From Candidatus Harrisonbacteria bacterium (GTDB taxonomy: Bacteria > Patescibacteriota > Minisyncoccia > UBA6257 > UBA11618): a DNA stretch of 37,489 bases. The position numbers and the translations under genes are program-made. Position 1 is the stretch's first letter; every line of letters starts with the position of its first letter. The stretch covers positions 1 through 37,489 of the forward strand of contig VGJO01000003.1 of assembly GCA_016867415.1 (NCBI GenBank). Reading direction: 5' to 3'. Shown here piece after piece: positions 1 through 37,489 of this stretch. Below the pieces are notes generated by a model. It saw only the letters and a list, made by a program, of their open reading frames with translations, ran no database searches and was not told the DNA's origin.

Positions 1-2597
1 TGCGCTCCGGTCTTGATCATTACTCCCCCGTCAAGCGTAGTCTTGCCCGTCGCCAATAAGGTCCCGCCCACCGAGACATTGCCCGAAAAGCTTCCGTCTT
101 TGGCATTCGTCAAATCCTTCCCGCCCAAATCTCCGTCAAAAGATCCCCCACCCCCTCCCGGCACAGCTTGCCATTCAAACCCGCTTCCCGTATAGACAAG
201 ATACTGATCGGCCGTCGGCGCATTGGCAGGAAAAGCTATCTGCCTATTTCCGATAATAATATTATTAGGCTGAATACTTTCAAAATTCCCCTCCTTCCAC
301 CTATTTGTCACCGAACCAATGTTATACAAAACATCCTGATCTGGAATAAGATCCGAAGCTATCCGTCCATTAAAAGTCACTTTGTCTACCTGATCACTCC
401 CAAGCGCCACATCTCCATTCAAAGTCGTCGCTCCGTCCACATTCAACGTTCCAGAAAAATTTCCATCCGGCCCACCTCCTCCGCCACCGGAAAGATCCAC
501 CTCCCCTCCATTGAGAAACAACTTACCTCCATCTATATTTATATCCCCTTTCACAGTAAGTGCCTTATCCGGAGCTTCAGTATTAACACCCACTTTCCCA
601 TCCGAAGTAATAAACAATCTCGTTTGAAGATTGGGTGCCGTCGTTCCCGTCTCAAATCCAATGCCAGTTGGCACACTTCCCGGCGCTGGATCCTTATCTA
701 CTTTAGCGTAAAAATTAGCACCAATTTGATACGGTGGCCGATTTGCTTCTGGATCATCTACTCCTTGAAAATCAAATTTACCCAAATAATCTCCTTTTTT
801 GACTGCTTTGATAGCATCCGCATTTCCTCTCCCCCGGCGAAAACTTATAAATGGCGATCGGTTTGCATCAATGTCGTTAAAGCGCCTCACTGACACTCCG
901 CCAAAATCTTTATTAGTTCTCCCTACCACATCAAGCATGGAAAATACTGGGTCATCAGTTCCAATTCCCACCGGTGCGTTAAAAAGACCTTTTCCCGTCA
1001 CATGCAAATCAGCGCTTGTGCCTGTATCCTCAATATAAAGAAGCTGATTATTAGGCACAGATTCCGAGGTTGGGTCCGATCCCTGCGCGTCAAAGAAGCT
1101 GAATCTCGTATTATCTCCCTTTCCAAAAACTATACCTGGCTCCGGAATATTGCCAAAAGATATTTTATTATTAGCATTATCAAATATAAGAGAATTCTCT
1201 CCGAATCGGACTACACCTTCTACAAAAAGATTTTTAAGTTGAACAAAATTTGCTACTACCACATCAAAGATTGCATCAAAAGGAGCTTCCGGAGTTCCTA
1301 GGGTTAGTCCTTGCGGATGCGCTGAGACTGCTTTTTGAAATTTTTCTGTGGTGCCAATTTTTTCAACGTCTCCTTTCCACGATGTAATCAATCTCATCTC
1401 AGGGGTGTTCTTAGATGTTAGATCTTTCACTTTCCTGCCAAAAAATCTTCCCATCCCTTGTAAAGAGCTATTGGTCGCGTCCGAAATTTTAGCCCCCCCC
1501 ACACTAATCTCAGGAAAGATTTTATATTTATCTAGCTGCTGGCCTTCTTTATAAAAAGCTAAACAGTATGCATCCCCGTCTACTCCAGAAACCTCCAAAG
1601 AAACATCCCACATCCCTACATTCCCGATAGTGATATCAGACACCCTATTCCACATATCATTTTTTTGTTGGAAAGTTTGCGGCCGCACTTCCTGCCCTTC
1701 AAATTTAGGATCCACCGCCGATGATACGAGATCATCCTCAATATTAAGACCCTTAACTCGAGAAAACTTTACCGGCTCTGCCGAATCAGGATCTCCTACC
1801 CGCTTGTATCTCATATTAGATGAGCAAGTCTGGCCGGAGTTTTTCTTTGCGTATCGTAACTCAAAAACCCCCTTCCCGAACCGCAACGGCTTTTCTTCCA
1901 CCAAAAGCCCCATTCTCAATCGAATAGGGATATTTTCTCCTTCTCTGTTTTTAGGCACTGGTGCCGGCTTATTTTCTCCAGCCAGCGGATGGACTACAAT
2001 TAGCCCATTATTAGGAAAATAAGATCGATAACCTTCCTGAGTTATTATTGTTCGAGCAAGAGCGGTATTAGGTGCCACAATCGTACTGCTATATGATGAC
2101 GCTCCCGATGACGCTTCTACCGTAGTAAAACTCCACGTCCCAGATCCGGCGATTCCACCATGAGGAGTGTGCACCCCCTGAGATATTAAGCCAGACATGA
2201 TTTCCACGTAGTAAGTCGCAGAAGAACTTTGAAGGACGTCAGGGGGAGGGGTCAATACTAATGTATCTCCACTGAATGATGCTGGAACTATTGGGGGATT
2301 ACTTCCCGGAGTATTTGTTCCATCTGTTGAAAAACAGAGTACCGTTTCACCATTTGTTGCTTTTTTTATAGTAATAAAACATGATCCTGAAACCCCAGGC
2401 ACAATACCAGTGACATCAGTAATAAGGTTTAGTGACGCCGGCGTCCCGTTTGTAATTGAGAGAGTACCACCATTCGCAGGATTTAAAGATACAGTCTCTA
2501 TTATATTATTTGCATCATCCGCCCGTAGCTCTGAAAAGACAAAAAAAACACCAAAAAAATTAACTAGAATAAAAAAACTCAATAGAAATCGATTCAT
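1..2597 (-). CDS. Large secreted/surface protein, partial (runs off window start); N-terminal Ig-like domain and tail-fibre-like motifs
   Basis: Missing from the ORF track because there is no stop in the window. Manual translation from ATG 2597 stays open to base 3 (865 codons). Signal-peptide-like start MNRFLLSFFILVNFFGVFFVFSELRA. Ig-like (Big_5-type) signature TYYVEIMSG...GGIAGSGTWSFTT. Fibre-like motifs VGIGTDDP..LDVVG and GKVGVNTEAPDKALTVKGDI, with Gly-rich linkers. Confidence 0.8.
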   Translation of the reverse strand, partial: MNRFLLSFFILVNFFGVFFVFSELRADDANNIIETVSLNPANGGTLSITNGTPASLNLITDVTGIVPGVSGSCFITIKKATNGETVLCFSTDGTNTPGSNPPIVPASFSGDTLVLTPPPDVLQSSSATYYVEIMSGLISQGVHTPHGGIAGSGTWSFTTVEASSGASSYSSTIVAPNTALARTIITQEGYRSYFPNNGLIVVHPLAGENKPAPVPKNREGENIPIRLRMGLLVEEKPLRFGKGVFELRYAKKNSGQTCSSNMRYKRVGDPDSAEPVKFSRVKGLNIEDDLVSSAVDPKFEGQEVRPQTFQQKNDMWNRVSDITIGNVGMWDVSLEVSGVDGDAYCLAFYKEGQQLDKYKIFPEISVGGAKISDATNSSLQGMGRFFGRKVKDLTSKNTPEMRLITSWKGDVEKIGTTEKFQKAVSAHPQGLTLGTPEAPFDAIFDVVVANFVQLKNLFVEGVVRFGENSLIFDNANNKISFGNIPEPGIVFGKGDNTRFSFFDAQGSDPTSESVPNNQLLYIEDTGTSADLHVTGKGLFNAPVGIGTDDPVFSMLDVVGRTNKDFGGVSVRRFNDIDANRSPFISFRRGRGNADAIKAVKKGDYLGKFDFQGVDDPEANRPPYQIGANFYAKVDKDPAPGSVPTGIGFETGTTAPNLQTRLFITSDGKVGVNTEAPDKALTVKGDINIDGGKLFLNGGEVDLSGGGGGGPDGNFSGTLNVDGATTLNGDVALGSDQVDKVTFNGRIASDLIPDQDVLYNIGSVTNRWKEGNFESIQPNNIIIGNRQIAFPANAPTADQYLVYTGSGFEWQAVPGGGGGSFDGDLGGKDLTNAKDGSFSGNVSVGGTLLATGKTTLDGGVMIKTGA

Positions 2598-2667
2598 GAA
2601 TATCGTAAGAAAATTTTAACATTTTTCGATACTTGATATCTGTGGAAAACCAATGATTCCAAAGCAT

Positions 2668-2708
2668 AAAAAATCGCCCTGCACCATACGGTGCAGAGCG
2701 ATTTTTTT
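2668..2708. terminator. Intrinsic terminator, bidirectional form
   Basis: AAAAAATCGCCCTGCACC-ATAC-GGTGCAGAGCGATTTTTTT hairpin just after the stop of 2724..3185(-). Confidence 0.75.
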
Positions 2709-2723
2709 GATATTTCTGTCTAT

Positions 2724-3185
2724 TTATTGCTTCTTAGGAGAAGGCTCTGGAGTCGGCGTTGTTTTTGCTTCTTGCCCTTGTGACTGCTGTCCTTGCGGCG
2801 CCGAAACAATTGGACCTACATTCACCAACTTATTTTTAGAAGGACTGTAAATTACTGCTTTTTGAGACTTGGGAAATACCAAGACCTTATCCCCGTTTTC
2901 AACCATTGCGTAAAATGGCTGCTCCGCCTTAAGTTTTTCCGCATCTGTCACCGTTGCCAAGATCGGCTCATCCCCTTCGGGCAAAACCATCAGCTTTCCA
3001 ACTTTCACCACTGCATCCGCCAATTCTTGCTTAGCTTCTTCTGAGTTTTGAGCTGGAGAGATGCTGGTATTTCTAACACTATAAACCCAATATGCTCCCC
3101 CACCTACAAGGATCGCGAGAATTGCCAGAGAAACAATCATACTTCCTCCCGCCGCTCCTCTTCTAATTGTAATGTTTTTATTCAT
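2724..3185 (-). CDS. Hypothetical single-TM membrane protein
   Basis: 153 aa; N-terminal hydrophobic helix, then a globular region LMVLPEGDEPILATVTDAEKLK...ENGDKVLVF; followed by a terminator. Confidence 0.8.
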   Translation of the reverse strand: MNKNITIRRGAAGGSMIVSLAILAILVGGGAYWVYSVRNTSISPAQNSEEAKQELADAVVKVGKLMVLPEGDEPILATVTDAEKLKAEQPFYAMVENGDKVLVFPKSQKAVIYSPSKNKLVNVGPIVSAPQGQQSQGQEAKTTPTPEPSPKKQ

Positions 3186-3284
3186 ATGTATTCGAATAAT
3201 ATGTGAATTCGTAATACACCTAATTCTAATCGTTTGGAAATCACTGTCAAACTTTAATGGTATGAGAGAAAAATACTTTTCTAT

Positions 3285-4556
3285 TTAAATAAGCTTTTCC
3301 AGTATTCTTACAAAAATTTCATGAGACGTAGCCAAGACTAAATTACCATTCACAATTCCGTAATCAAAAGCATTTTTTCCATCGGGAAAATGAGCCGATC
3401 GGATCATATATTTCCCTTTAAAGAGCTCCGGGTGAAACTCCTCTGAAGATCCTAATGGTGTAGTGAAAAAGAGATCTTTAAAAAAATCTTTTTCAAATTC
3501 TTCTAAAACTTCTGGGTTAAAATCATCCTTCACCTGCTTCAGTACGTACCCCACACTCGCTAATTCCCCATCTGATTGCAAAAAAACTCTCAATGACGAA
3601 TCAAAAGAATCACGGAGAGAGGACATTAACTTACTCCCCTGAAAACCTTTTATGAGATTTGCCAGTTGATCCGTTGCTAGAAATTCCTTAGGTAAGGCAA
3701 GCTCAAGAAAAGCTGGTTTTTTAGTAGCTAACAAAATCCGAACTTGATCAGAAAGAAGAGAAGGAAGAGATGGTGAAGAAGAAACTGGTAACACTCTATT
3801 TTCAGAAGAAAATAAACTGTCTTTTTTTAAAGAAAAATTCGGAGCCGCTGAAGAAAGAGGAGGAAGAGCTTTAGAAAACCAAAATCTGCTTGCTATTCCC
3901 ATGAGTCCAAGAGCAGAAATAAGCACTAAAATCCACCATCCCACTGGATTACTTTGAGAAAAAGGAGTAGCCCTTGGTGATACCTCCTCTGAAGATTCCG
4001 CCTCTTCTTCGAAATTATATGGGATGCTTCCATAAGAATTATTCTCTATATACTTTTCCTCTTTATCTTTTACATTAAGATATCTACCATCAATTTCTTC
4101 TTCTTTTGTATCAGTAGGTGTCTGACCTCTATCCCCTATCACTCCCAAAGAACTTCCTAATTGAGTAAATAAATTCTGTGCTTTGGATACAATGTATTCT
4201 CCCACCTGGCCAAAGATAGCCAAGATTTGACCGCCACTTTCAGACTCTCTTCCTACTATCACCGTCCCGCCTCCTCCGCCTCCACCTCCTGAAGATCCAG
4301 AAGACTGTGTTACCGCCGCTCTTGGTGACGGACTGCTTTCCACCGAAAAACCGCTTCCCGAAAACGACCCTACTATCGGATCTCCGGAGGGTGTCACCGA
4401 AAAATTGCTTCCTGTTGTAAGAGTAGCGATTGGGGTTATTTTTGTCTGCGTGACCGTATACTCCCCACCCGGCGAAGTGAGTGTCTGCGCTTTAGTGTAT
4501 AAAAAAAACAGAGAGGTAAAAGAAAAAGAAAATATAAAAATAAATAAAAGCCGCAC
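3285..4556 (-). CDS. Hypothetical secreted/membrane protein
   Basis: 423 aa, GTG start; signal peptide, Ser/Gly linker (SSGSSGGGGGGGG), internal TM helix (WWILVLISALGLMGIA). Confidence 0.75.
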   Translation of the reverse strand: MRLLFIFIFSFSFTSLFFLYTKAQTLTSPGGEYTVTQTKITPIATLTTGSNFSVTPSGDPIVGSFSGSGFSVESSPSPRAAVTQSSGSSGGGGGGGGTVIVGRESESGGQILAIFGQVGEYIVSKAQNLFTQLGSSLGVIGDRGQTPTDTKEEEIDGRYLNVKDKEEKYIENNSYGSIPYNFEEEAESSEEVSPRATPFSQSNPVGWWILVLISALGLMGIASRFWFSKALPPLSSAAPNFSLKKDSLFSSENRVLPVSSSPSLPSLLSDQVRILLATKKPAFLELALPKEFLATDQLANLIKGFQGSKLMSSLRDSFDSSLRVFLQSDGELASVGYVLKQVKDDFNPEVLEEFEKDFFKDLFFTTPLGSSEEFHPELFKGKYMIRSAHFPDGKNAFDYGIVNGNLVLATSHEIFVRILEKLI

Positions 4557-4599
4557 AAAATAAGTATAATCCCTTCTCTAAAAATCCTAAAATCCCCAG

Positions 4600-4636
4600 A
4601 AAAAAACCTCGTCACTTTTTGACGAGGCTTTTTTTT
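4600..4636. terminator. Intrinsic terminator
   Basis: A-run, CCTCGTCA-CTTTT-TGACGAGG, T-run; downstream of the DUF1559 gene. Confidence 0.7.
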
Positions 4637-4651
4637 CTCCGAAAAAAACTA

Positions 4652-5572
4652 CTAATACTCTCCTATCACCTGCTTATCGTCTTTCTGAGCCAAAAGCTGA
4701 TAGGTAAGGTATGAAGTTGAATCCGGCGCGCTTGCTATTACTTGATTAATAAATCTCACTTTCCCATCACAGAAAAGCGCAAATGCTCCGCCACTATGCT
4801 CGGAGGAAAAACCCAGATGATCTCGATAATCCCGACTATTGAGCGTTACTCCTCCAGTACATTCTCCTACATTGTCATAGTTTGGATGAGGAATTCCCGG
4901 CGAGTAAGATCCCATGGTCCGCTGACAGCACCAATTCCCTGCATTCGGCTGCTGCCATCTACCCATGTTATCCAAGTTCGGTTGAGTAGTAATCTCATAC
5001 CGGCGTTCGAGAAAGAGGAAAGTTTGACTCGTCCCGTCTCGGATAGAAGCAAGACCGATCGAACTATTCTGGTCAAAGATTCCAGAAAAAGGTGTCGGAG
5101 ACGCTCCAGTTCTCTGCGCTCCTCTATTCCCCAAATACGTCGTCATTCCATAGCCTCCTCGCCAAAGATTGGGATGAATTGAAGTATCCGACGGACAGAG
5201 AAACGCCGGGATCTTTGTCTGAAGAAGCACCACTACTGCTGGTGTCGTTGGCACCACCGAATTACTAATTGGTAATTTTTGATAAAGTCCCGCCTGATCC
5301 ATCTGCGGCAAGATCGCCCGCAAAATTCCCCATCGCCTATTATTCGTGGCTGGCGAGACTGCGTTTGATCCTACCCATCCCGGCGGAAACACCTTATTGC
5401 TATCCAGGTAGTTATGAAGAGCGAGACCGATCTGCTTTAGATTGCTCTGGCACTGCACCCGTCTCGCTGATTCTCTCGCCGCCTGCACCGCCGGCAAAAG
5501 AAGCGCGATAAGAACGGCAATAATAGCAATCACCACTAGAAGTTCAATGAGCGTAAATCCTTTCCGAGTCAT
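4652..5572 (-). CDS. DUF1559-family prepilin-type N-terminal cleavage/methylation protein with H-X9-DG motif
   Basis: MTRKG|FTLIELLVVIAIIAVLIALLLPAVQAARESARRVQCQSNLKQIGLALHNY...FPPG, FLCPSD, IRDGTSQTF, HSGGAFALFCDGKVRFI. ATG 5572 preferred over TTG 5587. Confidence 0.93.
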   Translation of the reverse strand: MTRKGFTLIELLVVIAIIAVLIALLLPAVQAARESARRVQCQSNLKQIGLALHNYLDSNKVFPPGWVGSNAVSPATNNRRWGILRAILPQMDQAGLYQKLPISNSVVPTTPAVVVLLQTKIPAFLCPSDTSIHPNLWRGGYGMTTYLGNRGAQRTGASPTPFSGIFDQNSSIGLASIRDGTSQTFLFLERRYEITTQPNLDNMGRWQQPNAGNWCCQRTMGSYSPGIPHPNYDNVGECTGGVTLNSRDYRDHLGFSSEHSGGAFALFCDGKVRFINQVIASAPDSTSYLTYQLLAQKDDKQVIGEY

Positions 5573-5804
5573 GGAAAGCCCCTTCAATTAGAGAAAAAAG
5601 AATCGTAAATGTTCTAAAAAAATTCTAACAATGAAAAAGAAGGCTGTGGAAAACTAAATAATTTCTAAAAATAAATTCCTTTTTTAAGAAGAGATTTCTA
5701 GCTAAGCACCTTCACTTTCCCCTCCTAAATTATTCTCAATAATATTCTCCCCATTTAAGCTTCGATTAAAAATATCCGAGGCAACTTCTTCGGTAAATCT
5801 GGAA

Positions 5805-5878
5805 TGGTGGACTTAGCGAGAATCGAACTCGCGTCTCCGCAATGCGAATGCGGCACACTACCACTGTGCGATAAGCCC
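5805..5878 (-). tRNA. tRNA-Ala(CGC), CCA encoded
   Basis: GGGCTTA...TAAGTCC-A-CCA acceptor stem with G3:U70; anticodon arm CCGCA-TTCGCAT-TGCGG; T-loop TTCGATT. Confidence 0.96.
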
Positions 5879-5933
5879 AAAAAAACATCCTTAAAATACC
5901 AAAAAAGCCCTAGAAGGGCAACAAGAAAATATC

Positions 5934-6125
5934 TTATTGACTACTAGTGCCATCCGCTCCCCCTCCTAATTCATAGTCGTACAAATCTTTCGGTGTCTCT
6001 GGACTCTGGATATCAGTCACTACATTTTTCAAATCAGCCGGCAAACTTGGTTGTTCCTTGTAAATTAATAATCCAAAAATTCCTGCCAAGACCAACGCAA
6101 AAAGAAACCACTGTATCTCTCTCAT
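5934..6125 (-). CDS. Small single-TM hypothetical protein
   Basis: 63 aa, ATG start, hydrophobic N-terminus WFLFALVLAGIFGLLIY, acidic tail. Confidence 0.6.
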   Translation of the reverse strand: MREIQWFLFALVLAGIFGLLIYKEQPSLPADLKNVVTDIQSPETPKDLYDYELGGGADGTSSQ

Positions 6126-6805
6126 ATAAAATAGTGTAAAAAATTATTTAATTTTTATTAAATAAAATATTATTTTTAGCAATAAAAGTTCTTAGAAAGA
6201 ACATAACCTAAAAAAATAAAAAAAGAAAGGGGAAATATCATACTTCATAAATTGAGTATTCTAGTTTTCATCCTAACTATTTACGATTTTTTCTTGAAGG
6301 AGATCATAGTGTATGCAACTCATGAAAAAATTATGAAGAAATTTCAAATTTTCCAAAACTCAAATAAAAAATTCTTGAAATAAGGATTAAGTACCTAAAA
6401 GAGAATATGATAAAACAAAGATCTTTTCCAAAGATGATAAAATTAAGCTTCTGACATCCTGCAAAAAGAATGTGAAAGAATTTTTGAAAAAAACTTTAAA
6501 AAAATCATGATCACAAAAGGCTATTTTAAGCCTCCTGTTCTGAGAAATTTAAAAAAAGGAAAAGCACCACAAACTCTTTTTTTCAAAAAATCCCGAACAA
6601 AAGAAAAAGCAAAAACCTTCAGTCCAAAAGAGCTAAGTGATCTTGGTGAGATTCCATTGGTTCTAACAAGGTCGTGATTAACCTTTAAGAATAAAAAAAA
6701 TAAAATCACAAGCAAACCTCATTCTGGGTAGAGATAATCTGGATTTTTGTAATTACTGATATAAAAAATTGAATAAAAAACAGCTTTTATAAAATAAAAA
6801 TCCAG

Positions 6806-6876
6806 TCGGGGTAGTCGGAATCGAACCGACACTACAGACACCCGAAGCCTGCGTACTACCACTATACTATACCCCG
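6806..6876 (-). tRNA. tRNA-Pro(CGG), CCA not encoded
   Basis: CGGGGTA...TACCCCG-A; anticodon arm CAGGC-TTCGGGT-GTCTG; T arm GTCGG-TTCGATT-CCGAC; followed by CTG rather than CCA. Confidence 0.95.
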
Positions 6877-6946
6877 AAAAACAAGATTATTAAACAATAA
6901 AAATAAGCTTTTTTCAAATTCTACTCTGCCAGTTTCCTCTTCTCTT

Positions 6947-8416
6947 TTATTTCACAAAAAATTTCTTCCTCGTTTCCCGATCCCGTTCTTCAGTCAGATC
7001 TCCTTTATGTTCTTTCGCCTTTTTAGCTCGCGCCATAAGCTCCTCATCCGTCTCTGTTTGTATTTCTTTTGCCCTCCCTAATAAATACTCCGCTTCATTT
7101 CGCTTTGGATCATCCAAGACCTCATCCAAAAGCGCCGAAAGAATCCATCCTAATCTCGGCCCCGCCTCCATCGTAAGTTCCTTCATCAGCATCGTTCCAT
7201 CCACTTTGAGCATCTTTGGTTCAATCGGATCCTGCTTCACTTTCTCGATCATGTAGAGCAAATGTCGCAATTTATATGGCACTGCCTTTGGCACTCCGCT
7301 CCCAATCCGATCTGCTTCTCTGAGATGCAAAAGATCATCAATATTTTCTGCTCCCACTTTTTTCATAAATCGCCTCACCCCCGCCTCCGATACCTCCCCA
7401 GTGTTGTAATAAAACATATGATGCCGCACCAAATGCGCTACCATGTCCACCACTTTTTTAGAAAACTTAAGCCGAGTCAGCGCCGTCTTTACCATCCGCT
7501 CCCCCACCACCTCATGGTTATAAAAAGTACTCTCCTCTCCCTCTCCTCGCTTCGTCCGTGGCTTCCCAATATCGTGAAAAAGCGCGGCCAGTCGCACCTC
7601 AAGACTAAAATTATTTTCCGCCGCGTATTGCAAGACCCGCAAAGTATGCTCATACACGTCATAAATATGATGTTTGTTTTGCCCGCATCCCACCGTCTCT
7701 AAAAGTTCCGGCAAAACATATTTAATAAGTCGAGTCTCAGTGAGCGCCCGTATTCCGTATGGCGCCGCCTCCGCCATAATAATCCGAATAAATTCATCTC
7801 GGATCCGCTCAGCCGCCACTTCCTTCAGCTTCTCCACCATCCGCCGCATTGCCGACAAAGTCTTCGACTCGATAAGAAATTGCAATTCGGTCATCAATCG
7901 CACTCCCCGCAAAAGTCGCAAAGCATCCTCATTAAATCGCTCTTCCGCGTCCCCCACGGTCCGAATCACCTTCGCTTCCAAATCAGTCATTCCCTGATAC
8001 GGATCTATCACCTCTCCTTTTGGTGACAAAGCAATCGCATTGATAGTAAAATCCCGCCGTGCCAAATCCTCTTCAATATTTTTGACAAACTCCACAGTAT
8101 CCGGACGCCGACTATCGCTATAACCACTCTCTCGCCGATAGGTAGTCACTTCCACTATTTGCCATCGAGGATCCTCTGCTCCGGTTTTCACTCCCACCGT
8201 CCCATACTGATTTTCATAAAAACTTTCGGGAAAAAGCTCCTGAATCTTCTCCGGCGTTGCATTCGTCGTCACATCCCAATCCCGTGGCTCAAGCTCAAGC
8301 AAAAGATCTCGCACACACCCACCCACAAGATAGCCCTCATACCCGGCCTCAATAAGAGTGATAGCTATGGCGAGTACCTCCTTCGGCACTTTTTCTAATA
8401 AGACTTTTCCCGGCAT
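6947..8416 (-). CDS. cca: Class II tRNA nucleotidyltransferase (CCA-adding/poly(A) polymerase family) with HD domain
   Basis: LVGGCVRDLLL, DWD catalytic motif, EDLARRDFTINAIA, RFNEDALRLLR, HD motif ALFHDIGKP. Confidence 0.9.
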   Translation of the reverse strand: MPGKVLLEKVPKEVLAIAITLIEAGYEGYLVGGCVRDLLLELEPRDWDVTTNATPEKIQELFPESFYENQYGTVGVKTGAEDPRWQIVEVTTYRRESGYSDSRRPDTVEFVKNIEEDLARRDFTINAIALSPKGEVIDPYQGMTDLEAKVIRTVGDAEERFNEDALRLLRGVRLMTELQFLIESKTLSAMRRMVEKLKEVAAERIRDEFIRIIMAEAAPYGIRALTETRLIKYVLPELLETVGCGQNKHHIYDVYEHTLRVLQYAAENNFSLEVRLAALFHDIGKPRTKRGEGEESTFYNHEVVGERMVKTALTRLKFSKKVVDMVAHLVRHHMFYYNTGEVSEAGVRRFMKKVGAENIDDLLHLREADRIGSGVPKAVPYKLRHLLYMIEKVKQDPIEPKMLKVDGTMLMKELTMEAGPRLGWILSALLDEVLDDPKRNEAEYLLGRAKEIQTETDEELMARAKKAKEHKGDLTEERDRETRKKFFVK

Positions 8417-8452
8417 TGCTTTTAATAATAGGCTATTTATCTATTTTTTAGA

Positions 8453-8485
8453 ATAAAAAAGCTGGTCTTACGAATAAGACCAGCT
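8453..8485 (-). terminator. Intrinsic terminator
   Basis: Minus strand AGCTGGTCTTA-TTCG-TAAGACCAGCT followed by a T-run. Confidence 0.8.
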
Positions 8486-8508
8486 GGAGATAAAATATGT
8501 TTTTTCAA

Positions 8509-8652
8509 TCAACTACGCCACCGCCTAAGTCCCGGCAGTTGTAGTACCATGAGGATCATTGTGTATCCCATGATCATCCCCCACGCCGCGATCGCATGCC
8601 AATAAAACTTCGATTTTTCCTTCACAAAAAACACCGCAAGATCCAGCTGCAT
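8509..8652 (-). CDS. 47-aa small membrane protein (below ORF-track cutoff)
   Basis: MQLDLAVFFVKEKSKFYWHAIAAWGMIMGYTMILMVLQLPGLRRWRS; SD-like GGGAGAGG before the ATG; terminator 23 nt after the stop. Confidence 0.6.
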   Translation of the reverse strand: MQLDLAVFFVKEKSKFYWHAIAAWGMIMGYTMILMVLQLPGLRRWRS

Positions 8653-9134
8653 GATTCCTCTCCCAAAAAAGAGCTTCTTATCCTTTCACTTTATCAAAAA
8701 CTTACACTGCCGTAAAGTTATAGTCCCAAATGCATATTTCTCACTTTTCATTCAAAATAAGCTCTTTTTTCTCCCTATCTTTCCCACTTTTTTATTGCCT
8801 CTAGAAAAGGAAAAAAGGAAGAGCTTTCATCACTGAACTAAGATTCTGCAATCCAAGATTTACCTAATTGAGGTAAAATAAAATTCTTAATTCCTTTCTC
8901 TCTCTAATTTCCAAATACTAACTACTAATTACTGAATCATGCGCTATATATAGTACATAGCTTTTCTATCCCTCTCTTTCTTAGTATAAAAAATATTTTG
9001 AATACATAGAGGAATAATAGAAAATTTGTGCATTCAGGATAAATGGCATCTGATTACAGATGCACGAAGAAATTTATACTGGAGATATTGCGACCCCTCC
9101 TAGGGTGACTATCTATTAATGCACCTCTTCGAGG

Positions 9135-9207
9135 TGCATCCAGTAGGGATCGAACCTACGACCGTCTCCTTAAGAGGGAGCTGCTCTACCGGCTGAGCTA
9201 TGGATGC
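9135..9207 (-). tRNA. tRNA-Lys(CTT), only CC of CCA encoded
   Basis: GCATCCA...TGGATGC-A-CC; anticodon loop CTCTTAA in a CTCC/GGAG stem; T arm GTAGG-TTCGATC-CCTAC. Confidence 0.95.
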
Positions 9208-9253
9208 GAAAGAAATGTCTTTCTATAATACACTTTTTACACGTTTTGACAAG

Positions 9254-9293
9254 AAAAAATAAACACCCAATAAATACTGGGTGTTTATTTTTT
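9254..9293. terminator. Intrinsic terminator, bidirectional form
   Basis: AAAAAATAAACACCCA-ATAAATAC-TGGGTGTTTATTTTTT. Confidence 0.8.
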
Positions 9294-9309
9294 GAAACCT
9301 AAAAAAAGA

Positions 9310-9366
9310 CTATCTCTTCTTTTTCTTAGCGGTCTTCTTCTTGGTCGTTTTCTTCTTTGCTGCCAT
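9310..9366 (-). CDS. Lysine-rich mini-protein MAAKKKTTKKKTAKKKKR (18 aa; in-frame upstream ATG 9423 would give 37 aa)
   Basis: Manual translation; histone-H1-like composition; strong terminator 16 nt after the stop. Confidence 0.55.
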   Translation of the reverse strand: MAAKKKTTKKKTAKKKKR

Positions 9367-9547
9367 GAGTTTATTTTTTTGGTCCATCAAGTTCTCGACC
9401 TTGACTTTCTTATTCTCGCACATGAACACCTTTGGTCAATTGTGGATAAGATTTTTCCTCCAAAAAATAATTTTCTACAAATCCCAAAAAAGAAAAAATT
9501 ATTTAAAAAGAAATAAACTCTATAACAAAGACTCAACAATACAAGAT

Positions 9548-9677
9548 TAATTTCCGAAAATTTTTTTCCAAAGACAAGACATTTCAGAAAAATATGCGAG
9601 AGGCATACATAAGGGAAGTATGTCGACCAAATATTTTTCTGAAATAACACAGTATTTGGGAAAAAAGACCAAAAATT
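9548..9677. repeat. ~130-bp palindromic repeat element, family 1, intergenic copy
   Basis: TAATTTC..TTTTTTCCAAAGACAAG..GAGGCATAC..GTATGTCGA..AACACAGTATTTGGGAAAAAAGAC..AAAATT; colinear with 15831..15960; internal arms ATTTCAGAAAAATAT/ATATTTTTCTGAAAT. Confidence 0.8.
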
Positions 9678-10432
9678 TATTTCAGATCAAAAGTGATGGA
9701 GACAGACGCCGCCACCTCTTGCGCCACTATCTCCATATCTTGTGTGGGCACCGCCGCGCACATCCCTCCATACGTCGGATTGTAAGAAGTAAAGTTTGAA
9801 TTTTCACTAAAAGAGTTTATTCCGCCAATCTTCTTATCCATCGCCTTGGCAATTCCCTTCGCTTTTTCCTTAGCTTTCACGATAGCTTCTTCTCTTGCGG
9901 CAGAAAGCGCCCCATCCTGATCAGAAAAAGTAAGACAGCTTCCATATCCTGATCCCGGAACAAACCCCGCTTCCTCTCCCGCTTTCATTACTTGGCTAAT
10001 CTTTTGAGAAAGCTTCACTGGATCCTTCTCTTCGAGCTTCACGTAGACATTCTTCGTATCTTGATAATCTCCCTCCGGAAATCCGCTATTGCCACTCGTA
10101 TATGAACTCGCCAAATAAATATCTTCTTTCTCTACTCCTGCGACCCCCATCACTTCATACAGCTTCTTGAAAAGTCCCGTTGATTGCCTTGACGCCGCCG
10201 CTTGGGTATCTCCTCTCCCTTCCACACTAAAAGAAATATATGCTTTATCCGGCACTGCTTTCGTCTTCGCCTCCACAGATACAGAAACGGTCCGATAAGA
10301 AGTCGGGCCACTTTGTACCCTTCCTACTACATCATATGCCGCCAATACCGCCGTAAAAACTATTAAAAGAAATAGTATATACACGCCCCATCGTACAAAC
10401 ATCTTTTCTCTTTCTCCTAAAATAGTATCCAT
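9677..10432 (-). CDS. SIMPL (DUF541) domain protein
   Basis: N-terminal TM; TVSVSVEAKTKAVPDKAYISFSVE; AREEAIVKAKEKAKGIAKAM; ends VAASVSITFDLK. Confidence 0.88.
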   Translation of the reverse strand: MDTILGEREKMFVRWGVYILFLLIVFTAVLAAYDVVGRVQSGPTSYRTVSVSVEAKTKAVPDKAYISFSVEGRGDTQAAASRQSTGLFKKLYEVMGVAGVEKEDIYLASSYTSGNSGFPEGDYQDTKNVYVKLEEKDPVKLSQKISQVMKAGEEAGFVPGSGYGSCLTFSDQDGALSAAREEAIVKAKEKAKGIAKAMDKKIGGINSFSENSNFTSYNPTYGGMCAAVPTQDMEIVAQEVAASVSITFDLK

Positions 10433-10518
10433 AAAGTTTTATTCCCTATTCTATCGCTTCCTATCTAAAAAACAAATCTTTTTTTTGTTATACTAAGCCA
10501 AATTTACCAGGGATCCCT

Positions 10519-10602
10519 CCTTGGCTTGTCGAAGCGTACTGTATCCCACCGGTTTCAGCTGCGCTGAAGTCTTAGCAAAAGTAGGAGCCTTTGGCGAAGG
10601 AG
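10519..10602. repeat. Degenerate REP-like short palindromes upstream of recG
   Basis: CCTTGGCTTGTCGAAGCG plus the tandem pair GAAGTCTTAGCAAAAGTAGG / AGCCTTTGGCGAAGGAG; recognised by pattern only. Confidence 0.35.
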
Positions 10603-10630
10603 AACTCTTAATTGAGACATTACTCATTCT

Positions 10631-12760
10631 ATGGTCCATCTCGATGACCGACTCAAAGACGTCAAAGGCCTTTCTCCCCGCTTTCTTCCTCATCTCGAAA
10701 AACTAGGCATTCACAGCATTCGCGATCTTCTCTCTCACTTTCCTACCCGTTATGAAGATTATCGTGAGCAAAAAAATATTAGCGATCTTATTCCCCGCGA
10801 ATCCGCCGCAATAAAAGGCCGGATCACCAAAGTCAGCCAAAAAAATATCTACCGGCGCCGGATGTCGATCATTGAAGCATATATAGAAGATGAGACTGGT
10901 ATAGTCCGCGCCGCCTGGTTTAATCAACCATATGTCGGTAAGCTCCTCTCCGAAGGCAAAGAAGTTATTTTGAAAGGCCGAGTCTCCGAAAGCAAAAAAG
11001 ATCTTTATTTTTCCTCACCTCTCATAGAAGACCCTCGCCTTGCTGAAAAAAAACGACCCTACCTCCTTGGTCACTATCCCGAGACTCGCGGCCTCACCTC
11101 CCGCGGCCTCCGCTATCTTTTAGATGGTGTAATAAAAAATATTGCTCCTATTCCCGACCCTCTTCCCTCATCTCTCCTGCAAAAAATTTCTCTTCCTGAT
11201 CTTCACTCCGCCTTCACCCACCTTCATTTTCCCCGCTCGCTTAAAGAAGCTGAAGTGAGCCGTGATCGCCTTATCTTTGACGACCTTCTCCTTCTCCAGC
11301 TCGTCAATCAAAAGACCCGTTCTCGTTTAGCAAAAGAAAAAGCTCACCCTATCCCTCACACCACTTCCGAGCTCGAGACCCTTCTTGCTTCCCTTCCCTA
11401 CACTCTCACTGCCACTCAAAGCCGTTCCCTAAAAGAAATACTCGCCGATATCGAAAATCCTCATCCCATGAACCGCCTCCTCGAGGGTGATGTCGGCTCC
11501 GGTAAAACAATCATTGCTTTAATTAGCATGCTTCTTGCCGCTCGTCGCCGTTTTTCTTCCTTTCTCCTCGCTCCCACCGAAATTCTCGCTCGCCAGCACT
11601 TTGACACACTCCAAAAATTCTTCATGGATCTTCTCGATGAATGGCGCATTAACGCCGCTCTCATTACCGGTGATGAGACCCGCCTTTTCCTAGGTAAAAA
11701 TCTCGTCTCCTCTCCCTCCAAACGTGAGCTCGCTCACCTTATAGAAAAAAACGAAGTCCGTCTCATAATCGGCACCCATACTCTCCTTGAAGAAAAGTGG
11801 CGCGGCAAAGATCTCGCCTTGACTGTGATCGACGAACAGCACCGCTTCGGCGTCCGCCAGCGCGCCGCTTTAAGTGGTAAAAAAAGTGACGGCATCTATC
11901 CTCACCTCCTCTCCATGTCCGCCACCCCCATCCCTCGCACACTTGCTCTCTCGATCTTTGGCGACTTAGATCTTTCAACCATTGAAGAACTCCCGAGTGG
12001 TAGAAAATCCGTCATCACTCGCATAATAAAAAAAGAAAATCGCCTCAAAGCCTACGAATTCATCCGCAAAGAAATTCACCTCGGTCGCCAAGCCTACATC
12101 ATCTGTCCCCGGGTAAAAAAATCCGACGATGAAAGCCTAGCTCCCAAAGACCTTAAAGACATTTTGAAGTATGAAATCAAAGCCGCCGAAGAAGAATTCA
12201 CTCGCCTCAAAAAAGAGATATTCCAAAAGGAACGTCTCGGCCTCCTCCACGGTAAATTAAAAAATGGCGAAAAAAACTCCATCATGAGCGCCTTCCACTC
12301 CGGCAAGATCGATATTCTCGTTTCCTCCTCCGTCGTCGAGATCGGCGTCGATGTGAAAAATGCCTGCGTAATCATGATTGAAGGCGCCGATCGCTTCGGC
12401 CTTGCCCAACTCCATCAGTTCCGCGGTCGCGTTGGTAGAGGGCAACATCAATCCTATTGTCTCCTCTTCACCGACAATGAATCCGAAAAATCCCTAACTC
12501 GCCTTCACTCCTTAGTCGAGTCCAAAAATGGCTTCGAGCTCGCCGAACGCGACCTCGCTCTCCGTGGCCCTGGCGAACTTCTTGGCGACTCCCAGACTGG
12601 CGTCCCTGATCTTGTCATGCGCTCGCTCCAAAACATCGACCTCCTCCGCCTCTCCCGTGAAGCCGCCACTGCCATAATAAAATCCGACCCTGATCTCAAA
12701 AATCATCCTCTCTTAAAATCCCAACTTTCCCTCTTTGAATCCTCTCTTCATTTAGAATAA
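10631..12760 (+). CDS. recG: ATP-dependent DNA helicase RecG
   Basis: MNRLLEGDVGSGKT, DEQHRFGVRQR, MSATPIPRTL, RFGLAQLHQFRGRVGRG, DLALRGPGELLG; N-terminal wedge/OB region. Confidence 0.98.
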   Translation: MVHLDDRLKDVKGLSPRFLPHLEKLGIHSIRDLLSHFPTRYEDYREQKNISDLIPRESAAIKGRITKVSQKNIYRRRMSIIEAYIEDETGIVRAAWFNQPYVGKLLSEGKEVILKGRVSESKKDLYFSSPLIEDPRLAEKKRPYLLGHYPETRGLTSRGLRYLLDGVIKNIAPIPDPLPSSLLQKISLPDLHSAFTHLHFPRSLKEAEVSRDRLIFDDLLLLQLVNQKTRSRLAKEKAHPIPHTTSELETLLASLPYTLTATQSRSLKEILADIENPHPMNRLLEGDVGSGKTIIALISMLLAARRRFSSFLLAPTEILARQHFDTLQKFFMDLLDEWRINAALITGDETRLFLGKNLVSSPSKRELAHLIEKNEVRLIIGTHTLLEEKWRGKDLALTVIDEQHRFGVRQRAALSGKKSDGIYPHLLSMSATPIPRTLALSIFGDLDLSTIEELPSGRKSVITRIIKKENRLKAYEFIRKEIHLGRQAYIICPRVKKSDDESLAPKDLKDILKYEIKAAEEEFTRLKKEIFQKERLGLLHGKLKNGEKNSIMSAFHSGKIDILVSSSVVEIGVDVKNACVIMIEGADRFGLAQLHQFRGRVGRGQHQSYCLLFTDNESEKSLTRLHSLVESKNGFELAERDLALRGPGELLGDSQTGVPDLVMRSLQNIDLLRLSREAATAIIKSDPDLKNHPLLKSQLSLFESSLHLE

Positions 12761-12789
12761 AAAACAAAAGTAGATTACAGAAAAGATGA

Positions 12790-12908
12790 AGATTTTTCCT
12801 TCAAGGCTAGAAGAAAATGGGGCTTACAAGGAAGCATAAGTACGCCGTATGTTGACGAATAGGCAAAAGCTTAGACAACGCCCTGGAGGAAAAAGACAAG
12901 CGAAAATA
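12790..12908. repeat. Palindromic repeat family 1, diverged intergenic copy
   Basis: GATTTTTCCTTCAAGG..GCATAAG..GTATGTTGAC..AACGCCCTGGAGGAAAAAGACAAGC; same landmarks as the 9548 and 15831 copies. Confidence 0.6.
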
Positions 12909-13128
12909 TAAAAAGATAGGAGTCTTCCCTCCCCCATCTCTTTTCCTAAGCAGTTCTTTGCATGTACACCTTTCCGAATTTTGGAAATGAAGAGTATCCA
13001 CTTTCAAACTCATAGATAAAGATCTGCCTCCAATCTTATCTTTTCCCTCATCTTGAATTTGCCCTAAAACCCAGTACACTATTTAAAATACTTTCCCGCC
13101 CATTGAAAACCATAGAAGGAGTTTCCTC

Positions 13129-13821
13129 ATGAATCCTGCTGTTCTTTCAAAACCCGCCATCCTTGCTGCAAAAGAACGGGGTGATATCGACATCACTCCG
13201 TTTAATGAAAAAAATCTTGCCAATACGAGCTATGATGTCACACTCGGTGAATACTATTACCGAGAACAACCCCCCGAATCGGGCTACACCATCTACAATC
13301 CCTGGCAAAATTCCGAAGTGACTCGAGTGTGGGGAAAAGGGTACTTTCAAGCTGTGCTTTTTTCCGAATGGAAACGAAAACATGGGGAACATCCTCAACT
13401 TGAAAAAGGCATCGCAAATAATAATAAAATAATCTGGCTCGCCCCTGGCGAAACTATCCTTGGCCACACCAATGAATTCATTGGGGGTAAAAATGGCATT
13501 ACGACCATGATGAAAGCCCGCTCCTCCATCGGTCGCAATTTCATTACTGTTTGCAAATGCGCTGGTTGGGGTGACATTGGCTACATCAATCGCTGGACCA
13601 TGGAAATCAGTAATGCTAGTCGCCACTATCACATTCCTCTGATAGTCGGTCGTCGTATTGCTCAAATCATCTTCTTTCCCTGCGAAGCAATTGGTAATGA
13701 AGATTACTATGGTCAAGGAGGAAAGTATCAAGTTGGTGGAGACATCAAAAAATTAACCAACTCCTGGCACCCTTCCATGATGCTTCCCCGCCTCTATGAA
13801 GACCGAGAAATAAAATCTTGA
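13129..13821 (+). CDS. dcd: dCTP deaminase (trimeric dUTPase-like family)
   Basis: SYDVTLG, LAPGETILGHTNE, ARSSIGR, AGWGDIGY, WTMEISN, RIAQIIF, YYGQGGKYQ; SD AAGGAG upstream. Confidence 0.88.
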   Translation: MNPAVLSKPAILAAKERGDIDITPFNEKNLANTSYDVTLGEYYYREQPPESGYTIYNPWQNSEVTRVWGKGYFQAVLFSEWKRKHGEHPQLEKGIANNNKIIWLAPGETILGHTNEFIGGKNGITTMMKARSSIGRNFITVCKCAGWGDIGYINRWTMEISNASRHYHIPLIVGRRIAQIIFFPCEAIGNEDYYGQGGKYQVGGDIKKLTNSWHPSMMLPRLYEDREIKS

Positions 13822-13835
13822 AAAAAGAAAGGAAC

Positions 13836-13871
13836 AAAAAATCCCGCGAACACCTCGCGGGATTTATTTTT
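13836..13871. terminator. Bidirectional terminator between convergent genes
   Basis: AAAAAATCCCGCGA-ACACC-TCGCGGGATTTATTTTT. Confidence 0.8.
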
Positions 13872-13889
13872 GCAGTCACGAAAAAAATT

Positions 13890-14441
13890 TTATTTCTTCA
13901 TGACCACCAGCACAGTTTCCTGAAACGCTCCGGGAAACCCTTCAATCTCATCAAGCGCCATGAAATTTGGTTGAGGAGGGATATTCGGATGAGGTAAGTG
14001 AATTGCCGGAACATACCGGATCCCCTCCTCATCTCGGCCCACACTTCCTAAAAAAACCATGACCGCCGGACAAATCTCCTCTTTCACCACAAACTTCGCC
14101 TGCAAAAATTGAGACAAAGCCCCTAGTTGCAGACATGGCCGATCTTCATACAAAGAAAGGACGGACTCCACCGGCGTTTTACAGCTCGGACTACCAATCA
14201 TATCCACGTCAAAGTAATCATAGATATCAAATTCCATTGGTAATCGCAACACCTCGTTGCATCTTCCCGAAGGCTGATCCAAAGGAAAAAGTTTCATTCC
14301 CTTCCGCCTGAATTGTATCCGAGAAAAGCTATCCGTTGAATTAATCTCTCGCTCTAAAGAACAAAACACTTTTCTCCATTGCCTTCGTGACGCAGGTGCA
14401 ATCATCTTTCTATCCTCCTTTCTAAGGAGATGCTTTTTCAA
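13890..14441 (-). CDS. Hypothetical protein
   Basis: 183-aa ORF overlapping the upstream gene; start uncertain (TTG 14441 or ATG ~14405). Confidence 0.6.
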   Translation of the reverse strand: MKKHLLRKEDRKMIAPASRRQWRKVFCSLEREINSTDSFSRIQFRRKGMKLFPLDQPSGRCNEVLRLPMEFDIYDYFDVDMIGSPSCKTPVESVLSLYEDRPCLQLGALSQFLQAKFVVKEEICPAVMVFLGSVGRDEEGIRYVPAIHLPHPNIPPQPNFMALDEIEGFPGAFQETVLVVMKK

Positions 14442-14991
14442 TCACCTCATGCTGAGTCACCTTCATCTTCCCACCATTCTTGAGACATACTACTCCCACT
14501 TCACCCATAATCCCTTCTCCACGAAAGTATGCAGCAAGATCCACCCACTCCTCCGCTAGAATTCCCCTTATATCCGAGATGAGTCCATAGCAATAAAAGT
14601 CAGAGGTCGATCCATACCGTCGCAAGATAGGAAAGGGAAACAAGCTATGCAGAATAGTATTCGTCCGCAAGAGTGTATTCTCCGCCTCTCTCTTCAAATC
14701 CTCATACGAGAAAAAAGCTCGCCCCACCGCATACGTCCCAATCCCATCCTCCGATATAAGATACCCTAGAAATGCGTTCAAATCTTTCGGCGGCGTCAAA
14801 ATTTTTTTCAAAATTAGGGGCAATGAATTAGAAGTAATCATTACCTCCGTGTCTGTGTCTAGTTGCGTTTGCTTCTCATACTCCACCAAAATTTTTTTCC
14901 CCGCCACTTCAATAAGAGACGGGATCATTTCCTGATGATTTCGCATCTTGGGCAACTGAATTGGCGAAGTCCCCACCGATCTGGTAGCCAT
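14422..14991 (-). CDS. Hypothetical protein
   Basis: 189-aa ORF, ATG preceded by AAAGGA. Confidence 0.65.
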   Translation of the reverse strand: MATRSVGTSPIQLPKMRNHQEMIPSLIEVAGKKILVEYEKQTQLDTDTEVMITSNSLPLILKKILTPPKDLNAFLGYLISEDGIGTYAVGRAFFSYEDLKREAENTLLRTNTILHSLFPFPILRRYGSTSDFYCYGLISDIRGILAEEWVDLAAYFRGEGIMGEVGVVCLKNGGKMKVTQHEVIEKASP

Positions 14992-15278
14992 TAGAAGTCC
15001 TTTCTTTATCTACAGGAAAAGCAAGAAGAAGGTTCCTCTTCTCACTAAGTTAAATTCTCAACGTCCTAAAAACCCACTTTGAAATTACCTTGCTTTCCTT
15101 AAAAAGTAAAGAGAAATCCTTTTCAAAAGAAAGTTTTTATGTTTATATAAATAACCCTCTAGTTTTTATTAAAAAATACTCGCTCTGCAAAAGCGCATAA
15201 TTTTTGGACGAGTCTCCACTGGCAATTAGCTCTCTTAAACTAAAAAATAAAAGAATTAGTAAAAAAGAACTAAAATGA

Positions 15279-15392
15279 GCTAGATCAGCGAGGCTCCCCA
15301 TTTCTTTTCGAGGAGCTACCGGAGCATACTAAGGGAAGTCTGTAAGGAGATACCGCAGGAAAAAACGGGAAAATTCGCCAAAAAGACAAGCT
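15279..15392. repeat. Palindromic repeat related to family 1 (most diverged copy)
   Basis: Core GCATACTAAGGGAAGTCTGT vs GCATACATAAGGGAAGTATGT at 9603; ends AAAAAGACAAGC like the 12790 copy. Confidence 0.5.
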
Positions 15393-15399
15393 TAATAGA

Positions 15400-16608
15400 A
15401 TGAAGAAAATCCTCGCCATCGAAACCAGCTGCGACGACACAGGCCTCGCTTATGTAGAATGCGAAGGTTCTTTTCCTGATGCTATTTTCAAAGTCATTTC
15501 TTCTCGTCTCTCCTCCCAGACGCTCACTCACTCCCCCTATGGTGGTGTCGTCCCCATGCTCGCGAAGCGTGAACATATCAAAAATCTCCCCCTCCTCCTC
15601 GAAGAAATAAAAAAAGAATTCCGAGGAAAAAATATTCCTTTCACTCCGGATGAAATAGCAGTCACGATCGGACCCGGCCTTGAGCCCGCTCTCTGGGCCG
15701 GCCTCGAATTTGCCAAAAGCTTAGCCACCGAACTCAACCTCCCCCTAGTCGGCGTCAATCACCTCGAAGGCCATATCTACTCCAATTGGTTAAATGAAAA
15801 GAGCGAAAAAGAGACGTCACAAAGCAGAAGTAATTTCGCTGGATTTTTTCCCAAAGACAAGGCGCAAGTGAGCAATACTCGCGAGGCATATGTAAGAGTG
15901 AATGTCGAGCGAGAAAGCGAAGCGAGCAACGCAGTATCCGGGAAAAAAGACGCAAAATTACCTTTACCAGCATTAATTTTATTAGTCTCCGGCGGCCACA
16001 CCATCCTCCTCCTGATGAAAGCCCAAAATGATTTTCAAATTCTCGGCGAGACTCGCGACGACGCCGTCGGTGAAGCCTTTGACAAGGTGGCAAAAATGCT
16101 TGGTCTCCCCTACCCCGGCGGCCCTGAGATCGAACGCCTCACACGCTATCATTCTGGACTTGATCTGGAATCCAGTAAATGTAAGCTACCAAACTCCTCA
16201 TCTCTTATAAAATTTCCAAGACCAATGATCAATTCCAAAGACTATGATTTTTCCTTCTCAGGCTTAAAAACCGCCGTCCTCTATCATCTCCGCGACAATC
16301 CAATAAAAAACGACGAGAATAAAGCTCTCATTGCCGCCTCTTTCCAAGCCGCCGTTTTTGATCTTTTGAAAAGTAAAATAAAAAAAGCTATCAACGAATT
16401 TCACCCCATATCCCTTTTCCTCTGCGGCGGCGTCGCTATGAACTCCCTTCTCCGCACTGCTCTCACACAAGTAGCAAACGAATCCGAAATCACCTTTCAT
16501 GCCCCTGCTCCTGGCCTCAACTCCGACAATGCCATCATGATCGCTTTCGCCGCCTACCTTGGCCGTCCCTACCCTACAAGCACCGTCCATGGCCACCTTT
16601 CTCTTTAG
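15400..16608 (+). CDS. tsaD: tRNA N6-adenosine threonylcarbamoyltransferase TsaD with two in-frame repeat-derived inserts
   Basis: ILAIETSCDDT, YGGVVP, GPGL, VNHLEGH, LVSGGHT, GETRDDAVGEAFDK, FSFSGLKT, GGVAMN, DNAIMIA. Confidence 0.97.
   Translation: MKKILAIETSCDDTGLAYVECEGSFPDAIFKVISSRLSSQTLTHSPYGGVVPMLAKREHIKNLPLLLEEIKKEFRGKNIPFTPDEIAVTIGPGLEPALWAGLEFAKSLATELNLPLVGVNHLEGHIYSNWLNEKSEKETSQSRSNFAGFFPKDKAQVSNTREAYVRVNVERESEASNAVSGKKDAKLPLPALILLVSGGHTILLLMKAQNDFQILGETRDDAVGEAFDKVAKMLGLPYPGGPEIERLTRYHSGLDLESSKCKLPNSSSLIKFPRPMINSKDYDFSFSGLKTAVLYHLRDNPIKNDENKALIAASFQAAVFDLLKSKIKKAINEFHPISLFLCGGVAMNSLLRTALTQVANESEITFHAPAPGLNSDNAIMIAFAAYLGRPYPTSTVHGHLSL
15831..15960. repeat. Palindromic repeat family 1, in-frame copy inside tsaD
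   Basis: TAATTTC..TTTTTTCCCAAAGACAAGGCG..GAGGCATATG..ATGTCGAG..AACGCAGTATCCGGGAAAAAAGAC..AAAATTA; same length as the 9548 copy; translated as NFAGFFPKDKAQ...SGKKDAKL. Confidence 0.82.
16147..16174. repeat. Short REP-like palindrome, family 2, in frame inside tsaD
   Basis: TATCATTCTGGACTTGATCTGGAATCCA (YHSGLDLES); 24/28 identical to 18465..18492. Confidence 0.75.
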
Positions 16609-16643
16609 ATATTAGTCTTTTTTGGTTAGTATTAATTGAAATT

Positions 16644-18842
16644 ATGGCTCTCCCTGAGATTTTCAAAACTCCCTACAACCCTAAAGATCACGAAAAAAGA
16701 ATATATGAAGCCGAACTCTCCTCCGGCCTCTTCAACCCCGACAATCTAGAAAACACTGGTAAGCCCCCCTACGTCATCATGATGCCTCCGCCAAATGTCA
16801 CTGGTGTCCTTCATATGGGCCATGCTCTCATGCTCACAATCGAAGACATCTTAATCCGCTACAAGCGCCTCCAGGGCTACCGCACTCTCTGGCTTCCCGG
16901 CACTGATCACGCCGCAATCGCCACCCAAGTTCGCGTCGAAAAAGATCTGCAAAAAAAAGAAGGGAAATCCCGCTTCGATCTCGGTCGTGATGACTTTTTA
17001 AAACTAGTAGAAAAATTCGCTTTTGATTCTCATGACACCATCACCTCTCAGATCAAAATAATGGGTGCCTCCTGCGACTGGAGCCGTGAAGCGTATACTC
17101 TTGATGAAAAACGCAACCAAGCCGTCAATACCGTTTTCAAAAAAATGCATAACGACGGCCTTATCTACCAAGGCTACCGCGTGGTCAATTTTGATGTGAA
17201 GGGTGGTACGGTAGTAAGTGATGATGAGCTCGTCTATGAAGAACGTGACGCCACTCTCTACACCTTCCGCTATTCTCCCGAATTCCCTATTGAGATCGCG
17301 ACTACTCGCCCCGAGACCAAAGTTGGCGACACCGCCGTCGCCGTTCATCCCGACGACCCCCGCTACCAAAGCTATATTGGCAAAGATTATTCTTTTGATT
17401 TTTGCCATGTCCCTGTCTCAGTCAAAATCATCGCCGACCCTTCTGTAGAAAAAGATTTTGGCACCGGCGCGCTTGGCGTCACTCCAGCGCATAGCTTAAT
17501 CGATGCTGACATTGCCGAGCGGCATCATCTCCCTCTAAAGCAAGTCATCTCTGAACGCGGCCGCATGATTAACACGATCCCCGCCCTTGATGGCAAAAAG
17601 ACTCTTGAAGCCCGTGAAACCATTGTCTCCTGGCTGAAGGAAAATAATCTCATAAGCAAAGAAGAAAAGATTAAGCAAAATGTCGCTACTGCCGAACGCA
17701 CGAGCGGCATCATTGAGCCTCTTCCGAAAAAACAATGGTTTGTGGCGGTCAATAAATCATTCTCCCTCCCCCACTCCGCAATCCCTGGTATAGAAAGCGG
17801 GAGCACTACTACCTTGAAAGAAATTATGAAGCGCAGTGTAGAATCTGGTGCTATCACTATCAAGCCCGCTCACTTTGCAAAGACCTACTTCAACTGGGTC
17901 GACAATCTCCGCGACTGGTGTGTGAGTCGCCAAATCTGGTTTGGCCACCGTATCCCCGTCTGGTATCGAAATGAAGAAATAGTAGTGAGTGGAGATAAGC
18001 CCGAAGGTGAGGGCTGGATCCAAGACGAAGACACCCTCGACACATGGTTTTCCTCCGCCCTTTGGACTTTCTCTACGCTCGGCTGGCCAGAAAAAACCAA
18101 AGATTTAAAAACTTTTCACCCCACTGATGTCCTCGAGACTGGTTACGAAATTATTTTCTTCTGGGTCGCCCGCATGATTATGATGAGTGGCTATGCTCTC
18201 GGTGAAATTCCTTTTCGTCACATTCTCCTCCACGGCACCGTCCGCGATGCGCAAGGCCGCAAGATGAGCAAGTCATTAGGTAATGGCATCGATCCTTTAG
18301 ACATCGCCGAGAAATACGGCGCCGACGCCGGCCGCCTCGCATTAGTCTACGGCACCGCTCCCGGTACCGATAGCAAAATAAGCGAGGAAAAAATCAAAGG
18401 CATGAAACATTTTGCAAATAAGCTCTGGAACATCGCCCGCTTCATCCTCGAAAATACCGAAGATTGTCATTCCAGACTTGATCTGGAATCTATAAAAAAG
18501 AACCCTTCCTTAACTACCGCCGATAAAGCCATCCTCTCCTCTTTCGAAAACACCGTAAAAAAAGTCGAGGCCGATCTTGAAGCGCAGGATCTGCACACCG
18601 CCGCCGAAGAGCTCTACTCCTTTGTCTGGATGAAGTTTGCCGACGAGTATCTCGAAGTAAGCAAACTTCAACTCAAAAACGAAACACAAAAAGAATCCAC
18701 ACAAAAAATTCTTCTCTATCTCCTAGAAAATTCCTTAATCCTTCTCCATCCCTTCATCCCCTTTGTCACCGAAGCGATTTATGAACATATCCCCGATCGT
18801 CCGTCCACGCTACTATTAGTAGCAAGATGGCCCTCTCTTTAA
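16644..18842 (+). CDS. valS: Valine--tRNA ligase (short form, apparently lacking the C-terminal coiled-coil arm)
   Basis: PPPNVTGVLHMGH, GTDHAAIATQ, ATTRPET, DWCVSRQIWFGHRIP, DTWFSS, KMSKS; 732 aa ending just after LLHPFIPFVTE...WP. Confidence 0.97.
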   Translation: MALPEIFKTPYNPKDHEKRIYEAELSSGLFNPDNLENTGKPPYVIMMPPPNVTGVLHMGHALMLTIEDILIRYKRLQGYRTLWLPGTDHAAIATQVRVEKDLQKKEGKSRFDLGRDDFLKLVEKFAFDSHDTITSQIKIMGASCDWSREAYTLDEKRNQAVNTVFKKMHNDGLIYQGYRVVNFDVKGGTVVSDDELVYEERDATLYTFRYSPEFPIEIATTRPETKVGDTAVAVHPDDPRYQSYIGKDYSFDFCHVPVSVKIIADPSVEKDFGTGALGVTPAHSLIDADIAERHHLPLKQVISERGRMINTIPALDGKKTLEARETIVSWLKENNLISKEEKIKQNVATAERTSGIIEPLPKKQWFVAVNKSFSLPHSAIPGIESGSTTTLKEIMKRSVESGAITIKPAHFAKTYFNWVDNLRDWCVSRQIWFGHRIPVWYRNEEIVVSGDKPEGEGWIQDEDTLDTWFSSALWTFSTLGWPEKTKDLKTFHPTDVLETGYEIIFFWVARMIMMSGYALGEIPFRHILLHGTVRDAQGRKMSKSLGNGIDPLDIAEKYGADAGRLALVYGTAPGTDSKISEEKIKGMKHFANKLWNIARFILENTEDCHSRLDLESIKKNPSLTTADKAILSSFENTVKKVEADLEAQDLHTAAEELYSFVWMKFADEYLEVSKLQLKNETQKESTQKILLYLLENSLILLHPFIPFVTEAIYEHIPDRPSTLLLVARWPSL
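18465..18492. repeat. Short REP-like palindrome, family 2, in frame inside valS
   Basis: TGTCATTCCAGACTTGATCTGGAATCTA (CHSRLDLES); stem ATTCCAGA/TCTGGAAT. Confidence 0.78.
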
Positions 18843-19510
18843 TTCTTGGACTCATAGGACTTCTTCCTAGTCTCATCTGGCTCACTTTTTTTCTATTTGA
18901 AGATCGCCACGAACCCGAACCAAAACTCCTTCTCCTTTCCGCCTTTCTCCTCGGCGGCTCTATGACCTTCATTGCTTTTTTCCTTCAGCTCTTCACTCAA
19001 AAAGTTCATCTCGCTCTTGGCCTAGGATCTAATTCTGTCTATCTTATCCTCACTTTTGCTCTTCTGGAAGAATTATTAAAATTCCTGGTCGTCTTCCTTC
19101 TTTTCTATCCCATAAAAGCCTTTGACGAACCCATCGACGCCATGATCTACCTCATCTCCGTCTCTCTCGGCTTCGCCGCCGTCGAAAACATTGTTTATAT
19201 TCTTAAAACCGGCGCCTCCCAAGTTGGTCTCGAGACGATCGTTCTCCGCTTCATGGGCGCCACCCTTCTTCACGCGCTTTCTTCTGGTATTATCGGCTAC
19301 GCCTGGGGCAAGACCCTCGCTGAAAAAAATAAATCTTGGATCTCTCTTCCTGAAGGCCTTATTCTTGGTACCATCGTTCACTTCTTCTTCAATGTCGCCA
19401 TCCTCCGCTTCGGCTTCACGAGCTACATCCTCCTCTTCCTCATCTGCGTCGCCTTCTTCGTTCTCCTCGACTTCGAACGCTTGAAGACTCCTATCAATCT
19501 CATTAAATAA
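18827..19510 (+). CDS. prsW: PrsW-family intramembrane protease
   Basis: DRHEPEP, ALLEELLK (EExxK), FDEPIDAMIY, GFAAVEN, LLHALSS, HFFFN; multi-TM. Confidence 0.92.
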   Translation: MALSLILGLIGLLPSLIWLTFFLFEDRHEPEPKLLLLSAFLLGGSMTFIAFFLQLFTQKVHLALGLGSNSVYLILTFALLEELLKFLVVFLLFYPIKAFDEPIDAMIYLISVSLGFAAVENIVYILKTGASQVGLETIVLRFMGATLLHALSSGIIGYAWGKTLAEKNKSWISLPEGLILGTIVHFFFNVAILRFGFTSYILLFLICVAFFVLLDFERLKTPINLIK

Positions 19511-19705
19511 TAGTAGTAATCCTGCCTCTGCTTTGCTTCTCGGAAGATATTGCAATACTAAGCTTACTTGCCTAGTGATAGGCGGATCGAAAGATAAAAA
19601 AATCCTTCGGACATTCCAATATTCAGAAAAGAAAATCTGTCTTTCTATTACGCAAAACCCCCTCTTTTAGTAATATTGACAAATATAAATAATGTTGCAT
19701 AAATA

Positions 19706-19735
19706 TTGACTTTTGAGGGGTAGGGATGCTATAAT
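19706..19735 (+). promoter_or_regulatory. Sigma70-type promoter for the 3D-domain gene
   Basis: TTGACT-18 bp-TATAAT with extended -10 TG. Confidence 0.65.
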
Positions 19736-19824
19736 AGAGATAGAAAGATGCCTCGAAAAGAGGTGTTTTTTTATAGTGGGCATTCACTATAAGAGGCACT
19801 CCTTGAGAGATATCTTCTTAACAA

Positions 19825-20376
19825 ATGGGTAAACGTAAAACTTTCTTGGCCTACGCCTTGATGCCAATGCTCTTTGCTTCGACTAGTCTTTCTCCCCTCT
19901 TTACGATGTCTTCGACACCGAATCTCTTAGGATATTCGAGTCTGTTGTTCTCAAAAATCGGAGGAGAAAAAGATGCAGACGACACAAAAGTAATAGAGGC
20001 AGCAAAAGCGAAAGCCGAGCCGAAGATGAAAGCGGTTAAGACTATTCAAGTAGTTGCCACTGCCTACTCTTCAACGCCCGACCAGACAGACGAAACGCCG
20101 TTTGAAACGGCGCTCGGTACCATGGTTCGGGACGGGATCATCGCGGCCAATTTCCTTGATTTCAAAACCAAGGTCCGTATCCCCAAACTCTTTGGAGATA
20201 AGGTGTTCGTCGTAGAAGATCGCATGAACAGACGCTATACCGACGCCATTCCTCCTCGCATTGATCTCTGGATGCCCGAGCGGGAAACGGCCAAAATCTT
20301 TGGCATTAAAGAAGTAGAAATGGAGATTCTTGCCAATGAATCCGCAAATAGTGCCAAACCTAAAAAAGAAATCTAA
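19825..20376 (+). CDS. 3D-domain (MltA-like, cell-wall associated) protein
   Basis: VVATAYSSTPDQTDETPFETA, GIIAAN, VVEDRMN, IDLWM; N-terminal hydrophobic segment. Confidence 0.88.
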   Translation: MGKRKTFLAYALMPMLFASTSLSPLFTMSSTPNLLGYSSLLFSKIGGEKDADDTKVIEAAKAKAEPKMKAVKTIQVVATAYSSTPDQTDETPFETALGTMVRDGIIAANFLDFKTKVRIPKLFGDKVFVVEDRMNRRYTDAIPPRIDLWMPERETAKIFGIKEVEMEILANESANSAKPKKEI

Positions 20377-20379
20377 AAA

Positions 20380-20405
20380 TAAAAAAGGGCTTCGGCCCTT
20401 TTTTA
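20380..20405. terminator. Bidirectional terminator
   Basis: AAAAAAGGGC-TTCG-GCCCTTTTTT between convergent genes. Confidence 0.85.
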
Positions 20406-22205
20406 TTTCCTTAAATTATTTTTCAAAACCTTCTTTCTCAACCGAAGACTCTTCGGCGTCACTTCAAGTAATTCATCTTCCCCTAGATATTCGAGGCATT
20501 GTTCAAGTGACATTACTTTCGGCGGCACCAAATCATTCGTTACCGCTTCCGTTTTAGCCCGGAAGTTAGTCAATTGCTTCATCTTCGCTACGTTCACCAC
20601 CAAATCATTCGCCTTCGCGTGAATCCCCACCACCTGTCCTTCATAAATCTTTTCTCCCGGACCAATAAACATTTCCCCTCGTTCCTGTGAGTTCAACAAT
20701 CCATAAGCAGTAGAAAGCCCCGTCTCATGCGCCACGAGTGATCCATGTTGCCCCGGATCAATATCACTCCACTGCGGAAAGTACCCGGCAAAAAGAGTAT
20801 TAATAATCCCCATCCCCTTCGTCTCAATCATAAATTCATTTCGAAAACCGATGAGTCCCCGAGTCGGGATGAAGAAGTGAAAGCTCACAATCCCGTTTTC
20901 TACATTCATATTCTTAAGCTCACCCTTCCGCTGGCTCATCTTCTGGATGATCGATCCGGAATACGCCTCCGGCGCCTCGAGCCACACATCTTCCGCCGGC
21001 TCCATCCATTTGCCATCCTCCTGCTTCATGATCACCTCTGGCCGTGACACTTGGAGTTCATGCCCCTCCCGTCGCATTTTCTCGATAAGGATTGCAAGGT
21101 GCAATTCCCCTCGTCCCGCTACCCAAAATTCCTCTGGCGATCGTCCCGGCTCCACTTTAAGCGCCACATCCGTCTCAAGCTCCTTTTCCAATCGCTCTTT
21201 GAGGTTGCGTGAAGTACAATATTCTCCTTCCTCCCCTGCAAATGGGGAATTATTCACCGAAAAAATCATCTTCACCGTCGGCTCCTCGATCCCAATTGGC
21301 TCCAGTCCTTCTGGGGACTCTGCCGACGCAATCGTCTCCCCGATCGCAATCTCCGGGCATCCTGCGATCGCCACAATATCTCCCGCCTGTGCCTCAGCCA
21401 CCTCATAACGACTCAAGCTCAAAAAGCTCATAAGACTCGTCACCTTAAACTGCTTTTCTTTCTTCTCGCGAGTGATTTGCATCGCCTGCGCATTTGCCGC
21501 CACACTTCCCCGTACGATTCTTCCAATCCCAATCTTCCCCTTAAAATTATCATAGATCACCGAGGTCACCATCATCTGTAGCGGCTTATCAAGCTCCACC
21601 TTTGGTGCCGGTATCTCCTCAATAATCATCTGAAACAGCGGTTTCACATCCATCATCAATTCCACCTTCGGCTCAAAGCCCGCAAGGCCCATCTTCCCCG
21701 ATGCATAGATAGTCTTAAATTCCAACTGCTCATTCGTCGCCCCGAGTTCAATAAAAAGTTCAATCAATTTTTCGTGCACGTATTCTACCCGCGCCTCCGG
21801 CTTATCCACTTTATTCACCACCACGATCACCTTCAGTCCCTGCGCCAAGGCTTTCTTGAGCACAAATCTCGTCTGCGGCATTGGCCCCTCCTTAGCATCC
21901 ACCAAGAGAAGCGCTCCATCCGCCATATTAAGCACCCGCTCCACCTCACCGCCAAAATCGGCGTGCCCCGGTGTATCGATCAAGTTGATCTTCGTCCCCT
22001 GGTACGACACCGCCGCGTTTTTGGAAAATATGGTAATTCCCCGCTCTCGCTCGAGATCGTTGAAGTCCATGATGAGTTCCTGGTTGCCCAGCTTCCCCAA
22101 ATCCGTATCTGATTGTTTAAGCATCGCGTCCATAAGCGTGCTCTTCCCGTGGTCCACGTGCGCAATAATGGCCACATTCCGCAAATCCTTTCTTTCTATA
22201 ATCAT
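20403..22205 (-). CDS. typA: Translational GTPase TypA/BipA
   Basis: RNVAIIAHVDHGKST, LERERGITI, DTPGHADFGGEVER, NKVD, GRGELHL, RREG, PTRGLIG, EVTPKSLRLRK; ATG 22205 chosen over 22259. Confidence 0.97.
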   Translation of the reverse strand: MIIERKDLRNVAIIAHVDHGKSTLMDAMLKQSDTDLGKLGNQELIMDFNDLERERGITIFSKNAAVSYQGTKINLIDTPGHADFGGEVERVLNMADGALLLVDAKEGPMPQTRFVLKKALAQGLKVIVVVNKVDKPEARVEYVHEKLIELFIELGATNEQLEFKTIYASGKMGLAGFEPKVELMMDVKPLFQMIIEEIPAPKVELDKPLQMMVTSVIYDNFKGKIGIGRIVRGSVAANAQAMQITREKKEKQFKVTSLMSFLSLSRYEVAEAQAGDIVAIAGCPEIAIGETIASAESPEGLEPIGIEEPTVKMIFSVNNSPFAGEEGEYCTSRNLKERLEKELETDVALKVEPGRSPEEFWVAGRGELHLAILIEKMRREGHELQVSRPEVIMKQEDGKWMEPAEDVWLEAPEAYSGSIIQKMSQRKGELKNMNVENGIVSFHFFIPTRGLIGFRNEFMIETKGMGIINTLFAGYFPQWSDIDPGQHGSLVAHETGLSTAYGLLNSQERGEMFIGPGEKIYEGQVVGIHAKANDLVVNVAKMKQLTNFRAKTEAVTNDLVPPKVMSLEQCLEYLGEDELLEVTPKSLRLRKKVLKNNLRK

Positions 22206-22350
22206 AAGAAAATAAAAAAGGCTTTTCGCCTTTTCAAAAGCTTCAATATTATAAAACACAAAAATAAATAAAGCAACAAAACACAGGGTACTAAAATCTT
22301 AAGAACCGATCTGCGCAATTCCTATAAAATAATGTAATATTCATTACATT

Positions 22351-23106
22351 ATGATAGAACCCTACTCCCCCCCGCGAAAACTATCTATAAGCCAATTAAG
22401 CTTTATAAAAATATTTTCTCTTATACACAGAATAATTAGAGGGTTAGCAAATAATATACTCGATAAAAAATATACTAAACCAAGAGAATTCTCAAACGCT
22501 ATTCTACGTGATTATGCACCACTTTTTACAGGAAGCATTATAAATGTATCGGGCTGGAAAGACAGTGATTTAGAAGGAAATACTTATAGAAAATACTTCA
22601 GTAATGCAGAGAGTTATCATATTTCAAACGCTCCAGTAAAAAGTAAAGGGGTTGGTTCACTACCTGGATTAGAAATAGAAATAGATTTAACAAAGCCAAT
22701 TAATTCATCATTAATGCATTCATTTGATATTGTGTGTAACCACACAACATTAGAACACGTCTTTGATTTAAACACCGCATTTAAAAATCTCTGTGATATG
22801 GCTCGTGAAGTAGTAATACTTATAGTACCTACCCCCCGACATATCCATTTTAACGCAGGATATGGTGATTATAATAGACTAACACCAATGGGAATTATGA
22901 AATATTTTGAGAAAAATAAATTTGAAACTCTCGTAATTCAGTCAAATGAACAACAGTTTTCTCCCATATTTTGCTTCGCTATCGCAGCACGTAAAGGATC
23001 AAAATATACGAAGTTAATTAAAAAAAATCTAAATTTTGAAATGGGAGGTAAACTATATGGCTCAAGATTTAATCAAGCGCATATCGAAAAACACGTTAAC
23101 TTATAA
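22351..23106 (+). CDS. Putative SAM-dependent methyltransferase-like protein, AT-rich
   Basis: IINVSGW, FDIVCNHTTLEHVFD..AFKNL, VILIVP, YGDYNRLTP resemble glycan-locus methyltransferases; the canonical GxG motif is degenerate. Confidence 0.65.
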   Translation: MIEPYSPPRKLSISQLSFIKIFSLIHRIIRGLANNILDKKYTKPREFSNAILRDYAPLFTGSIINVSGWKDSDLEGNTYRKYFSNAESYHISNAPVKSKGVGSLPGLEIEIDLTKPINSSLMHSFDIVCNHTTLEHVFDLNTAFKNLCDMAREVVILIVPTPRHIHFNAGYGDYNRLTPMGIMKYFEKNKFETLVIQSNEQQFSPIFCFAIAARKGSKYTKLIKKNLNFEMGGKLYGSRFNQAHIEKHVNL

Positions 23107-23129
23107 ATAAGAATCCTTATTTCTTTACG

Positions 23130-23215
23130 TGGTGCCCAGGGCGGGACTTGAACCCGCACATCCCAAGGGATAACAGATCTTAAGTCTGTCGCGTCTGCCA
23201 TTCCGCCACCCGGGC
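23130..23215 (-). tRNA. tRNA-Leu(TAA), CCA encoded
   Basis: GCCCGGG...CCTGGGC-A-CCA; anticodon arm ACAGA-CTTAAGA-TCTGT; long variable arm ATCCC-TT-GGGAT. Confidence 0.96.
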
Positions 23216-23237
23216 AATAATCAAACCTTCGTTTGAT

Positions 23238-23312
23238 TGGAGGCGCGGGCGAGAATCGAACTCGCGAATAAGAGTTTTGCAGACTCCTGCCTTACCACTT
23301 GGCCACCGCGCC
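23238..23312 (-). tRNA. tRNA-Cys(GCA), CCA encoded
   Basis: GGCGCGG...CCGCGCC-T-CCA with U73; anticodon arm GGAGT-CTGCAAA-ACTCT. Confidence 0.96.
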
Positions 23313-23355
23313 TAAAAGAAAATTACCATTAATAGTAATAAAAAAATGCAATAAA

Positions 23356-23709
23356 TTAAAGCTCTTCTTTCAAATCATCTTCCACTCTCTTTACCGCCTT
23401 TTCCACTCGAGCTGCATTCTTCGCGCCTATGTCCAATTTATACCGCATCTTTGGCACTCGCCGCATCTGCATCTTCTCCACTAAGAATCGCTGGATATAC
23501 CCCGCTCCTTTTTGAAGCTTATCCATCACCGCTTTCTCCTCACTCTCCGGCACCACCGCCACATACGCCACCCCCTCCACCTCATCCTCCGTCACCTCCA
23601 CGTTCGTCACGGTAACGAGCGCCGGCGAAAAATCCATCTCCCGCGTCAAAATCATCGAAAGCTCCTGAAGCAACACACTCTGCAACCTCTGTCCCCTATA
23701 AATCCCCAT
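23356..23709 (-). CDS. rbfA: Ribosome-binding factor A
   Basis: RGQRLQSVLLQELSMIL, VTVTNVEVTED, AGYIQRFLVEKMQMRRVPKMRYKLD; lies downstream of infB. Confidence 0.9.
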   Translation of the reverse strand: MGIYRGQRLQSVLLQELSMILTREMDFSPALVTVTNVEVTEDEVEGVAYVAVVPESEEKAVMDKLQKGAGYIQRFLVEKMQMRRVPKMRYKLDIGAKNAARVEKAVKRVEDDLKEEL

Positions 23710-23774
23710 ATCTTTATTCCCTCCATAAAAGCATCAAATAAAAGAAATGTAAAGGAAAAGAATTAGAGAAAAAA

Positions 23775-24149
23775 CTAATTTCTATAATTCACTCGAATAC
23801 CATCCATGTTGTAATAAAGGCATTCTTGTTGAAGTCCTTGATTAACTATTGGACTACAAAGAGTATTTTTATCAACTTGTCCCTGAAGATACCTCACGCA
23901 TAAGTCGGCTAATCGAGGCTCTTTATAAATATCGCATCTATTATCTCTCACCATGAGCATGATTGATTGAAATTGGTACAAATAGCAATAATCTCTCCCC
24001 ATTTGTTCCGGAATTACCTCACACTCCCCTTTCCTTCTAACCACATCTTCAATACACCGATACCGAGAGTCCTTCCTAGCATCCTGAGGAATCTTTTCAC
24101 ATATAGAATAGTCTCGTCTCTTTTCCGACCTTCTGCAGAAAAGAAGCAT
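23775..24149 (-). CDS. Cys-repeat hypothetical protein (start uncertain, possibly 5'-truncated)
   Basis: Regularly spaced Cys pairs (ICEKI..YRC, ECEVI..DYC, RCDIY..DLC, LCSPI..QEC). The longer ORF-track start (24290) would run through the infB terminator. Confidence 0.55.
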   Translation of the reverse strand: MLLFCRRSEKRRDYSICEKIPQDARKDSRYRCIEDVVRRKGECEVIPEQMGRDYCYLYQFQSIMLMVRDNRCDIYKEPRLADLCVRYLQGQVDKNTLCSPIVNQGLQQECLYYNMDGIRVNYRN

Positions 24150-24224
24150 GGCTTTTTTGTGGTGGTATTTTGTCTGGTTTTTGTCCTCAAAGTACCACCA
24201 CAAAAAATTCTTTTCGAAGCCTGA

Positions 24225-24248
24225 AAGAAACCCCGCTGGGGGTTTCTT
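24225..24248 (-). terminator. Hairpin terminator after infB
   Basis: AAGAAACCCC-GCTG-GGGGTTTCTT. Confidence 0.6.
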
Positions 24249-24306
24249 GTGTCGGAAAAGAGGCGAGGATACTTTCAACCAGCCAACCAAAGTTAAAAAA
24301 CTTTAA

Positions 24307-25746
24307 CTAGTAAAACACCAAAAAGTCTTCCTTAAGAATCTCAGTTACACTCTTCACCATCATTCCACACTCATTCCCCTCGGTTACCACTACTGCATCC
24401 ACCTTATTTTGCTGCAAGTTAATTAACCGCGCCTCCCCTATCACTACTCCCTTCCGTTCAATCTCGCACTTTGCATTATTCACCACTTCACCCTTAATCA
24501 CCTTTCCACCCACCACCTGCTTCTCCCCCTTGGCTCCAAAAGTCGCCAAGACCTCAAGCCTCCCCTTCTCCACTCGCTTCACATTCCCCGTCAACCAATC
24601 CTCCAAATTTTTGATAAGCTCATACACAATCTCTGAAGAAAAAACCTTCACCTGCGTCTCCTCCGTATATGCCTTTTGCATGATCTCCGCCGCCTTTGAC
24701 ATCTTCACCTTAAAGCCAATCACGATCGCCCTGGTACTCATCGCAATTTTTAAATTTCCATCAGTAATATCTCCCACCGCCTGATCAATAATCTTGATCT
24801 CCGATTTATCCGGCACCGGCAATGCCTTAATGATAGAAGAAAGCGCTTCTAAAGAACCTGCATCATTTGCCTTCAAAATAAGATTAATAAATTTCTTCTC
24901 TTGATCCTTCCTAGTCACGAGTCCCGTGGGCTCTTTGGCCATTTCCGTCTCCTCCACTGTCTTCACTTCTCCTCCAACCAAAAATTCCTCTCCTACCTTT
25001 GGCTGCTTTGGAAAGCCCAGAAGCAAAAAAGGGGTCGAAGGTACCGCTTCCTTGATCTGCTTTCCGCTCGAGTCCTCCATCATCTTTATCCTCGCCTTCT
25101 CCCCCAAAAAAAGCACTGAGTCTCCTACCCTAATCACCCCATCGCGAGCAATCACCGCCGCGACCACCCCTCGCCGATTATCCAAATGTGATTCGAGAAT
25201 AAATCCCTTTCCCGGAGCCGTCTCATCATAGGTAATACCCTCCACCTCCGCCACAAAAAGAAGCAAATCGAGTAATTCATCCACCCCCTCTCCTGTCATT
25301 GCCGATACTGGCTTATAGGAAATATCTCCTCCCATTCCTTCAAGTAACACTCCCAAGGTAAAAAGATCGTTAATCACTCTATTCACATCCGCTCCCGGCT
25401 TATCCATCTTCGTCACTGCCACCACAAACGGTATCTCTGCCTTCTTAATCGTCTCAAATGCCTCCTTAGTCTGCGACCGCACTCCCTCGTCTCCCGCCAC
25501 GATAAGAATAGCAATATCTGCCACTTTTCCTCCCCGTTCCCGCATCATTGAAAATGCCTCATGTCCCGGCGTATCAATAAAAGTCATTTTCTGACCCTTA
25601 TGCTCTATCTCATATGCTCCAATCGCCTGGGTGATCCCCCCCGCCTCCCGCGCCGCCACATTCGTCTTCTTAATGTAGTCCAAAATAGTGGTCTTCCCAT
25701 GATCCACATGTCCCACAACCACAATGACTGGCGGTCTTTTCTTCAT
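24307..25746 (-). CDS. infB: Translation initiation factor IF-2, minimal form without N-terminal domain (479 aa)
   Basis: MKKRPPVIVVVGHVDHGKTT, EAGGITQAIGAY, DTPGHEAF, GSLEAL, GNECGM; ATG at 25746. Confidence 0.96.
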   Translation of the reverse strand: MKKRPPVIVVVGHVDHGKTTILDYIKKTNVAAREAGGITQAIGAYEIEHKGQKMTFIDTPGHEAFSMMRERGGKVADIAILIVAGDEGVRSQTKEAFETIKKAEIPFVVAVTKMDKPGADVNRVINDLFTLGVLLEGMGGDISYKPVSAMTGEGVDELLDLLLFVAEVEGITYDETAPGKGFILESHLDNRRGVVAAVIARDGVIRVGDSVLFLGEKARIKMMEDSSGKQIKEAVPSTPFLLLGFPKQPKVGEEFLVGGEVKTVEETEMAKEPTGLVTRKDQEKKFINLILKANDAGSLEALSSIIKALPVPDKSEIKIIDQAVGDITDGNLKIAMSTRAIVIGFKVKMSKAAEIMQKAYTEETQVKVFSSEIVYELIKNLEDWLTGNVKRVEKGRLEVLATFGAKGEKQVVGGKVIKGEVVNNAKCEIERKGVVIGEARLINLQQNKVDAVVVTEGNECGMMVKSVTEILKEDFLVFY

Positions 25747-25867
25747 ACGTTCCAATAAAATATCAAATTTTTCCCAATAAGACAACAGAAAATTGACAAA
25801 AAAAATAAATAGAAGCACTATAAACTCCGGACTTTGAAAACCCTTAAAAAAGAAAGAGAGGATTCGC

Positions 25868-26527
25868 GTGACCAACATTCAAAAAAAATTAGAACATTTT
25901 TTTCATCTTAAATTAGATGAATTGAAAGCGAATAATATCTGGCTAGGAGCCGTTGAGCGATTAGAAAGAAGGAAAGAAGAAATTCTTCGCAAAGCCGGTC
26001 AATATCGCTACAAAGATCAAAGTCTTCTTCCTTTTTTGTTTGTGATCGGTCCTCAAGTGCGCTCTTTCCATGATCAGCTCCAGATGGTGCCCGGCAGTTC
26101 CGATTCCATTAATCCACTCCATATTGCCGACCAAGTCCCTAGAGACGAAGTCGCTACTGTCCGGGTCATCTATGGTATTTCCGAGATCAAAGAAGCCGCG
26201 GGCCAGCGTCCCAAAACAGCCCTCGAGACTATTCGCAATGCTAACTGGCGACCCAAACAAAAAAGATACTGTGGCCCGAATAAGAATTATATTGAGATTA
26301 CCACCTGGGATCTCCTCGCCATTGGAAGAGAACTTAATCTCTTAGCTAATGAGAGAATCGTCGCCACTAGTTCGATAGTAAGCGGCCTCCACGCAAGCGA
26401 ACGTGCTCATCCTTGCCTCATGCGAAAAAGTGGTGGTGGTCTCCATGCTTTTAGCATTGGTGAATACGCTGATGACGAAAATCTGCATTACTTCGCCTTT
26501 CGCGAACGAAGTAATATCTTTCTCTAG
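25868..26527 (+). CDS. Hypothetical protein
   Basis: 219-aa ORF, GTG start preceded by GAGAGG; followed by a terminator. Confidence 0.7.
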   Translation: MTNIQKKLEHFFHLKLDELKANNIWLGAVERLERRKEEILRKAGQYRYKDQSLLPFLFVIGPQVRSFHDQLQMVPGSSDSINPLHIADQVPRDEVATVRVIYGISEIKEAAGQRPKTALETIRNANWRPKQKRYCGPNKNYIEITTWDLLAIGRELNLLANERIVATSSIVSGLHASERAHPCLMRKSGGGLHAFSIGEYADDENLHYFAFRERSNIFL

Positions 26528-26545
26528 CCTCCCATTTTCACCAAT

Positions 26546-26575
26546 AAAAAGCCTGGGTTATCCTCGGGCTTTTTT
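26546..26575. terminator. Bidirectional terminator
   Basis: AAAAAGCCTGGG-TTAT-CCTCGGGCTTTTTT between convergent genes. Confidence 0.65.
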
Positions 26576-26584
26576 CTTAAAAAA

Positions 26585-27001
26585 TTACTTATTCAGAATA
26601 TCCTCCCAAAATCCTCTTTCTTTAAGCGTTCCGTAGTTATTTTCCCCATCAATCCCCCGCATAATAATAAGAAATACGCAGACTATAAGCCCTACATAAG
26701 GTACGATCATTAAGAGCGAAAACCAGCCACTCTCCCCAATATCATGGAATCGTCTCGCGGTAAGAGAGAGAATAAAAAAAATCTGAACAATCGTGCCAAT
26801 CACAAATAGTGTTCCGACAAAAAAAAGATAAGTGAAAGGTACTGTTTCTGACTGTAGATTATTAAACCAAGCCGATTCAAACAAGTAAAAACTGATCAAA
26901 AGAAGAAATGCTAAATAAATAAGAGAAAAAACAAAGCTCCCAAAAAACCAATGTTTTCGCCCAATCCTCCCATCAAAAAAACTATTAAGATTTCTAGTCA
27001 T
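26585..27001 (-). CDS. DUF805 family inner-membrane protein
   Basis: FDGRIGRKHWF, ARRFHDIGESGW, GENNYG. Confidence 0.92.
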   Translation of the reverse strand: MTRNLNSFFDGRIGRKHWFFGSFVFSLIYLAFLLLISFYLFESAWFNNLQSETVPFTYLFFVGTLFVIGTIVQIFFILSLTARRFHDIGESGWFSLLMIVPYVGLIVCVFLIIMRGIDGENNYGTLKERGFWEDILNK

Positions 27002-27071
27002 ATAGTAATAAAAGCACAGTCAAAAAAAAAGAAAAGTACCACGTGGAGTGACGCAGGAAATTCAGAATAAT

Positions 27072-28097
27072 TTAGAGAGATAAATTCTCCGCTTCTTCAT
27101 ATCGAAGCCGTTGCAAAACCATTTTTCCTCCATCTTTTTCCATCAATCTTGGTTGGGCAAAGTCATAAATCATAGTTGGATAAAAATCTATTTTTTTCAC
27201 CCCTTTCTTTGTAAAGAATATTTTAAGCGCCAATCCAGCCCGCGTTTCAAACGACCACATCTGATCAAACACGAAATTTCCCAAACTATAAAAAATATAT
27301 TTTCCTTTATATTGCTCCATGGTCTGCACCACATGAGGATGATGACCAATCACCATCTCCGCTCCCGCATCAATCGCCGACCGAGCAAACTCTGTCTGCG
27401 ATTTGTTTGGCTTCTCTTCGTACTCCCGCCCCGAGTGCATTGAGACAATCACAATATCCGCCTGCACTCTCGCCGCCCGCACCGCCTCCTGCATTTTCTC
27501 TATCCGCATAAACGCCGTCCCCGCCCTGACCCTCCCCGCTTCATAGACCTGCGGCACCACATCTGGATCATTGTATGCTAAAAATGCAAATCTGATTCCC
27601 TTAGTAGTAATAATCACCGGCCGATTTGCCTCTTCACTATTTCTTCCGGCTCCCACATATTCAATCCCCACTTTATAAAGAGCCTCAAAAGTATCAAGAA
27701 GTCCTTTCTTACCAAAATTAGGCACATGATTATTAGCAAGCGATAAAATCGAAAATCCCGCCTCTTGCAATGCTTCAGCCGCCTCCAGATCCGCCCGAAA
27801 ACTCATCTCATAAGGCCGCACCGGCTCGCCCGGCGTAATTGACGTTTCAAGATTTCCAAAAGTAATATCCGCCCCTCTAAGAAACGATTCTGTTTTTCGA
27901 AATGGATAATCATACCCATATTGCTGCATCCTTTTTCCCACTGTCCGCGAAAGCATCACATCCCCCACCGCTACCATTGTCACTTCCGCCTCAACCTCCT
28001 CTTTTAAAATTCCAGGCTTTATTTTCGTTTCCTCACTAAAAGAAAAAAGGGAAATTATGATAAGAACAGAAAGAATAGAGATAGAGTTTTTTTTCAT
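27072..28097 (-). CDS. CapA (PGA_cap) family metallophosphatase-fold protein
   Basis: AVGDVMLSR, GNLET, LANNH, SMHSGREY, IGHHPHVVQ, YSLGNFVFDQ. Confidence 0.93.
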   Translation of the reverse strand: MKKNSISILSVLIIISLFSFSEETKIKPGILKEEVEAEVTMVAVGDVMLSRTVGKRMQQYGYDYPFRKTESFLRGADITFGNLETSITPGEPVRPYEMSFRADLEAAEALQEAGFSILSLANNHVPNFGKKGLLDTFEALYKVGIEYVGAGRNSEEANRPVIITTKGIRFAFLAYNDPDVVPQVYEAGRVRAGTAFMRIEKMQEAVRAARVQADIVIVSMHSGREYEEKPNKSQTEFARSAIDAGAEMVIGHHPHVVQTMEQYKGKYIFYSLGNFVFDQMWSFETRAGLALKIFFTKKGVKKIDFYPTMIYDFAQPRLMEKDGGKMVLQRLRYEEAENLSL

Positions 28098-28137
28098 TAA
28101 AAGCTATCTTTGACTATTAATTAAACCCTTGTTTTCC

Positions 28138-28206
28138 AATTGGCGGTGAAATTATATCCTTTGTACGAACCTTTTTCGAGCGGAAAATGAACTGACCCGC
28201 CCCGCC
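28138..28206 (+). repeat. Site A: putative left junction with a recombinase-tail-like sequence
   Basis: AATTGGCGGTG identical to 37360..37370, then GTACGAACCTTTTTCGAG..TGA (VRTFFERKMN*) and CCCGCCCCGCC as after site B; spacing is 1 nt longer than in B/C/D. Confidence 0.6.
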
Positions 28207-28306
28207 ACTGCCTTGCTTCGCTCGGCAACACCAAAGAAAAATGTCTCTTGCTTTTTTGGATTTGCGCGCGACCAATTTTTTCTTCTAAAAGGATGATAAC
28301 ATTTTT

Positions 28307-28496
28307 GCGGTCGTTTTTGATTGATGTTCGAACTTTCTTTGAGCAGAACCCCGACTAAGGAAACCGCCCCGCCGCCGCTCAAAAGCAGGCGGGCAAAAAT
28401 TCCTTCCCCCCAACCCCCTTCCTTTTTGCCCGCCTGCTTGGGCTTCGCCCTGAAATTTTTTTGGCGAACAGATTTATCGGCGGGATTGGAGCGCGT
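28307..28496 (+). repeat. Left 190-bp inverted repeat (site B, tail coding sequence, 17-bp-stem hairpin)
   Basis: Reverse complement of 35432..35621 with 2 mismatches by manual comparison; 28305..28358 reads LRSFLIDVRTFFEQNPD*. Confidence 0.95.
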
Positions 28497-28503
28497 GCCA
28501 ATA

Positions 28504-28818
28504 TCATTGGCGCGCCTCCTTCGGCGACTTAAAAAATAAAACTGATACTACTAAATCTACAATAGACCAAAAGAAATGTCCAAAGTAGAGAGGGTTGATC
28601 GGATTAAAAACGATTGCGATAACGATCATGGTCAGCATCCATCTCTTATTTTTCTCTTTGTGATATAGATACACTGAGAATGCGGCCGCCCCAAAGATCA
28701 CAAGCTTAAGAGCTTGATAGAAAAAGTAAGGCCATACCGGGATTACTGCGACAAGTAATGCTATGGTCGCTATCTTCGAAAAAAGTTTTCGATATTCAGC
28801 TTGTTCTTTGGTAACCAT
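28504..28818 (-). CDS. DUF6804-like small multi-TM membrane protein
   Basis: PYFFYQALKLVI...IAIVFNPINPLYF..FWSIVD motif pattern; 104 aa. Confidence 0.75.
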   Translation of the reverse strand: MVTKEQAEYRKLFSKIATIALLVAVIPVWPYFFYQALKLVIFGAAAFSVYLYHKEKNKRWMLTMIVIAIVFNPINPLYFGHFFWSIVDLVVSVLFFKSPKEARQ

Positions 28819-28826
28819 AAGTATTT

Positions 28827-29906
28827 CTACGACCTCTCCAAATTTGTAAACTTATCATAATAGGCAAGCTCTTCTTTTGAGATCGATGGTTGAAATTTAC
28901 TCATAGCTTCCAAAAGCAACCTTTCGTCAATAAAACTTTTGTCTTGCGCGACAGCTAGACGAGCGGCCTGTGTGACAATAAGCTCGATGTCCGAACCAAC
29001 GTAGAACTCTGTTTTTTTTGACAATTTGTCGAAGTCAATTCCCTTGTCATAAGGTCGTCCGGATAGGAAAATCCTAAACATATCCTTTCTTGCCTCAAAG
29101 TCTGGCGGTCCAACAAAAATTCGTTTATCCATTCTGCCGGATCTCATAATGGCCGCATCGATCATGTGGGGTCTATTTGTTGCTCCAACGACCAAAATCT
29201 TATTTGCCCCAGCATTGTTGAGCTGAAGCAAAAACTCGTTGATCTCTTCTTTTTTAATATCAGCTGAGGAAGTTAGCTCTTCTCTCTTTGGTATAAGACC
29301 CTCGATTTCATCAATAAAAACAATAGCCGGAGATTGCATCTTCGCCATCTCAAATACTTTCGCAATATTACCTACTGCACCGTGAACCCACGGCGTGGCA
29401 ACCGATGAAGGGTTGAGCTCAAAGAAATTGTATCCCAGTTCTTCAGCCAATTTTTTGACAATAAAAGTTTTTCCACATCCCGGAGGACCATAAAGTAATA
29501 TGCCATTGGGGATAGAGAGTTTAAATTTTAAGAACTTCTCCGGATTTTTTAGGGGCTCTATGACTTCACTAATCAAAAGGGCTTTGAGTCCCTGCATGCC
29601 TGCAACACAATCAAAACCACGCAATGTGGTGAGACTATCGATAATATCGGTTATCTTCTCATGTGAGTGGACATTTATGACCACACCAAGATATTTTTTA
29701 TTCTCATGATCAATCGTCACAAGATCATATCTTTTACCTCGATCAATAACTTCCTCTGGTCGAATATTGGTGAATAGATATAAATATTTTCCGTCAGAAA
29801 GCTCGTAAACTTCTGTGAAAAAGATACGTTCTACGCGACCTTTAATTGTGAGGTCATCCCTCACCTTGAATCCGTTATGTAAAATTGGTTTAGTTGATGT
29901 TGTCAT
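28827..29906 (-). CDS. Classical-clade AAA+ ATPase (single Cdc48/FtsH-like module)
   Basis: Walker A GPPGCGKT, Walker B IVFIDE, SRH ATNRPHMIDAAIMRSGRMD; ~95-aa unknown N-domain. Confidence 0.93.
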   Translation of the reverse strand: MTTSTKPILHNGFKVRDDLTIKGRVERIFFTEVYELSDGKYLYLFTNIRPEEVIDRGKRYDLVTIDHENKKYLGVVINVHSHEKITDIIDSLTTLRGFDCVAGMQGLKALLISEVIEPLKNPEKFLKFKLSIPNGILLYGPPGCGKTFIVKKLAEELGYNFFELNPSSVATPWVHGAVGNIAKVFEMAKMQSPAIVFIDEIEGLIPKREELTSSADIKKEEINEFLLQLNNAGANKILVVGATNRPHMIDAAIMRSGRMDKRIFVGPPDFEARKDMFRIFLSGRPYDKGIDFDKLSKKTEFYVGSDIELIVTQAARLAVAQDKSFIDERLLLEAMSKFQPSISKEELAYYDKFTNLERS

Positions 29907-29935
29907 AAATTTTTCTTATCGTCTTTCATAAAAAA

Positions 29936-30508
29936 TTATTGTGGAGTGCAGTTGGCATCTAGGAAATTGTTATAGGTATCAATCTGACTGTCGAAGGCCT
30001 TTCTTCTTTGATCCCAACTGTTTGCGACAGTAATAAGTCTTTGGCGTTCAGTATTATAGCGATCTACCCTAGAGTTGTAATTGTCTACTGCATACTCATT
30101 ATTTTCATCGACATACATTGCCTCAATGGCGACCTTTTCAGCCTTATTTGCGGCAATTTGTCGATCCAAGGTATCACTCTCGGTAGCCAACTGGGCTTCC
30201 GTAGATGCATTCGGTTTTAACTGCATTGCTCTGTTGTAATTAGAATCAGAGCATCGAAATGTTTGACCGCCTTCTGACAAGAGGTTATTGGAATTTGTAC
30301 CGCCAGAAGATGTGTTGGTTGAGGTTGAGGAGCCGCTATCAGACCAAATTATCCATCCAAAAAAGAGAATCACGCTAGCAATGATCAGAATTTTTTTCCA
30401 ATTATATTTACTTTTTTCTGATAGAGGTTTCTCACGATTAATTGTACCCGTTTTTTGAGGGGTATCCTTATCTAAAAAATCTGTATCAAATTTAAGATGG
30501 TCTGACAT
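29936..30508 (-). CDS. Single-TM protein with extracytoplasmic coiled coil and Cys pair
   Basis: TM ILIIASVILFFGWIIW, Ser/Thr linker, heptad-like region bounded by FRC...ANC. Confidence 0.8.
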   Translation of the reverse strand: MSDHLKFDTDFLDKDTPQKTGTINREKPLSEKSKYNWKKILIIASVILFFGWIIWSDSGSSTSTNTSSGGTNSNNLLSEGGQTFRCSDSNYNRAMQLKPNASTEAQLATESDTLDRQIAANKAEKVAIEAMYVDENNEYAVDNYNSRVDRYNTERQRLITVANSWDQRRKAFDSQIDTYNNFLDANCTPQ

Positions 30509-30514
30509 ATAATT

Positions 30515-31984
30515 TTATCCACTAAATACTGCGCTCAAAATCCAGATGCCTATAATCCCGATAATGGCGTACTGCCAGTACTTCTGCCACTTATGCAGTT
30601 CCAGTTTGCCTAAAAATGAATAACTCCCATTGCCATGATTTTCTACGGTGTAACGTGCAATTGGAATAACTGGTACAAAGAGTAGGACAAAATAGAGAGT
30701 ATCGCCGTAAATCCTAGTTCCACATCCATTAAGAGTGAACATACTAGGCGCACTTGAGATTGGTTTGCCATGTTTAGCTGTTCTCTCTTCTAGCTTCTGT
30801 TTTAGTTCTTGTAGAATCTTTTTCAATTCCAAATCAGTATCGCTGTTATAAATTGCTTGGTTGATTTCTTCTATAGCCCTGTCCGATTTACCCGCCTTTA
30901 CTTTCTGTAAGATTGGGTCAAGAACTTTGTTGTATGCTTCCTCTTTTGTTTTATATGCAAGATTGCTCTGTAGGGTCGCAACATCTGCTTGGACTTTATT
31001 TTTAGAACTCTCTGTGCCAGAAATTTCCTCTGCGATCTTAGCTAGTCCCAGTGCAACCTCGGTTTCATTTAGATCATTGTGTAGATCAATACTAAGACTC
31101 CTTATCGCAGTTGCGGCCCTATCTCGCATTACCTTTGTTTTACTGTCGTTATATAATCCAAGATCGATTAATTTATTTAATTCAGATCGAATTAATCCTA
31201 TGAGTTCTTTTATGGTTTTCTTCTCTTCCTTATCAAGGGTTCCATCCTCGCTGACCTTCAACTTTTCCAATTTTTCAACCGCAATACTAATCGCTTGATA
31301 AGCCGGTCCCAAAACACTTTTCTCAACTTTTTGACCTTTGGCCGAAAAGACCTTCTGAAATTCGTTAATATAATCGCTGTGTTTATGGAGATGATACAGT
31401 TCAGTATAAATGTCAGTCAGGTATTCAACTACATGGCCTTTGAAATCAGAAACAATATCTTCACTGGCTATTTGCTCATCGTGGAGTTTGTATACTTTAG
31501 AGAAAGATGCCCAGAATTTATCTGAATCGACCAACTCTTTCCAGGCGATCAGAGAATTTTGTAGATATTCTTTGTTGTCTTCGACAGCAAGCGTAAGACA
31601 ATACAAAATTGCTAAATTCTTTTTATAAAAGAAAGCTTTTGTGCTTTGACCTTCAGCCGCCTTTTGCCAAACACGAATGGCATCGAGATAGTTCTTTTGC
31701 TTGAGTAGTCCTAAAGCCTGTTCATCAATGCTGTCTGCGATCTGAATCCAAAAGAAATACTCCTTGATCTTCTTCTTTGGAGCTTGAAGTCGTTGCAGGG
31801 CCTCCTTGACTGCGTCCTCAGTTCGAAAATCTTTGAACAGACCGACATCTAAATCATAGCTTGGAACATCATCTACTCTTAAGCGATTAATAATTTCCTT
31901 TGAACGTTTGAGGATATCCTTTTCGCTGGCCGAAATATCCAGTCCCAGAATGTGATATGCGTTGTTTTTGAGTGTATGTGACAT
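30515..31984 (-). CDS. J-domain-like (HPD-less) helical-repeat protein with C-terminal membrane anchor
   Basis: NAYHILGLDISASEKDILKR matches J helices I-II and EALQRLQAPKKK resembles the helix III-IV junction; no HPD; TPR-like helices; C-terminal NGCGTRIYG..YFVLLFVPVIPIARY plus TM helix. Confidence 0.7.
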   Translation of the reverse strand: MSHTLKNNAYHILGLDISASEKDILKRSKEIINRLRVDDVPSYDLDVGLFKDFRTEDAVKEALQRLQAPKKKIKEYFFWIQIADSIDEQALGLLKQKNYLDAIRVWQKAAEGQSTKAFFYKKNLAILYCLTLAVEDNKEYLQNSLIAWKELVDSDKFWASFSKVYKLHDEQIASEDIVSDFKGHVVEYLTDIYTELYHLHKHSDYINEFQKVFSAKGQKVEKSVLGPAYQAISIAVEKLEKLKVSEDGTLDKEEKKTIKELIGLIRSELNKLIDLGLYNDSKTKVMRDRAATAIRSLSIDLHNDLNETEVALGLAKIAEEISGTESSKNKVQADVATLQSNLAYKTKEEAYNKVLDPILQKVKAGKSDRAIEEINQAIYNSDTDLELKKILQELKQKLEERTAKHGKPISSAPSMFTLNGCGTRIYGDTLYFVLLFVPVIPIARYTVENHGNGSYSFLGKLELHKWQKYWQYAIIGIIGIWILSAVFSG

Positions 31985-31988
31985 ATAT

Positions 31989-34502
31989 TTATCGCGTTAT
32001 ACCCGAAAGGTTATCTTTAATTTTCTCTTGATCATCGGATGGGAGCAAGAGTGACAAATTGCGGACACACCGTTTCAGTTCGTCCACATCGCCAAGTTCA
32101 ATTGCTTTTCTACCTTTTTCTATGTAATACTTTGCCTCTCTTTTGTTGATAAAGGTTGGATTACTATCAACAATTTTTTTGAAGTGATGTACCCAAGTTA
32201 CTGGGTTAGAAAAAATAGCTTTTGAACTTAACTCTTTTATTTGCTCATTGATACGAATCAGTAGTGATTTATCGTTATTGGCAATAGCTTTCTCTCCTTC
32301 TTCTTTAAGTTTATTTAACTGATCGTTATTTGCGGTTCTGTCCTTCTCGTCCGCATAATCACTAATGATACTTTGTGTGTCTTGGATACCGTCTTTAAAC
32401 TCTTTTACTAACTGGGGCATCTCTTTCTCTTTTTCAATTTTATCCAAGGCAATTTTTAGATCTTTAATCTGTTTATTTGCCTTCATTTTTTCATCTTCGT
32501 CCACAGGAGCATTATTAACACTTGTTTGAGCAGATTGGATGTTATTGTCAATTATTTTTCTTTCGTCGGGCGAGAGGTTTTCTGAAATAGCTTTCGCTCT
32601 TTCTTTTTGAGTCTCAAGATCTTCCTCAATATTTTTAAGCTCAATCGTTTCGTCATGAGAGGTCGAACGAGCATTAACAGTGAGGTCAATCAGTGGGATA
32701 TAAGCCGTAACAAACACTTCTCGTGATTCGTTCACGACAACAGTTAGTTCCAGCGGCGTTCCCTCGGGGAGATCATGCGGCAAATCCTTCCCATTAATAC
32801 CCACCTTACATAGAAACCCATTACGATCTGGCATGTCAGATTCACCCTCAACCACTATAATATCTAACTCATTTTCCTCGCCCCTCTTCAGCTTTCTTGA
32901 TGTTTTGTAATCAGTAAGAAATCTTTTAATGGGGAGCATTGAACCTTTATCAAAAACTCTTTCGCAAATATTTACTGCCACGTTTCTTGTATAATCTTTT
33001 TGCACCACAACAATACCAACAGAATGTGGTAGGGGGGCGCCAGATACCGATAAGCCGTGAGTAATTGTGAATGAATCAGGGTCAATCGGAACAGAATTAC
33101 CTTGTTTGTCAAAGAGATATAACCAATAGACATTTGGTTTATTTGGTTCGACTGCAACCGTATCAAAGAACTTGCCGTTTTTTAGTTTGATTTTTTGACC
33201 ATTATAAAAGCCACTGTCAGATTGAATTTGTATATAATATTCCTCTTCTGATTCTTCCAGACTCTCGATGATCCCGCTGGCTGTTTGTTCCGTATCAGAT
33301 GTAAGGGATTCATAATTTAAATCAATAGATCGAGTTCCTTCCTTGAGTTTTTTGCCATCACTTTCCATAAACTCTTTTGGAATTTTCTGACCGATACCGA
33401 ACACACAAGCGCCTCTCGCAACTACAGTAAGAGGATCAACTGATGCATCAGTGGTGATTTTGAGATCAGCTTCAATCCTTTCTCGAATATAAGGAATCTG
33501 CGTCGGTCCACCGACAAGGATTACTTTTGCAACAGCACCGGCCTTGATACCAGCGTCTTTCAGAGTTTCCTTTGAGAGTTCTATAGTGCGATCAATCATT
33601 GGCTTGATCAATTTCTCAAAGTCTTTTCTTGTAAAATTAACGGTGAGAAAAATCTCCTTGTCATAATCGTCCTTCCCGATATTTTCCACCACGATTGAGG
33701 TTTTATCATATTCAGATAGCTCAATTTTAGCGGTCTCGGCAAAAAACTTTAATTGAGAAAAAGCACTCCTGTATTTTTCATTACTCCTATTAAAGTTTTT
33801 GATAGAAAACTTTTCTAAAATTTTCGGTACAATCACTTTATCAACAATTTCCAAGTCAAAGTTTTTGCCACCGAGAAAATTATCGCCATTATGTCCAAGT
33901 ACCGAAAGTGCTCGATCTTTGGAGGCGATCAATGCAACGTCAAACGTACCACCGCCAAAATCATAAATAAGCCAATTCTCATTCTTGGTATTAGTGAAGC
34001 CGTAAGCGATGGCGGCGGCTATGGGTTCTTGTAGTAACACCACATGTTTAAATCCGGCGAGGTTGCCCGCTCGCTTGGTTGCTTCCGACTGAAGTACCGA
34101 GAAAGCGGCTGGAACAGTGATCACGGCGGCCACCGTGCTGAAGTCTGGATACTTTCTTAAAATATCCTCTTTCAAGCTCTTCAGAATTTCGGCTGAGATT
34201 TCTTCCGGGCCCATGTCCACGTTGGCTCTCTCAAAGTGAAACTTTTCCGAAGTACCCATTAACCGCTTAACTTCAGGTTTGTAGTTCTTAATCTCTTCTT
34301 CCGATGCGTCCTTATAGAAACTTTCGTATGCTTTCTGGCCGACCACTTTATTTCTTGCCTTGTCGAAACCAAAGACGGATGGGGTATATTCTACGCCTCC
34401 CGGTTTCTTAACGATTTCAATATTGCCATTCTTATTAATTGCAACGGATGAATTCGTTGTGCCAAGGTCAATACCTATTTGAATATTTTGTTGGTTGACC
34501 AT
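31989..34502 (-). CDS. Specialised Hsp70 (DnaK-family) protein, 837 aa
   Basis: IGIDLGTTNS, TVPAAF, QEPIAAAIAYG, YDFGGGTFD, LGGKNFD, LVGGPTQIP; ~110-aa insert after the ATPase domain; divergent substrate-binding domain and long helical tail. Confidence 0.95.
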   Translation of the reverse strand: MVNQQNIQIGIDLGTTNSSVAINKNGNIEIVKKPGGVEYTPSVFGFDKARNKVVGQKAYESFYKDASEEEIKNYKPEVKRLMGTSEKFHFERANVDMGPEEISAEILKSLKEDILRKYPDFSTVAAVITVPAAFSVLQSEATKRAGNLAGFKHVVLLQEPIAAAIAYGFTNTKNENWLIYDFGGGTFDVALIASKDRALSVLGHNGDNFLGGKNFDLEIVDKVIVPKILEKFSIKNFNRSNEKYRSAFSQLKFFAETAKIELSEYDKTSIVVENIGKDDYDKEIFLTVNFTRKDFEKLIKPMIDRTIELSKETLKDAGIKAGAVAKVILVGGPTQIPYIRERIEADLKITTDASVDPLTVVARGACVFGIGQKIPKEFMESDGKKLKEGTRSIDLNYESLTSDTEQTASGIIESLEESEEEYYIQIQSDSGFYNGQKIKLKNGKFFDTVAVEPNKPNVYWLYLFDKQGNSVPIDPDSFTITHGLSVSGAPLPHSVGIVVVQKDYTRNVAVNICERVFDKGSMLPIKRFLTDYKTSRKLKRGEENELDIIVVEGESDMPDRNGFLCKVGINGKDLPHDLPEGTPLELTVVVNESREVFVTAYIPLIDLTVNARSTSHDETIELKNIEEDLETQKERAKAISENLSPDERKIIDNNIQSAQTSVNNAPVDEDEKMKANKQIKDLKIALDKIEKEKEMPQLVKEFKDGIQDTQSIISDYADEKDRTANNDQLNKLKEEGEKAIANNDKSLLIRINEQIKELSSKAIFSNPVTWVHHFKKIVDSNPTFINKREAKYYIEKGRKAIELGDVDELKRCVRNLSLLLPSDDQEKIKDNLSGITR

Positions 34503-34511
34503 AGTAATAAA

Positions 34512-35036
34512 TTAATGGTTGCTTAGTAAAATTATCTTCGCCTTGCGAACGACCTGACCTTTAAGCATGATTGTAGGCTCGACAGTTTCCTTCACGATCG
34601 ACTCCGGAAGCGTAGGGTCTTTCTCTACAGATAAGATATCGAGATTAAGCCCGTCATTGTATTTGTGGTTCTTGTAGTCCACAATCTCGATATCGTATTT
34701 TTCTAGGTAACGCCTTAACTTTTGTATAGAATTTTCTAGACCTTTTAACTGATTCTCTGGTAAACTCGAAGCAGATTTGGTGATACGTTGCTCGATACGC
34801 CACACTTCTATAGCAAGATCAGTAATCTCATTGGCCTCAATAGTCACTGTTACAAACTTAGGGGCTACTGCAGATTTAATTTCCTCTCTAATCTTTAAAA
34901 ATAATTCTTCGAACTTATCGGCGCCGCTGGACTGATGAACGCCCTTGCGTGAAAGGAGATACACAAAAGCAAGGATTAAAAGAGCTCCTGCGACGGTGAT
35001 TGCTACGACAACTGGGTTTGTAAATAAATTGCTCAT
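34512..35036 (-). CDS. Membrane-anchored GrpE-like nucleotide exchange factor
   Basis: N-terminal TM, coiled coil, GrpE-type C-terminus LEKYDIEIVD...IVKETVEPTIMLKGQVVRKAKIIL; directly upstream of Hsp70. Confidence 0.72.
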   Translation of the reverse strand: MSNLFTNPVVVAITVAGALLILAFVYLLSRKGVHQSSGADKFEELFLKIREEIKSAVAPKFVTVTIEANEITDLAIEVWRIEQRITKSASSLPENQLKGLENSIQKLRRYLEKYDIEIVDYKNHKYNDGLNLDILSVEKDPTLPESIVKETVEPTIMLKGQVVRKAKIILLSNH

Positions 35037-35040
35037 AATT

Positions 35041-35250
35041 TTATTTTATTAAATCATCAAGCGACACTCCGAGCGCATCCGCGATTTTTTTGACTGTTTC
35101 AATAGTGGGATTGGGAGTTGATCCAGCTTCAATTTTGGCGATTGTATGAAAAGCTAAATCCGCCTTTTTTGAAAGCTGATCCTGCGAGATACCGAGTTTG
35201 TTTCGGTATTTTTTTATGTTGTCTGCGATTGTGGATTTTTCCTTTGACAT
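35041..35250 (-). CDS. XRE-family HTH transcriptional regulator
   Basis: NIKKYRNKLGISQDQLSKKADLAFHTIAKIEAGSTPNPTIETVKKIADALGVSLDDL. Confidence 0.95.
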   Translation of the reverse strand: MSKEKSTIADNIKKYRNKLGISQDQLSKKADLAFHTIAKIEAGSTPNPTIETVKKIADALGVSLDDLIK

Positions 35251-35272
35251 ATTCGTATAACTTTACTATGAT
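35244..35272 (+). promoter_or_regulatory. Rightward sigma70 promoter toward the recombinase, overlapping the HTH start codon
   Basis: TTGACA(35244-49)-17 bp-TATGAT(35267-72); inverted repeat TATAACT(35256-62)/AGTTATA(35273-79) straddles the -10. Confidence 0.65.
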
Positions 35273-35309
35273 AGTTATATAGTGTTACGATTACTGCTTA
35301 TCGTTAGTT

Positions 35310-35338
35310 AGTATATGAAATTTTTATTATTTCGTCAA
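35310..35338 (-). promoter_or_regulatory. Leftward sigma70 promoter for the HTH-cargo operon
   Basis: TTGACG(35338-33)-17 bp-TATACT(35315-10). Confidence 0.65.
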
Positions 35339-35431
35339 ACACAATTAGGGAGTTCCTTGTCGTTGCCCGCGCATGGGTTGGGTGGGGCAAGGGCAACATC
35401 AACTCTAGCGGCGCATTTTGCTTTACAAAAT

Positions 35432-35621
35432 ACGCGCTCCAATCCCGCCGATAAATCTGTCCGCCAAAAAAATTTCAGGGCGAAGCCCAAGCAGGCGGGC
35501 AAAAAGGAAGGGGGTTGGGGGGAAGGAATTTTTGCCCGCCTGCTTTTGAGCGGCGGCGGGGCGGTTTCCTTAGTCGGGGTTCTGCTCAAAGAAAGTTCGA
35601 ACATTAATCAAAAACGACCGC
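35432..35621 (-). repeat. Right 190-bp inverted repeat (site C, tail coding sequence, hairpin)
   Basis: Inverted copy of 28307..28496 (188/190). Confidence 0.95.
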
Positions 35622-35750
35622 CAAATTGTACTTTTTGCGAAATCGTAAGATGTTGCCTCGGCGCTTCGCGCCTCGGCATGGTATTTTTCCGCAATTTTGA
35701 AGGCATTTTTGAAATCCAAAAACAAGGTGCGGTCGGCAATGCGGAAGTTC
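35570..35750 (-). repeat. Inverted silent copy of the recombinase C-terminal coding region with an alternative tail
   Basis: 35749->35570 reads NFRIADRTLFLDFKNAFKIAEKYHAEARSAEATSYDFAKSTIWRSFLINVRTFFEQNPD*; the first 44 aa are 37/44 identical to recombinase codons 37237..37368. Confidence 0.92.
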
Positions 35751-35865
35751 CTGTGCGACAGAACAGAGAAAACGAAGTTTTCAAAACCAATCTTTTTTCT
35801 TTCGCCTCTGGCGAAAGGTTGAGCACATTTTTCTTTGATTGCCCAAAAGCTAACTTCAAAACAAT

Positions 35866-37413
35866 ATGGACAACTTAAATTTACAAACCAAAAAGTTTTT
35901 CCTCTATGCTCGCAAATCTACGGACGAGCCAGAGAGGCAGGTTTTAAGTATTGAGGCGCAAATGTTTGAACTGCGAGAATTTGCCAAAAAAGAAGGCTTG
36001 AATATCGTCCGTGAATTTGTGGAAAGCAAAACCGCCAAAGAACCGGGCAGAGAAATTTTTAACGAAATGGTGGCGAGCATAGAGAAAAATGAAGCCGAGG
36101 GAATTTTAGCGTGGCACCCTGACCGCCTTGCGAGAAATAGTATAGACGGCGGACGAATAATTTATTTGATAGATACTGGCAAAATATCCGCGCTAAAATT
36201 CCCGACTTTTTGGTTTGATCCGACACCACAGGGAAAATTTATGTTGTCCATTGCTTTTGGGCAATCAAAATATTATGTGGATAATCTTTCGGAAAACATA
36301 AAGAGGGGTATTCGCCAGAAGCTGCGAAATGGAATATGGCCCGCTTGGGCGCCACTGGGCTATATAAACGACAAAAACGCTCGCTGTATCACTGTTGATA
36401 AAGAAAAAGCAAAATATATCAAGCGGGCCTTTGAAATGTACGCCACTGGCGAATACCCCCTCGCTCAAATCCGAAAGATTATCAATTCCTTGGGCTTGGT
36501 TGGCAAGAAAGGCAAGATGCTTTCGGTCTCAAATTATCAATATATGCTCAAAAATAAAATCTATTACGGAATTATTGAATACAACGGCGAAATGTATGAC
36601 GGAAAGCATGAACCGATTGTCACAAAGAAACTTTTTGATTCCGTTCAAGAAGTGATGATGAATAAATCTAAACCGAAAACGCCAAAATTGAAACCTTATG
36701 TGTATAGAGGATTTTTCCGTTGCGGAGAGTGCGGTTGCTTCATCACGACCGAAACACAAAAGAGTCATAACTATTTGCGATGCACTAAACGGAAAAATCC
36801 TTGCACGCAAAAATATGTCCGTGAAGAAATCATCACTTCTCAAATAAAGGAAGAAATCAAAAAAGTTTCTTTGTCTTCCGCTTGGGCAAATGCTTCAATC
36901 AATTATTTTGAAAACGAGAAAATGAAAATTGCCCAAGCGGAAAGCTCTTTCGCCCAAAAAGCGAGGCGGGAGCTTGTAGAGATAGAAACGAAACTTGATC
37001 GCTTGCTGGATTTGCAACTGGACGGCAATTTGTCGCAAGCGGAATATACCGCCAAAAAGCACAAGCTCATTCTCGCTAAAAAAGATTTTGAAGAAAAAAT
37101 CATCGCTTTTGGGCGAAAAAGTAATAATCGGTTCGAACTTGCCATAAACTTCATAAAAGAAGCCAACCAAGCCGAAAAATGCGCTCAACAAGAAAATCCC
37201 GAAAGGATTCGGGATTTTCTCAAAAAGATTGGTTCGAACTTCCGCATTGCCGACCGCACTTTGGTTTTGGATTTCAAAAATGCCTTCAAAATTGCGGAAA
37301 AATACCATGCCGAGGCGCTTTGCGCCGAGGCTAATTCTTACGATTTCACAAAAAGTGAAAATTGGCGGTGTGCTTTCGAAAAAATTCGAACTGATTTCGC
37401 CCAAAATTTGTAG
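35866..37413 (+). CDS. Large serine recombinase (resolvase + recombinase + zinc-ribbon/coiled-coil domains)
   Basis: YARKS catalytic Ser, SIEAQ, WHPDRLARN, APLGY, GKHEPIV, Zn ribbon CGECG...YLRCTKRKNPC, coiled coil; 515 aa. Confidence 0.97.
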   Translation: MDNLNLQTKKFFLYARKSTDEPERQVLSIEAQMFELREFAKKEGLNIVREFVESKTAKEPGREIFNEMVASIEKNEAEGILAWHPDRLARNSIDGGRIIYLIDTGKISALKFPTFWFDPTPQGKFMLSIAFGQSKYYVDNLSENIKRGIRQKLRNGIWPAWAPLGYINDKNARCITVDKEKAKYIKRAFEMYATGEYPLAQIRKIINSLGLVGKKGKMLSVSNYQYMLKNKIYYGIIEYNGEMYDGKHEPIVTKKLFDSVQEVMMNKSKPKTPKLKPYVYRGFFRCGECGCFITTETQKSHNYLRCTKRKNPCTQKYVREEIITSQIKEEIKKVSLSSAWANASINYFENEKMKIAQAESSFAQKARRELVEIETKLDRLLDLQLDGNLSQAEYTAKKHKLILAKKDFEEKIIAFGRKSNNRFELAINFIKEANQAEKCAQQENPERIRDFLKKIGSNFRIADRTLVLDFKNAFKIAEKYHAEALCAEANSYDFTKSENWRCAFEKIRTDFAQNL

Positions 37414-37414
37414 A

Positions 37415-37451
37415 GCGGGCGGAATTCCCCCCAGACCCTCCTTCCGCCCGC
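37415..37451 (+). repeat. GC-rich hairpin with C-rich loop after site D, homologous to the hairpin in the 190-bp repeats
   Basis: GCGGGCGGAA-TTCCCCCCAGACCCTCC-TTCCGCCCGC vs GCAGGCGGGCAAAAA-TTCCTTCCCCCCAACCCCCTTCC-TTTTTGCCCGCCTGC. Confidence 0.8.
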
Positions 37452-37489
37452 CCGCAGAAGCGACCCTTTCGGATTGAAAAAACTGCCAA

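What the first reader, a model, noticed from the sequence alone, without database searches (positions are those of the whole stretch)
28138..37451. Serine recombinase with four dispersed, exchangeable copies of its own C-terminal tail (shufflon/integron-like cassette system)
Seen: the LSR ends at site D (37363 +) with TGG CGG then CAFEKIRTDFAQNL*. Homologous tails follow a matching core at C (35623 -, WRSFLINVRTFFEQNPD*), B (28305 +, LRSFLIDVRTFFEQNPD*) and A (28141 +, ..VRTFFERKMN*, 1 nt out of register). B, C and D keep 15 nt between CGG and [GA]TT-CGA-ACT, and each is followed by a related GC-rich hairpin with a C-rich loop. The B/C homology and the C/D homology both break at the same GCGG core. 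Established: LSRs exchange strands at a short core within ~50-bp att sites, and att sites can overlap coding sequences. Inference: the crossover lies within the recombinase's last ~16 codons, so each event gives the enzyme a different tail and a different downstream cassette. CxD would flip the recombinase, BxC would flip the cargo, and AxD or BxD would excise a circle. I know of no described LSR system with this architecture, but I could not search.
Basis: partly seen in the sequence, partly recalled or inferred. Interest (0 to 1): 0.92.

Follow-up and report, generated by a model that had tools for sequence, protein, structure and literature searches.

The report
Serine-integrase defence islands at tRNA-Ser
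The four "tail copies" are the attachment sites of small mobile islands that a large serine recombinase inserts into a tRNA-Ser gene of tiny CPR bacteria; most of it is ordinary integrase logic, but every island also keeps an unexplained, perfectly maintained inverted spare copy of its own attachment site.

Summary
The 198-nt (98%) and 157-nt (86%) inverted repeats, the shared GCGG core and the hairpins at B, C and D are all there. Site A is degenerate.

The shufflon reading is only partly right. In 43 of 44 readable close relatives, the recombinase (LSR) gene ends at the same TGG-CGG, inside the 3' end of a tRNA-Ser gene on the other strand.

- The "tails" are P'-type att arms that mimic the tRNA: TGGCGG, then TTCGAA 15 nt on, against 10 nt in the tRNA. 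This is the 5-bp attP/attB shift known for serine integrases.
- B is attL.
- D is the P arm of island 1 joined to the P' arm of a second island (LSR2, contig C7) that sits next to the tRNA. This is a tandem array.
- A is a decayed attL.
- attP overlaps the last 15-19 codons, so integration swaps the enzyme's terminal helix. Those codons show coding constraint.
- Cargo is variable, mostly restriction-modification and other defence genes.

C is unusual. It is an internal, inverted attP replica, present in relatives down to 47% identity and usually 97-100% identical to its partner arms. One locus is integrated through that second site. Its function is open. I found no read-level evidence of switching.

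The parts
28141..28195 (+). Site A. A degenerate attL-type remnant: host-side left arm, GGCGG core at 28142-28146, and a decayed P'-like arm with a 1-nt insertion before TACGAAC. No significant hairpin.
28305..28496 (+). Site B, the attL of island 1. The left arm is unique sequence. The GCGG core is at 28307-28310. The P' arm R1 holds the native tail codons RSFLIDVRTFFEQNPD*, then a 17-bp-stem hairpin at 28383-28439.
28504..35250 (-). Cargo of island 1, seven ORFs all on the minus strand: DUF6804 (28504-28818), IetA-like AAA+ ATPase (28827-29906), a 190-aa ORF, a 489-aa ORF, an 837-aa Hsp70-like ATPase (31989-34502), a GrpE-like protein (34512-35036), and an XRE/control-protein-like HTH (35041-35250).
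35432..35622 (-). Right arm of site C: the second copy of P' arm R1, inverted relative to B and 98% identical to it. It carries the tail codons RSFLINVRTFFEQNPD* and the same hairpin (35489-35545).
35618..35750 (-). Core of site C (TGGCGG, 35623-35618 on the minus strand) plus L1'. L1' is an inverted copy of the last ~128 nt of the LSR gene before the core. Together with R1 it forms an attP-like (P|P') site inside the island.
35866..37413 (+). LSR1, a 515-aa large serine recombinase with Resolvase, Recombinase and zinc-ribbon domains.
37236..37362 (+). L1, the P arm of the island's att site. It lies within the LSR coding sequence (residues ~457-500).
37363..37489 (+). Site D: TGGCGG core (37363-37368), then R2, the P' arm of a neighbouring LSR2-type island. 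R2 holds the tail RCAFEKIRTDFAQNL* and a hairpin at ~37415-37451. The stretch runs to the contig end and is the exact reverse complement of C7:1-127.

Best explanation
The region holds island 1 of a tandem pair of small integrative islands inserted at one tRNA-Ser gene. A large serine recombinase (LSR) of the integrase type drives each island. The island runs from the core of B to the core of D.

Sites:
- B is attL (host flank | P' arm).
- The LSR gene reads across the other island end.
- In most relatives that end is attR (P arm | tRNA-Ser 3' end, on the opposite strand).
- In this window a second island (LSR2) later integrated next to the tRNA. D is therefore P arm of island 1 | P' arm of island 2.
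- A is a decayed attL of an older insertion.

Strand exchange occurs within GCGG, which corresponds to the discriminator and the first acceptor bases of the tRNA.

Why the tails look alike:
- They are P' half-sites that imitate the tRNA end.
- TTCGAA, the T-loop, is the likely zinc-ribbon-domain motif. It sits 5 bp further out in the P' arms, as in other serine-integrase attP sites.
- Because attP overlaps the last 15-19 codons, the excised form encodes the native terminal helix.
- Integration replaces that helix with antisense-tRNA codons, or with a neighbour's P' codons.

Cargo is a variable slot, mostly holding defence genes.

Site C:
- Each island also carries an inverted replica of its own attP (last ~130 nt of the LSR gene + P' arm) between cargo and LSR.
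- An excised circle would therefore have two identical inverted attP sites.
- The replica is kept identical to its partner arms by copy correction.

Shown here: the sites, the arms, the target, the spacing, the conservation, the coding constraint on the tail, and the existence of an island integrated through the second site. Inferred: the recombination chemistry, the order of arrival, the adjacency of C3 and C7, and any role of C.
For: Family and target:
- The LSR has Resolvase, Recombinase and Zn-ribbon domains. Ser18 and its neighbours are invariant in 61 sequences. The model shows a coiled coil at 338-441.
- 533 genomic stretches encode relatives. The best 80 are mostly CPR MAGs, at 60-96% identity. 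Matches mostly end at residue 501, the core.
- Of the 80 loci, 50 carry the L anchor. Their LSR ends are tRNA-type in 43, R-type in 1 (L016) and cut in 4.
- ARAGORN places a tRNA-Ser (gct, tga, gga or cga) on the opposite strand, overlapping the LSR end, in 13 of the 16 related loci scanned. It finds tRNA-Ser(gct) after the genome's own LSR2 and tRNA-Thr after LSR3.

Site geometry:
- 116 sites have an L-type left arm. In 66, TTCGAA lies 15 nt after GGCGG (R arms). In 47 it lies 10 nt after (tRNA arms). Three have a variant T-loop.
- This matches the 5-bp shift of the ZD motif between attP and attB of LI integrase (PMC3783163, Fig. 6 legend; passages read).
- B-left arms are unrelated between loci.

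Tandem array:
- D-right is identical to the start of C7. It is followed there by an inverted copy of the LSR2 3' end, then LSR2, then tRNA-Ser.
- The same layout, LSR - R2 ... 1.9-4.3 kb ... inverted R2 - LSR2-type, appears in L016, L093, L096, L106 and L125.

Tail is translated:
- Codon-position entropy over 53 distinct R1 arms is 0.33 / 0.31 / 0.80.
- At least 17 of the best 120 protein clusters carry native tails.
- The tail forms the second half of the last predicted helix, 494-513.

Site C is conserved:
- L' copies carry an R arm in 36 of 40 cases.
- L/L' identity is >=99% in 23 of 35 loci. The R(B)/R(C) repeat spans 155-413 nt and is 100% identical in 11 of 19 loci.
- Meanwhile LSR genes differ by a median dS of 0.32.
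- 22 of 27 distant relatives with upstream sequence, including LSR2 and LSR3, have the inverted copy. It is >=97% identical in 18.

Second site in use:
- In L094, a tRNA-Ser(gga) abuts L'. The LSR has a native tail and converges on the cargo gene.

Cargo:
- 11 of 30 scanned proteins are restriction-modification types.
Against: - No recombination was observed directly. Contigs of four runs showed no attP, attB or inverted junction of the window's own sites. Contigs drop rare variants, so this is weak either way.
- The left half-sites (the L arm and the host flank) show no clear TTCGAA-like motif. The sites are therefore far more asymmetric than textbook att sites.
- The piece between the C3 end and the C7 start is missing from the bin, so the adjacency is inferred from relatives.
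- No empty site could be found in the 16 family genomes, because the flanking gene has no match there.
- No RDF candidate is conserved, so how excision would be licensed is unknown.
- The purpose of C is not explained by this model.
- L039, where the LSR module lies between two inverted tRNA-Ser(gga) copies, is not explained either.
Confidence: 0.8

Rival explanations
1. One reading: a multi-site inversion/excision system (shufflon-like). The LSR recombines any pair of A-D, so that it keeps acquiring different tails and downstream cassettes as a regulated source of variation.
For: - Neighbouring sites alternate in orientation: B+, C-, D+, and C7 E-.
- All combinations of arms exist somewhere: L|tRNA, L|R, L'|R, L'|tRNA and x|R.
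- The LSR is found in both orientations relative to the tRNA (L094, L051).
- One of 19 cargos lies on the other strand (L057).
- No RDF is conserved.
Against: - The site geometry is that of directional attP/attB half-sites.
- 43 of 44 LSR ends are in the same state, and 18 of 19 cargos have the same orientation.
- Tail similarity is explained by mimicry of the tRNA.
- D's tail-like arm exists only in tandem arrays.
- L094's cargo orientation fits integration through the second attP better than an in-place CxD flip.
- No alternative junctions of the window's own sites were seen in contigs of four runs (weak).
Confidence: 0.1
2. C and the other extra copies are inert relics: remnants of decayed sister islands or a frozen accident in the family's ancestor, with no function. 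Their identity to the partner arms reflects only recent origin.
For: - Site A is clearly such a relic.
- The stretch upstream of L' in C looks like an older, diverged piece of an LSR 3' end with an insertion.
- In the window, L and L' are only 92.6% identical.
Against: - C is present with the same boundaries in relatives down to 47-60% protein identity and with another tRNA target.
- L/L' and R/R are 97-100% identical within most loci, although LSR genes differ by a median dS of 0.32 between loci. A neutral relic would have diverged or been deleted.
Confidence: 0.07
3. Assembly artefact: the repeats and contig ends come from mis-joined strains or from collapse of a palindrome in the assembly graph.
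For: - The contig ends exactly k = 127 nt after the core.
- L097 is a perfectly palindromic contig, which is a likely artefact.
Against: - The same B-cargo-C-LSR-D order appears in dozens of independent assemblies from different groups and assemblers, some on contigs of 0.4-0.8 Mb.
- Unique sequence links every junction inside the window.
- Logan contigs of four runs cover the unique parts without differences.
Confidence: 0.02

Closest known systems
Phage/ICE large serine integrases with attP x attB logic (LI/A118, phiC31, Bxb1)
   Same: - The domain set is the same: catalytic domain, recombinase domain, and zinc ribbon with an inserted coiled coil.
- Both use a short common core and hybrid attL/attR sites at the element ends.
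- The recognition motif lies 5 bp further from the centre in P-type than in B-type half-sites (PMC3783163, passages read).
   Different: - The target is the 3' end of tRNA-Ser genes, any of four isoacceptors.
- attP overlaps the integrase's own last codons.
- The left half-sites are barely conserved.
- No RDF gene is conserved.
- The islands are 3.5-9 kb, not phages: only 1 relative in 2.9 million IMG/VR contigs.
- There is an internal inverted attP replica.
SCCmec-type islands (Ccr large serine recombinases at the 3' end of rlmH), which build tandem composite islands with repeated att sequences (recalled, not checked here)
   Same: - LSR-driven islands insert at the 3' end of a conserved gene.
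- Later arrivals stack up, so several att-like repeats lie in one array. This explains A, B and D here.
   Different: - The target here is a tRNA gene on the opposite strand.
- The repeated sequence overlaps the recombinase's own end, not the target gene's end.
- A single recombinase gene sits at the island's edge.
- The islands are flanked inside by long inverted repeats.
Elements whose attP lies inside one of their own genes: SSV1-type archaeal integrases split by integration into tRNA genes, and integration-dependent immunity of mycobacteriophages (both recalled, not checked here)
   Same: Integration changes the product of an element gene because the crossover lies in its coding sequence. 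The integrated and free forms therefore encode different proteins.
   Different: - Those cases use tyrosine integrases (SSV1), or the affected gene is the repressor.
- Here a serine integrase loses only its terminal helix.
- An intact copy of that gene end is kept elsewhere in the island.
Yeast 2-micron plasmid (FLP with two FRT sites inside long inverted repeats; recalled)
   Same: The predicted excised circle would be split into two arcs, recombinase and cargo, by two identical inverted copies of the recombinase's own site embedded in a 0.3-0.5 kb inverted repeat that is kept identical.
   Different: - The recombinase here is a serine enzyme.
- The element is integrative, and no replication genes are seen.
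- No evidence of flipping or amplification was obtained.
Invertible-segment systems (Gin/Cin/Hin/Min small serine invertases; R64 shufflon with Rci; recalled)
   Same: Crossover sites lie inside coding sequence, so inversion exchanges 3' ends. Several sites alternate in orientation.
   Different: - In those systems the variable gene is a tail-fibre or pilin gene, the recombinase lies outside the switch, and populations are visibly mixed.
- Here the only gene affected is the recombinase itself, and states are strongly biased.

Membership tests
Large serine recombinase (serine integrase/transposase clade) | N-terminal resolvase-type catalytic domain with a nucleophilic serine | tested here: met
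   PF00239 matches at 8e-20. Y14, R16, K17, S18, T19 and D20 are invariant in 61 sequences.
Large serine recombinase (serine integrase/transposase clade) | Recombinase domain plus zinc-ribbon domain with an inserted coiled coil | tested here: met
   PF07508 matches at 1.1e-16 and PF13408 at 6.1e-08. Cysteines C286, C289, C306 and C313 are invariant. The model has long helices at 338-385 and 391-441.
Directional attP x attB integrase system | Element flanked by hybrid sites (B|P' and P|B') in direct orientation that share a short core with the target | tested here: met
   B and D are both on the + strand. The GCGG core is common to host|R, L|tRNA and L'|R junctions.
Directional attP x attB integrase system | Recognition motif placed ~5 bp further from the centre in P-type than in B-type half-sites | tested here: met
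   TTCGAA lies 15 nt after GGCGG in 66 R arms and 10 nt after in 47 tRNA arms, out of 116 sites. The rule comes from PMC3783163. It holds for the right half-sites only. The left half-sites show no clear motif.
Directional attP x attB integrase system | Recombination directionality factor needed for excision | tested here: inconclusive
   No cargo protein family is shared across 19 islands. Some cargos hold a single ORF (L046, L047). RDFs are small and diverse and could have been missed.
Directional attP x attB integrase system | Demonstrated attP x attB recombination and absence of other pairings | not testable with these tools
   Only contigs of public runs could be laid.
Shufflon / multiple-inversion system | Several inverted crossover sites that exchange alternative 3' ends of a structural or specificity gene, with mixed arrangements within one population | tested here: not met
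   The only gene end affected is the recombinase's own. The LSR end is a tRNA in 43 of 44 loci. No mixed junctions were seen in contigs of four runs (weak).
Integron | Tyrosine integrase IntI, attI, and cassettes each ending in a folded attC site in one orientation behind a common promoter | tested here: not met
   The enzyme is a serine recombinase. There is one cargo block per island, flanked by inverted copies of a P' arm.
tRNA-targeting integrative island | Insertion at the 3' end of a tRNA gene that stays intact | tested here: met
   ARAGORN calls complete tRNA-Ser genes overlapping the LSR end by 6 nt in 13 of the 16 related loci scanned, and after the genome's own LSR2. It calls tRNA-Thr after LSR3.

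The most novel reading that the evidence does not exclude
The island is a 'two-attP' element with a built-in directionality switch in place of an RDF.

- The excised circle carries two identical, inverted attP sites. One lies across the end of the LSR gene. The other (C) ends a truncated copy of that gene end.
- Integration through the first site removes the enzyme's native terminal helix and locks the island in. This is the common state.
- Integration through the second site, or a later flip across the ~130-nt perfect repeats, leaves or restores the native enzyme and keeps the island mobile. This is the rarer state, as in L094.

The recombinase gene would thus be a self-toggling module, and the outcome of each integration would be a coin toss between a fixed and a mobile defence island.
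Probability: 0.2. Interest if true: 0.85.

Novelty: new variant of a known kind. Interest (0 to 1): 0.6.

Why it matters
Patescibacteria (CPR) have tiny genomes and few described mobile elements. This family appears to be a major vehicle for them.

- The recombinase is under purifying selection.
- Each island carries one swappable block of defence genes, placed at tRNA-Ser.

This gives a simple handle for finding new defence systems in these organisms. The Hsp70-like/GrpE-like/IetA-like block in this window is one candidate.

For recombinase biology and genome engineering, three features stand out.

- The integrase recognises a tRNA T-loop.
- It loses its own terminal helix on integration.
- It carries a maintained inverted spare attP with no conserved RDF.

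Together these form a testable case of how directionality might be controlled by DNA architecture alone.

My searches of the held literature found no description of this family. That covers only open-access papers and preprints. Supplements were closed.

Tried and rejected
- **Read-level test.** All 24 runs are held as Logan contigs (k = 31). I laid four.
  - The contigs break at the repeats.
  - No junction L1|R1, L1'|R2 or B-left|tRNA was listed.
  - Loose ends before 37363 show the C7 context in X1, X3 and X4, and one other left context in X2.
  - One 'joint' (28438 > 35490, X3) lies inside the repeated hairpin and is uninformative.
  - Mean word depth of the cargo contig was 59-80% of the left-flank contig. 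This is a contig mean and no measure of cells.
- **Empty-site search.** The flanking PGA_cap gene has no match in the 16 other family genomes, so no comparison was possible.
- **Family survey.** Only 1 of 16 family genomes has a distant LSR relative (29% identity). The element is patchy.
- **Missing piece between C3 and C7.** It matches no contig of the bin.
- **Small protein encoded at C.**
  - There is no ATG in 23 of 23 loci.
  - A TTG at codon -55 is present in 11 of 23 loci.
  - The unique part upstream of L' shows no codon-position signal (0.34 / 0.27 / 0.33).
  - I judged this reading unlikely.
- **Promoter scan at 35200-35900.** It found 2 sites against 1.5 expected. This is not evidence.
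- **PDB sequence search.** Only two catalytic-domain hits at 1e-5.
- **PADLOC.** No hit for the LSR, the Hsp70-like protein, the GrpE-like protein, the 489-aa and 190-aa ORFs, or DUF6804.
- **IMG/VR.** One relative at 57% identity.
- **IS-like transposon reading.** I considered an LSR module with ~130-nt terminal repeats that moves alone, and dropped it.
  - Inverted crossover sites cannot excise.
  - The module is nearly always next to a cargo block.
  - L039 remains unexplained.
- **Simple CxD flip as the origin of L094.** The cargo orientation fits integration through C better.
- **Cargo annotation.** I gave Pfam 30 of the 68 cargo ORFs of 18 loci listed, choosing the longer ones. Nineteen of the 30 had a family.
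- **Tail classification.** It rests on my own regular expressions. Thirty of 120 stayed unclassified or truncated.
- **Motifs and recalled comparisons.**
  - The L types a-d and the names R1 and R2 are my own labels.
  - The comparisons with SCCmec, SSV1, mycobacteriophage immunity, the 2-micron plasmid and the invertases are recalled, not checked.
- **Tools unavailable.** Supplementary files were not consulted.

Full report
**What is in the window.** The window is a whole contig (C3) of a 631-kb, 12-contig genome.

  - A 515-aa recombinase lies at 35866-37413 (+). It has Resolvase, Recombinase and zinc-ribbon domains.
  - A 198-nt inverted repeat at 98% joins 28299-28496 to 35432-35629.
  - A 157-nt inverted repeat at 86% joins 35594-35750 to 37236-37392.
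- The strict motif TGGCGG-N15-RTTCGAAC occurs three times in the genome: D, C, and once at the start of contig C7. The looser form adds only B.
- An alignment of the five sites shows three relations.
  - C shares its left arm with D and its right arm with B.
  - D shares its right arm with the C7 site.
  - All breaks fall at GCGG.
- A is a degenerate copy with a 1-nt insertion.
- B, C and D are followed by strong hairpins. A is not.

**The key comparison.** The recombinase (LSR1) has very many close relatives.

- 533 genomic stretches were confirmed by tblastn. The best 80 come mostly from Patescibacteria MAGs of many lineages. Their matches mostly stop at residue 501, the TGG-CGG core.
- In the 50 loci that carry my L anchor, the sequence after the core of the LSR gene is the 3' end of a tRNA gene in 43. 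It is an R-type arm in 1 (L016) and cut in 4.
- ARAGORN finds a complete tRNA-Ser (anticodon gct, tga, gga or cga) on the opposite strand, overlapping the LSR end by six bases, in 13 of the 16 related loci I gave it. In the remaining three, the tRNA-Ser lay elsewhere in L016 (a tandem array) and could not be placed against the rearranged LSR end in L048. L039 carries one at each side of the LSR module.
- The genome's own two paralogues fit the pattern. LSR2 (54% identity, contig C7) ends in tRNA-Ser(gct). LSR3 (47%, contig C2) ends in tRNA-Thr(cgt).
- So TGG is the CCA end read backwards, and RTTCGAAC is the T-loop.

**What the tails are.**

- Among 116 sites whose left arm is the LSR 3' end or its copy, 66 have TTCGAA 15 nt after GGCGG. 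These are the 'tail' arms.
- In 47 sites it lies 10 nt after. These are real tRNAs. Three have a variant loop.
- A recognition motif 5 bp nearer the centre in attB than in attP is the rule described for LI integrase. I read passages of PMC3783163, including the Fig. 6 legend.
- The tail arms are therefore P' half-sites and the tRNA is the B' half-site. It follows that:
  - B (unrelated left flank | P') is attL;
  - L|tRNA is attR;
  - L|P' is attP.
- The left flanks of B-type sites are unrelated between loci, as expected of host DNA.

**The tail codons are read.**

- Across 53 distinct arms, third codon positions vary 2.4 times more than first and second positions.
- At least 17 of the best 120 protein clusters end in such a tail. 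73 end in antisense-tRNA codons, and 30 are unclear.
- In a model of a natural native-tail enzyme, the tail is the second half of the last helix (494-513, pLDDT 57-79).
- Integration therefore swaps the enzyme's terminal helix.

**Why this window has four sites.**

- The last 127 nt of C3, from TGGCGG on, are the exact reverse complement of the first 127 nt of C7.
- On C7 this arm is followed by an inverted copy of the end of LSR2, then LSR2, then tRNA-Ser.
- Five other records show the same layout: an LSR, an R2-type arm, 1.9-4.3 kb, the inverted R2 arm, then an LSR2-type gene (L016, L093, L096, L106, L125).
- I infer that a second island integrated next to the tRNA. This left LSR1 joined to the neighbour's P' arm (site D).
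- The block between the two contigs is not in the bin.
- A is best read as the decayed attL of an older insertion.

**The unusual part: site C.**

- C is L' (the last ~128 nt of the LSR gene before the core) joined to a second copy of the P' arm. It is inverted and lies between cargo and LSR. In sequence it is an attP.
- It is not a local accident. L' copies carry an R arm in 36 of 40 cases in the genome loci.
- Within-locus identity is very high.
  - L and L' are >=99% identical in 23 of 35 loci, and 100% identical in 17.
  - The two P' arms form repeats of 155-413 nt that are 100% identical in 11 of 19 loci.
- Yet LSR genes of different loci differ by a median dS of 0.32, with dN/dS of 0.125.
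- Of 27 more distant relatives with upstream sequence (60-75% identity, some labelled Elusimicrobia, plus LSR2 and LSR3), 22 have the inverted copy. It is >=97% identical in 18.
- LSR3's island on C2 has the full layout at a tRNA-Thr.
- Some process therefore keeps the copies alike, and selection keeps the arrangement.
- I could not find a gene in C. There is no ATG in 23 loci, and no coding signal upstream of L'.

**Is C used?**

- A pattern scan of metagenome contigs looked for an LSR body joined to an R-type arm. It gave 35 stretches.
  - 18 of the 35 have a long open LSR frame ending in such a tail. Eight of them have the full ~504-aa frame with an R1-type tail.
  - Several are internal members of tandem arrays (L095, L100, L118, L115).
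- In L094 a tRNA-Ser(gga) abuts L'. The LSR points away from the tRNA, keeps its native tail, and converges on the cargo gene.
  - That is the product expected if a circle with two attP sites integrates through C.
  - A simple in-place flip would leave the cargo the other way round.
- L051 shows the same tRNA|L' junction, but the contig ends before the LSR's own end.
- L039 has complete inverted tRNA-Ser(gga) copies on both sides of the LSR module. I cannot explain this.
- States are very uneven. The LSR end is a tRNA in 43 of 44 loci, and cargo is on the opposite strand in 18 of 19.
- Contigs of four runs holding this DNA showed none of the alternative junctions of the window's own sites. Contigs cannot exclude rare forms.

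**Cargo.**

- Cargo blocks are 1.6-7.3 kb and mostly unrelated between loci.
- Of 30 cargo proteins scanned (out of 68 listed), 19 have a Pfam family. Eleven of those are restriction-modification types: type II, IIG/I-like, III, Dam, and GmrSD.
- Others are AAA_13/AAA_21 Abi-like ATPases, RadC, DUF6119, a HisRS-like pair and a radical SAM protein.
- The window's own cargo is different. It holds an XRE/control-protein-like HTH, a GrpE-like protein, an 837-aa Hsp70-like ATPase, two unassigned proteins, an IetA-like AAA+ ATPase and DUF6804.
- No cargo family is common to all islands, so no RDF is evident.
- The family is almost absent from viral contigs (1 locus).

**Verdict.**

- The mechanism is, in the main, that of a serine integrase with attP, attB, attL and attR, working on a tRNA gene and building a tandem array. 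This is a known kind of system, and it accounts for A, B and D and for the likeness of the tails.
- The shufflon/integron label does not fit.
- New features, as far as my six literature searches show:
  - the family itself and its spread in CPR bacteria;
  - attP overlapping the integrase's terminal helix;
  - above all, the maintained inverted attP replica.
- The role of the replica remains open: second integration site, switch, or regulator.

Noticed in passing
window 28504-35250 (- strand): The cargo slot mostly holds restriction-modification or Abi-like genes in other islands. Here it holds an HTH, a GrpE-like protein, an 837-aa Hsp70-like ATPase, a 489-aa protein with a J-domain-like N-terminus (my reading of the sequence), a 190-aa protein, an IetA-like AAA+ ATPase and DUF6804. 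By position this is a candidate new defence system. PADLOC knows only the HTH and the AAA+ parts.
   Followed up: partly
L039 9667-11589 (genome locus): The LSR module lies between two complete, inverted copies of tRNA-Ser(gga). The inverted repeat is 219 nt (L' plus the whole tRNA) at 92.7%. No cargo block or R arm is nearby. None of my models explains it.
   Followed up: partly
genome contigs C5 end / C9 start and C6 end / C11 start: Two more pairs of contig ends are exact reverse complements of each other, through GC-rich hairpin-like elements that resemble the sequence after site A. Long inverted repeats therefore break this assembly in several places.
   Followed up: no
genome contigs C1 end / C8 start: Both ends run into a long tandem array of a 9-nt unit (GGGCAACAC-like), with some variant units in C8.
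   Followed up: no
window 37222-37240, and the equivalent place in 56 loci: A second GGTTCGAAC (T-loop-like) motif sits in the LSR gene 123 nt before the core, exactly where the inverted copy L' begins. The surrounding 28 nt are almost invariant at the DNA level across the family.
   Followed up: partly
L-type arms across loci (last ~35 nt before the core): The P arm comes in about four sharply different versions, which encode TKSENW, AECKTW, SKCDSW or AKSTIW. L and L' usually match within a locus. In the window and in seven other loci (L022, L025, L028, L033, L034, L039, L041) they are under 95% identical. This suggests exchange of modules between islands.
   Followed up: partly
L097 (7311-nt metagenome contig): The contig is perfectly palindromic, with the same LSR gene at both ends in inverted orientation. 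This is probably an assembly artefact caused by the inverted repeats.
   Followed up: no
G000 C2:81631-84900: A third complete island of the same design is in this genome: a 150-nt inverted arm pair, ~1.2 kb of cargo, an inverted copy of the gene end at 98.5%, and LSR3. It is inserted at tRNA-Thr(cgt) instead of tRNA-Ser.
   Followed up: partly

Follow-up and report, generated by a model that had tools for sequence, protein, structure and literature searches.

Described Hsp70 and AAA systems

In the DnaK-DnaJ-GrpE and ClpB machinery, DnaK passes clients to ClpB. The cassette described here contains the same kinds of component: an Hsp70 with NBD and substrate-binding domain (SBD), a GrpE-type factor, a J-type partner, and a ring AAA+ ATPase. 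It differs in several respects. Its AAA protein is a single-domain, Cdc48/VAT-like ATPase, whereas ClpB is a two-ring Hsp100 with an M-domain; its J domain lacks HPD; and its 837-aa Hsp70 carries a beta domain inserted at the linker. Moreover, three of the partners are membrane-anchored, and the set is mobile, rare, and found in a genome that also has a canonical system. The Iet system pairs an AAA ATPase, IetA, with a subtilisin-like protease, IetS. The cassette's AAA protein matches IetA models, and in several relatives the gene after the AAA gene encodes an A24, S49, or trypsin-like protease. However, the window holds no IetS-type subtilisin, and Iet lacks Hsp70, GrpE, and J-like components. 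Assignment of the cassette to Iet (IetAS) was rejected based on a score of 105.7 versus 510 bits against the NCBIfam anti-phage ATPase and the absence of a protease gene from the window operon.

As set out in part of PMC8215388, Escherichia coli HscC, a 556-aa Hsp70 thought not to use GrpE, and its tail-anchored partners DjlB and DjlC are thought to act on membrane proteins. On that partial account, the arrangement of a specialized Hsp70 with a dedicated tail-anchored co-chaperone of ~480 aa is shared with the cassette, which differs in encoding a GrpE-like factor of its own and in including an AAA protein. The original prediction drew this analogy, and it holds for architecture but not for relatedness. 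Specifically, the profile of the 489-aa J-like family had no detectable similarity to E. coli DjlC (hhalign probability 0.2%), and the cassette's NBD was no closer to HscC (31% identity, E 1e-43) than to the genome's own DnaK (34% identity, E 8e-49). Membership in the HscC/DjlB-DjlC group was rejected on these grounds.

Hsp70s or Hsp70-like units also occur in two other types of system. In the parts of Kaur, Burroughs, Iyer, and Aravind (2020, eLife) drawn on here, GAP1-N2 GTPase-centric systems include HSP70, GrpE, and DnaJ-fused proteins, so that an Hsp70, a GrpE, and a J-domain partner likewise occur together in predicted conflict operons. As described there, these operons center on GAP1-N2 GTPases and FNIII-repeat proteins and are found chiefly in Actinobacteria and Firmicutes; the cassette, in contrast, has no GTPase and has a Cdc48-like AAA protein, a degenerate J domain, and membrane anchors. 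CnuD of the CoCoNuT type IV restriction systems has Hsp70-like NBD-SBD units and, in the portion of Bell et al. (2024, eLife) consulted, degenerate ATPase motifs and ties to McrBC-type GTPases and nucleases. Compared with that description, the cassette's ATPase motifs are intact and it has no McrBC or nuclease partner. We found no published description of the cassette.

Organization of the locus

The window is a stretch of 37,489 nucleotides from the start of contig VGJO01000003.1 of a Candidatus Harrisonbacteria bacterium (GCA_016867415.1). The cassette occupies positions 28504-35250 on the minus strand. The ORFs bear out the original reading of seven co-oriented genes with gaps of 4-29 bp: individual gaps are 4, 9, 4, 6, 29, and 8 bp, and the order is an Xre HTH regulator, a TM-anchored GrpE-like protein, Hsp70, a 489-aa J-like protein, a 190-aa TM protein (P190), an AAA ATPase, and a DUF6804 protein. 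Using hydrophobic 19-aa windows (Kyte-Doolittle value of at least 1.6) as the criterion for TM segments, we found them in the GrpE-like, 489-aa, P190, and DUF6804 proteins, the same number, four of seven, as had been proposed.

The first gene (35041-35250, minus strand) encodes a 69-aa Xre/Cro-type regulator matching Pfam HTH_3 (3.2e-17) and a capH/control-protein-like PADLOC model (3.8e-11). It is optional in relatives, standing upstream in 10 of 72 evaluable loci. A candidate sigma-70-like promoter, TTGACG-17-TATACT (35310-35338, minus strand), lies ~60 nt upstream of its start and within the repeat-bracketed segment; this is a pattern match only, with 10 of 12 consensus positions. The last gene (28504-28818, minus strand) encodes a small, multi-pass, 104-aa membrane protein of family DUF6804 (Pfam 7.9e-20; hydrophobic windows 11-37 and 61-96), an optional member detected by tblastn in 18 of 57 evaluable loci. 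P190 (29936-30508, minus strand) is a single-pass protein with a hydrophobic TM window at residues 36-59, and its family alignment revealed a conserved N-terminal D-x-D-(F/L)-x-F-L-D motif. It has a Ser/Thr-rich stretch and a C-terminal part flanked by two conserved Cys residues, and matched no family in Pfam, NCBIfam, PADLOC, or PHROG. P190 was detected in 19 of 57 evaluable loci. Its slot varies among relatives; outside the window, the variable membrane proteins include Yip1-like or fused TM modules.

The cassette is bracketed by a 198-nt inverted repeat with 98% identity between its arms. The left arm (28299-28496, plus strand) comprises the last codons of a recombinase-like ORF and a GC-rich hairpin with a conserved loop; the right arm (35432-35629, minus strand) lies directly upstream of the operon's promoter region. 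The hairpin loop motif occurs three times in the window versus 0.10 expected. A 515-aa large serine recombinase (35866-37413, plus strand) is divergent from the operon and matches Pfam Resolvase (8e-20), Recombinase (1.1e-16), and Zn_ribbon_recom (6.1e-08); its CcrB/XisF-like NCBIfam matches fell under the cut-offs. Contiguous with the right arm, the 3' end of this gene recurs as an inverted and diverged copy (86%; 35594-35750, minus strand), which forms the inverted repeat I2 with 37236-37392 and, when translated, matches the C-terminus of the recombinase. Another copy of the hairpin marks the end of the contig, 76 nt past the recombinase; there the contig overlaps, as a reverse complement, with the start of contig C7. 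Elsewhere in the same genome, a related hairpin-bearing inverted repeat of 196 nt brackets a restriction-modification-like cassette.

Components of the Hsp70 cycle

The long Hsp70 (837 aa; 31989-34502, minus strand) matched Pfam HSP70 (PF00012, 7.1e-73) at residues 9-368 only. Its NBD (residues 1-370) contains the phosphate-1, phosphate-2, and adenosine motifs as DLGTTNS, DFGGGTFD, and GGPTQIP. A beta-rich insert of about 110 aa (~390-470) sits at the interdomain linker site and is followed by SBD-beta (~490-613) and a C-terminal helical lid with an extra helical bundle (622-834). Beyond residue 368, the region without a Pfam match, the SBD and lid of the Hsp70 superfamily were recognized by other means: profile alignment to the genome's own DnaK placed the DnaK SBD motifs at ~490-613, residues 543-638 aligned weakly with DnaK SBD-beta, and the best Foldseek matches of an AlphaFold model of moderate confidence (pLDDT 71.2) were full-length DnaK structures (E 1.8e-29; 650-800 columns aligned). 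Judged from these features, the protein is an Hsp70 with a predicted intact ATPase, a recognizable substrate-binding domain, and an inserted domain at the linker. It scored far from the NCBIfam DnaK equivalogs NF001413 and TIGR02350 (262.5 versus 648 and 253.7 versus 822.55 bits, respectively). Its layout with the inserted domain is preserved nearly to the residue among relatives, 114 of 120 among the matches listed being 834-839 aa.

The 174-aa GrpE-like nucleotide-exchange factor (34512-35036, minus strand) belongs to Pfam GrpE (PF01025), which it matched at residues 43-169 with 29.0 bits against a gathering threshold of 25.8. In its family, 22 of 38 members matched GrpE at E≤0.01. As its score against the NCBIfam GrpE equivalog was far under the cut-off (15.6 versus 212), we consider it a divergent member. 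A hydrophobic window at residues 3-33 provides a predicted N-terminal anchor; archaeal GrpE-like relatives lack a TM segment. The membrane tethering originally proposed is thus seen in the window but is not universal.

The 489-aa protein (30515-31984, minus strand) was described at the outset as an HPD-less J-like protein, and profile comparison agrees. The family's N-terminal profile aligned with the J domains of 31 Patescibacteria DnaJ proteins over 57 columns (hhalign 94.8%, E 5.2e-08), in keeping with the J-domain fold of helices I-III. The protein itself had no Pfam DnaJ (PF00226) match at E≤0.1 and no Pfam family; across the genome, PF00226 found the housekeeping dnaJ alone. The J domain spans approximately residues 8-75 and retains a basic helix II and the Pro of HPD, with V-P-S replacing the motif and its His and Asp lost. 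Among 161 N-termini of the family, 3 had HPD and 129 the Pro. In the predicted model (pLDDT 83.2), short helices lie at residues 9-13, 21-36, 56-67, and 69-77, and one VIA row spans residues 1-81 (Z 7.5). An alpha-solenoid, for which there were weak solenoid/TPR-like fold matches only, extends to ~405 and is followed by a small beta unit and a C-terminal TM helix (463-488); hydrophobic windows were found at 425-447 and 469-489. We refer to this protein as a tail-anchored adaptor with a degenerate J domain. Its family comprises 2924 cluster representatives at E≤0.001.

The AAA ATPase

The 359-aa AAA protein (28827-29906, minus strand) matched Pfam AAA (PF00004, 3.4e-34) and AAA_lid_3 (3.5e-08). 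Its Walker A (GPPGCGKT), Walker B (IVFIDE), and RSGRMD motifs place it in the classical AAA clade, and its best PDB relatives were Cdc48 and VAT (2.7e-86 and 2e-84). A family-specific N-domain of ~100 aa precedes the single ATPase domain. The protein had no protease domain and no Peptidase_M41 match, and no hydrophobic window by Kyte-Doolittle analysis. These results confirm the earlier description of a Cdc48/FtsH-type ATPase without a protease domain. Identification as FtsH itself was rejected: the M41 domain and TM window were lacking, and the FtsH_fam score was 181 versus 600 bits. A PADLOC IetA model matched residues 112-342 (1.7e-32), which may merely reflect the common AAA fold.

Distribution and mobility

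Of 93 relatives found in genome contigs, we kept 80. These were examined with the window proteins as tblastn queries, and the number of evaluable loci differed per gene (57, 72, or 77). The core order GrpE-like/Hsp70/J-like/AAA recurred in these 80 loci. Specifically, the GrpE-like gene was kept in 67 of 77 evaluable loci, the J-like gene in 72 of 72, and the AAA gene in 54 of 57, in the same order. The outcomes that would have contradicted the original reading, namely lack of co-conservation, failure to confirm the GrpE/J-like folds, or identity with a characterized system, did not arise in the analyses made here. The gene order is not due to chance, as it is repeated in dozens of unrelated genomes.

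Carriers include Patescibacteria, DPANN, Nitrosopumilaceae, Omnitrophota, Bdellovibrionota, Pseudomonadota, and others. Most are CPR or DPANN, with Alphaproteobacteria and Collinsella bins also represented; many of the MAG bins are small, and the taxonomic labels of some short contigs may be binning errors. The cassette was present in 4 of 401 sampled Patescibacteria genomes, and the window's copy shares 52-63% identity with those carried by Woesearchaeota and Nitrosopumilaceae on contigs that are complete or long. A distant pair of long Hsp70 and AAA genes (22-25% identity) is adjacent on a Shewanella plasmid, directly after tnsABCDE of a Tn7-like element. Relatives of the cassette occur on plasmids of cultivable Shewanella and Pseudomonas.

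The sporadic presence of the same block in very distant bacteria and archaea indicates that it travels as a unit. Its flanking 198-nt repeat, adjoining serine recombinase, and rarity in Patescibacteria genomes bear out the mobility first suggested. The genome has a canonical grpE, dnaK, and dnaJ operon on another contig, C2 (134.8, 810.7, and 84.9 bits, respectively). The cassette is therefore an accessory set, in agreement with the proposal of a dedicated, non-housekeeping system.

Neighborhoods and database searches

A recombinase lay within the locus in 24 of the 80 relatives, and a serine recombinase was ≤6 kb away in 11 of 32 loci with long flanks. From locus to locus, the recombinase does not keep a fixed place with respect to the cassette, which therefore resembles cargo more than a core phage module. 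A block encoding a large terminase, a small-terminase-like protein, and a ParB-methylase adjoined the cassette in 6 of the 32 loci; the neighbors in 6/32 formed a BLAST cluster, the single scanned member of which matched Terminase_6C. A search of the window's own genome did not find this terminase. Directly after the AAA gene, 6/32 loci, all from Saccharibacteria, had a Peptidase_A24 (prepilin-peptidase-type) ORF, and other loci had a Peptidase_S49 or trypsin-like peptidase. Among the 128 nearest neighbors of the 32 loci, each Pfam or PADLOC family had at most 6 proteins, the prepilin-type peptidase being the commonest (6/128). By raw count, defense neighbors were found in a minority of loci. 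Of the expected neighborhood of the Hsp70 homologs, the conserved order of the core genes recurred, and defense genes adjoin the cassette in some loci only.

In the 2023 PADLOC-DB 2.0 library, the Hsp70, GrpE-like, J-like, P190, and DUF6804 proteins had no match, and the HTH and AAA proteins had generic matches only. With its signature proteins unmatched, the cassette was rejected as a member of any system in that library. The anti-phage role first envisaged accordingly draws an IetA-like match for the AAA protein from this search and nothing from five of the seven proteins. The operon encodes no obvious toxic effector of the nuclease, NADase, or pore-former type. A search of RNA runs found none that contained the stretch. 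One 62-kb IMG/VR contig was confirmed among 54 pattern matches; on this contig, genes for an Eco57I-like methylase, a GajA-like OLD/TOPRIM ATPase, a UvrD helicase, and a Cas4-like protein precede the cassette. Neither the 489-aa protein nor the C-terminal half of the Hsp70 had a match among 50,697 deposited phage records. PHROG families matched the Hsp70 NBD (2.5e-67) and the AAA protein (4.6e-44), whereas no PHROG family was found for the GrpE-like, J-like, P190, and DUF6804 proteins. Finally, as leads only, the ESM Atlas cluster ranked second for the 489-aa protein was auto-named 'putative J domain-containing protein', and Uroviricota was the commonest label among its 14 members with known phylum.

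Proposed function and alternatives

We propose, with a probability of roughly 45%, that the cassette is a mobile, self-contained Hsp70-to-AAA protein-remodeling module associated with the cytoplasmic membrane and used in phage or mobile-element conflict, either to defend against phages or other mobile elements or to exclude them. A conflict role appears the most likely because the cassette is rare, crosses between bacteria and archaea, has a variable sensor/effector slot, and has integrase, prophage, and sometimes defense neighbors. The recombinase and terminase neighbors, the genes ahead of the cassette on the IMG/VR contig, tnsABCDE before the Shewanella pair, the IetA match, and the repeat-bracketed restriction-modification-like cassette lend it a conflict character; the five proteins unmatched in PADLOC, the lack of an obvious toxic effector, and the minority of defense neighbors speak against this role. 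In such a module, the Xre regulator would set expression. Selecting or sensing a membrane-proximal protein would fall to the variable membrane proteins and to the adaptor, through its solenoid and variable C-terminal module; the adaptor would recruit Hsp70 to this protein, and the GrpE-like factor would recycle Hsp70. The AAA hexamer might then receive the client and unfold or extract it, by analogy with the transfer from DnaK to ClpB. In canonical J proteins, loss of the HPD His and Asp abolishes ATPase stimulation. The hand-off may therefore not run as in DnaK-DnaJ, since the adaptor's J domain lacks both residues. Only tentatively do we suggest an undescribed defense or exclusion system in which the Hsp70 and its membrane-anchored J-like adaptor would sense an invader protein or membrane damage caused by an invader and hand a client or host membrane target to the Cdc48-like unfoldase, with the variable membrane proteins as interchangeable sensor/effector modules.

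The cassette could instead serve envelope or surface proteostasis, with a membrane-tethered Hsp70/AAA pair assembling, extracting, or recycling proteins of the membrane or cell surface, for example pili, structures for host contact, or membrane proteins under stress. The module would then benefit episymbiotic cells of the CPR and DPANN and simply spread by gene transfer. That most carriers are CPR or DPANN fits this explanation, as do the four membrane proteins and the A24, S49, and trypsin-like peptidases after the AAA gene; HscC-DjlB/DjlC is likewise thought, in the part of PMC8215388 cited, to act on membrane proteins. However, presence in 4 of 401 Patescibacteria genomes would be odd for a lifestyle function. 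Its carriers extend to Nitrosopumilaceae, Alphaproteobacteria, Bdellovibrionota, and Collinsella bins; a TM segment is absent from archaeal GrpE-like proteins; and recombinases, prophage genes, and a Tn7-like element are found with the loci. We regard an envelope function as rather unlikely.

Virus-encoded Hsp70 and J proteins exist, and the cassette might similarly serve the element that carries it, through chaperones for virion or transfer-apparatus assembly, replication-complex remodeling, or host takeover. The terminase/ParB-methylase block, the 62-kb IMG/VR contig, the PHROG matches to the Hsp70 NBD and AAA protein, and, as a lead, the Uroviricota labels point this way. Set against them are the empty search of 50,697 phage records, the single contig among 54 IMG/VR pattern matches, the four proteins lacking a PHROG family, the missing terminase in the window's own genome, and the cargo-like relation of the cassette to the recombinase. 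Such a role seems to us distinctly improbable.

A duplicated but otherwise ordinary housekeeping DnaK-DnaJ-GrpE operon, lying beside an AAA gene by accident, is effectively refuted as an explanation. The cassette's NBD does share 34% identity with the genome's own DnaK, and Pfam recognizes its GrpE. However, the cassette widely misses the NCBIfam DnaK, HscA, GrpE, and FtsH equivalog cut-offs, lacks a DnaJ Pfam match and HPD, has an Hsp70 whose inserted-domain layout and length of 834-839 aa are shared by most relatives among the matches listed, and co-conserves the AAA gene.

The cassette thus combines a complete Hsp70 cycle, with its own exchange factor and an HPD-less J domain, and a Cdc48-like motor and, although rare and mobile, is conserved as one block in both bacteria and archaea. 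Its function can be addressed at the bench, as relatives reside on plasmids of cultivable bacteria. An envelope or host-contact function would bear on surface maintenance in ultra-small symbionts. Should the cassette prove to act in conflict, prokaryotic immunity would gain a chaperone-based principle of sensing and remodeling, and the cassette would provide a natural test case for driving Hsp70 without HPD.

Gene content of the cassette

Seven ORFs were found on the minus strand at 28504-35250, separated by intergenic gaps of 4, 9, 4, 6, 29, and 8 bp, and a pattern match to a sigma-70-like site lay ~60 nt upstream of the HTH gene. Pfam families could be named for five of the seven products: an Xre-type HTH protein, a GrpE-like protein, an Hsp70, an AAA protein, and DUF6804. 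The GrpE-like protein matched Pfam GrpE at 29.0 bits (gathering score, 25.8), the match of the Hsp70 was confined to residues 9-368, corresponding to the nucleotide-binding domain (NBD), and the AAA protein comprised a classical AAA ATPase and lid without a protease domain. The two other products, of 489 and 190 aa, had no family in Pfam, NCBIfam, PADLOC, or PHROG. By their hydrophobic windows, the GrpE-like protein has an N-terminal anchor and the 489-aa protein a C-terminal one; the 190-aa protein has a single TM segment, and DUF6804 has several. Because the seven ORFs with gaps of 4-29 bp, the Pfam families, and the hydrophobic windows were all found, the seven-gene operon of the original prediction was correctly described.

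The Walker A, Walker B, and arginine fingers of the AAA protein were intact. Its closest solved structures were Cdc48 (2.7e-86) and VAT (2e-84), and its single AAA domain was accompanied by a family-specific N-domain of ~100 residues. Within the cassette, PADLOC matched the HTH and AAA proteins only, the latter as IetA-like (1.7e-32); the IetA-type match fell well short of the NCBIfam cut-off. The cassette encodes no nuclease, NADase, or other classic effector.

The Hsp70 retained the phosphate-1, phosphate-2, and adenosine motifs, and its NBD shared 34% identity with the genome's own DnaK and 31% with E. coli HscC. In a profile alignment with DnaK, ~110 extra residues occupied the expected position of the interdomain linker, past residue 370; motifs of SBD-beta were recognizable at ~490-613; and the helical region C-terminal to them was about twice the length of the DnaK lid. 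An AlphaFold model, built on a shallow alignment of 23 rows and moderately confident (pLDDT 71.2), contained nine helices in addition to the NBD, a beta-rich insert, and a beta sandwich, and Foldseek aligned it with full-length DnaK structures over 650-800 columns (best E 1.8e-29). Among the GrpE-like proteins, 22 of 38 matched Pfam GrpE at E<=0.01, so the family is a divergent but genuine one. The N-terminal TM segment was present in bacterial members and absent from most archaeal ones. In two relatives of near-identical gene content, L038 (Gracilibacteria) and L052 (a 'Bacteroidales' bin), the Hsp70 gene was read under table 11 as ORFs of 168 and 683 aa, which is what an in-frame TGA in a TGA-recoding lineage would give.

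The 489-aa protein was modeled well, at a pLDDT of 83.2: a bundle of short helices at the N-terminus leads into an all-alpha solenoid that extends to ~405, and a small beta unit comes between the solenoid and the terminal TM helix. Fold searches with this model returned generic TPR, ARM, or helical-bundle matches and no specific relative (best Foldseek E 1.3e-02; best VIA-wide Z 10.8, on residues 217-345). Its N-terminus resembled helices I and II of a J domain, followed by I-D-(D/E)-x-P-x-Y where HPD was expected. A profile of 161 family N-termini matched 31 bona fide J domains of Patescibacteria DnaJ with a probability of 94.8% (E 5.2e-08). At the HPD site, Pro was retained in 129 of the 161 sequences and the full motif in three. 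Based on this match and these counts, the N-terminus is a degenerate J domain and no chance look-alike, in line with the HPD-less J-like protein originally proposed. Prediction of a complex between Hsp70 residues 1-620 and the N-terminal 110 residues of the 489-aa protein scored 0.15 against a mark of 0.32, in a run without controls.

In this large adaptor family, cluster representatives numbered 2924 at E<=0.001, 263 of them at E<=1e-30. Conservation across it was concentrated in the first ~340 residues, and the C-terminus was modular: a TM anchor in the window, a soluble beta-rich domain in forms of 546-548 aa, TM, Ser/Thr-rich, and Cys-bounded modules in Saccharibacteria, and zinc-ribbon inserts in archaea. 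The 190-aa protein was considered as a homolog of the C-terminal module of the longer Saccharibacteria relatives and rejected (BLASTP E at least 2.2; hhalign 15.6%, with a template set that wrongly included one archaeal sequence as its first row); the two are alike in architecture only.

Co-conservation and distribution

The window is the entire 37.5-kb contig C3 of a 631-kb genome assembled in 12 contigs, with a completeness rating of 99.85%. The canonical grpE-dnaK-dnaJ operon of this genome sits on another contig, C2. Using the C-terminal, non-canonical half of the Hsp70 as the query, 509 proteins were recovered at E<=0.001 among 8000 candidates scored; among the matches listed, 114 of 120 Hsp70 relatives were 834-839 aa long. 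One genome per species was then scanned, yielding 93 confirmed relatives; 80 were retained together with their flanking sequence. Neighboring genes were counted with the window proteins as tblastn queries, in evaluable loci only. The core of the gene order proposed originally was co-conserved among these Hsp70 homologs: a J-like gene lay directly downstream of Hsp70 in 72/72 loci, a GrpE-like gene directly upstream in 67/77, and an AAA gene at most 5.6 kb downstream in 54/57. The remaining genes were less frequent (190-aa protein, 19/57; DUF6804, 18/57; HTH, 10/72), and the membrane proteins in the slot between the J-like and AAA genes varied, as with a Yip1-domain protein in L092, the sole IMG/VR contig. 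Both the components and their co-conservation are matters of observation, and the cassette is an accessory, co-conserved unit.

Carriers included many CPR lineages, Woesearchaeota, Nitrosopumilaceae, Nanoarchaeota, and Micrarchaeota, as well as bins of Omnitrophota, Bdellovibrionota, Alpha- and Gammaproteobacteria, Bacteroidota, Elusimicrobiota, and Coriobacteriia. Taxonomic labels on short contigs may be binning errors; those on long contigs are not. The Woesearchaeota cassette (63% identity) lay on a complete 1.84-Mb chromosome and that of Nitrosopumilaceae (52%) on a 2.7-Mb chromosome.

A distant version, with 22-25% identity in the C-terminal half of Hsp70, occurred on plasmids of Shewanella xiamenensis, Pseudomonas hygromyciniae, and Haliscomenobacter. 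On the S. xiamenensis plasmid (L123; NZ_CP091834.1, record 22608-41762), the order was a small ORF, an 830-aa Hsp70, and a classical AAA protein of 478 aa. The set was the first cargo immediately past the tnsA-tnsB-tnsC-tnsD-tnsE genes (tnsABCDE) of a Tn7-like element, and was followed by a peptidoglycan-binding protein and several hypothetical proteins. In view of this arrangement, the Hsp70-AAA pairing is the deepest conserved feature.

Flanking repeats and mobility

A 198-nt inverted repeat of 98% identity (28299-28496 and 35432-35629) brackets the operon exactly, and a large serine recombinase gene (35866-37413) adjoins it. Together with the presence of the cassette in 4 of 401 sampled Patescibacteria genomes, the window's own included, these features bore out the mobility anticipated for the operon. 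Among the relatives, a serine recombinase was found in 24 of the 80 fetched loci; of the 32 loci with long flanks, 11 had one no more than 6 kb away. Since the side and orientation of the recombinase differ among them, the cassette behaves as portable cargo.

In each repeat arm, a GC-rich hairpin comes after the final codons of a recombinase-like ORF. The right arm runs on into a stretch (35594-35750) that duplicates, in inverted orientation and at 86% over 157 nt, the 3' end of the neighboring recombinase gene (37236-37392). A second serine recombinase gene, at 265-1971, begins at the start of contig C7 and has the same layout, with a 100% inverted copy over 78 nt (122-199 with 1627-1704); in both cases, the inverted copy of a portion of the gene's 3' coding sequence stands upstream of the gene. 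The end of the window contig is a further hairpin copy that overlaps the start of C7 as its reverse complement over 130 nt. This overlap places an inverted repeat at the assembly break and makes it possible that the recombinase genes adjoin each other.

Hairpin copies were located in the window at 28388-28434, 35494-35540, and 37410-37455, and elsewhere at C7 1-130, C11 119-314 and 2535-2730, and C5 near 5004 and 10007. They stood in inverted pairs around cassettes and beside the two serine recombinase genes. All shared the loop TTCC..CCCCCCA(A/G)..CCC..TCC, and their stem sequences varied with pairing kept. An Rfam scan of the window yielded tRNAs only, with no match for the hairpin. In four lake-water runs, hairpin depth was 4-6x that of the flanks, reaching ~100x in one of them, the low-coverage run X6, and Logan contigs exited the hairpin into other sequences; the hairpin is therefore multi-copy in the community. 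The hairpin may serve as a site of recombination or represent a mobile element that resembles a terminator.

On C11, the two copies form a related 196-nt inverted repeat of 99% identity with the same loop motif, bracketing a 2.2-kb cassette within 119-2730 (loci L003 and L004). This cassette encodes an Xre HTH protein (382-603), a Cys-rich 152-aa protein, possibly an endonuclease (600-1058), and, on the minus strand, a 477-aa protein (1050-2483) that, read by eye, is LexA-like at its N-terminus and DNA methyltransferase-like at its C-terminus. It looks like a restriction-modification-type module packaged like the chaperone cassette.

For 27900-36000, Logan contigs from the four lake-water runs showed no joints, breaking at both arms of the repeat, whose bracketed segment might invert. 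Among RNA runs, none was listed as containing this DNA. Contig-level depth over the same interval was 29.4 for the cassette vs 37.9 for the left flank in run X1, 13.2 vs 22.3 in X2, and 5.8-6.9 vs 8.65 in X5, single contig figures that give a weak hint that some cells lack the cassette. Separately, a 6638-bp Falkowbacteria contig (L019), in which the GrpE-like gene is truncated at the contig start, contained after its AAA gene 63 nt that match the hairpin core in the window repeat at 90.5%, followed by a second copy of the HTH gene and its upstream region (81% to window 35127-35344). This locus may be a tandem or rearranged cassette; with no terminal overlap found, a 6.6-kb circle was rejected, the contig being not evidently circular.

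Functional context

The cassette is a specialized Hsp70/co-chaperone set coupled to an AAA+ motor. We tentatively propose, with a probability of about 0.45, that it is a membrane-associated Hsp70-to-AAA remodeling module that serves in conflicts with mobile elements, phages among them; we infer this phenotype, as we do the clients and the physical contacts among components. Neighborhood signals on function were mixed. In L092, the cassette followed an Eco57I-like methylase, a GajA-like ATPase-TOPRIM protein, a UvrD helicase, and a Cas4-like protein, and a trypsin-like peptidase lay downstream. Neither the 489-aa protein (E limit 1e-5) nor the C-terminal half of Hsp70 (E limit 1e-3) had a match in 50,697 phage records.

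Among the 128 nearest neighbors of 32 loci, assessed as raw counts for the top 25 families, Fic, SNase, methylases, McrBC, MvaI, and HerA each occurred once or twice; the commonest Pfam family was prepilin-type Peptidase_A24 (six), followed by serine-recombinase domains (five). In six Saccharibacteria loci (L039, L041, L045, L048, L050, and L060), a Peptidase_A24-like membrane protein of 209-220 aa came right after AAA. In five others (L029, L031, L033, L055, and L070), an unnamed ORF followed AAA (191-193 aa in four, 256 aa in one), with a Peptidase_S49 cluster further downstream. Proteases in this position may be an optional component that recurs across versions of the system. Proteostasis of the envelope or of host contact, the other role entertained originally, is a less probable but live alternative to the conflict reading.

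A BLAST cluster of 372-500-aa proteins accompanied the recombinase in 6 of the 32 loci, and smaller clusters lay nearby (136-149 aa in five loci, 369-485 aa in four). One member of each was scanned, all from L020, giving Terminase_6C, a weak transposase-type HTH, and ParB_N with an N6_N4 methylase; this combination suggests a prophage or satellite. A single query for the terminase found none in the window's genome. That the function of the cassette benefits the element carrying it is a further live reading, less probable still.

The proposed remodeling module would work in outline like the DnaK-DnaJ-GrpE and ClpB bi-chaperone. It also resembles HscC, which is paired with tail-anchored DjlB/DjlC, in its dedicated membrane-anchored J-type partner. 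On the features tested, the cassette fell outside the DnaK, HscC/DjlC, FtsH, and Iet families. Two reports note Hsp70 with GrpE and DnaJ-fused proteins in GTPase-centered predicted conflict systems (PMC7159879) and Hsp70-like NBD/SBD units in CoCoNuT restriction systems (PMC11090510); in both, the partners differ from those of the cassette. Full-text literature searches found no description of the cassette and no paper mentioning 'DUF6804'; supplementary tables, such as those of PMC7159879 and PMC11090510, lay outside the search and could list it. According to a 2026 review, bacterial DnaK derivatives besides HscA and HscC are largely unexplored (PMC13580251). What sets the cassette apart is its HPD-less J domain and a mobile, inter-domain architecture that is unusually well defined, and its Shewanella relative provides a cultivable entry point.

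What the first reader, a model, noticed from the sequence alone, without database searches (positions are those of the whole stretch)
35618..37368. Recombinase gene enclosed by an inverted copy of its own 3' end
Seen: 35618..35750 is the reverse complement of 37236..37368 (roughly 85-90% by eye, ungapped, 37/44 aa). Patchy similarity continues toward the start codon: AACCAATCTTTT at ~35785 and TTGAGCACATTT at ~35819 match 37222-37233 and 37177-37188. Those patches are interrupted by small hairpins (CTGTGCGACAG, GAAAACGAAGTTTTC, TTTCGCCTCTGGCGAAA). Inference, three options: (i) a self-inverting recombinase module whose two ends both supply the same half-site; (ii) the mRNA leader pairs with the gene's 3' end as a ~130-bp cis duplex controlling expression; (iii) ssDNA fold-back builds a recombination substrate, as integron attC sites do.
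Basis: partly seen in the sequence, partly recalled or inferred. Interest (0 to 1): 0.8.

Follow-up and report, generated by a model that had tools for sequence, protein, structure and literature searches.

The report
Recombinase element with two inverted attachment sites
The inverted copy of the recombinase gene's end is a second, intact copy of the mobile element's own attachment site, a layout shared by many related elements that sit at tRNA genes in tiny uncultured bacteria and carry defence-like genes.

Summary
Window 35594-35750 is the reverse complement of 37236-37392 (157 nt, 86%; 134 nt at 91%), far above chance. The gene is a large serine recombinase (LSR). The repeat is not a one-off remnant. 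All 3 LSR paralogues of this genome have it, as do 63 of 73 testable homologous loci elsewhere, 46 of them at 95-100% identity. The right arm normally ends 4-6 nt inside a tRNA gene, mostly tRNA-Ser. The left arm runs in frame past the same GCGG core into the gene's native last ~15 codons, a stop and GC hairpins (region R). R recurs, inverted, on the far side of a cargo cassette. So attL = B|core|R, attR = tail|core|tRNA, and the upstream copy is an intact inverted attP (tail|core|R). A TTCGAA motif lies 5 bp further from the core in R than in the tRNA, as published for attP versus attB. A flipped isomer, flipped cargo, tandem arrays and chimeric repeats exist. What the second attP does is inferred: alternative integration or inversion, self-regulation, or an RNA duplex. 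I found no description in print. It is a new variant of a known kind.

The parts
28141..28306 (+). Relic R region (Rc) with its own TGGCGG core at 28141-28146; remnant attL-type site of an older element
   Evidence: Aligns with Ra, Rb and R2, with a TACGAAC version of the TTCGAAC motif at about the same offset and a GC-rich block; its distal part resembles the distal part of the R region of the C2 element
28299..28496 (+). attL of the window's element: core GCGG at 28307-28310 followed by R arm (Rb copy 1); left flank is unrelated
   Evidence: 98% identical over 198 nt, inverted, to 35432-35629; same layout as attL in 14 relatives
28504..35250 (-). Cargo cassette of seven minus-strand genes: DUF6804 (28504-28818), AAA ATPase like IetA (28827-29906), 190 aa, 489 aa, Hsp70-like 837 aa (31989-34502), GrpE-like (34512-35036), HTH_3 regulator (35041-35250)
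   Evidence: ORFs; Pfam; PADLOC IetA E=1.7e-32; a homologue of the HTH gene is present in 15 of 19 cargo cassettes
35244..35338 (.). Two face-to-face promoter-like sites: plus strand 35244-35272 (TTGACA-17-TATGAT) pointing through the inverted attP to the LSR gene; minus strand 35338-35310 pointing to the HTH gene
   Evidence: Consensus scan; the plus-strand site recurs in 27 of 33 loci. These are consensus matches only
35432..35617 (-). R arm (Rb copy 2) of the inverted attP: last 15 codons of a native LSR end, stop at 35570-35572, hairpin 35489-35545 and a T-run terminator on the minus strand
   Evidence: (I3)
35618..35750 (-). Core (CCGCCA, 35618-35623) plus the inverted copy of the LSR tail, i.e. 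the P arm of the second attP (left arm of the reported repeat)
   Evidence: its nearest relatives are listed
35751..35865 (+). Spacer to the start codon: degenerate continuation of the inverted copy, interrupted by three small hairpins
   Evidence: Read; the spacer is 114-115 nt in most close relatives; no promoter-like match here
35866..37413 (+). Large serine recombinase gene, 515 aa
   Evidence: Resolvase, Recombinase and Zn_ribbon_recom domains; the last invariant residues among 19 homologues are G456 S457 N458, exactly where the repeat begins
37236..37368 (+). LSR tail (P arm, residues 458-501) and core TGGCGG at 37363-37368 (right arm of the repeat)
37369..37489 (+). Ra: a native-type last 14 codons, stop at 37411-37413 and a GC hairpin, running to the contig end. 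Most likely the attL-side R arm of the next element in a tandem array that continues on contig C7
   Evidence: 37363-37489 equals the reverse complement of C7:1-127 exactly, which is the assembler's word length. C7 then has an inverted copy of its own LSR's tail, that LSR, and tRNA-Ser. L014 shows the same array on one contig

Best explanation
The upstream inverted copy is a complete second attachment site (attP) of a compact integrative element driven by a large serine recombinase. Each attP has three parts: a P arm (the last ~44 codons before the core), a GCGG core, and a P' arm (region R: the native last 14-15 codons, a stop and terminator-like GC hairpins). Integration recombines the attP at the gene's own 3' end with the 3' end of a tRNA gene. 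Only the tRNA side of the target is conserved. The result is attL = flank|core|R at the far end of the cargo and attR = tail|core|tRNA at the gene. The inverted attP just upstream of the gene stays intact. In this window the element runs from 28307 to 37368. Its right junction is with the R arm of a second element rather than with a tRNA, because two elements sit in tandem next to tRNA-Ser on contig C7. These points are shown: the anatomy, its conservation, the crossover position, the attP-type versus attB-type motif spacing, and that the copy has been joined to a tRNA at least once. The rest is inferred. An excised circle would carry two identical inverted attP sites that split it into a recombinase segment and a cargo segment. 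Either site can then serve for integration, and exchange between inverted sites flips the cargo or the recombinase segment. Because both P arms are alike, attP x (tail|tRNA) would regenerate the same two kinds of site, so such a flip would need no directionality factor. The copy lies between a conserved promoter-like site and the start codon. It is therefore also well placed to act as a binding site through which the recombinase limits its own expression. The 86-91% identity in this window, against 95-100% in most loci, is best explained by a chimera of two element lineages.
For: LSR domains. The repeat is present at 3 of 3 LSR paralogues in this genome: 157 nt/86%, 78 nt/100% and 137 nt/99%. 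Of 160 related loci, 73 were testable (at least 400 nt upstream and a complete tail); 63 of the 73 have it: 18 in the 100% bin, 28 at 95-<100%, 16 at 85-<95% and 1 at 70-75%. Of 57 such loci with at least 100 nt downstream, 50 have a tRNA overlapping the end of the right arm: 48 Ser, 1 Asp, 1 Trp. Junction sequences in 8 loci and consensus in 14 loci show attR = tail-GCGG-tRNA, upstream copy = tail-GCGG-R, attL = unrelated flank-GCGG-R. Mean pairwise identity is 0.31 for the B arm and 0.75 for the P arm. 27 loci have both repeat pairs, and 23 of the 27 have both at 95% or more. TTCGAA lies at +12 after GCGG in the tRNA (72 of 84) and at +17 in R (66 of 74). This matches the 5-bp inward shift of the zinc-ribbon motif in attB relative to attP (PMC3783163, passages read). 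L102 has the copy fused to tRNA-Ser and the gene keeping its native end. Homologous cargo genes lie in opposite orientation in L034 and L079. Tandem arrays occur in L014, L039 (a record titled complete genome) and L095. Chimeric repeats match arms found as homogeneous pairs elsewhere: L022 and L025. No residue after N458 is invariant or near-invariant in 19 homologues, so the repeat covers a protein-level unconstrained extension.
Against: No excised circle, empty site or population-level inversion was observed. The only runs holding this DNA are kept as short-word contigs that break at the repeats. The flipped isomer is 1 locus against 50, not what two equivalent sites or a free toggle would give. 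Published rules say LSRs do not recombine site pairs other than attP x attB without a directionality factor (abstract of PMC3783163). The repeats (78-219 nt, plus 100-433 nt of R) are much longer than the ~50 bp an att site needs, so their identity needs gene conversion or another constraint. In this window the mismatches cluster in the last ~50 nt before the core, so this particular copy may bind the resident enzyme poorly. The counts are not independent: the two collections overlap, with at least four contigs listed in both by identical length and two pairs of identical rows.
Confidence: 0.7

Rival explanations
1. Neutral relic. An ancestral head-to-head duplication or array collapse left the 3' end of a second recombinase gene upstream, and gene conversion between the inverted arms keeps them alike. 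It has no function of its own.
For: The arms are far longer than an att site needs. The degenerate continuation toward the start codon looks like a decaying larger duplication. Chimeric arms show passive reshuffling. The flipped isomer is rare.
Against: The layout is retained in lineages whose recombinases are only 46-60% identical, in genomes of about 0.5-0.8 Mb. 10 of 73 testable loci lack the repeat; of the 5 of these that entered the tree, 3 form one clade from non-CPR MAGs. The copy was used at least once (L102).
Confidence: 0.13
2. RNA-level control is the selected function. The recombinase mRNA starts upstream of the copy, so its leader pairs with its own 3' coding end (about 130 bp, or about 330 bp when the native end is present). 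This gives a duplex that limits translation or invites cleavage.
For: A promoter-like TTGACA-17-TAnnAT overlaps the HTH start and points through the copy, in 27 of 33 loci. Only 7 of 121 loci have a promoter-like site between copy and start codon, and that spacer is about 9-18 nt in one clade.
Against: It does not explain why the repeat ends exactly at the tRNA junction. It does not explain why R is repeated around the cargo at 93-100%, or why the copy can be found joined to a tRNA. Pairing would tolerate wobble and mismatches, yet 46 of 63 pairs are 95-100% identical. Promoter calls are consensus matches only, and no RNA data were available (one search listed no RNA run).
Confidence: 0.1
3. 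The recombinase gene with its two arms is by itself an insertion-sequence-like unit. Its circle junction is a long palindrome, and it inserts next to any R or tRNA half-site. The cargo cassettes are separate.
For: The unit is found between R and tRNA, tRNA and R, R and R', and between two inverted tRNA-Ser genes. The reading frame runs into the right arm, as I recall is usual for insertion sequences (recalled, no call).
Against: The R arm at attL matches the R arm beside the unit at 95% or more in 25 of 27 loci, as expected if cargo and recombinase move together. No R|tRNA empty site was sought or seen.
Confidence: 0.05
4. A single-stranded fold-back of the two arms builds the recombination substrate, as at integron attC sites.
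For: Long, perfect inverted arms would fold in single-stranded DNA.
Against: Serine recombinases cut both strands of duplex sites (established knowledge, recalled). Recombining a hairpin stem with a duplex tRNA site would leave hairpin-capped chromosome ends (my reasoning). No single-strand replication or transfer genes were seen in the cargos examined.
Confidence: 0.02

Closest known systems
Phage-type large serine integrases (A118/LI, Bxb1, phiC31)
   Same: Same three domains. Crossover at a short core. The distal motif lies 5 bp closer to the centre on the host side than on the element side.
   Different: attP lies inside the enzyme's own 3' coding end. A second inverted attP is kept upstream. 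The host site is conserved on one arm only, the tRNA (B arm identity 0.31). Arrays imply use of tail|tRNA or flank|R sites as targets. No directionality factor was identified.
Hin-type invertible segment of Salmonella (recalled, no call)
   Same: The recombinase gene lies inside a segment bounded by inverted crossover sites.
   Different: Hin is a small serine invertase with short sites and, as I recall, an enhancer. Here the enzyme is a large serine recombinase, the arms are 78-219 nt, one arm is coding, and the element is an integrative island. Inversion is documented only as one flipped relative.
Yeast 2-micron plasmid FLP/FRT layout (recalled, no call)
   Same: The reconstructed circle would have two long inverted repeats, each holding the recombinase target. 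They would split it into two unique segments, one of which encodes the recombinase. Both cargo orientations exist.
   Different: FLP is a tyrosine recombinase on a replicating plasmid. Here no circle was observed and no replication gene was seen in the cargos scanned.
Tn3/gamma-delta resolvase res site between divergent genes (recalled, no call)
   Same: A serine recombinase target lies in the control region between the recombinase gene and a divergently transcribed gene, which invites autoregulation.
   Different: res is a three-subsite resolution site for a small resolvase. Regulation here is only inferred from position.
SSV1-type archaeal integrases with attP inside the int gene (recalled, no call)
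   Same: Integration rewrites the integrase reading frame because attP is inside it.
   Different: Those are tyrosine integrases whose gene is split in two. Here only the last 14-15 codons are exchanged, and a spare copy of the native end sits upstream.

Membership tests
Large serine recombinase (serine integrase) | N-terminal resolvase catalytic domain with the serine motif | tested here: met
   PF00239 E=8e-20. R16, S18, T19 and D20 are invariant in 19 homologues. That S18 is the nucleophile is inferred from the recalled family motif.
Large serine recombinase (serine integrase) | Recombinase domain and zinc ribbon domain C-terminal to the catalytic domain | tested here: met
   PF07508 E=1.1e-16 and PF13408 E=6.1e-8
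Large serine recombinase (serine integrase) | Coiled-coil insertion in the zinc ribbon domain | not tested
   No structure prediction or coiled-coil analysis was run
Large serine recombinase (serine integrase) | Distal recognition motif 5 bp closer to the centre in attB than in attP half-sites | tested here: met
   TTCGAA at +12 in the tRNA arm (72 of 84) and +17 in the R arm (66 of 74); rule read in PMC3783163
Large serine recombinase (serine integrase) | attB made of two related half-sites | tested here: not met
   The arm opposite the tRNA shows no conservation: mean pairwise identity 0.31 in 14 loci
Large serine recombinase (serine integrase) | Unidirectional reaction reversed by a directionality factor | not testable with these tools
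   Needs an assay. The conserved HTH gene is only a candidate regulator.
tRNA-targeted integrative island | attL and attR in direct orientation sharing a core with the tRNA 3' end | tested here: met
   50 of 57 loci have a tRNA at the right arm
tRNA-targeted integrative island | Empty site in related genomes | not tested
   No search for unoccupied tRNA-Ser sites in close relatives was made
Serine invertase switch (Hin/Gin type) | Small serine recombinase with C-terminal helix-turn-helix | tested here: not met
   515-aa protein with Recombinase and zinc ribbon domains
Serine invertase switch (Hin/Gin type) | Both orientations present in one population | tested here: inconclusive
   Only short-word contigs were available. 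Across loci there is one flipped recombinase segment (L102) and one cargo type found in both orientations (L034 vs L079).
2-micron-type inverted-repeat plasmid | Autonomously replicating circle | not tested
   No circular contig was sought systematically. No replication gene was seen in the cargo proteins scanned.
2-micron-type inverted-repeat plasmid | Tyrosine recombinase | tested here: not met
   Serine recombinase domains
Integron attC-type folded single-strand site | Tyrosine integron integrase acting on a folded strand | tested here: not met
   The enzyme is a serine recombinase. Folding as such was not tested.

The most novel reading that the evidence does not exclude
Because the two P arms are identical, recombination between the inverted attP (tail|R) and the junction at the gene's end (tail|tRNA) regenerates one site of each kind. 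A normally one-way large serine recombinase would then work here as a reversible, factor-free invertase of its own gene. It would toggle between a form with the native C-terminus and terminator and a form fused to the antisense tRNA. In the free circle it would flip the cargo as in the 2-micron plasmid. The family would then be a natural self-limiting LSR switch that needs only one conserved half-site, the tRNA T-arm and acceptor end, in its host.
Probability: 0.2. Interest if true: 0.85.

Novelty: new variant of a known kind. Interest (0 to 1): 0.68.

Why it matters
It defines a widespread family of very small recombinase-driven islands (about 3-9 kb). By the record titles they occur in many Patescibacteria/CPR and Elusimicrobiota MAGs, with recombinases up to 94-96% identical to this one. 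Their cargo looks like defence genes: GmrSD/Mrr/Schlafen, AAA_15 with HNH, IetA-like. These are lineages whose means of gene exchange are poorly known. The layout, attP inside the enzyme's own coding end plus a conserved inverted second attP, is not in the descriptions of serine integrases that I could search. If the inverted site is active, it offers a natural route to reversible recombination without a directionality factor. A target defined by a single tRNA half-site across phyla is of interest to those who use serine integrases as tools. There is also a practical point. In 47 of 160 related loci the contig ends less than 400 nt upstream of the gene, and this genome's assembly breaks at three such inverted junctions. 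These repeats probably fragment CPR assemblies.

Tried and rejected
Read evidence. The look-up of sequencing runs found 24 runs, 6 holding at least half the sampled words, none on record as RNA and all kept as contigs. Laying X1, X3, X5 and X6 on 28000-37489 gave contigs that stop at the repeats. The one joint, 28438 to 35490, lies at mirror positions of the R hairpin, and I take it as a mapping ambiguity. Depth is higher over the recombinase and R than over the cargo, which shows only that related elements abound in those samples. There is no verdict on inversion or excision.

Complex prediction. LSR residues 268-470 with the HTH protein, both as alignments, returned no verdict, so nothing follows about a directionality-factor role.

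Rfam. No match up to E=0.1 in 27900-37489.

Viral contigs. 5 of 38 pattern matches encode a relative, and all 5 matches begin within 130 nt of the start of the stretch fetched. There is no sign that the family is phage-borne.

Own taxonomic family. Only 2 of 17 genomes, this one included, have a match at E<=1e-30. The one distant relative there (L010, 29% identity) has no such repeat.

The cargo between the two elements of L014 has no match in this genome, so the piece linking C3 to C7 is not in the bin.

I looked for a lineage holding both isomers by searching L102's flanks against all loci and found none.

The filter (query matched to residue 495 or beyond) leaves out the ~60%-identity clade, L061-L092. 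That clade has the repeat but is not in the 73.

The tree is the quick one. 8 of the 73 eligible rows with internal stops were dropped, and the 3 paralogues of this genome were added (68 rows).

Literature. Searches, with passages of 10.1101/2020.12.28.424599 and PMC10083194, turned up no description of this layout. Subscription journals and supplements were not visible, so this is not proof of absence.

Statements about Hin, the 2-micron plasmid, Tn3 res, SSV1 and small directionality factors are recalled, not from calls.
Full report
THE OBSERVATION. The window is a whole contig (C3) of a 631-kb, 12-contig genome. Positions 35594-35750 are the reverse complement of 37236-37392: 157 nt, 86%, ungapped. 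The core stretch 35617-35750 vs 37236-37369 is 91% over 134 nt. The match scores 188 bits against at most 41 in 100 dinucleotide shuffles. The enclosed gene, 35866-37413, encodes a 515-aa protein with Resolvase, Recombinase and zinc-ribbon domains, so it is a large serine recombinase (LSR).

WHERE THE IDENTITY STOPS. Identity falls at TGGCGG (37363-37368; reverse complement at 35618-23). After it both copies run on in frame for 14-15 codons to a stop and then GC-rich hairpins. These stretches, Ra after the gene and Rb after the copy, are only weakly alike. Rb recurs at 98% over 198 nt at 28299-28496, inverted relative to 35432-35629. It brackets a 7-kb block of seven minus-strand genes.

THE SAME ANATOMY AT THE OTHER TWO RECOMBINASES OF THIS GENOME. 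The paralogues on C7 and C2 are 54% and 46% identical to this one. Each has an inverted copy of its own tail just upstream: 78 nt at 100% and 137 nt at 99%. Their right arms end 5-6 nt inside tRNA-Ser(gct) and tRNA-Thr(cgt). TGGCGG is the reverse complement of the tRNA's CCGCCA end. Their left copies continue in frame into a native-type end, a stop and GC hairpins. On C2 that R region recurs at 89%, inverted, 1 kb further out, around two small membrane-protein genes.

RELATIVES ELSEWHERE. Scans of species genomes and of metagenome contigs each returned 80 loci. The recombinases are 54-96% identical. By the record titles, most MAGs are Patescibacteria/CPR or Elusimicrobiota. A few carry other labels, which may be binning errors.
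- 121 of the 160 loci have the repeat.
- 73 loci have at least 400 nt upstream and a complete tail, and 63 of them have it. 18 fall in the 100% bin, 28 at 95-<100%, 16 at 85-<95% and 1 lower. 50 of the 63 arms are 120-139 nt.
- Of 57 of these loci with at least 100 nt downstream, 50 have a tRNA overlapping the end of the right arm. 48 are tRNA-Ser of four anticodons, one Asp and one Trp.
- 27 loci also show the outer pair (R, cargo of 1.3-5.8 kb, inverted R). In 23 of them both pairs are 95% or more identical.
- The two collections overlap, so these counts contain duplicates. At least four contigs appear in both by identical length, and two pairs of rows are identical.
- A quick tree finds the repeat across the sampled family, including the deep C2 and C7 branches. 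Five rows lack it, three of them in one clade from Verrucomicrobiota and Bacteroidota MAGs (rows with internal stops dropped; the ~60% clade excluded by my filter, though it has the repeat).

WHAT THE THREE JUNCTIONS SAY. In 8 loci read by eye and 14 close relatives aligned on the core, the pattern is the same:
- right junction: tail-GCGG-tRNA
- upstream copy: tail-GCGG-R
- far junction: unrelated sequence-GCGG-R

The only letters common to all three are GCGG (sometimes GGCGG or TGGCGG), so the crossover lies there. These are attR, an intact attP and attL. Joining the left half of attR to the right half of attL reconstructs exactly the upstream copy. The arm opposite the tRNA is not conserved (mean pairwise identity 0.31, against 0.75 for the P arm). 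The host site is therefore defined by the tRNA half alone.

A TTCGAA motif sits at +12 after GCGG in the tRNA (72 of 84) and at +17 in R (66 of 74). Rutherford et al. (PMC3783163; abstract and passages read) report that the zinc-ribbon motif of attB lies 5 bp nearer the centre than in attP. This is an independent sign that R is a P' arm and the tRNA a B' arm.

IS THE SECOND attP USED? Four observations bear on this.
- L102 has tRNA-Ser joined to the copy while the gene keeps tail|core|R. This is the product expected from integration through the second attP or from inversion of the recombinase segment.
- The cargo genes of L034 and L079 are homologous but lie in opposite orientation relative to the recombinase. 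L095 carries a second HTH gene on the plus strand just downstream of the recombinase, which I read as a flipped downstream element.
- L014, L039 (titled a complete genome) and L095 are tandem arrays, in which the distal recombinase's tail is joined to the next element's R.
- L025 (and L121, an identical row in the tree) has the unit between two identical inverted tRNA-Ser genes. This is unexplained.

Against frequent use: the usual form outnumbers the flipped one 50 to 1.

THIS WINDOW'S SPECIAL CASE. The last 127 nt of C3 equal the reverse complement of the first 127 nt of C7, and 127 is the overlap seen at other contig joins. C7 then reads inverted Ra, core, inverted copy of the C7 tail, C7 recombinase, tRNA-Ser. 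L014 has this array on one contig, at 88% to C3 35548-37450 and 71% to C7 40-1723, with a 4-kb cargo between inverted Ra arms. So the right arm of the reported repeat is joined to the next element's R, not to a tRNA.

The low identity of the pair here has a likely cause. The gene's tail is 99.2% identical to the L020 arms. The copy is closest to the L026 copy (93.2%) and the L034 arms (92.5%), against 91.0% to its own gene. L022 and L025 are clear chimeras of two arm types that occur as homogeneous pairs elsewhere. Homologous deletion between related recombinase genes in an array would produce exactly this. That is inference.

PROTEIN VERSUS DNA CONSTRAINT. In 19 homologues the last invariant residues are G456, S457 and N458, and nothing after them is even 90% conserved. 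The repeat begins at the last base of codon 457. The arms therefore cover a C-terminal extension that is free at the protein level but kept identical at the DNA level.

REGULATORY POSITION.
- A small HTH_3 gene is in 15 of 19 cargo cassettes, usually first in the operon that diverges from the recombinase.
- A promoter-like site overlaps its start and points through the inverted attP toward the recombinase, in 27 of 33 loci.
- Only 7 of 121 loci have a promoter-like match between the copy and the start codon, and in one clade that spacer is about 9-18 nt.
- So the copy probably lies in the recombinase's leader. Bound recombinase could block its own transcription, or the leader could pair with the 3' end.

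These are consensus matches, not mapped transcripts.

MECHANISM AND ODDS. I put 0.7 on the reading that the copy is a conserved, recombination-competent second attP of a dual-attP integrative element. Within that reading, alternative integration or inversion and self-regulation are the likely uses. The rivals are a neutral relic kept alike by gene conversion (0.13), RNA pairing as the selected function (0.10), an autonomous recombinase-plus-arms unit (0.05) and a single-strand fold-back substrate (0.02). The boldest reading not excluded is a reversible, factor-free self-inversion, possible because both P arms are alike (0.2).

COMPARISON WITH WHAT IS KNOWN. The enzyme is a member of the large serine recombinases (domains and motif spacing met), with one departure: the host site is conserved on one arm only. 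The element is a tRNA-targeted island. The layout only resembles other systems. The Hin segment has its recombinase inside inverted sites. The 2-micron plasmid has repeats that each hold the target. Tn3 res is a site in the control region. SSV1 has attP inside its integrase gene. All four comparisons are recalled, and membership fails for each (see the membership table). Seven literature searches and two papers checked for passages gave no description of this layout. Supplements and subscription journals were not visible.

NOT DONE OR FAILED. Raw reads were not available. No search was made for empty sites or circular contigs.

Noticed in passing
window 28504-35250: The cargo is an operon of an HTH regulator, a GrpE-like protein, an 837-aa Hsp70-like ATPase, two proteins without clear families, an AAA ATPase matching IetA models (E=1.7e-32) and DUF6804. 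This may be an undescribed defence-type cassette. Cargos of relatives include GmrSD/Mrr/Schlafen and AAA_15 plus HNH proteins.
   Followed up: partly
window 28141-28306: A third, relic R region with its own TGGCGG core directly abuts the attL core of the present element. How the rest of that older element was lost is open.
   Followed up: partly
window 35489-35545 and 37415-37452; R regions of L013, L028, L029, L069 and others: R regions carry a GC-stem hairpin whose ~20-nt loop is conserved. The loop occurs in either orientation relative to stem and flanks in different elements: G-rich in some, its reverse complement in others. There is no Rfam match.
   Followed up: partly
L025 5669-7587 (L121 is an identical row in the tree): The recombinase with its two arms sits between two identical, complete, inverted tRNA-Ser(gga) genes. 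The duplication stops at the tRNA 5' end, and no R or HTH gene is nearby.
   Followed up: partly
G000 contigs C5 end/C9 start and C6 end/C11 start; C11 119-300 and 2549-2730: Two more contig breaks show the same exact 127-nt inverted overlap as C3/C7. Each lies just after a tRNA gene (Leu-gag, Asn-gtt) and has R-like GC hairpins. C11 has a 182-nt inverted pair (98.9%) around 2.2 kb without a recombinase.
   Followed up: partly
loci L013-L172: In 47 of 160 loci the contig ends less than 400 nt upstream of the recombinase start, so these repeats seem to break short-read assemblies. Recombinases up to 94-96% identical to the window's occur in MAGs labelled as different phyla, by record titles. 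This means either recent transfer or binning errors.
   Followed up: no
window 37299-37340 and 35646-35687: Within both arms a short GGCGC-NNN-GCGCC hairpin lies between two GCCGAGGC repeats. The stem is kept while the loop differs between the copies (TTT vs GAA). A similar hairpin sits in the arms of the ~60% clade.
   Followed up: no
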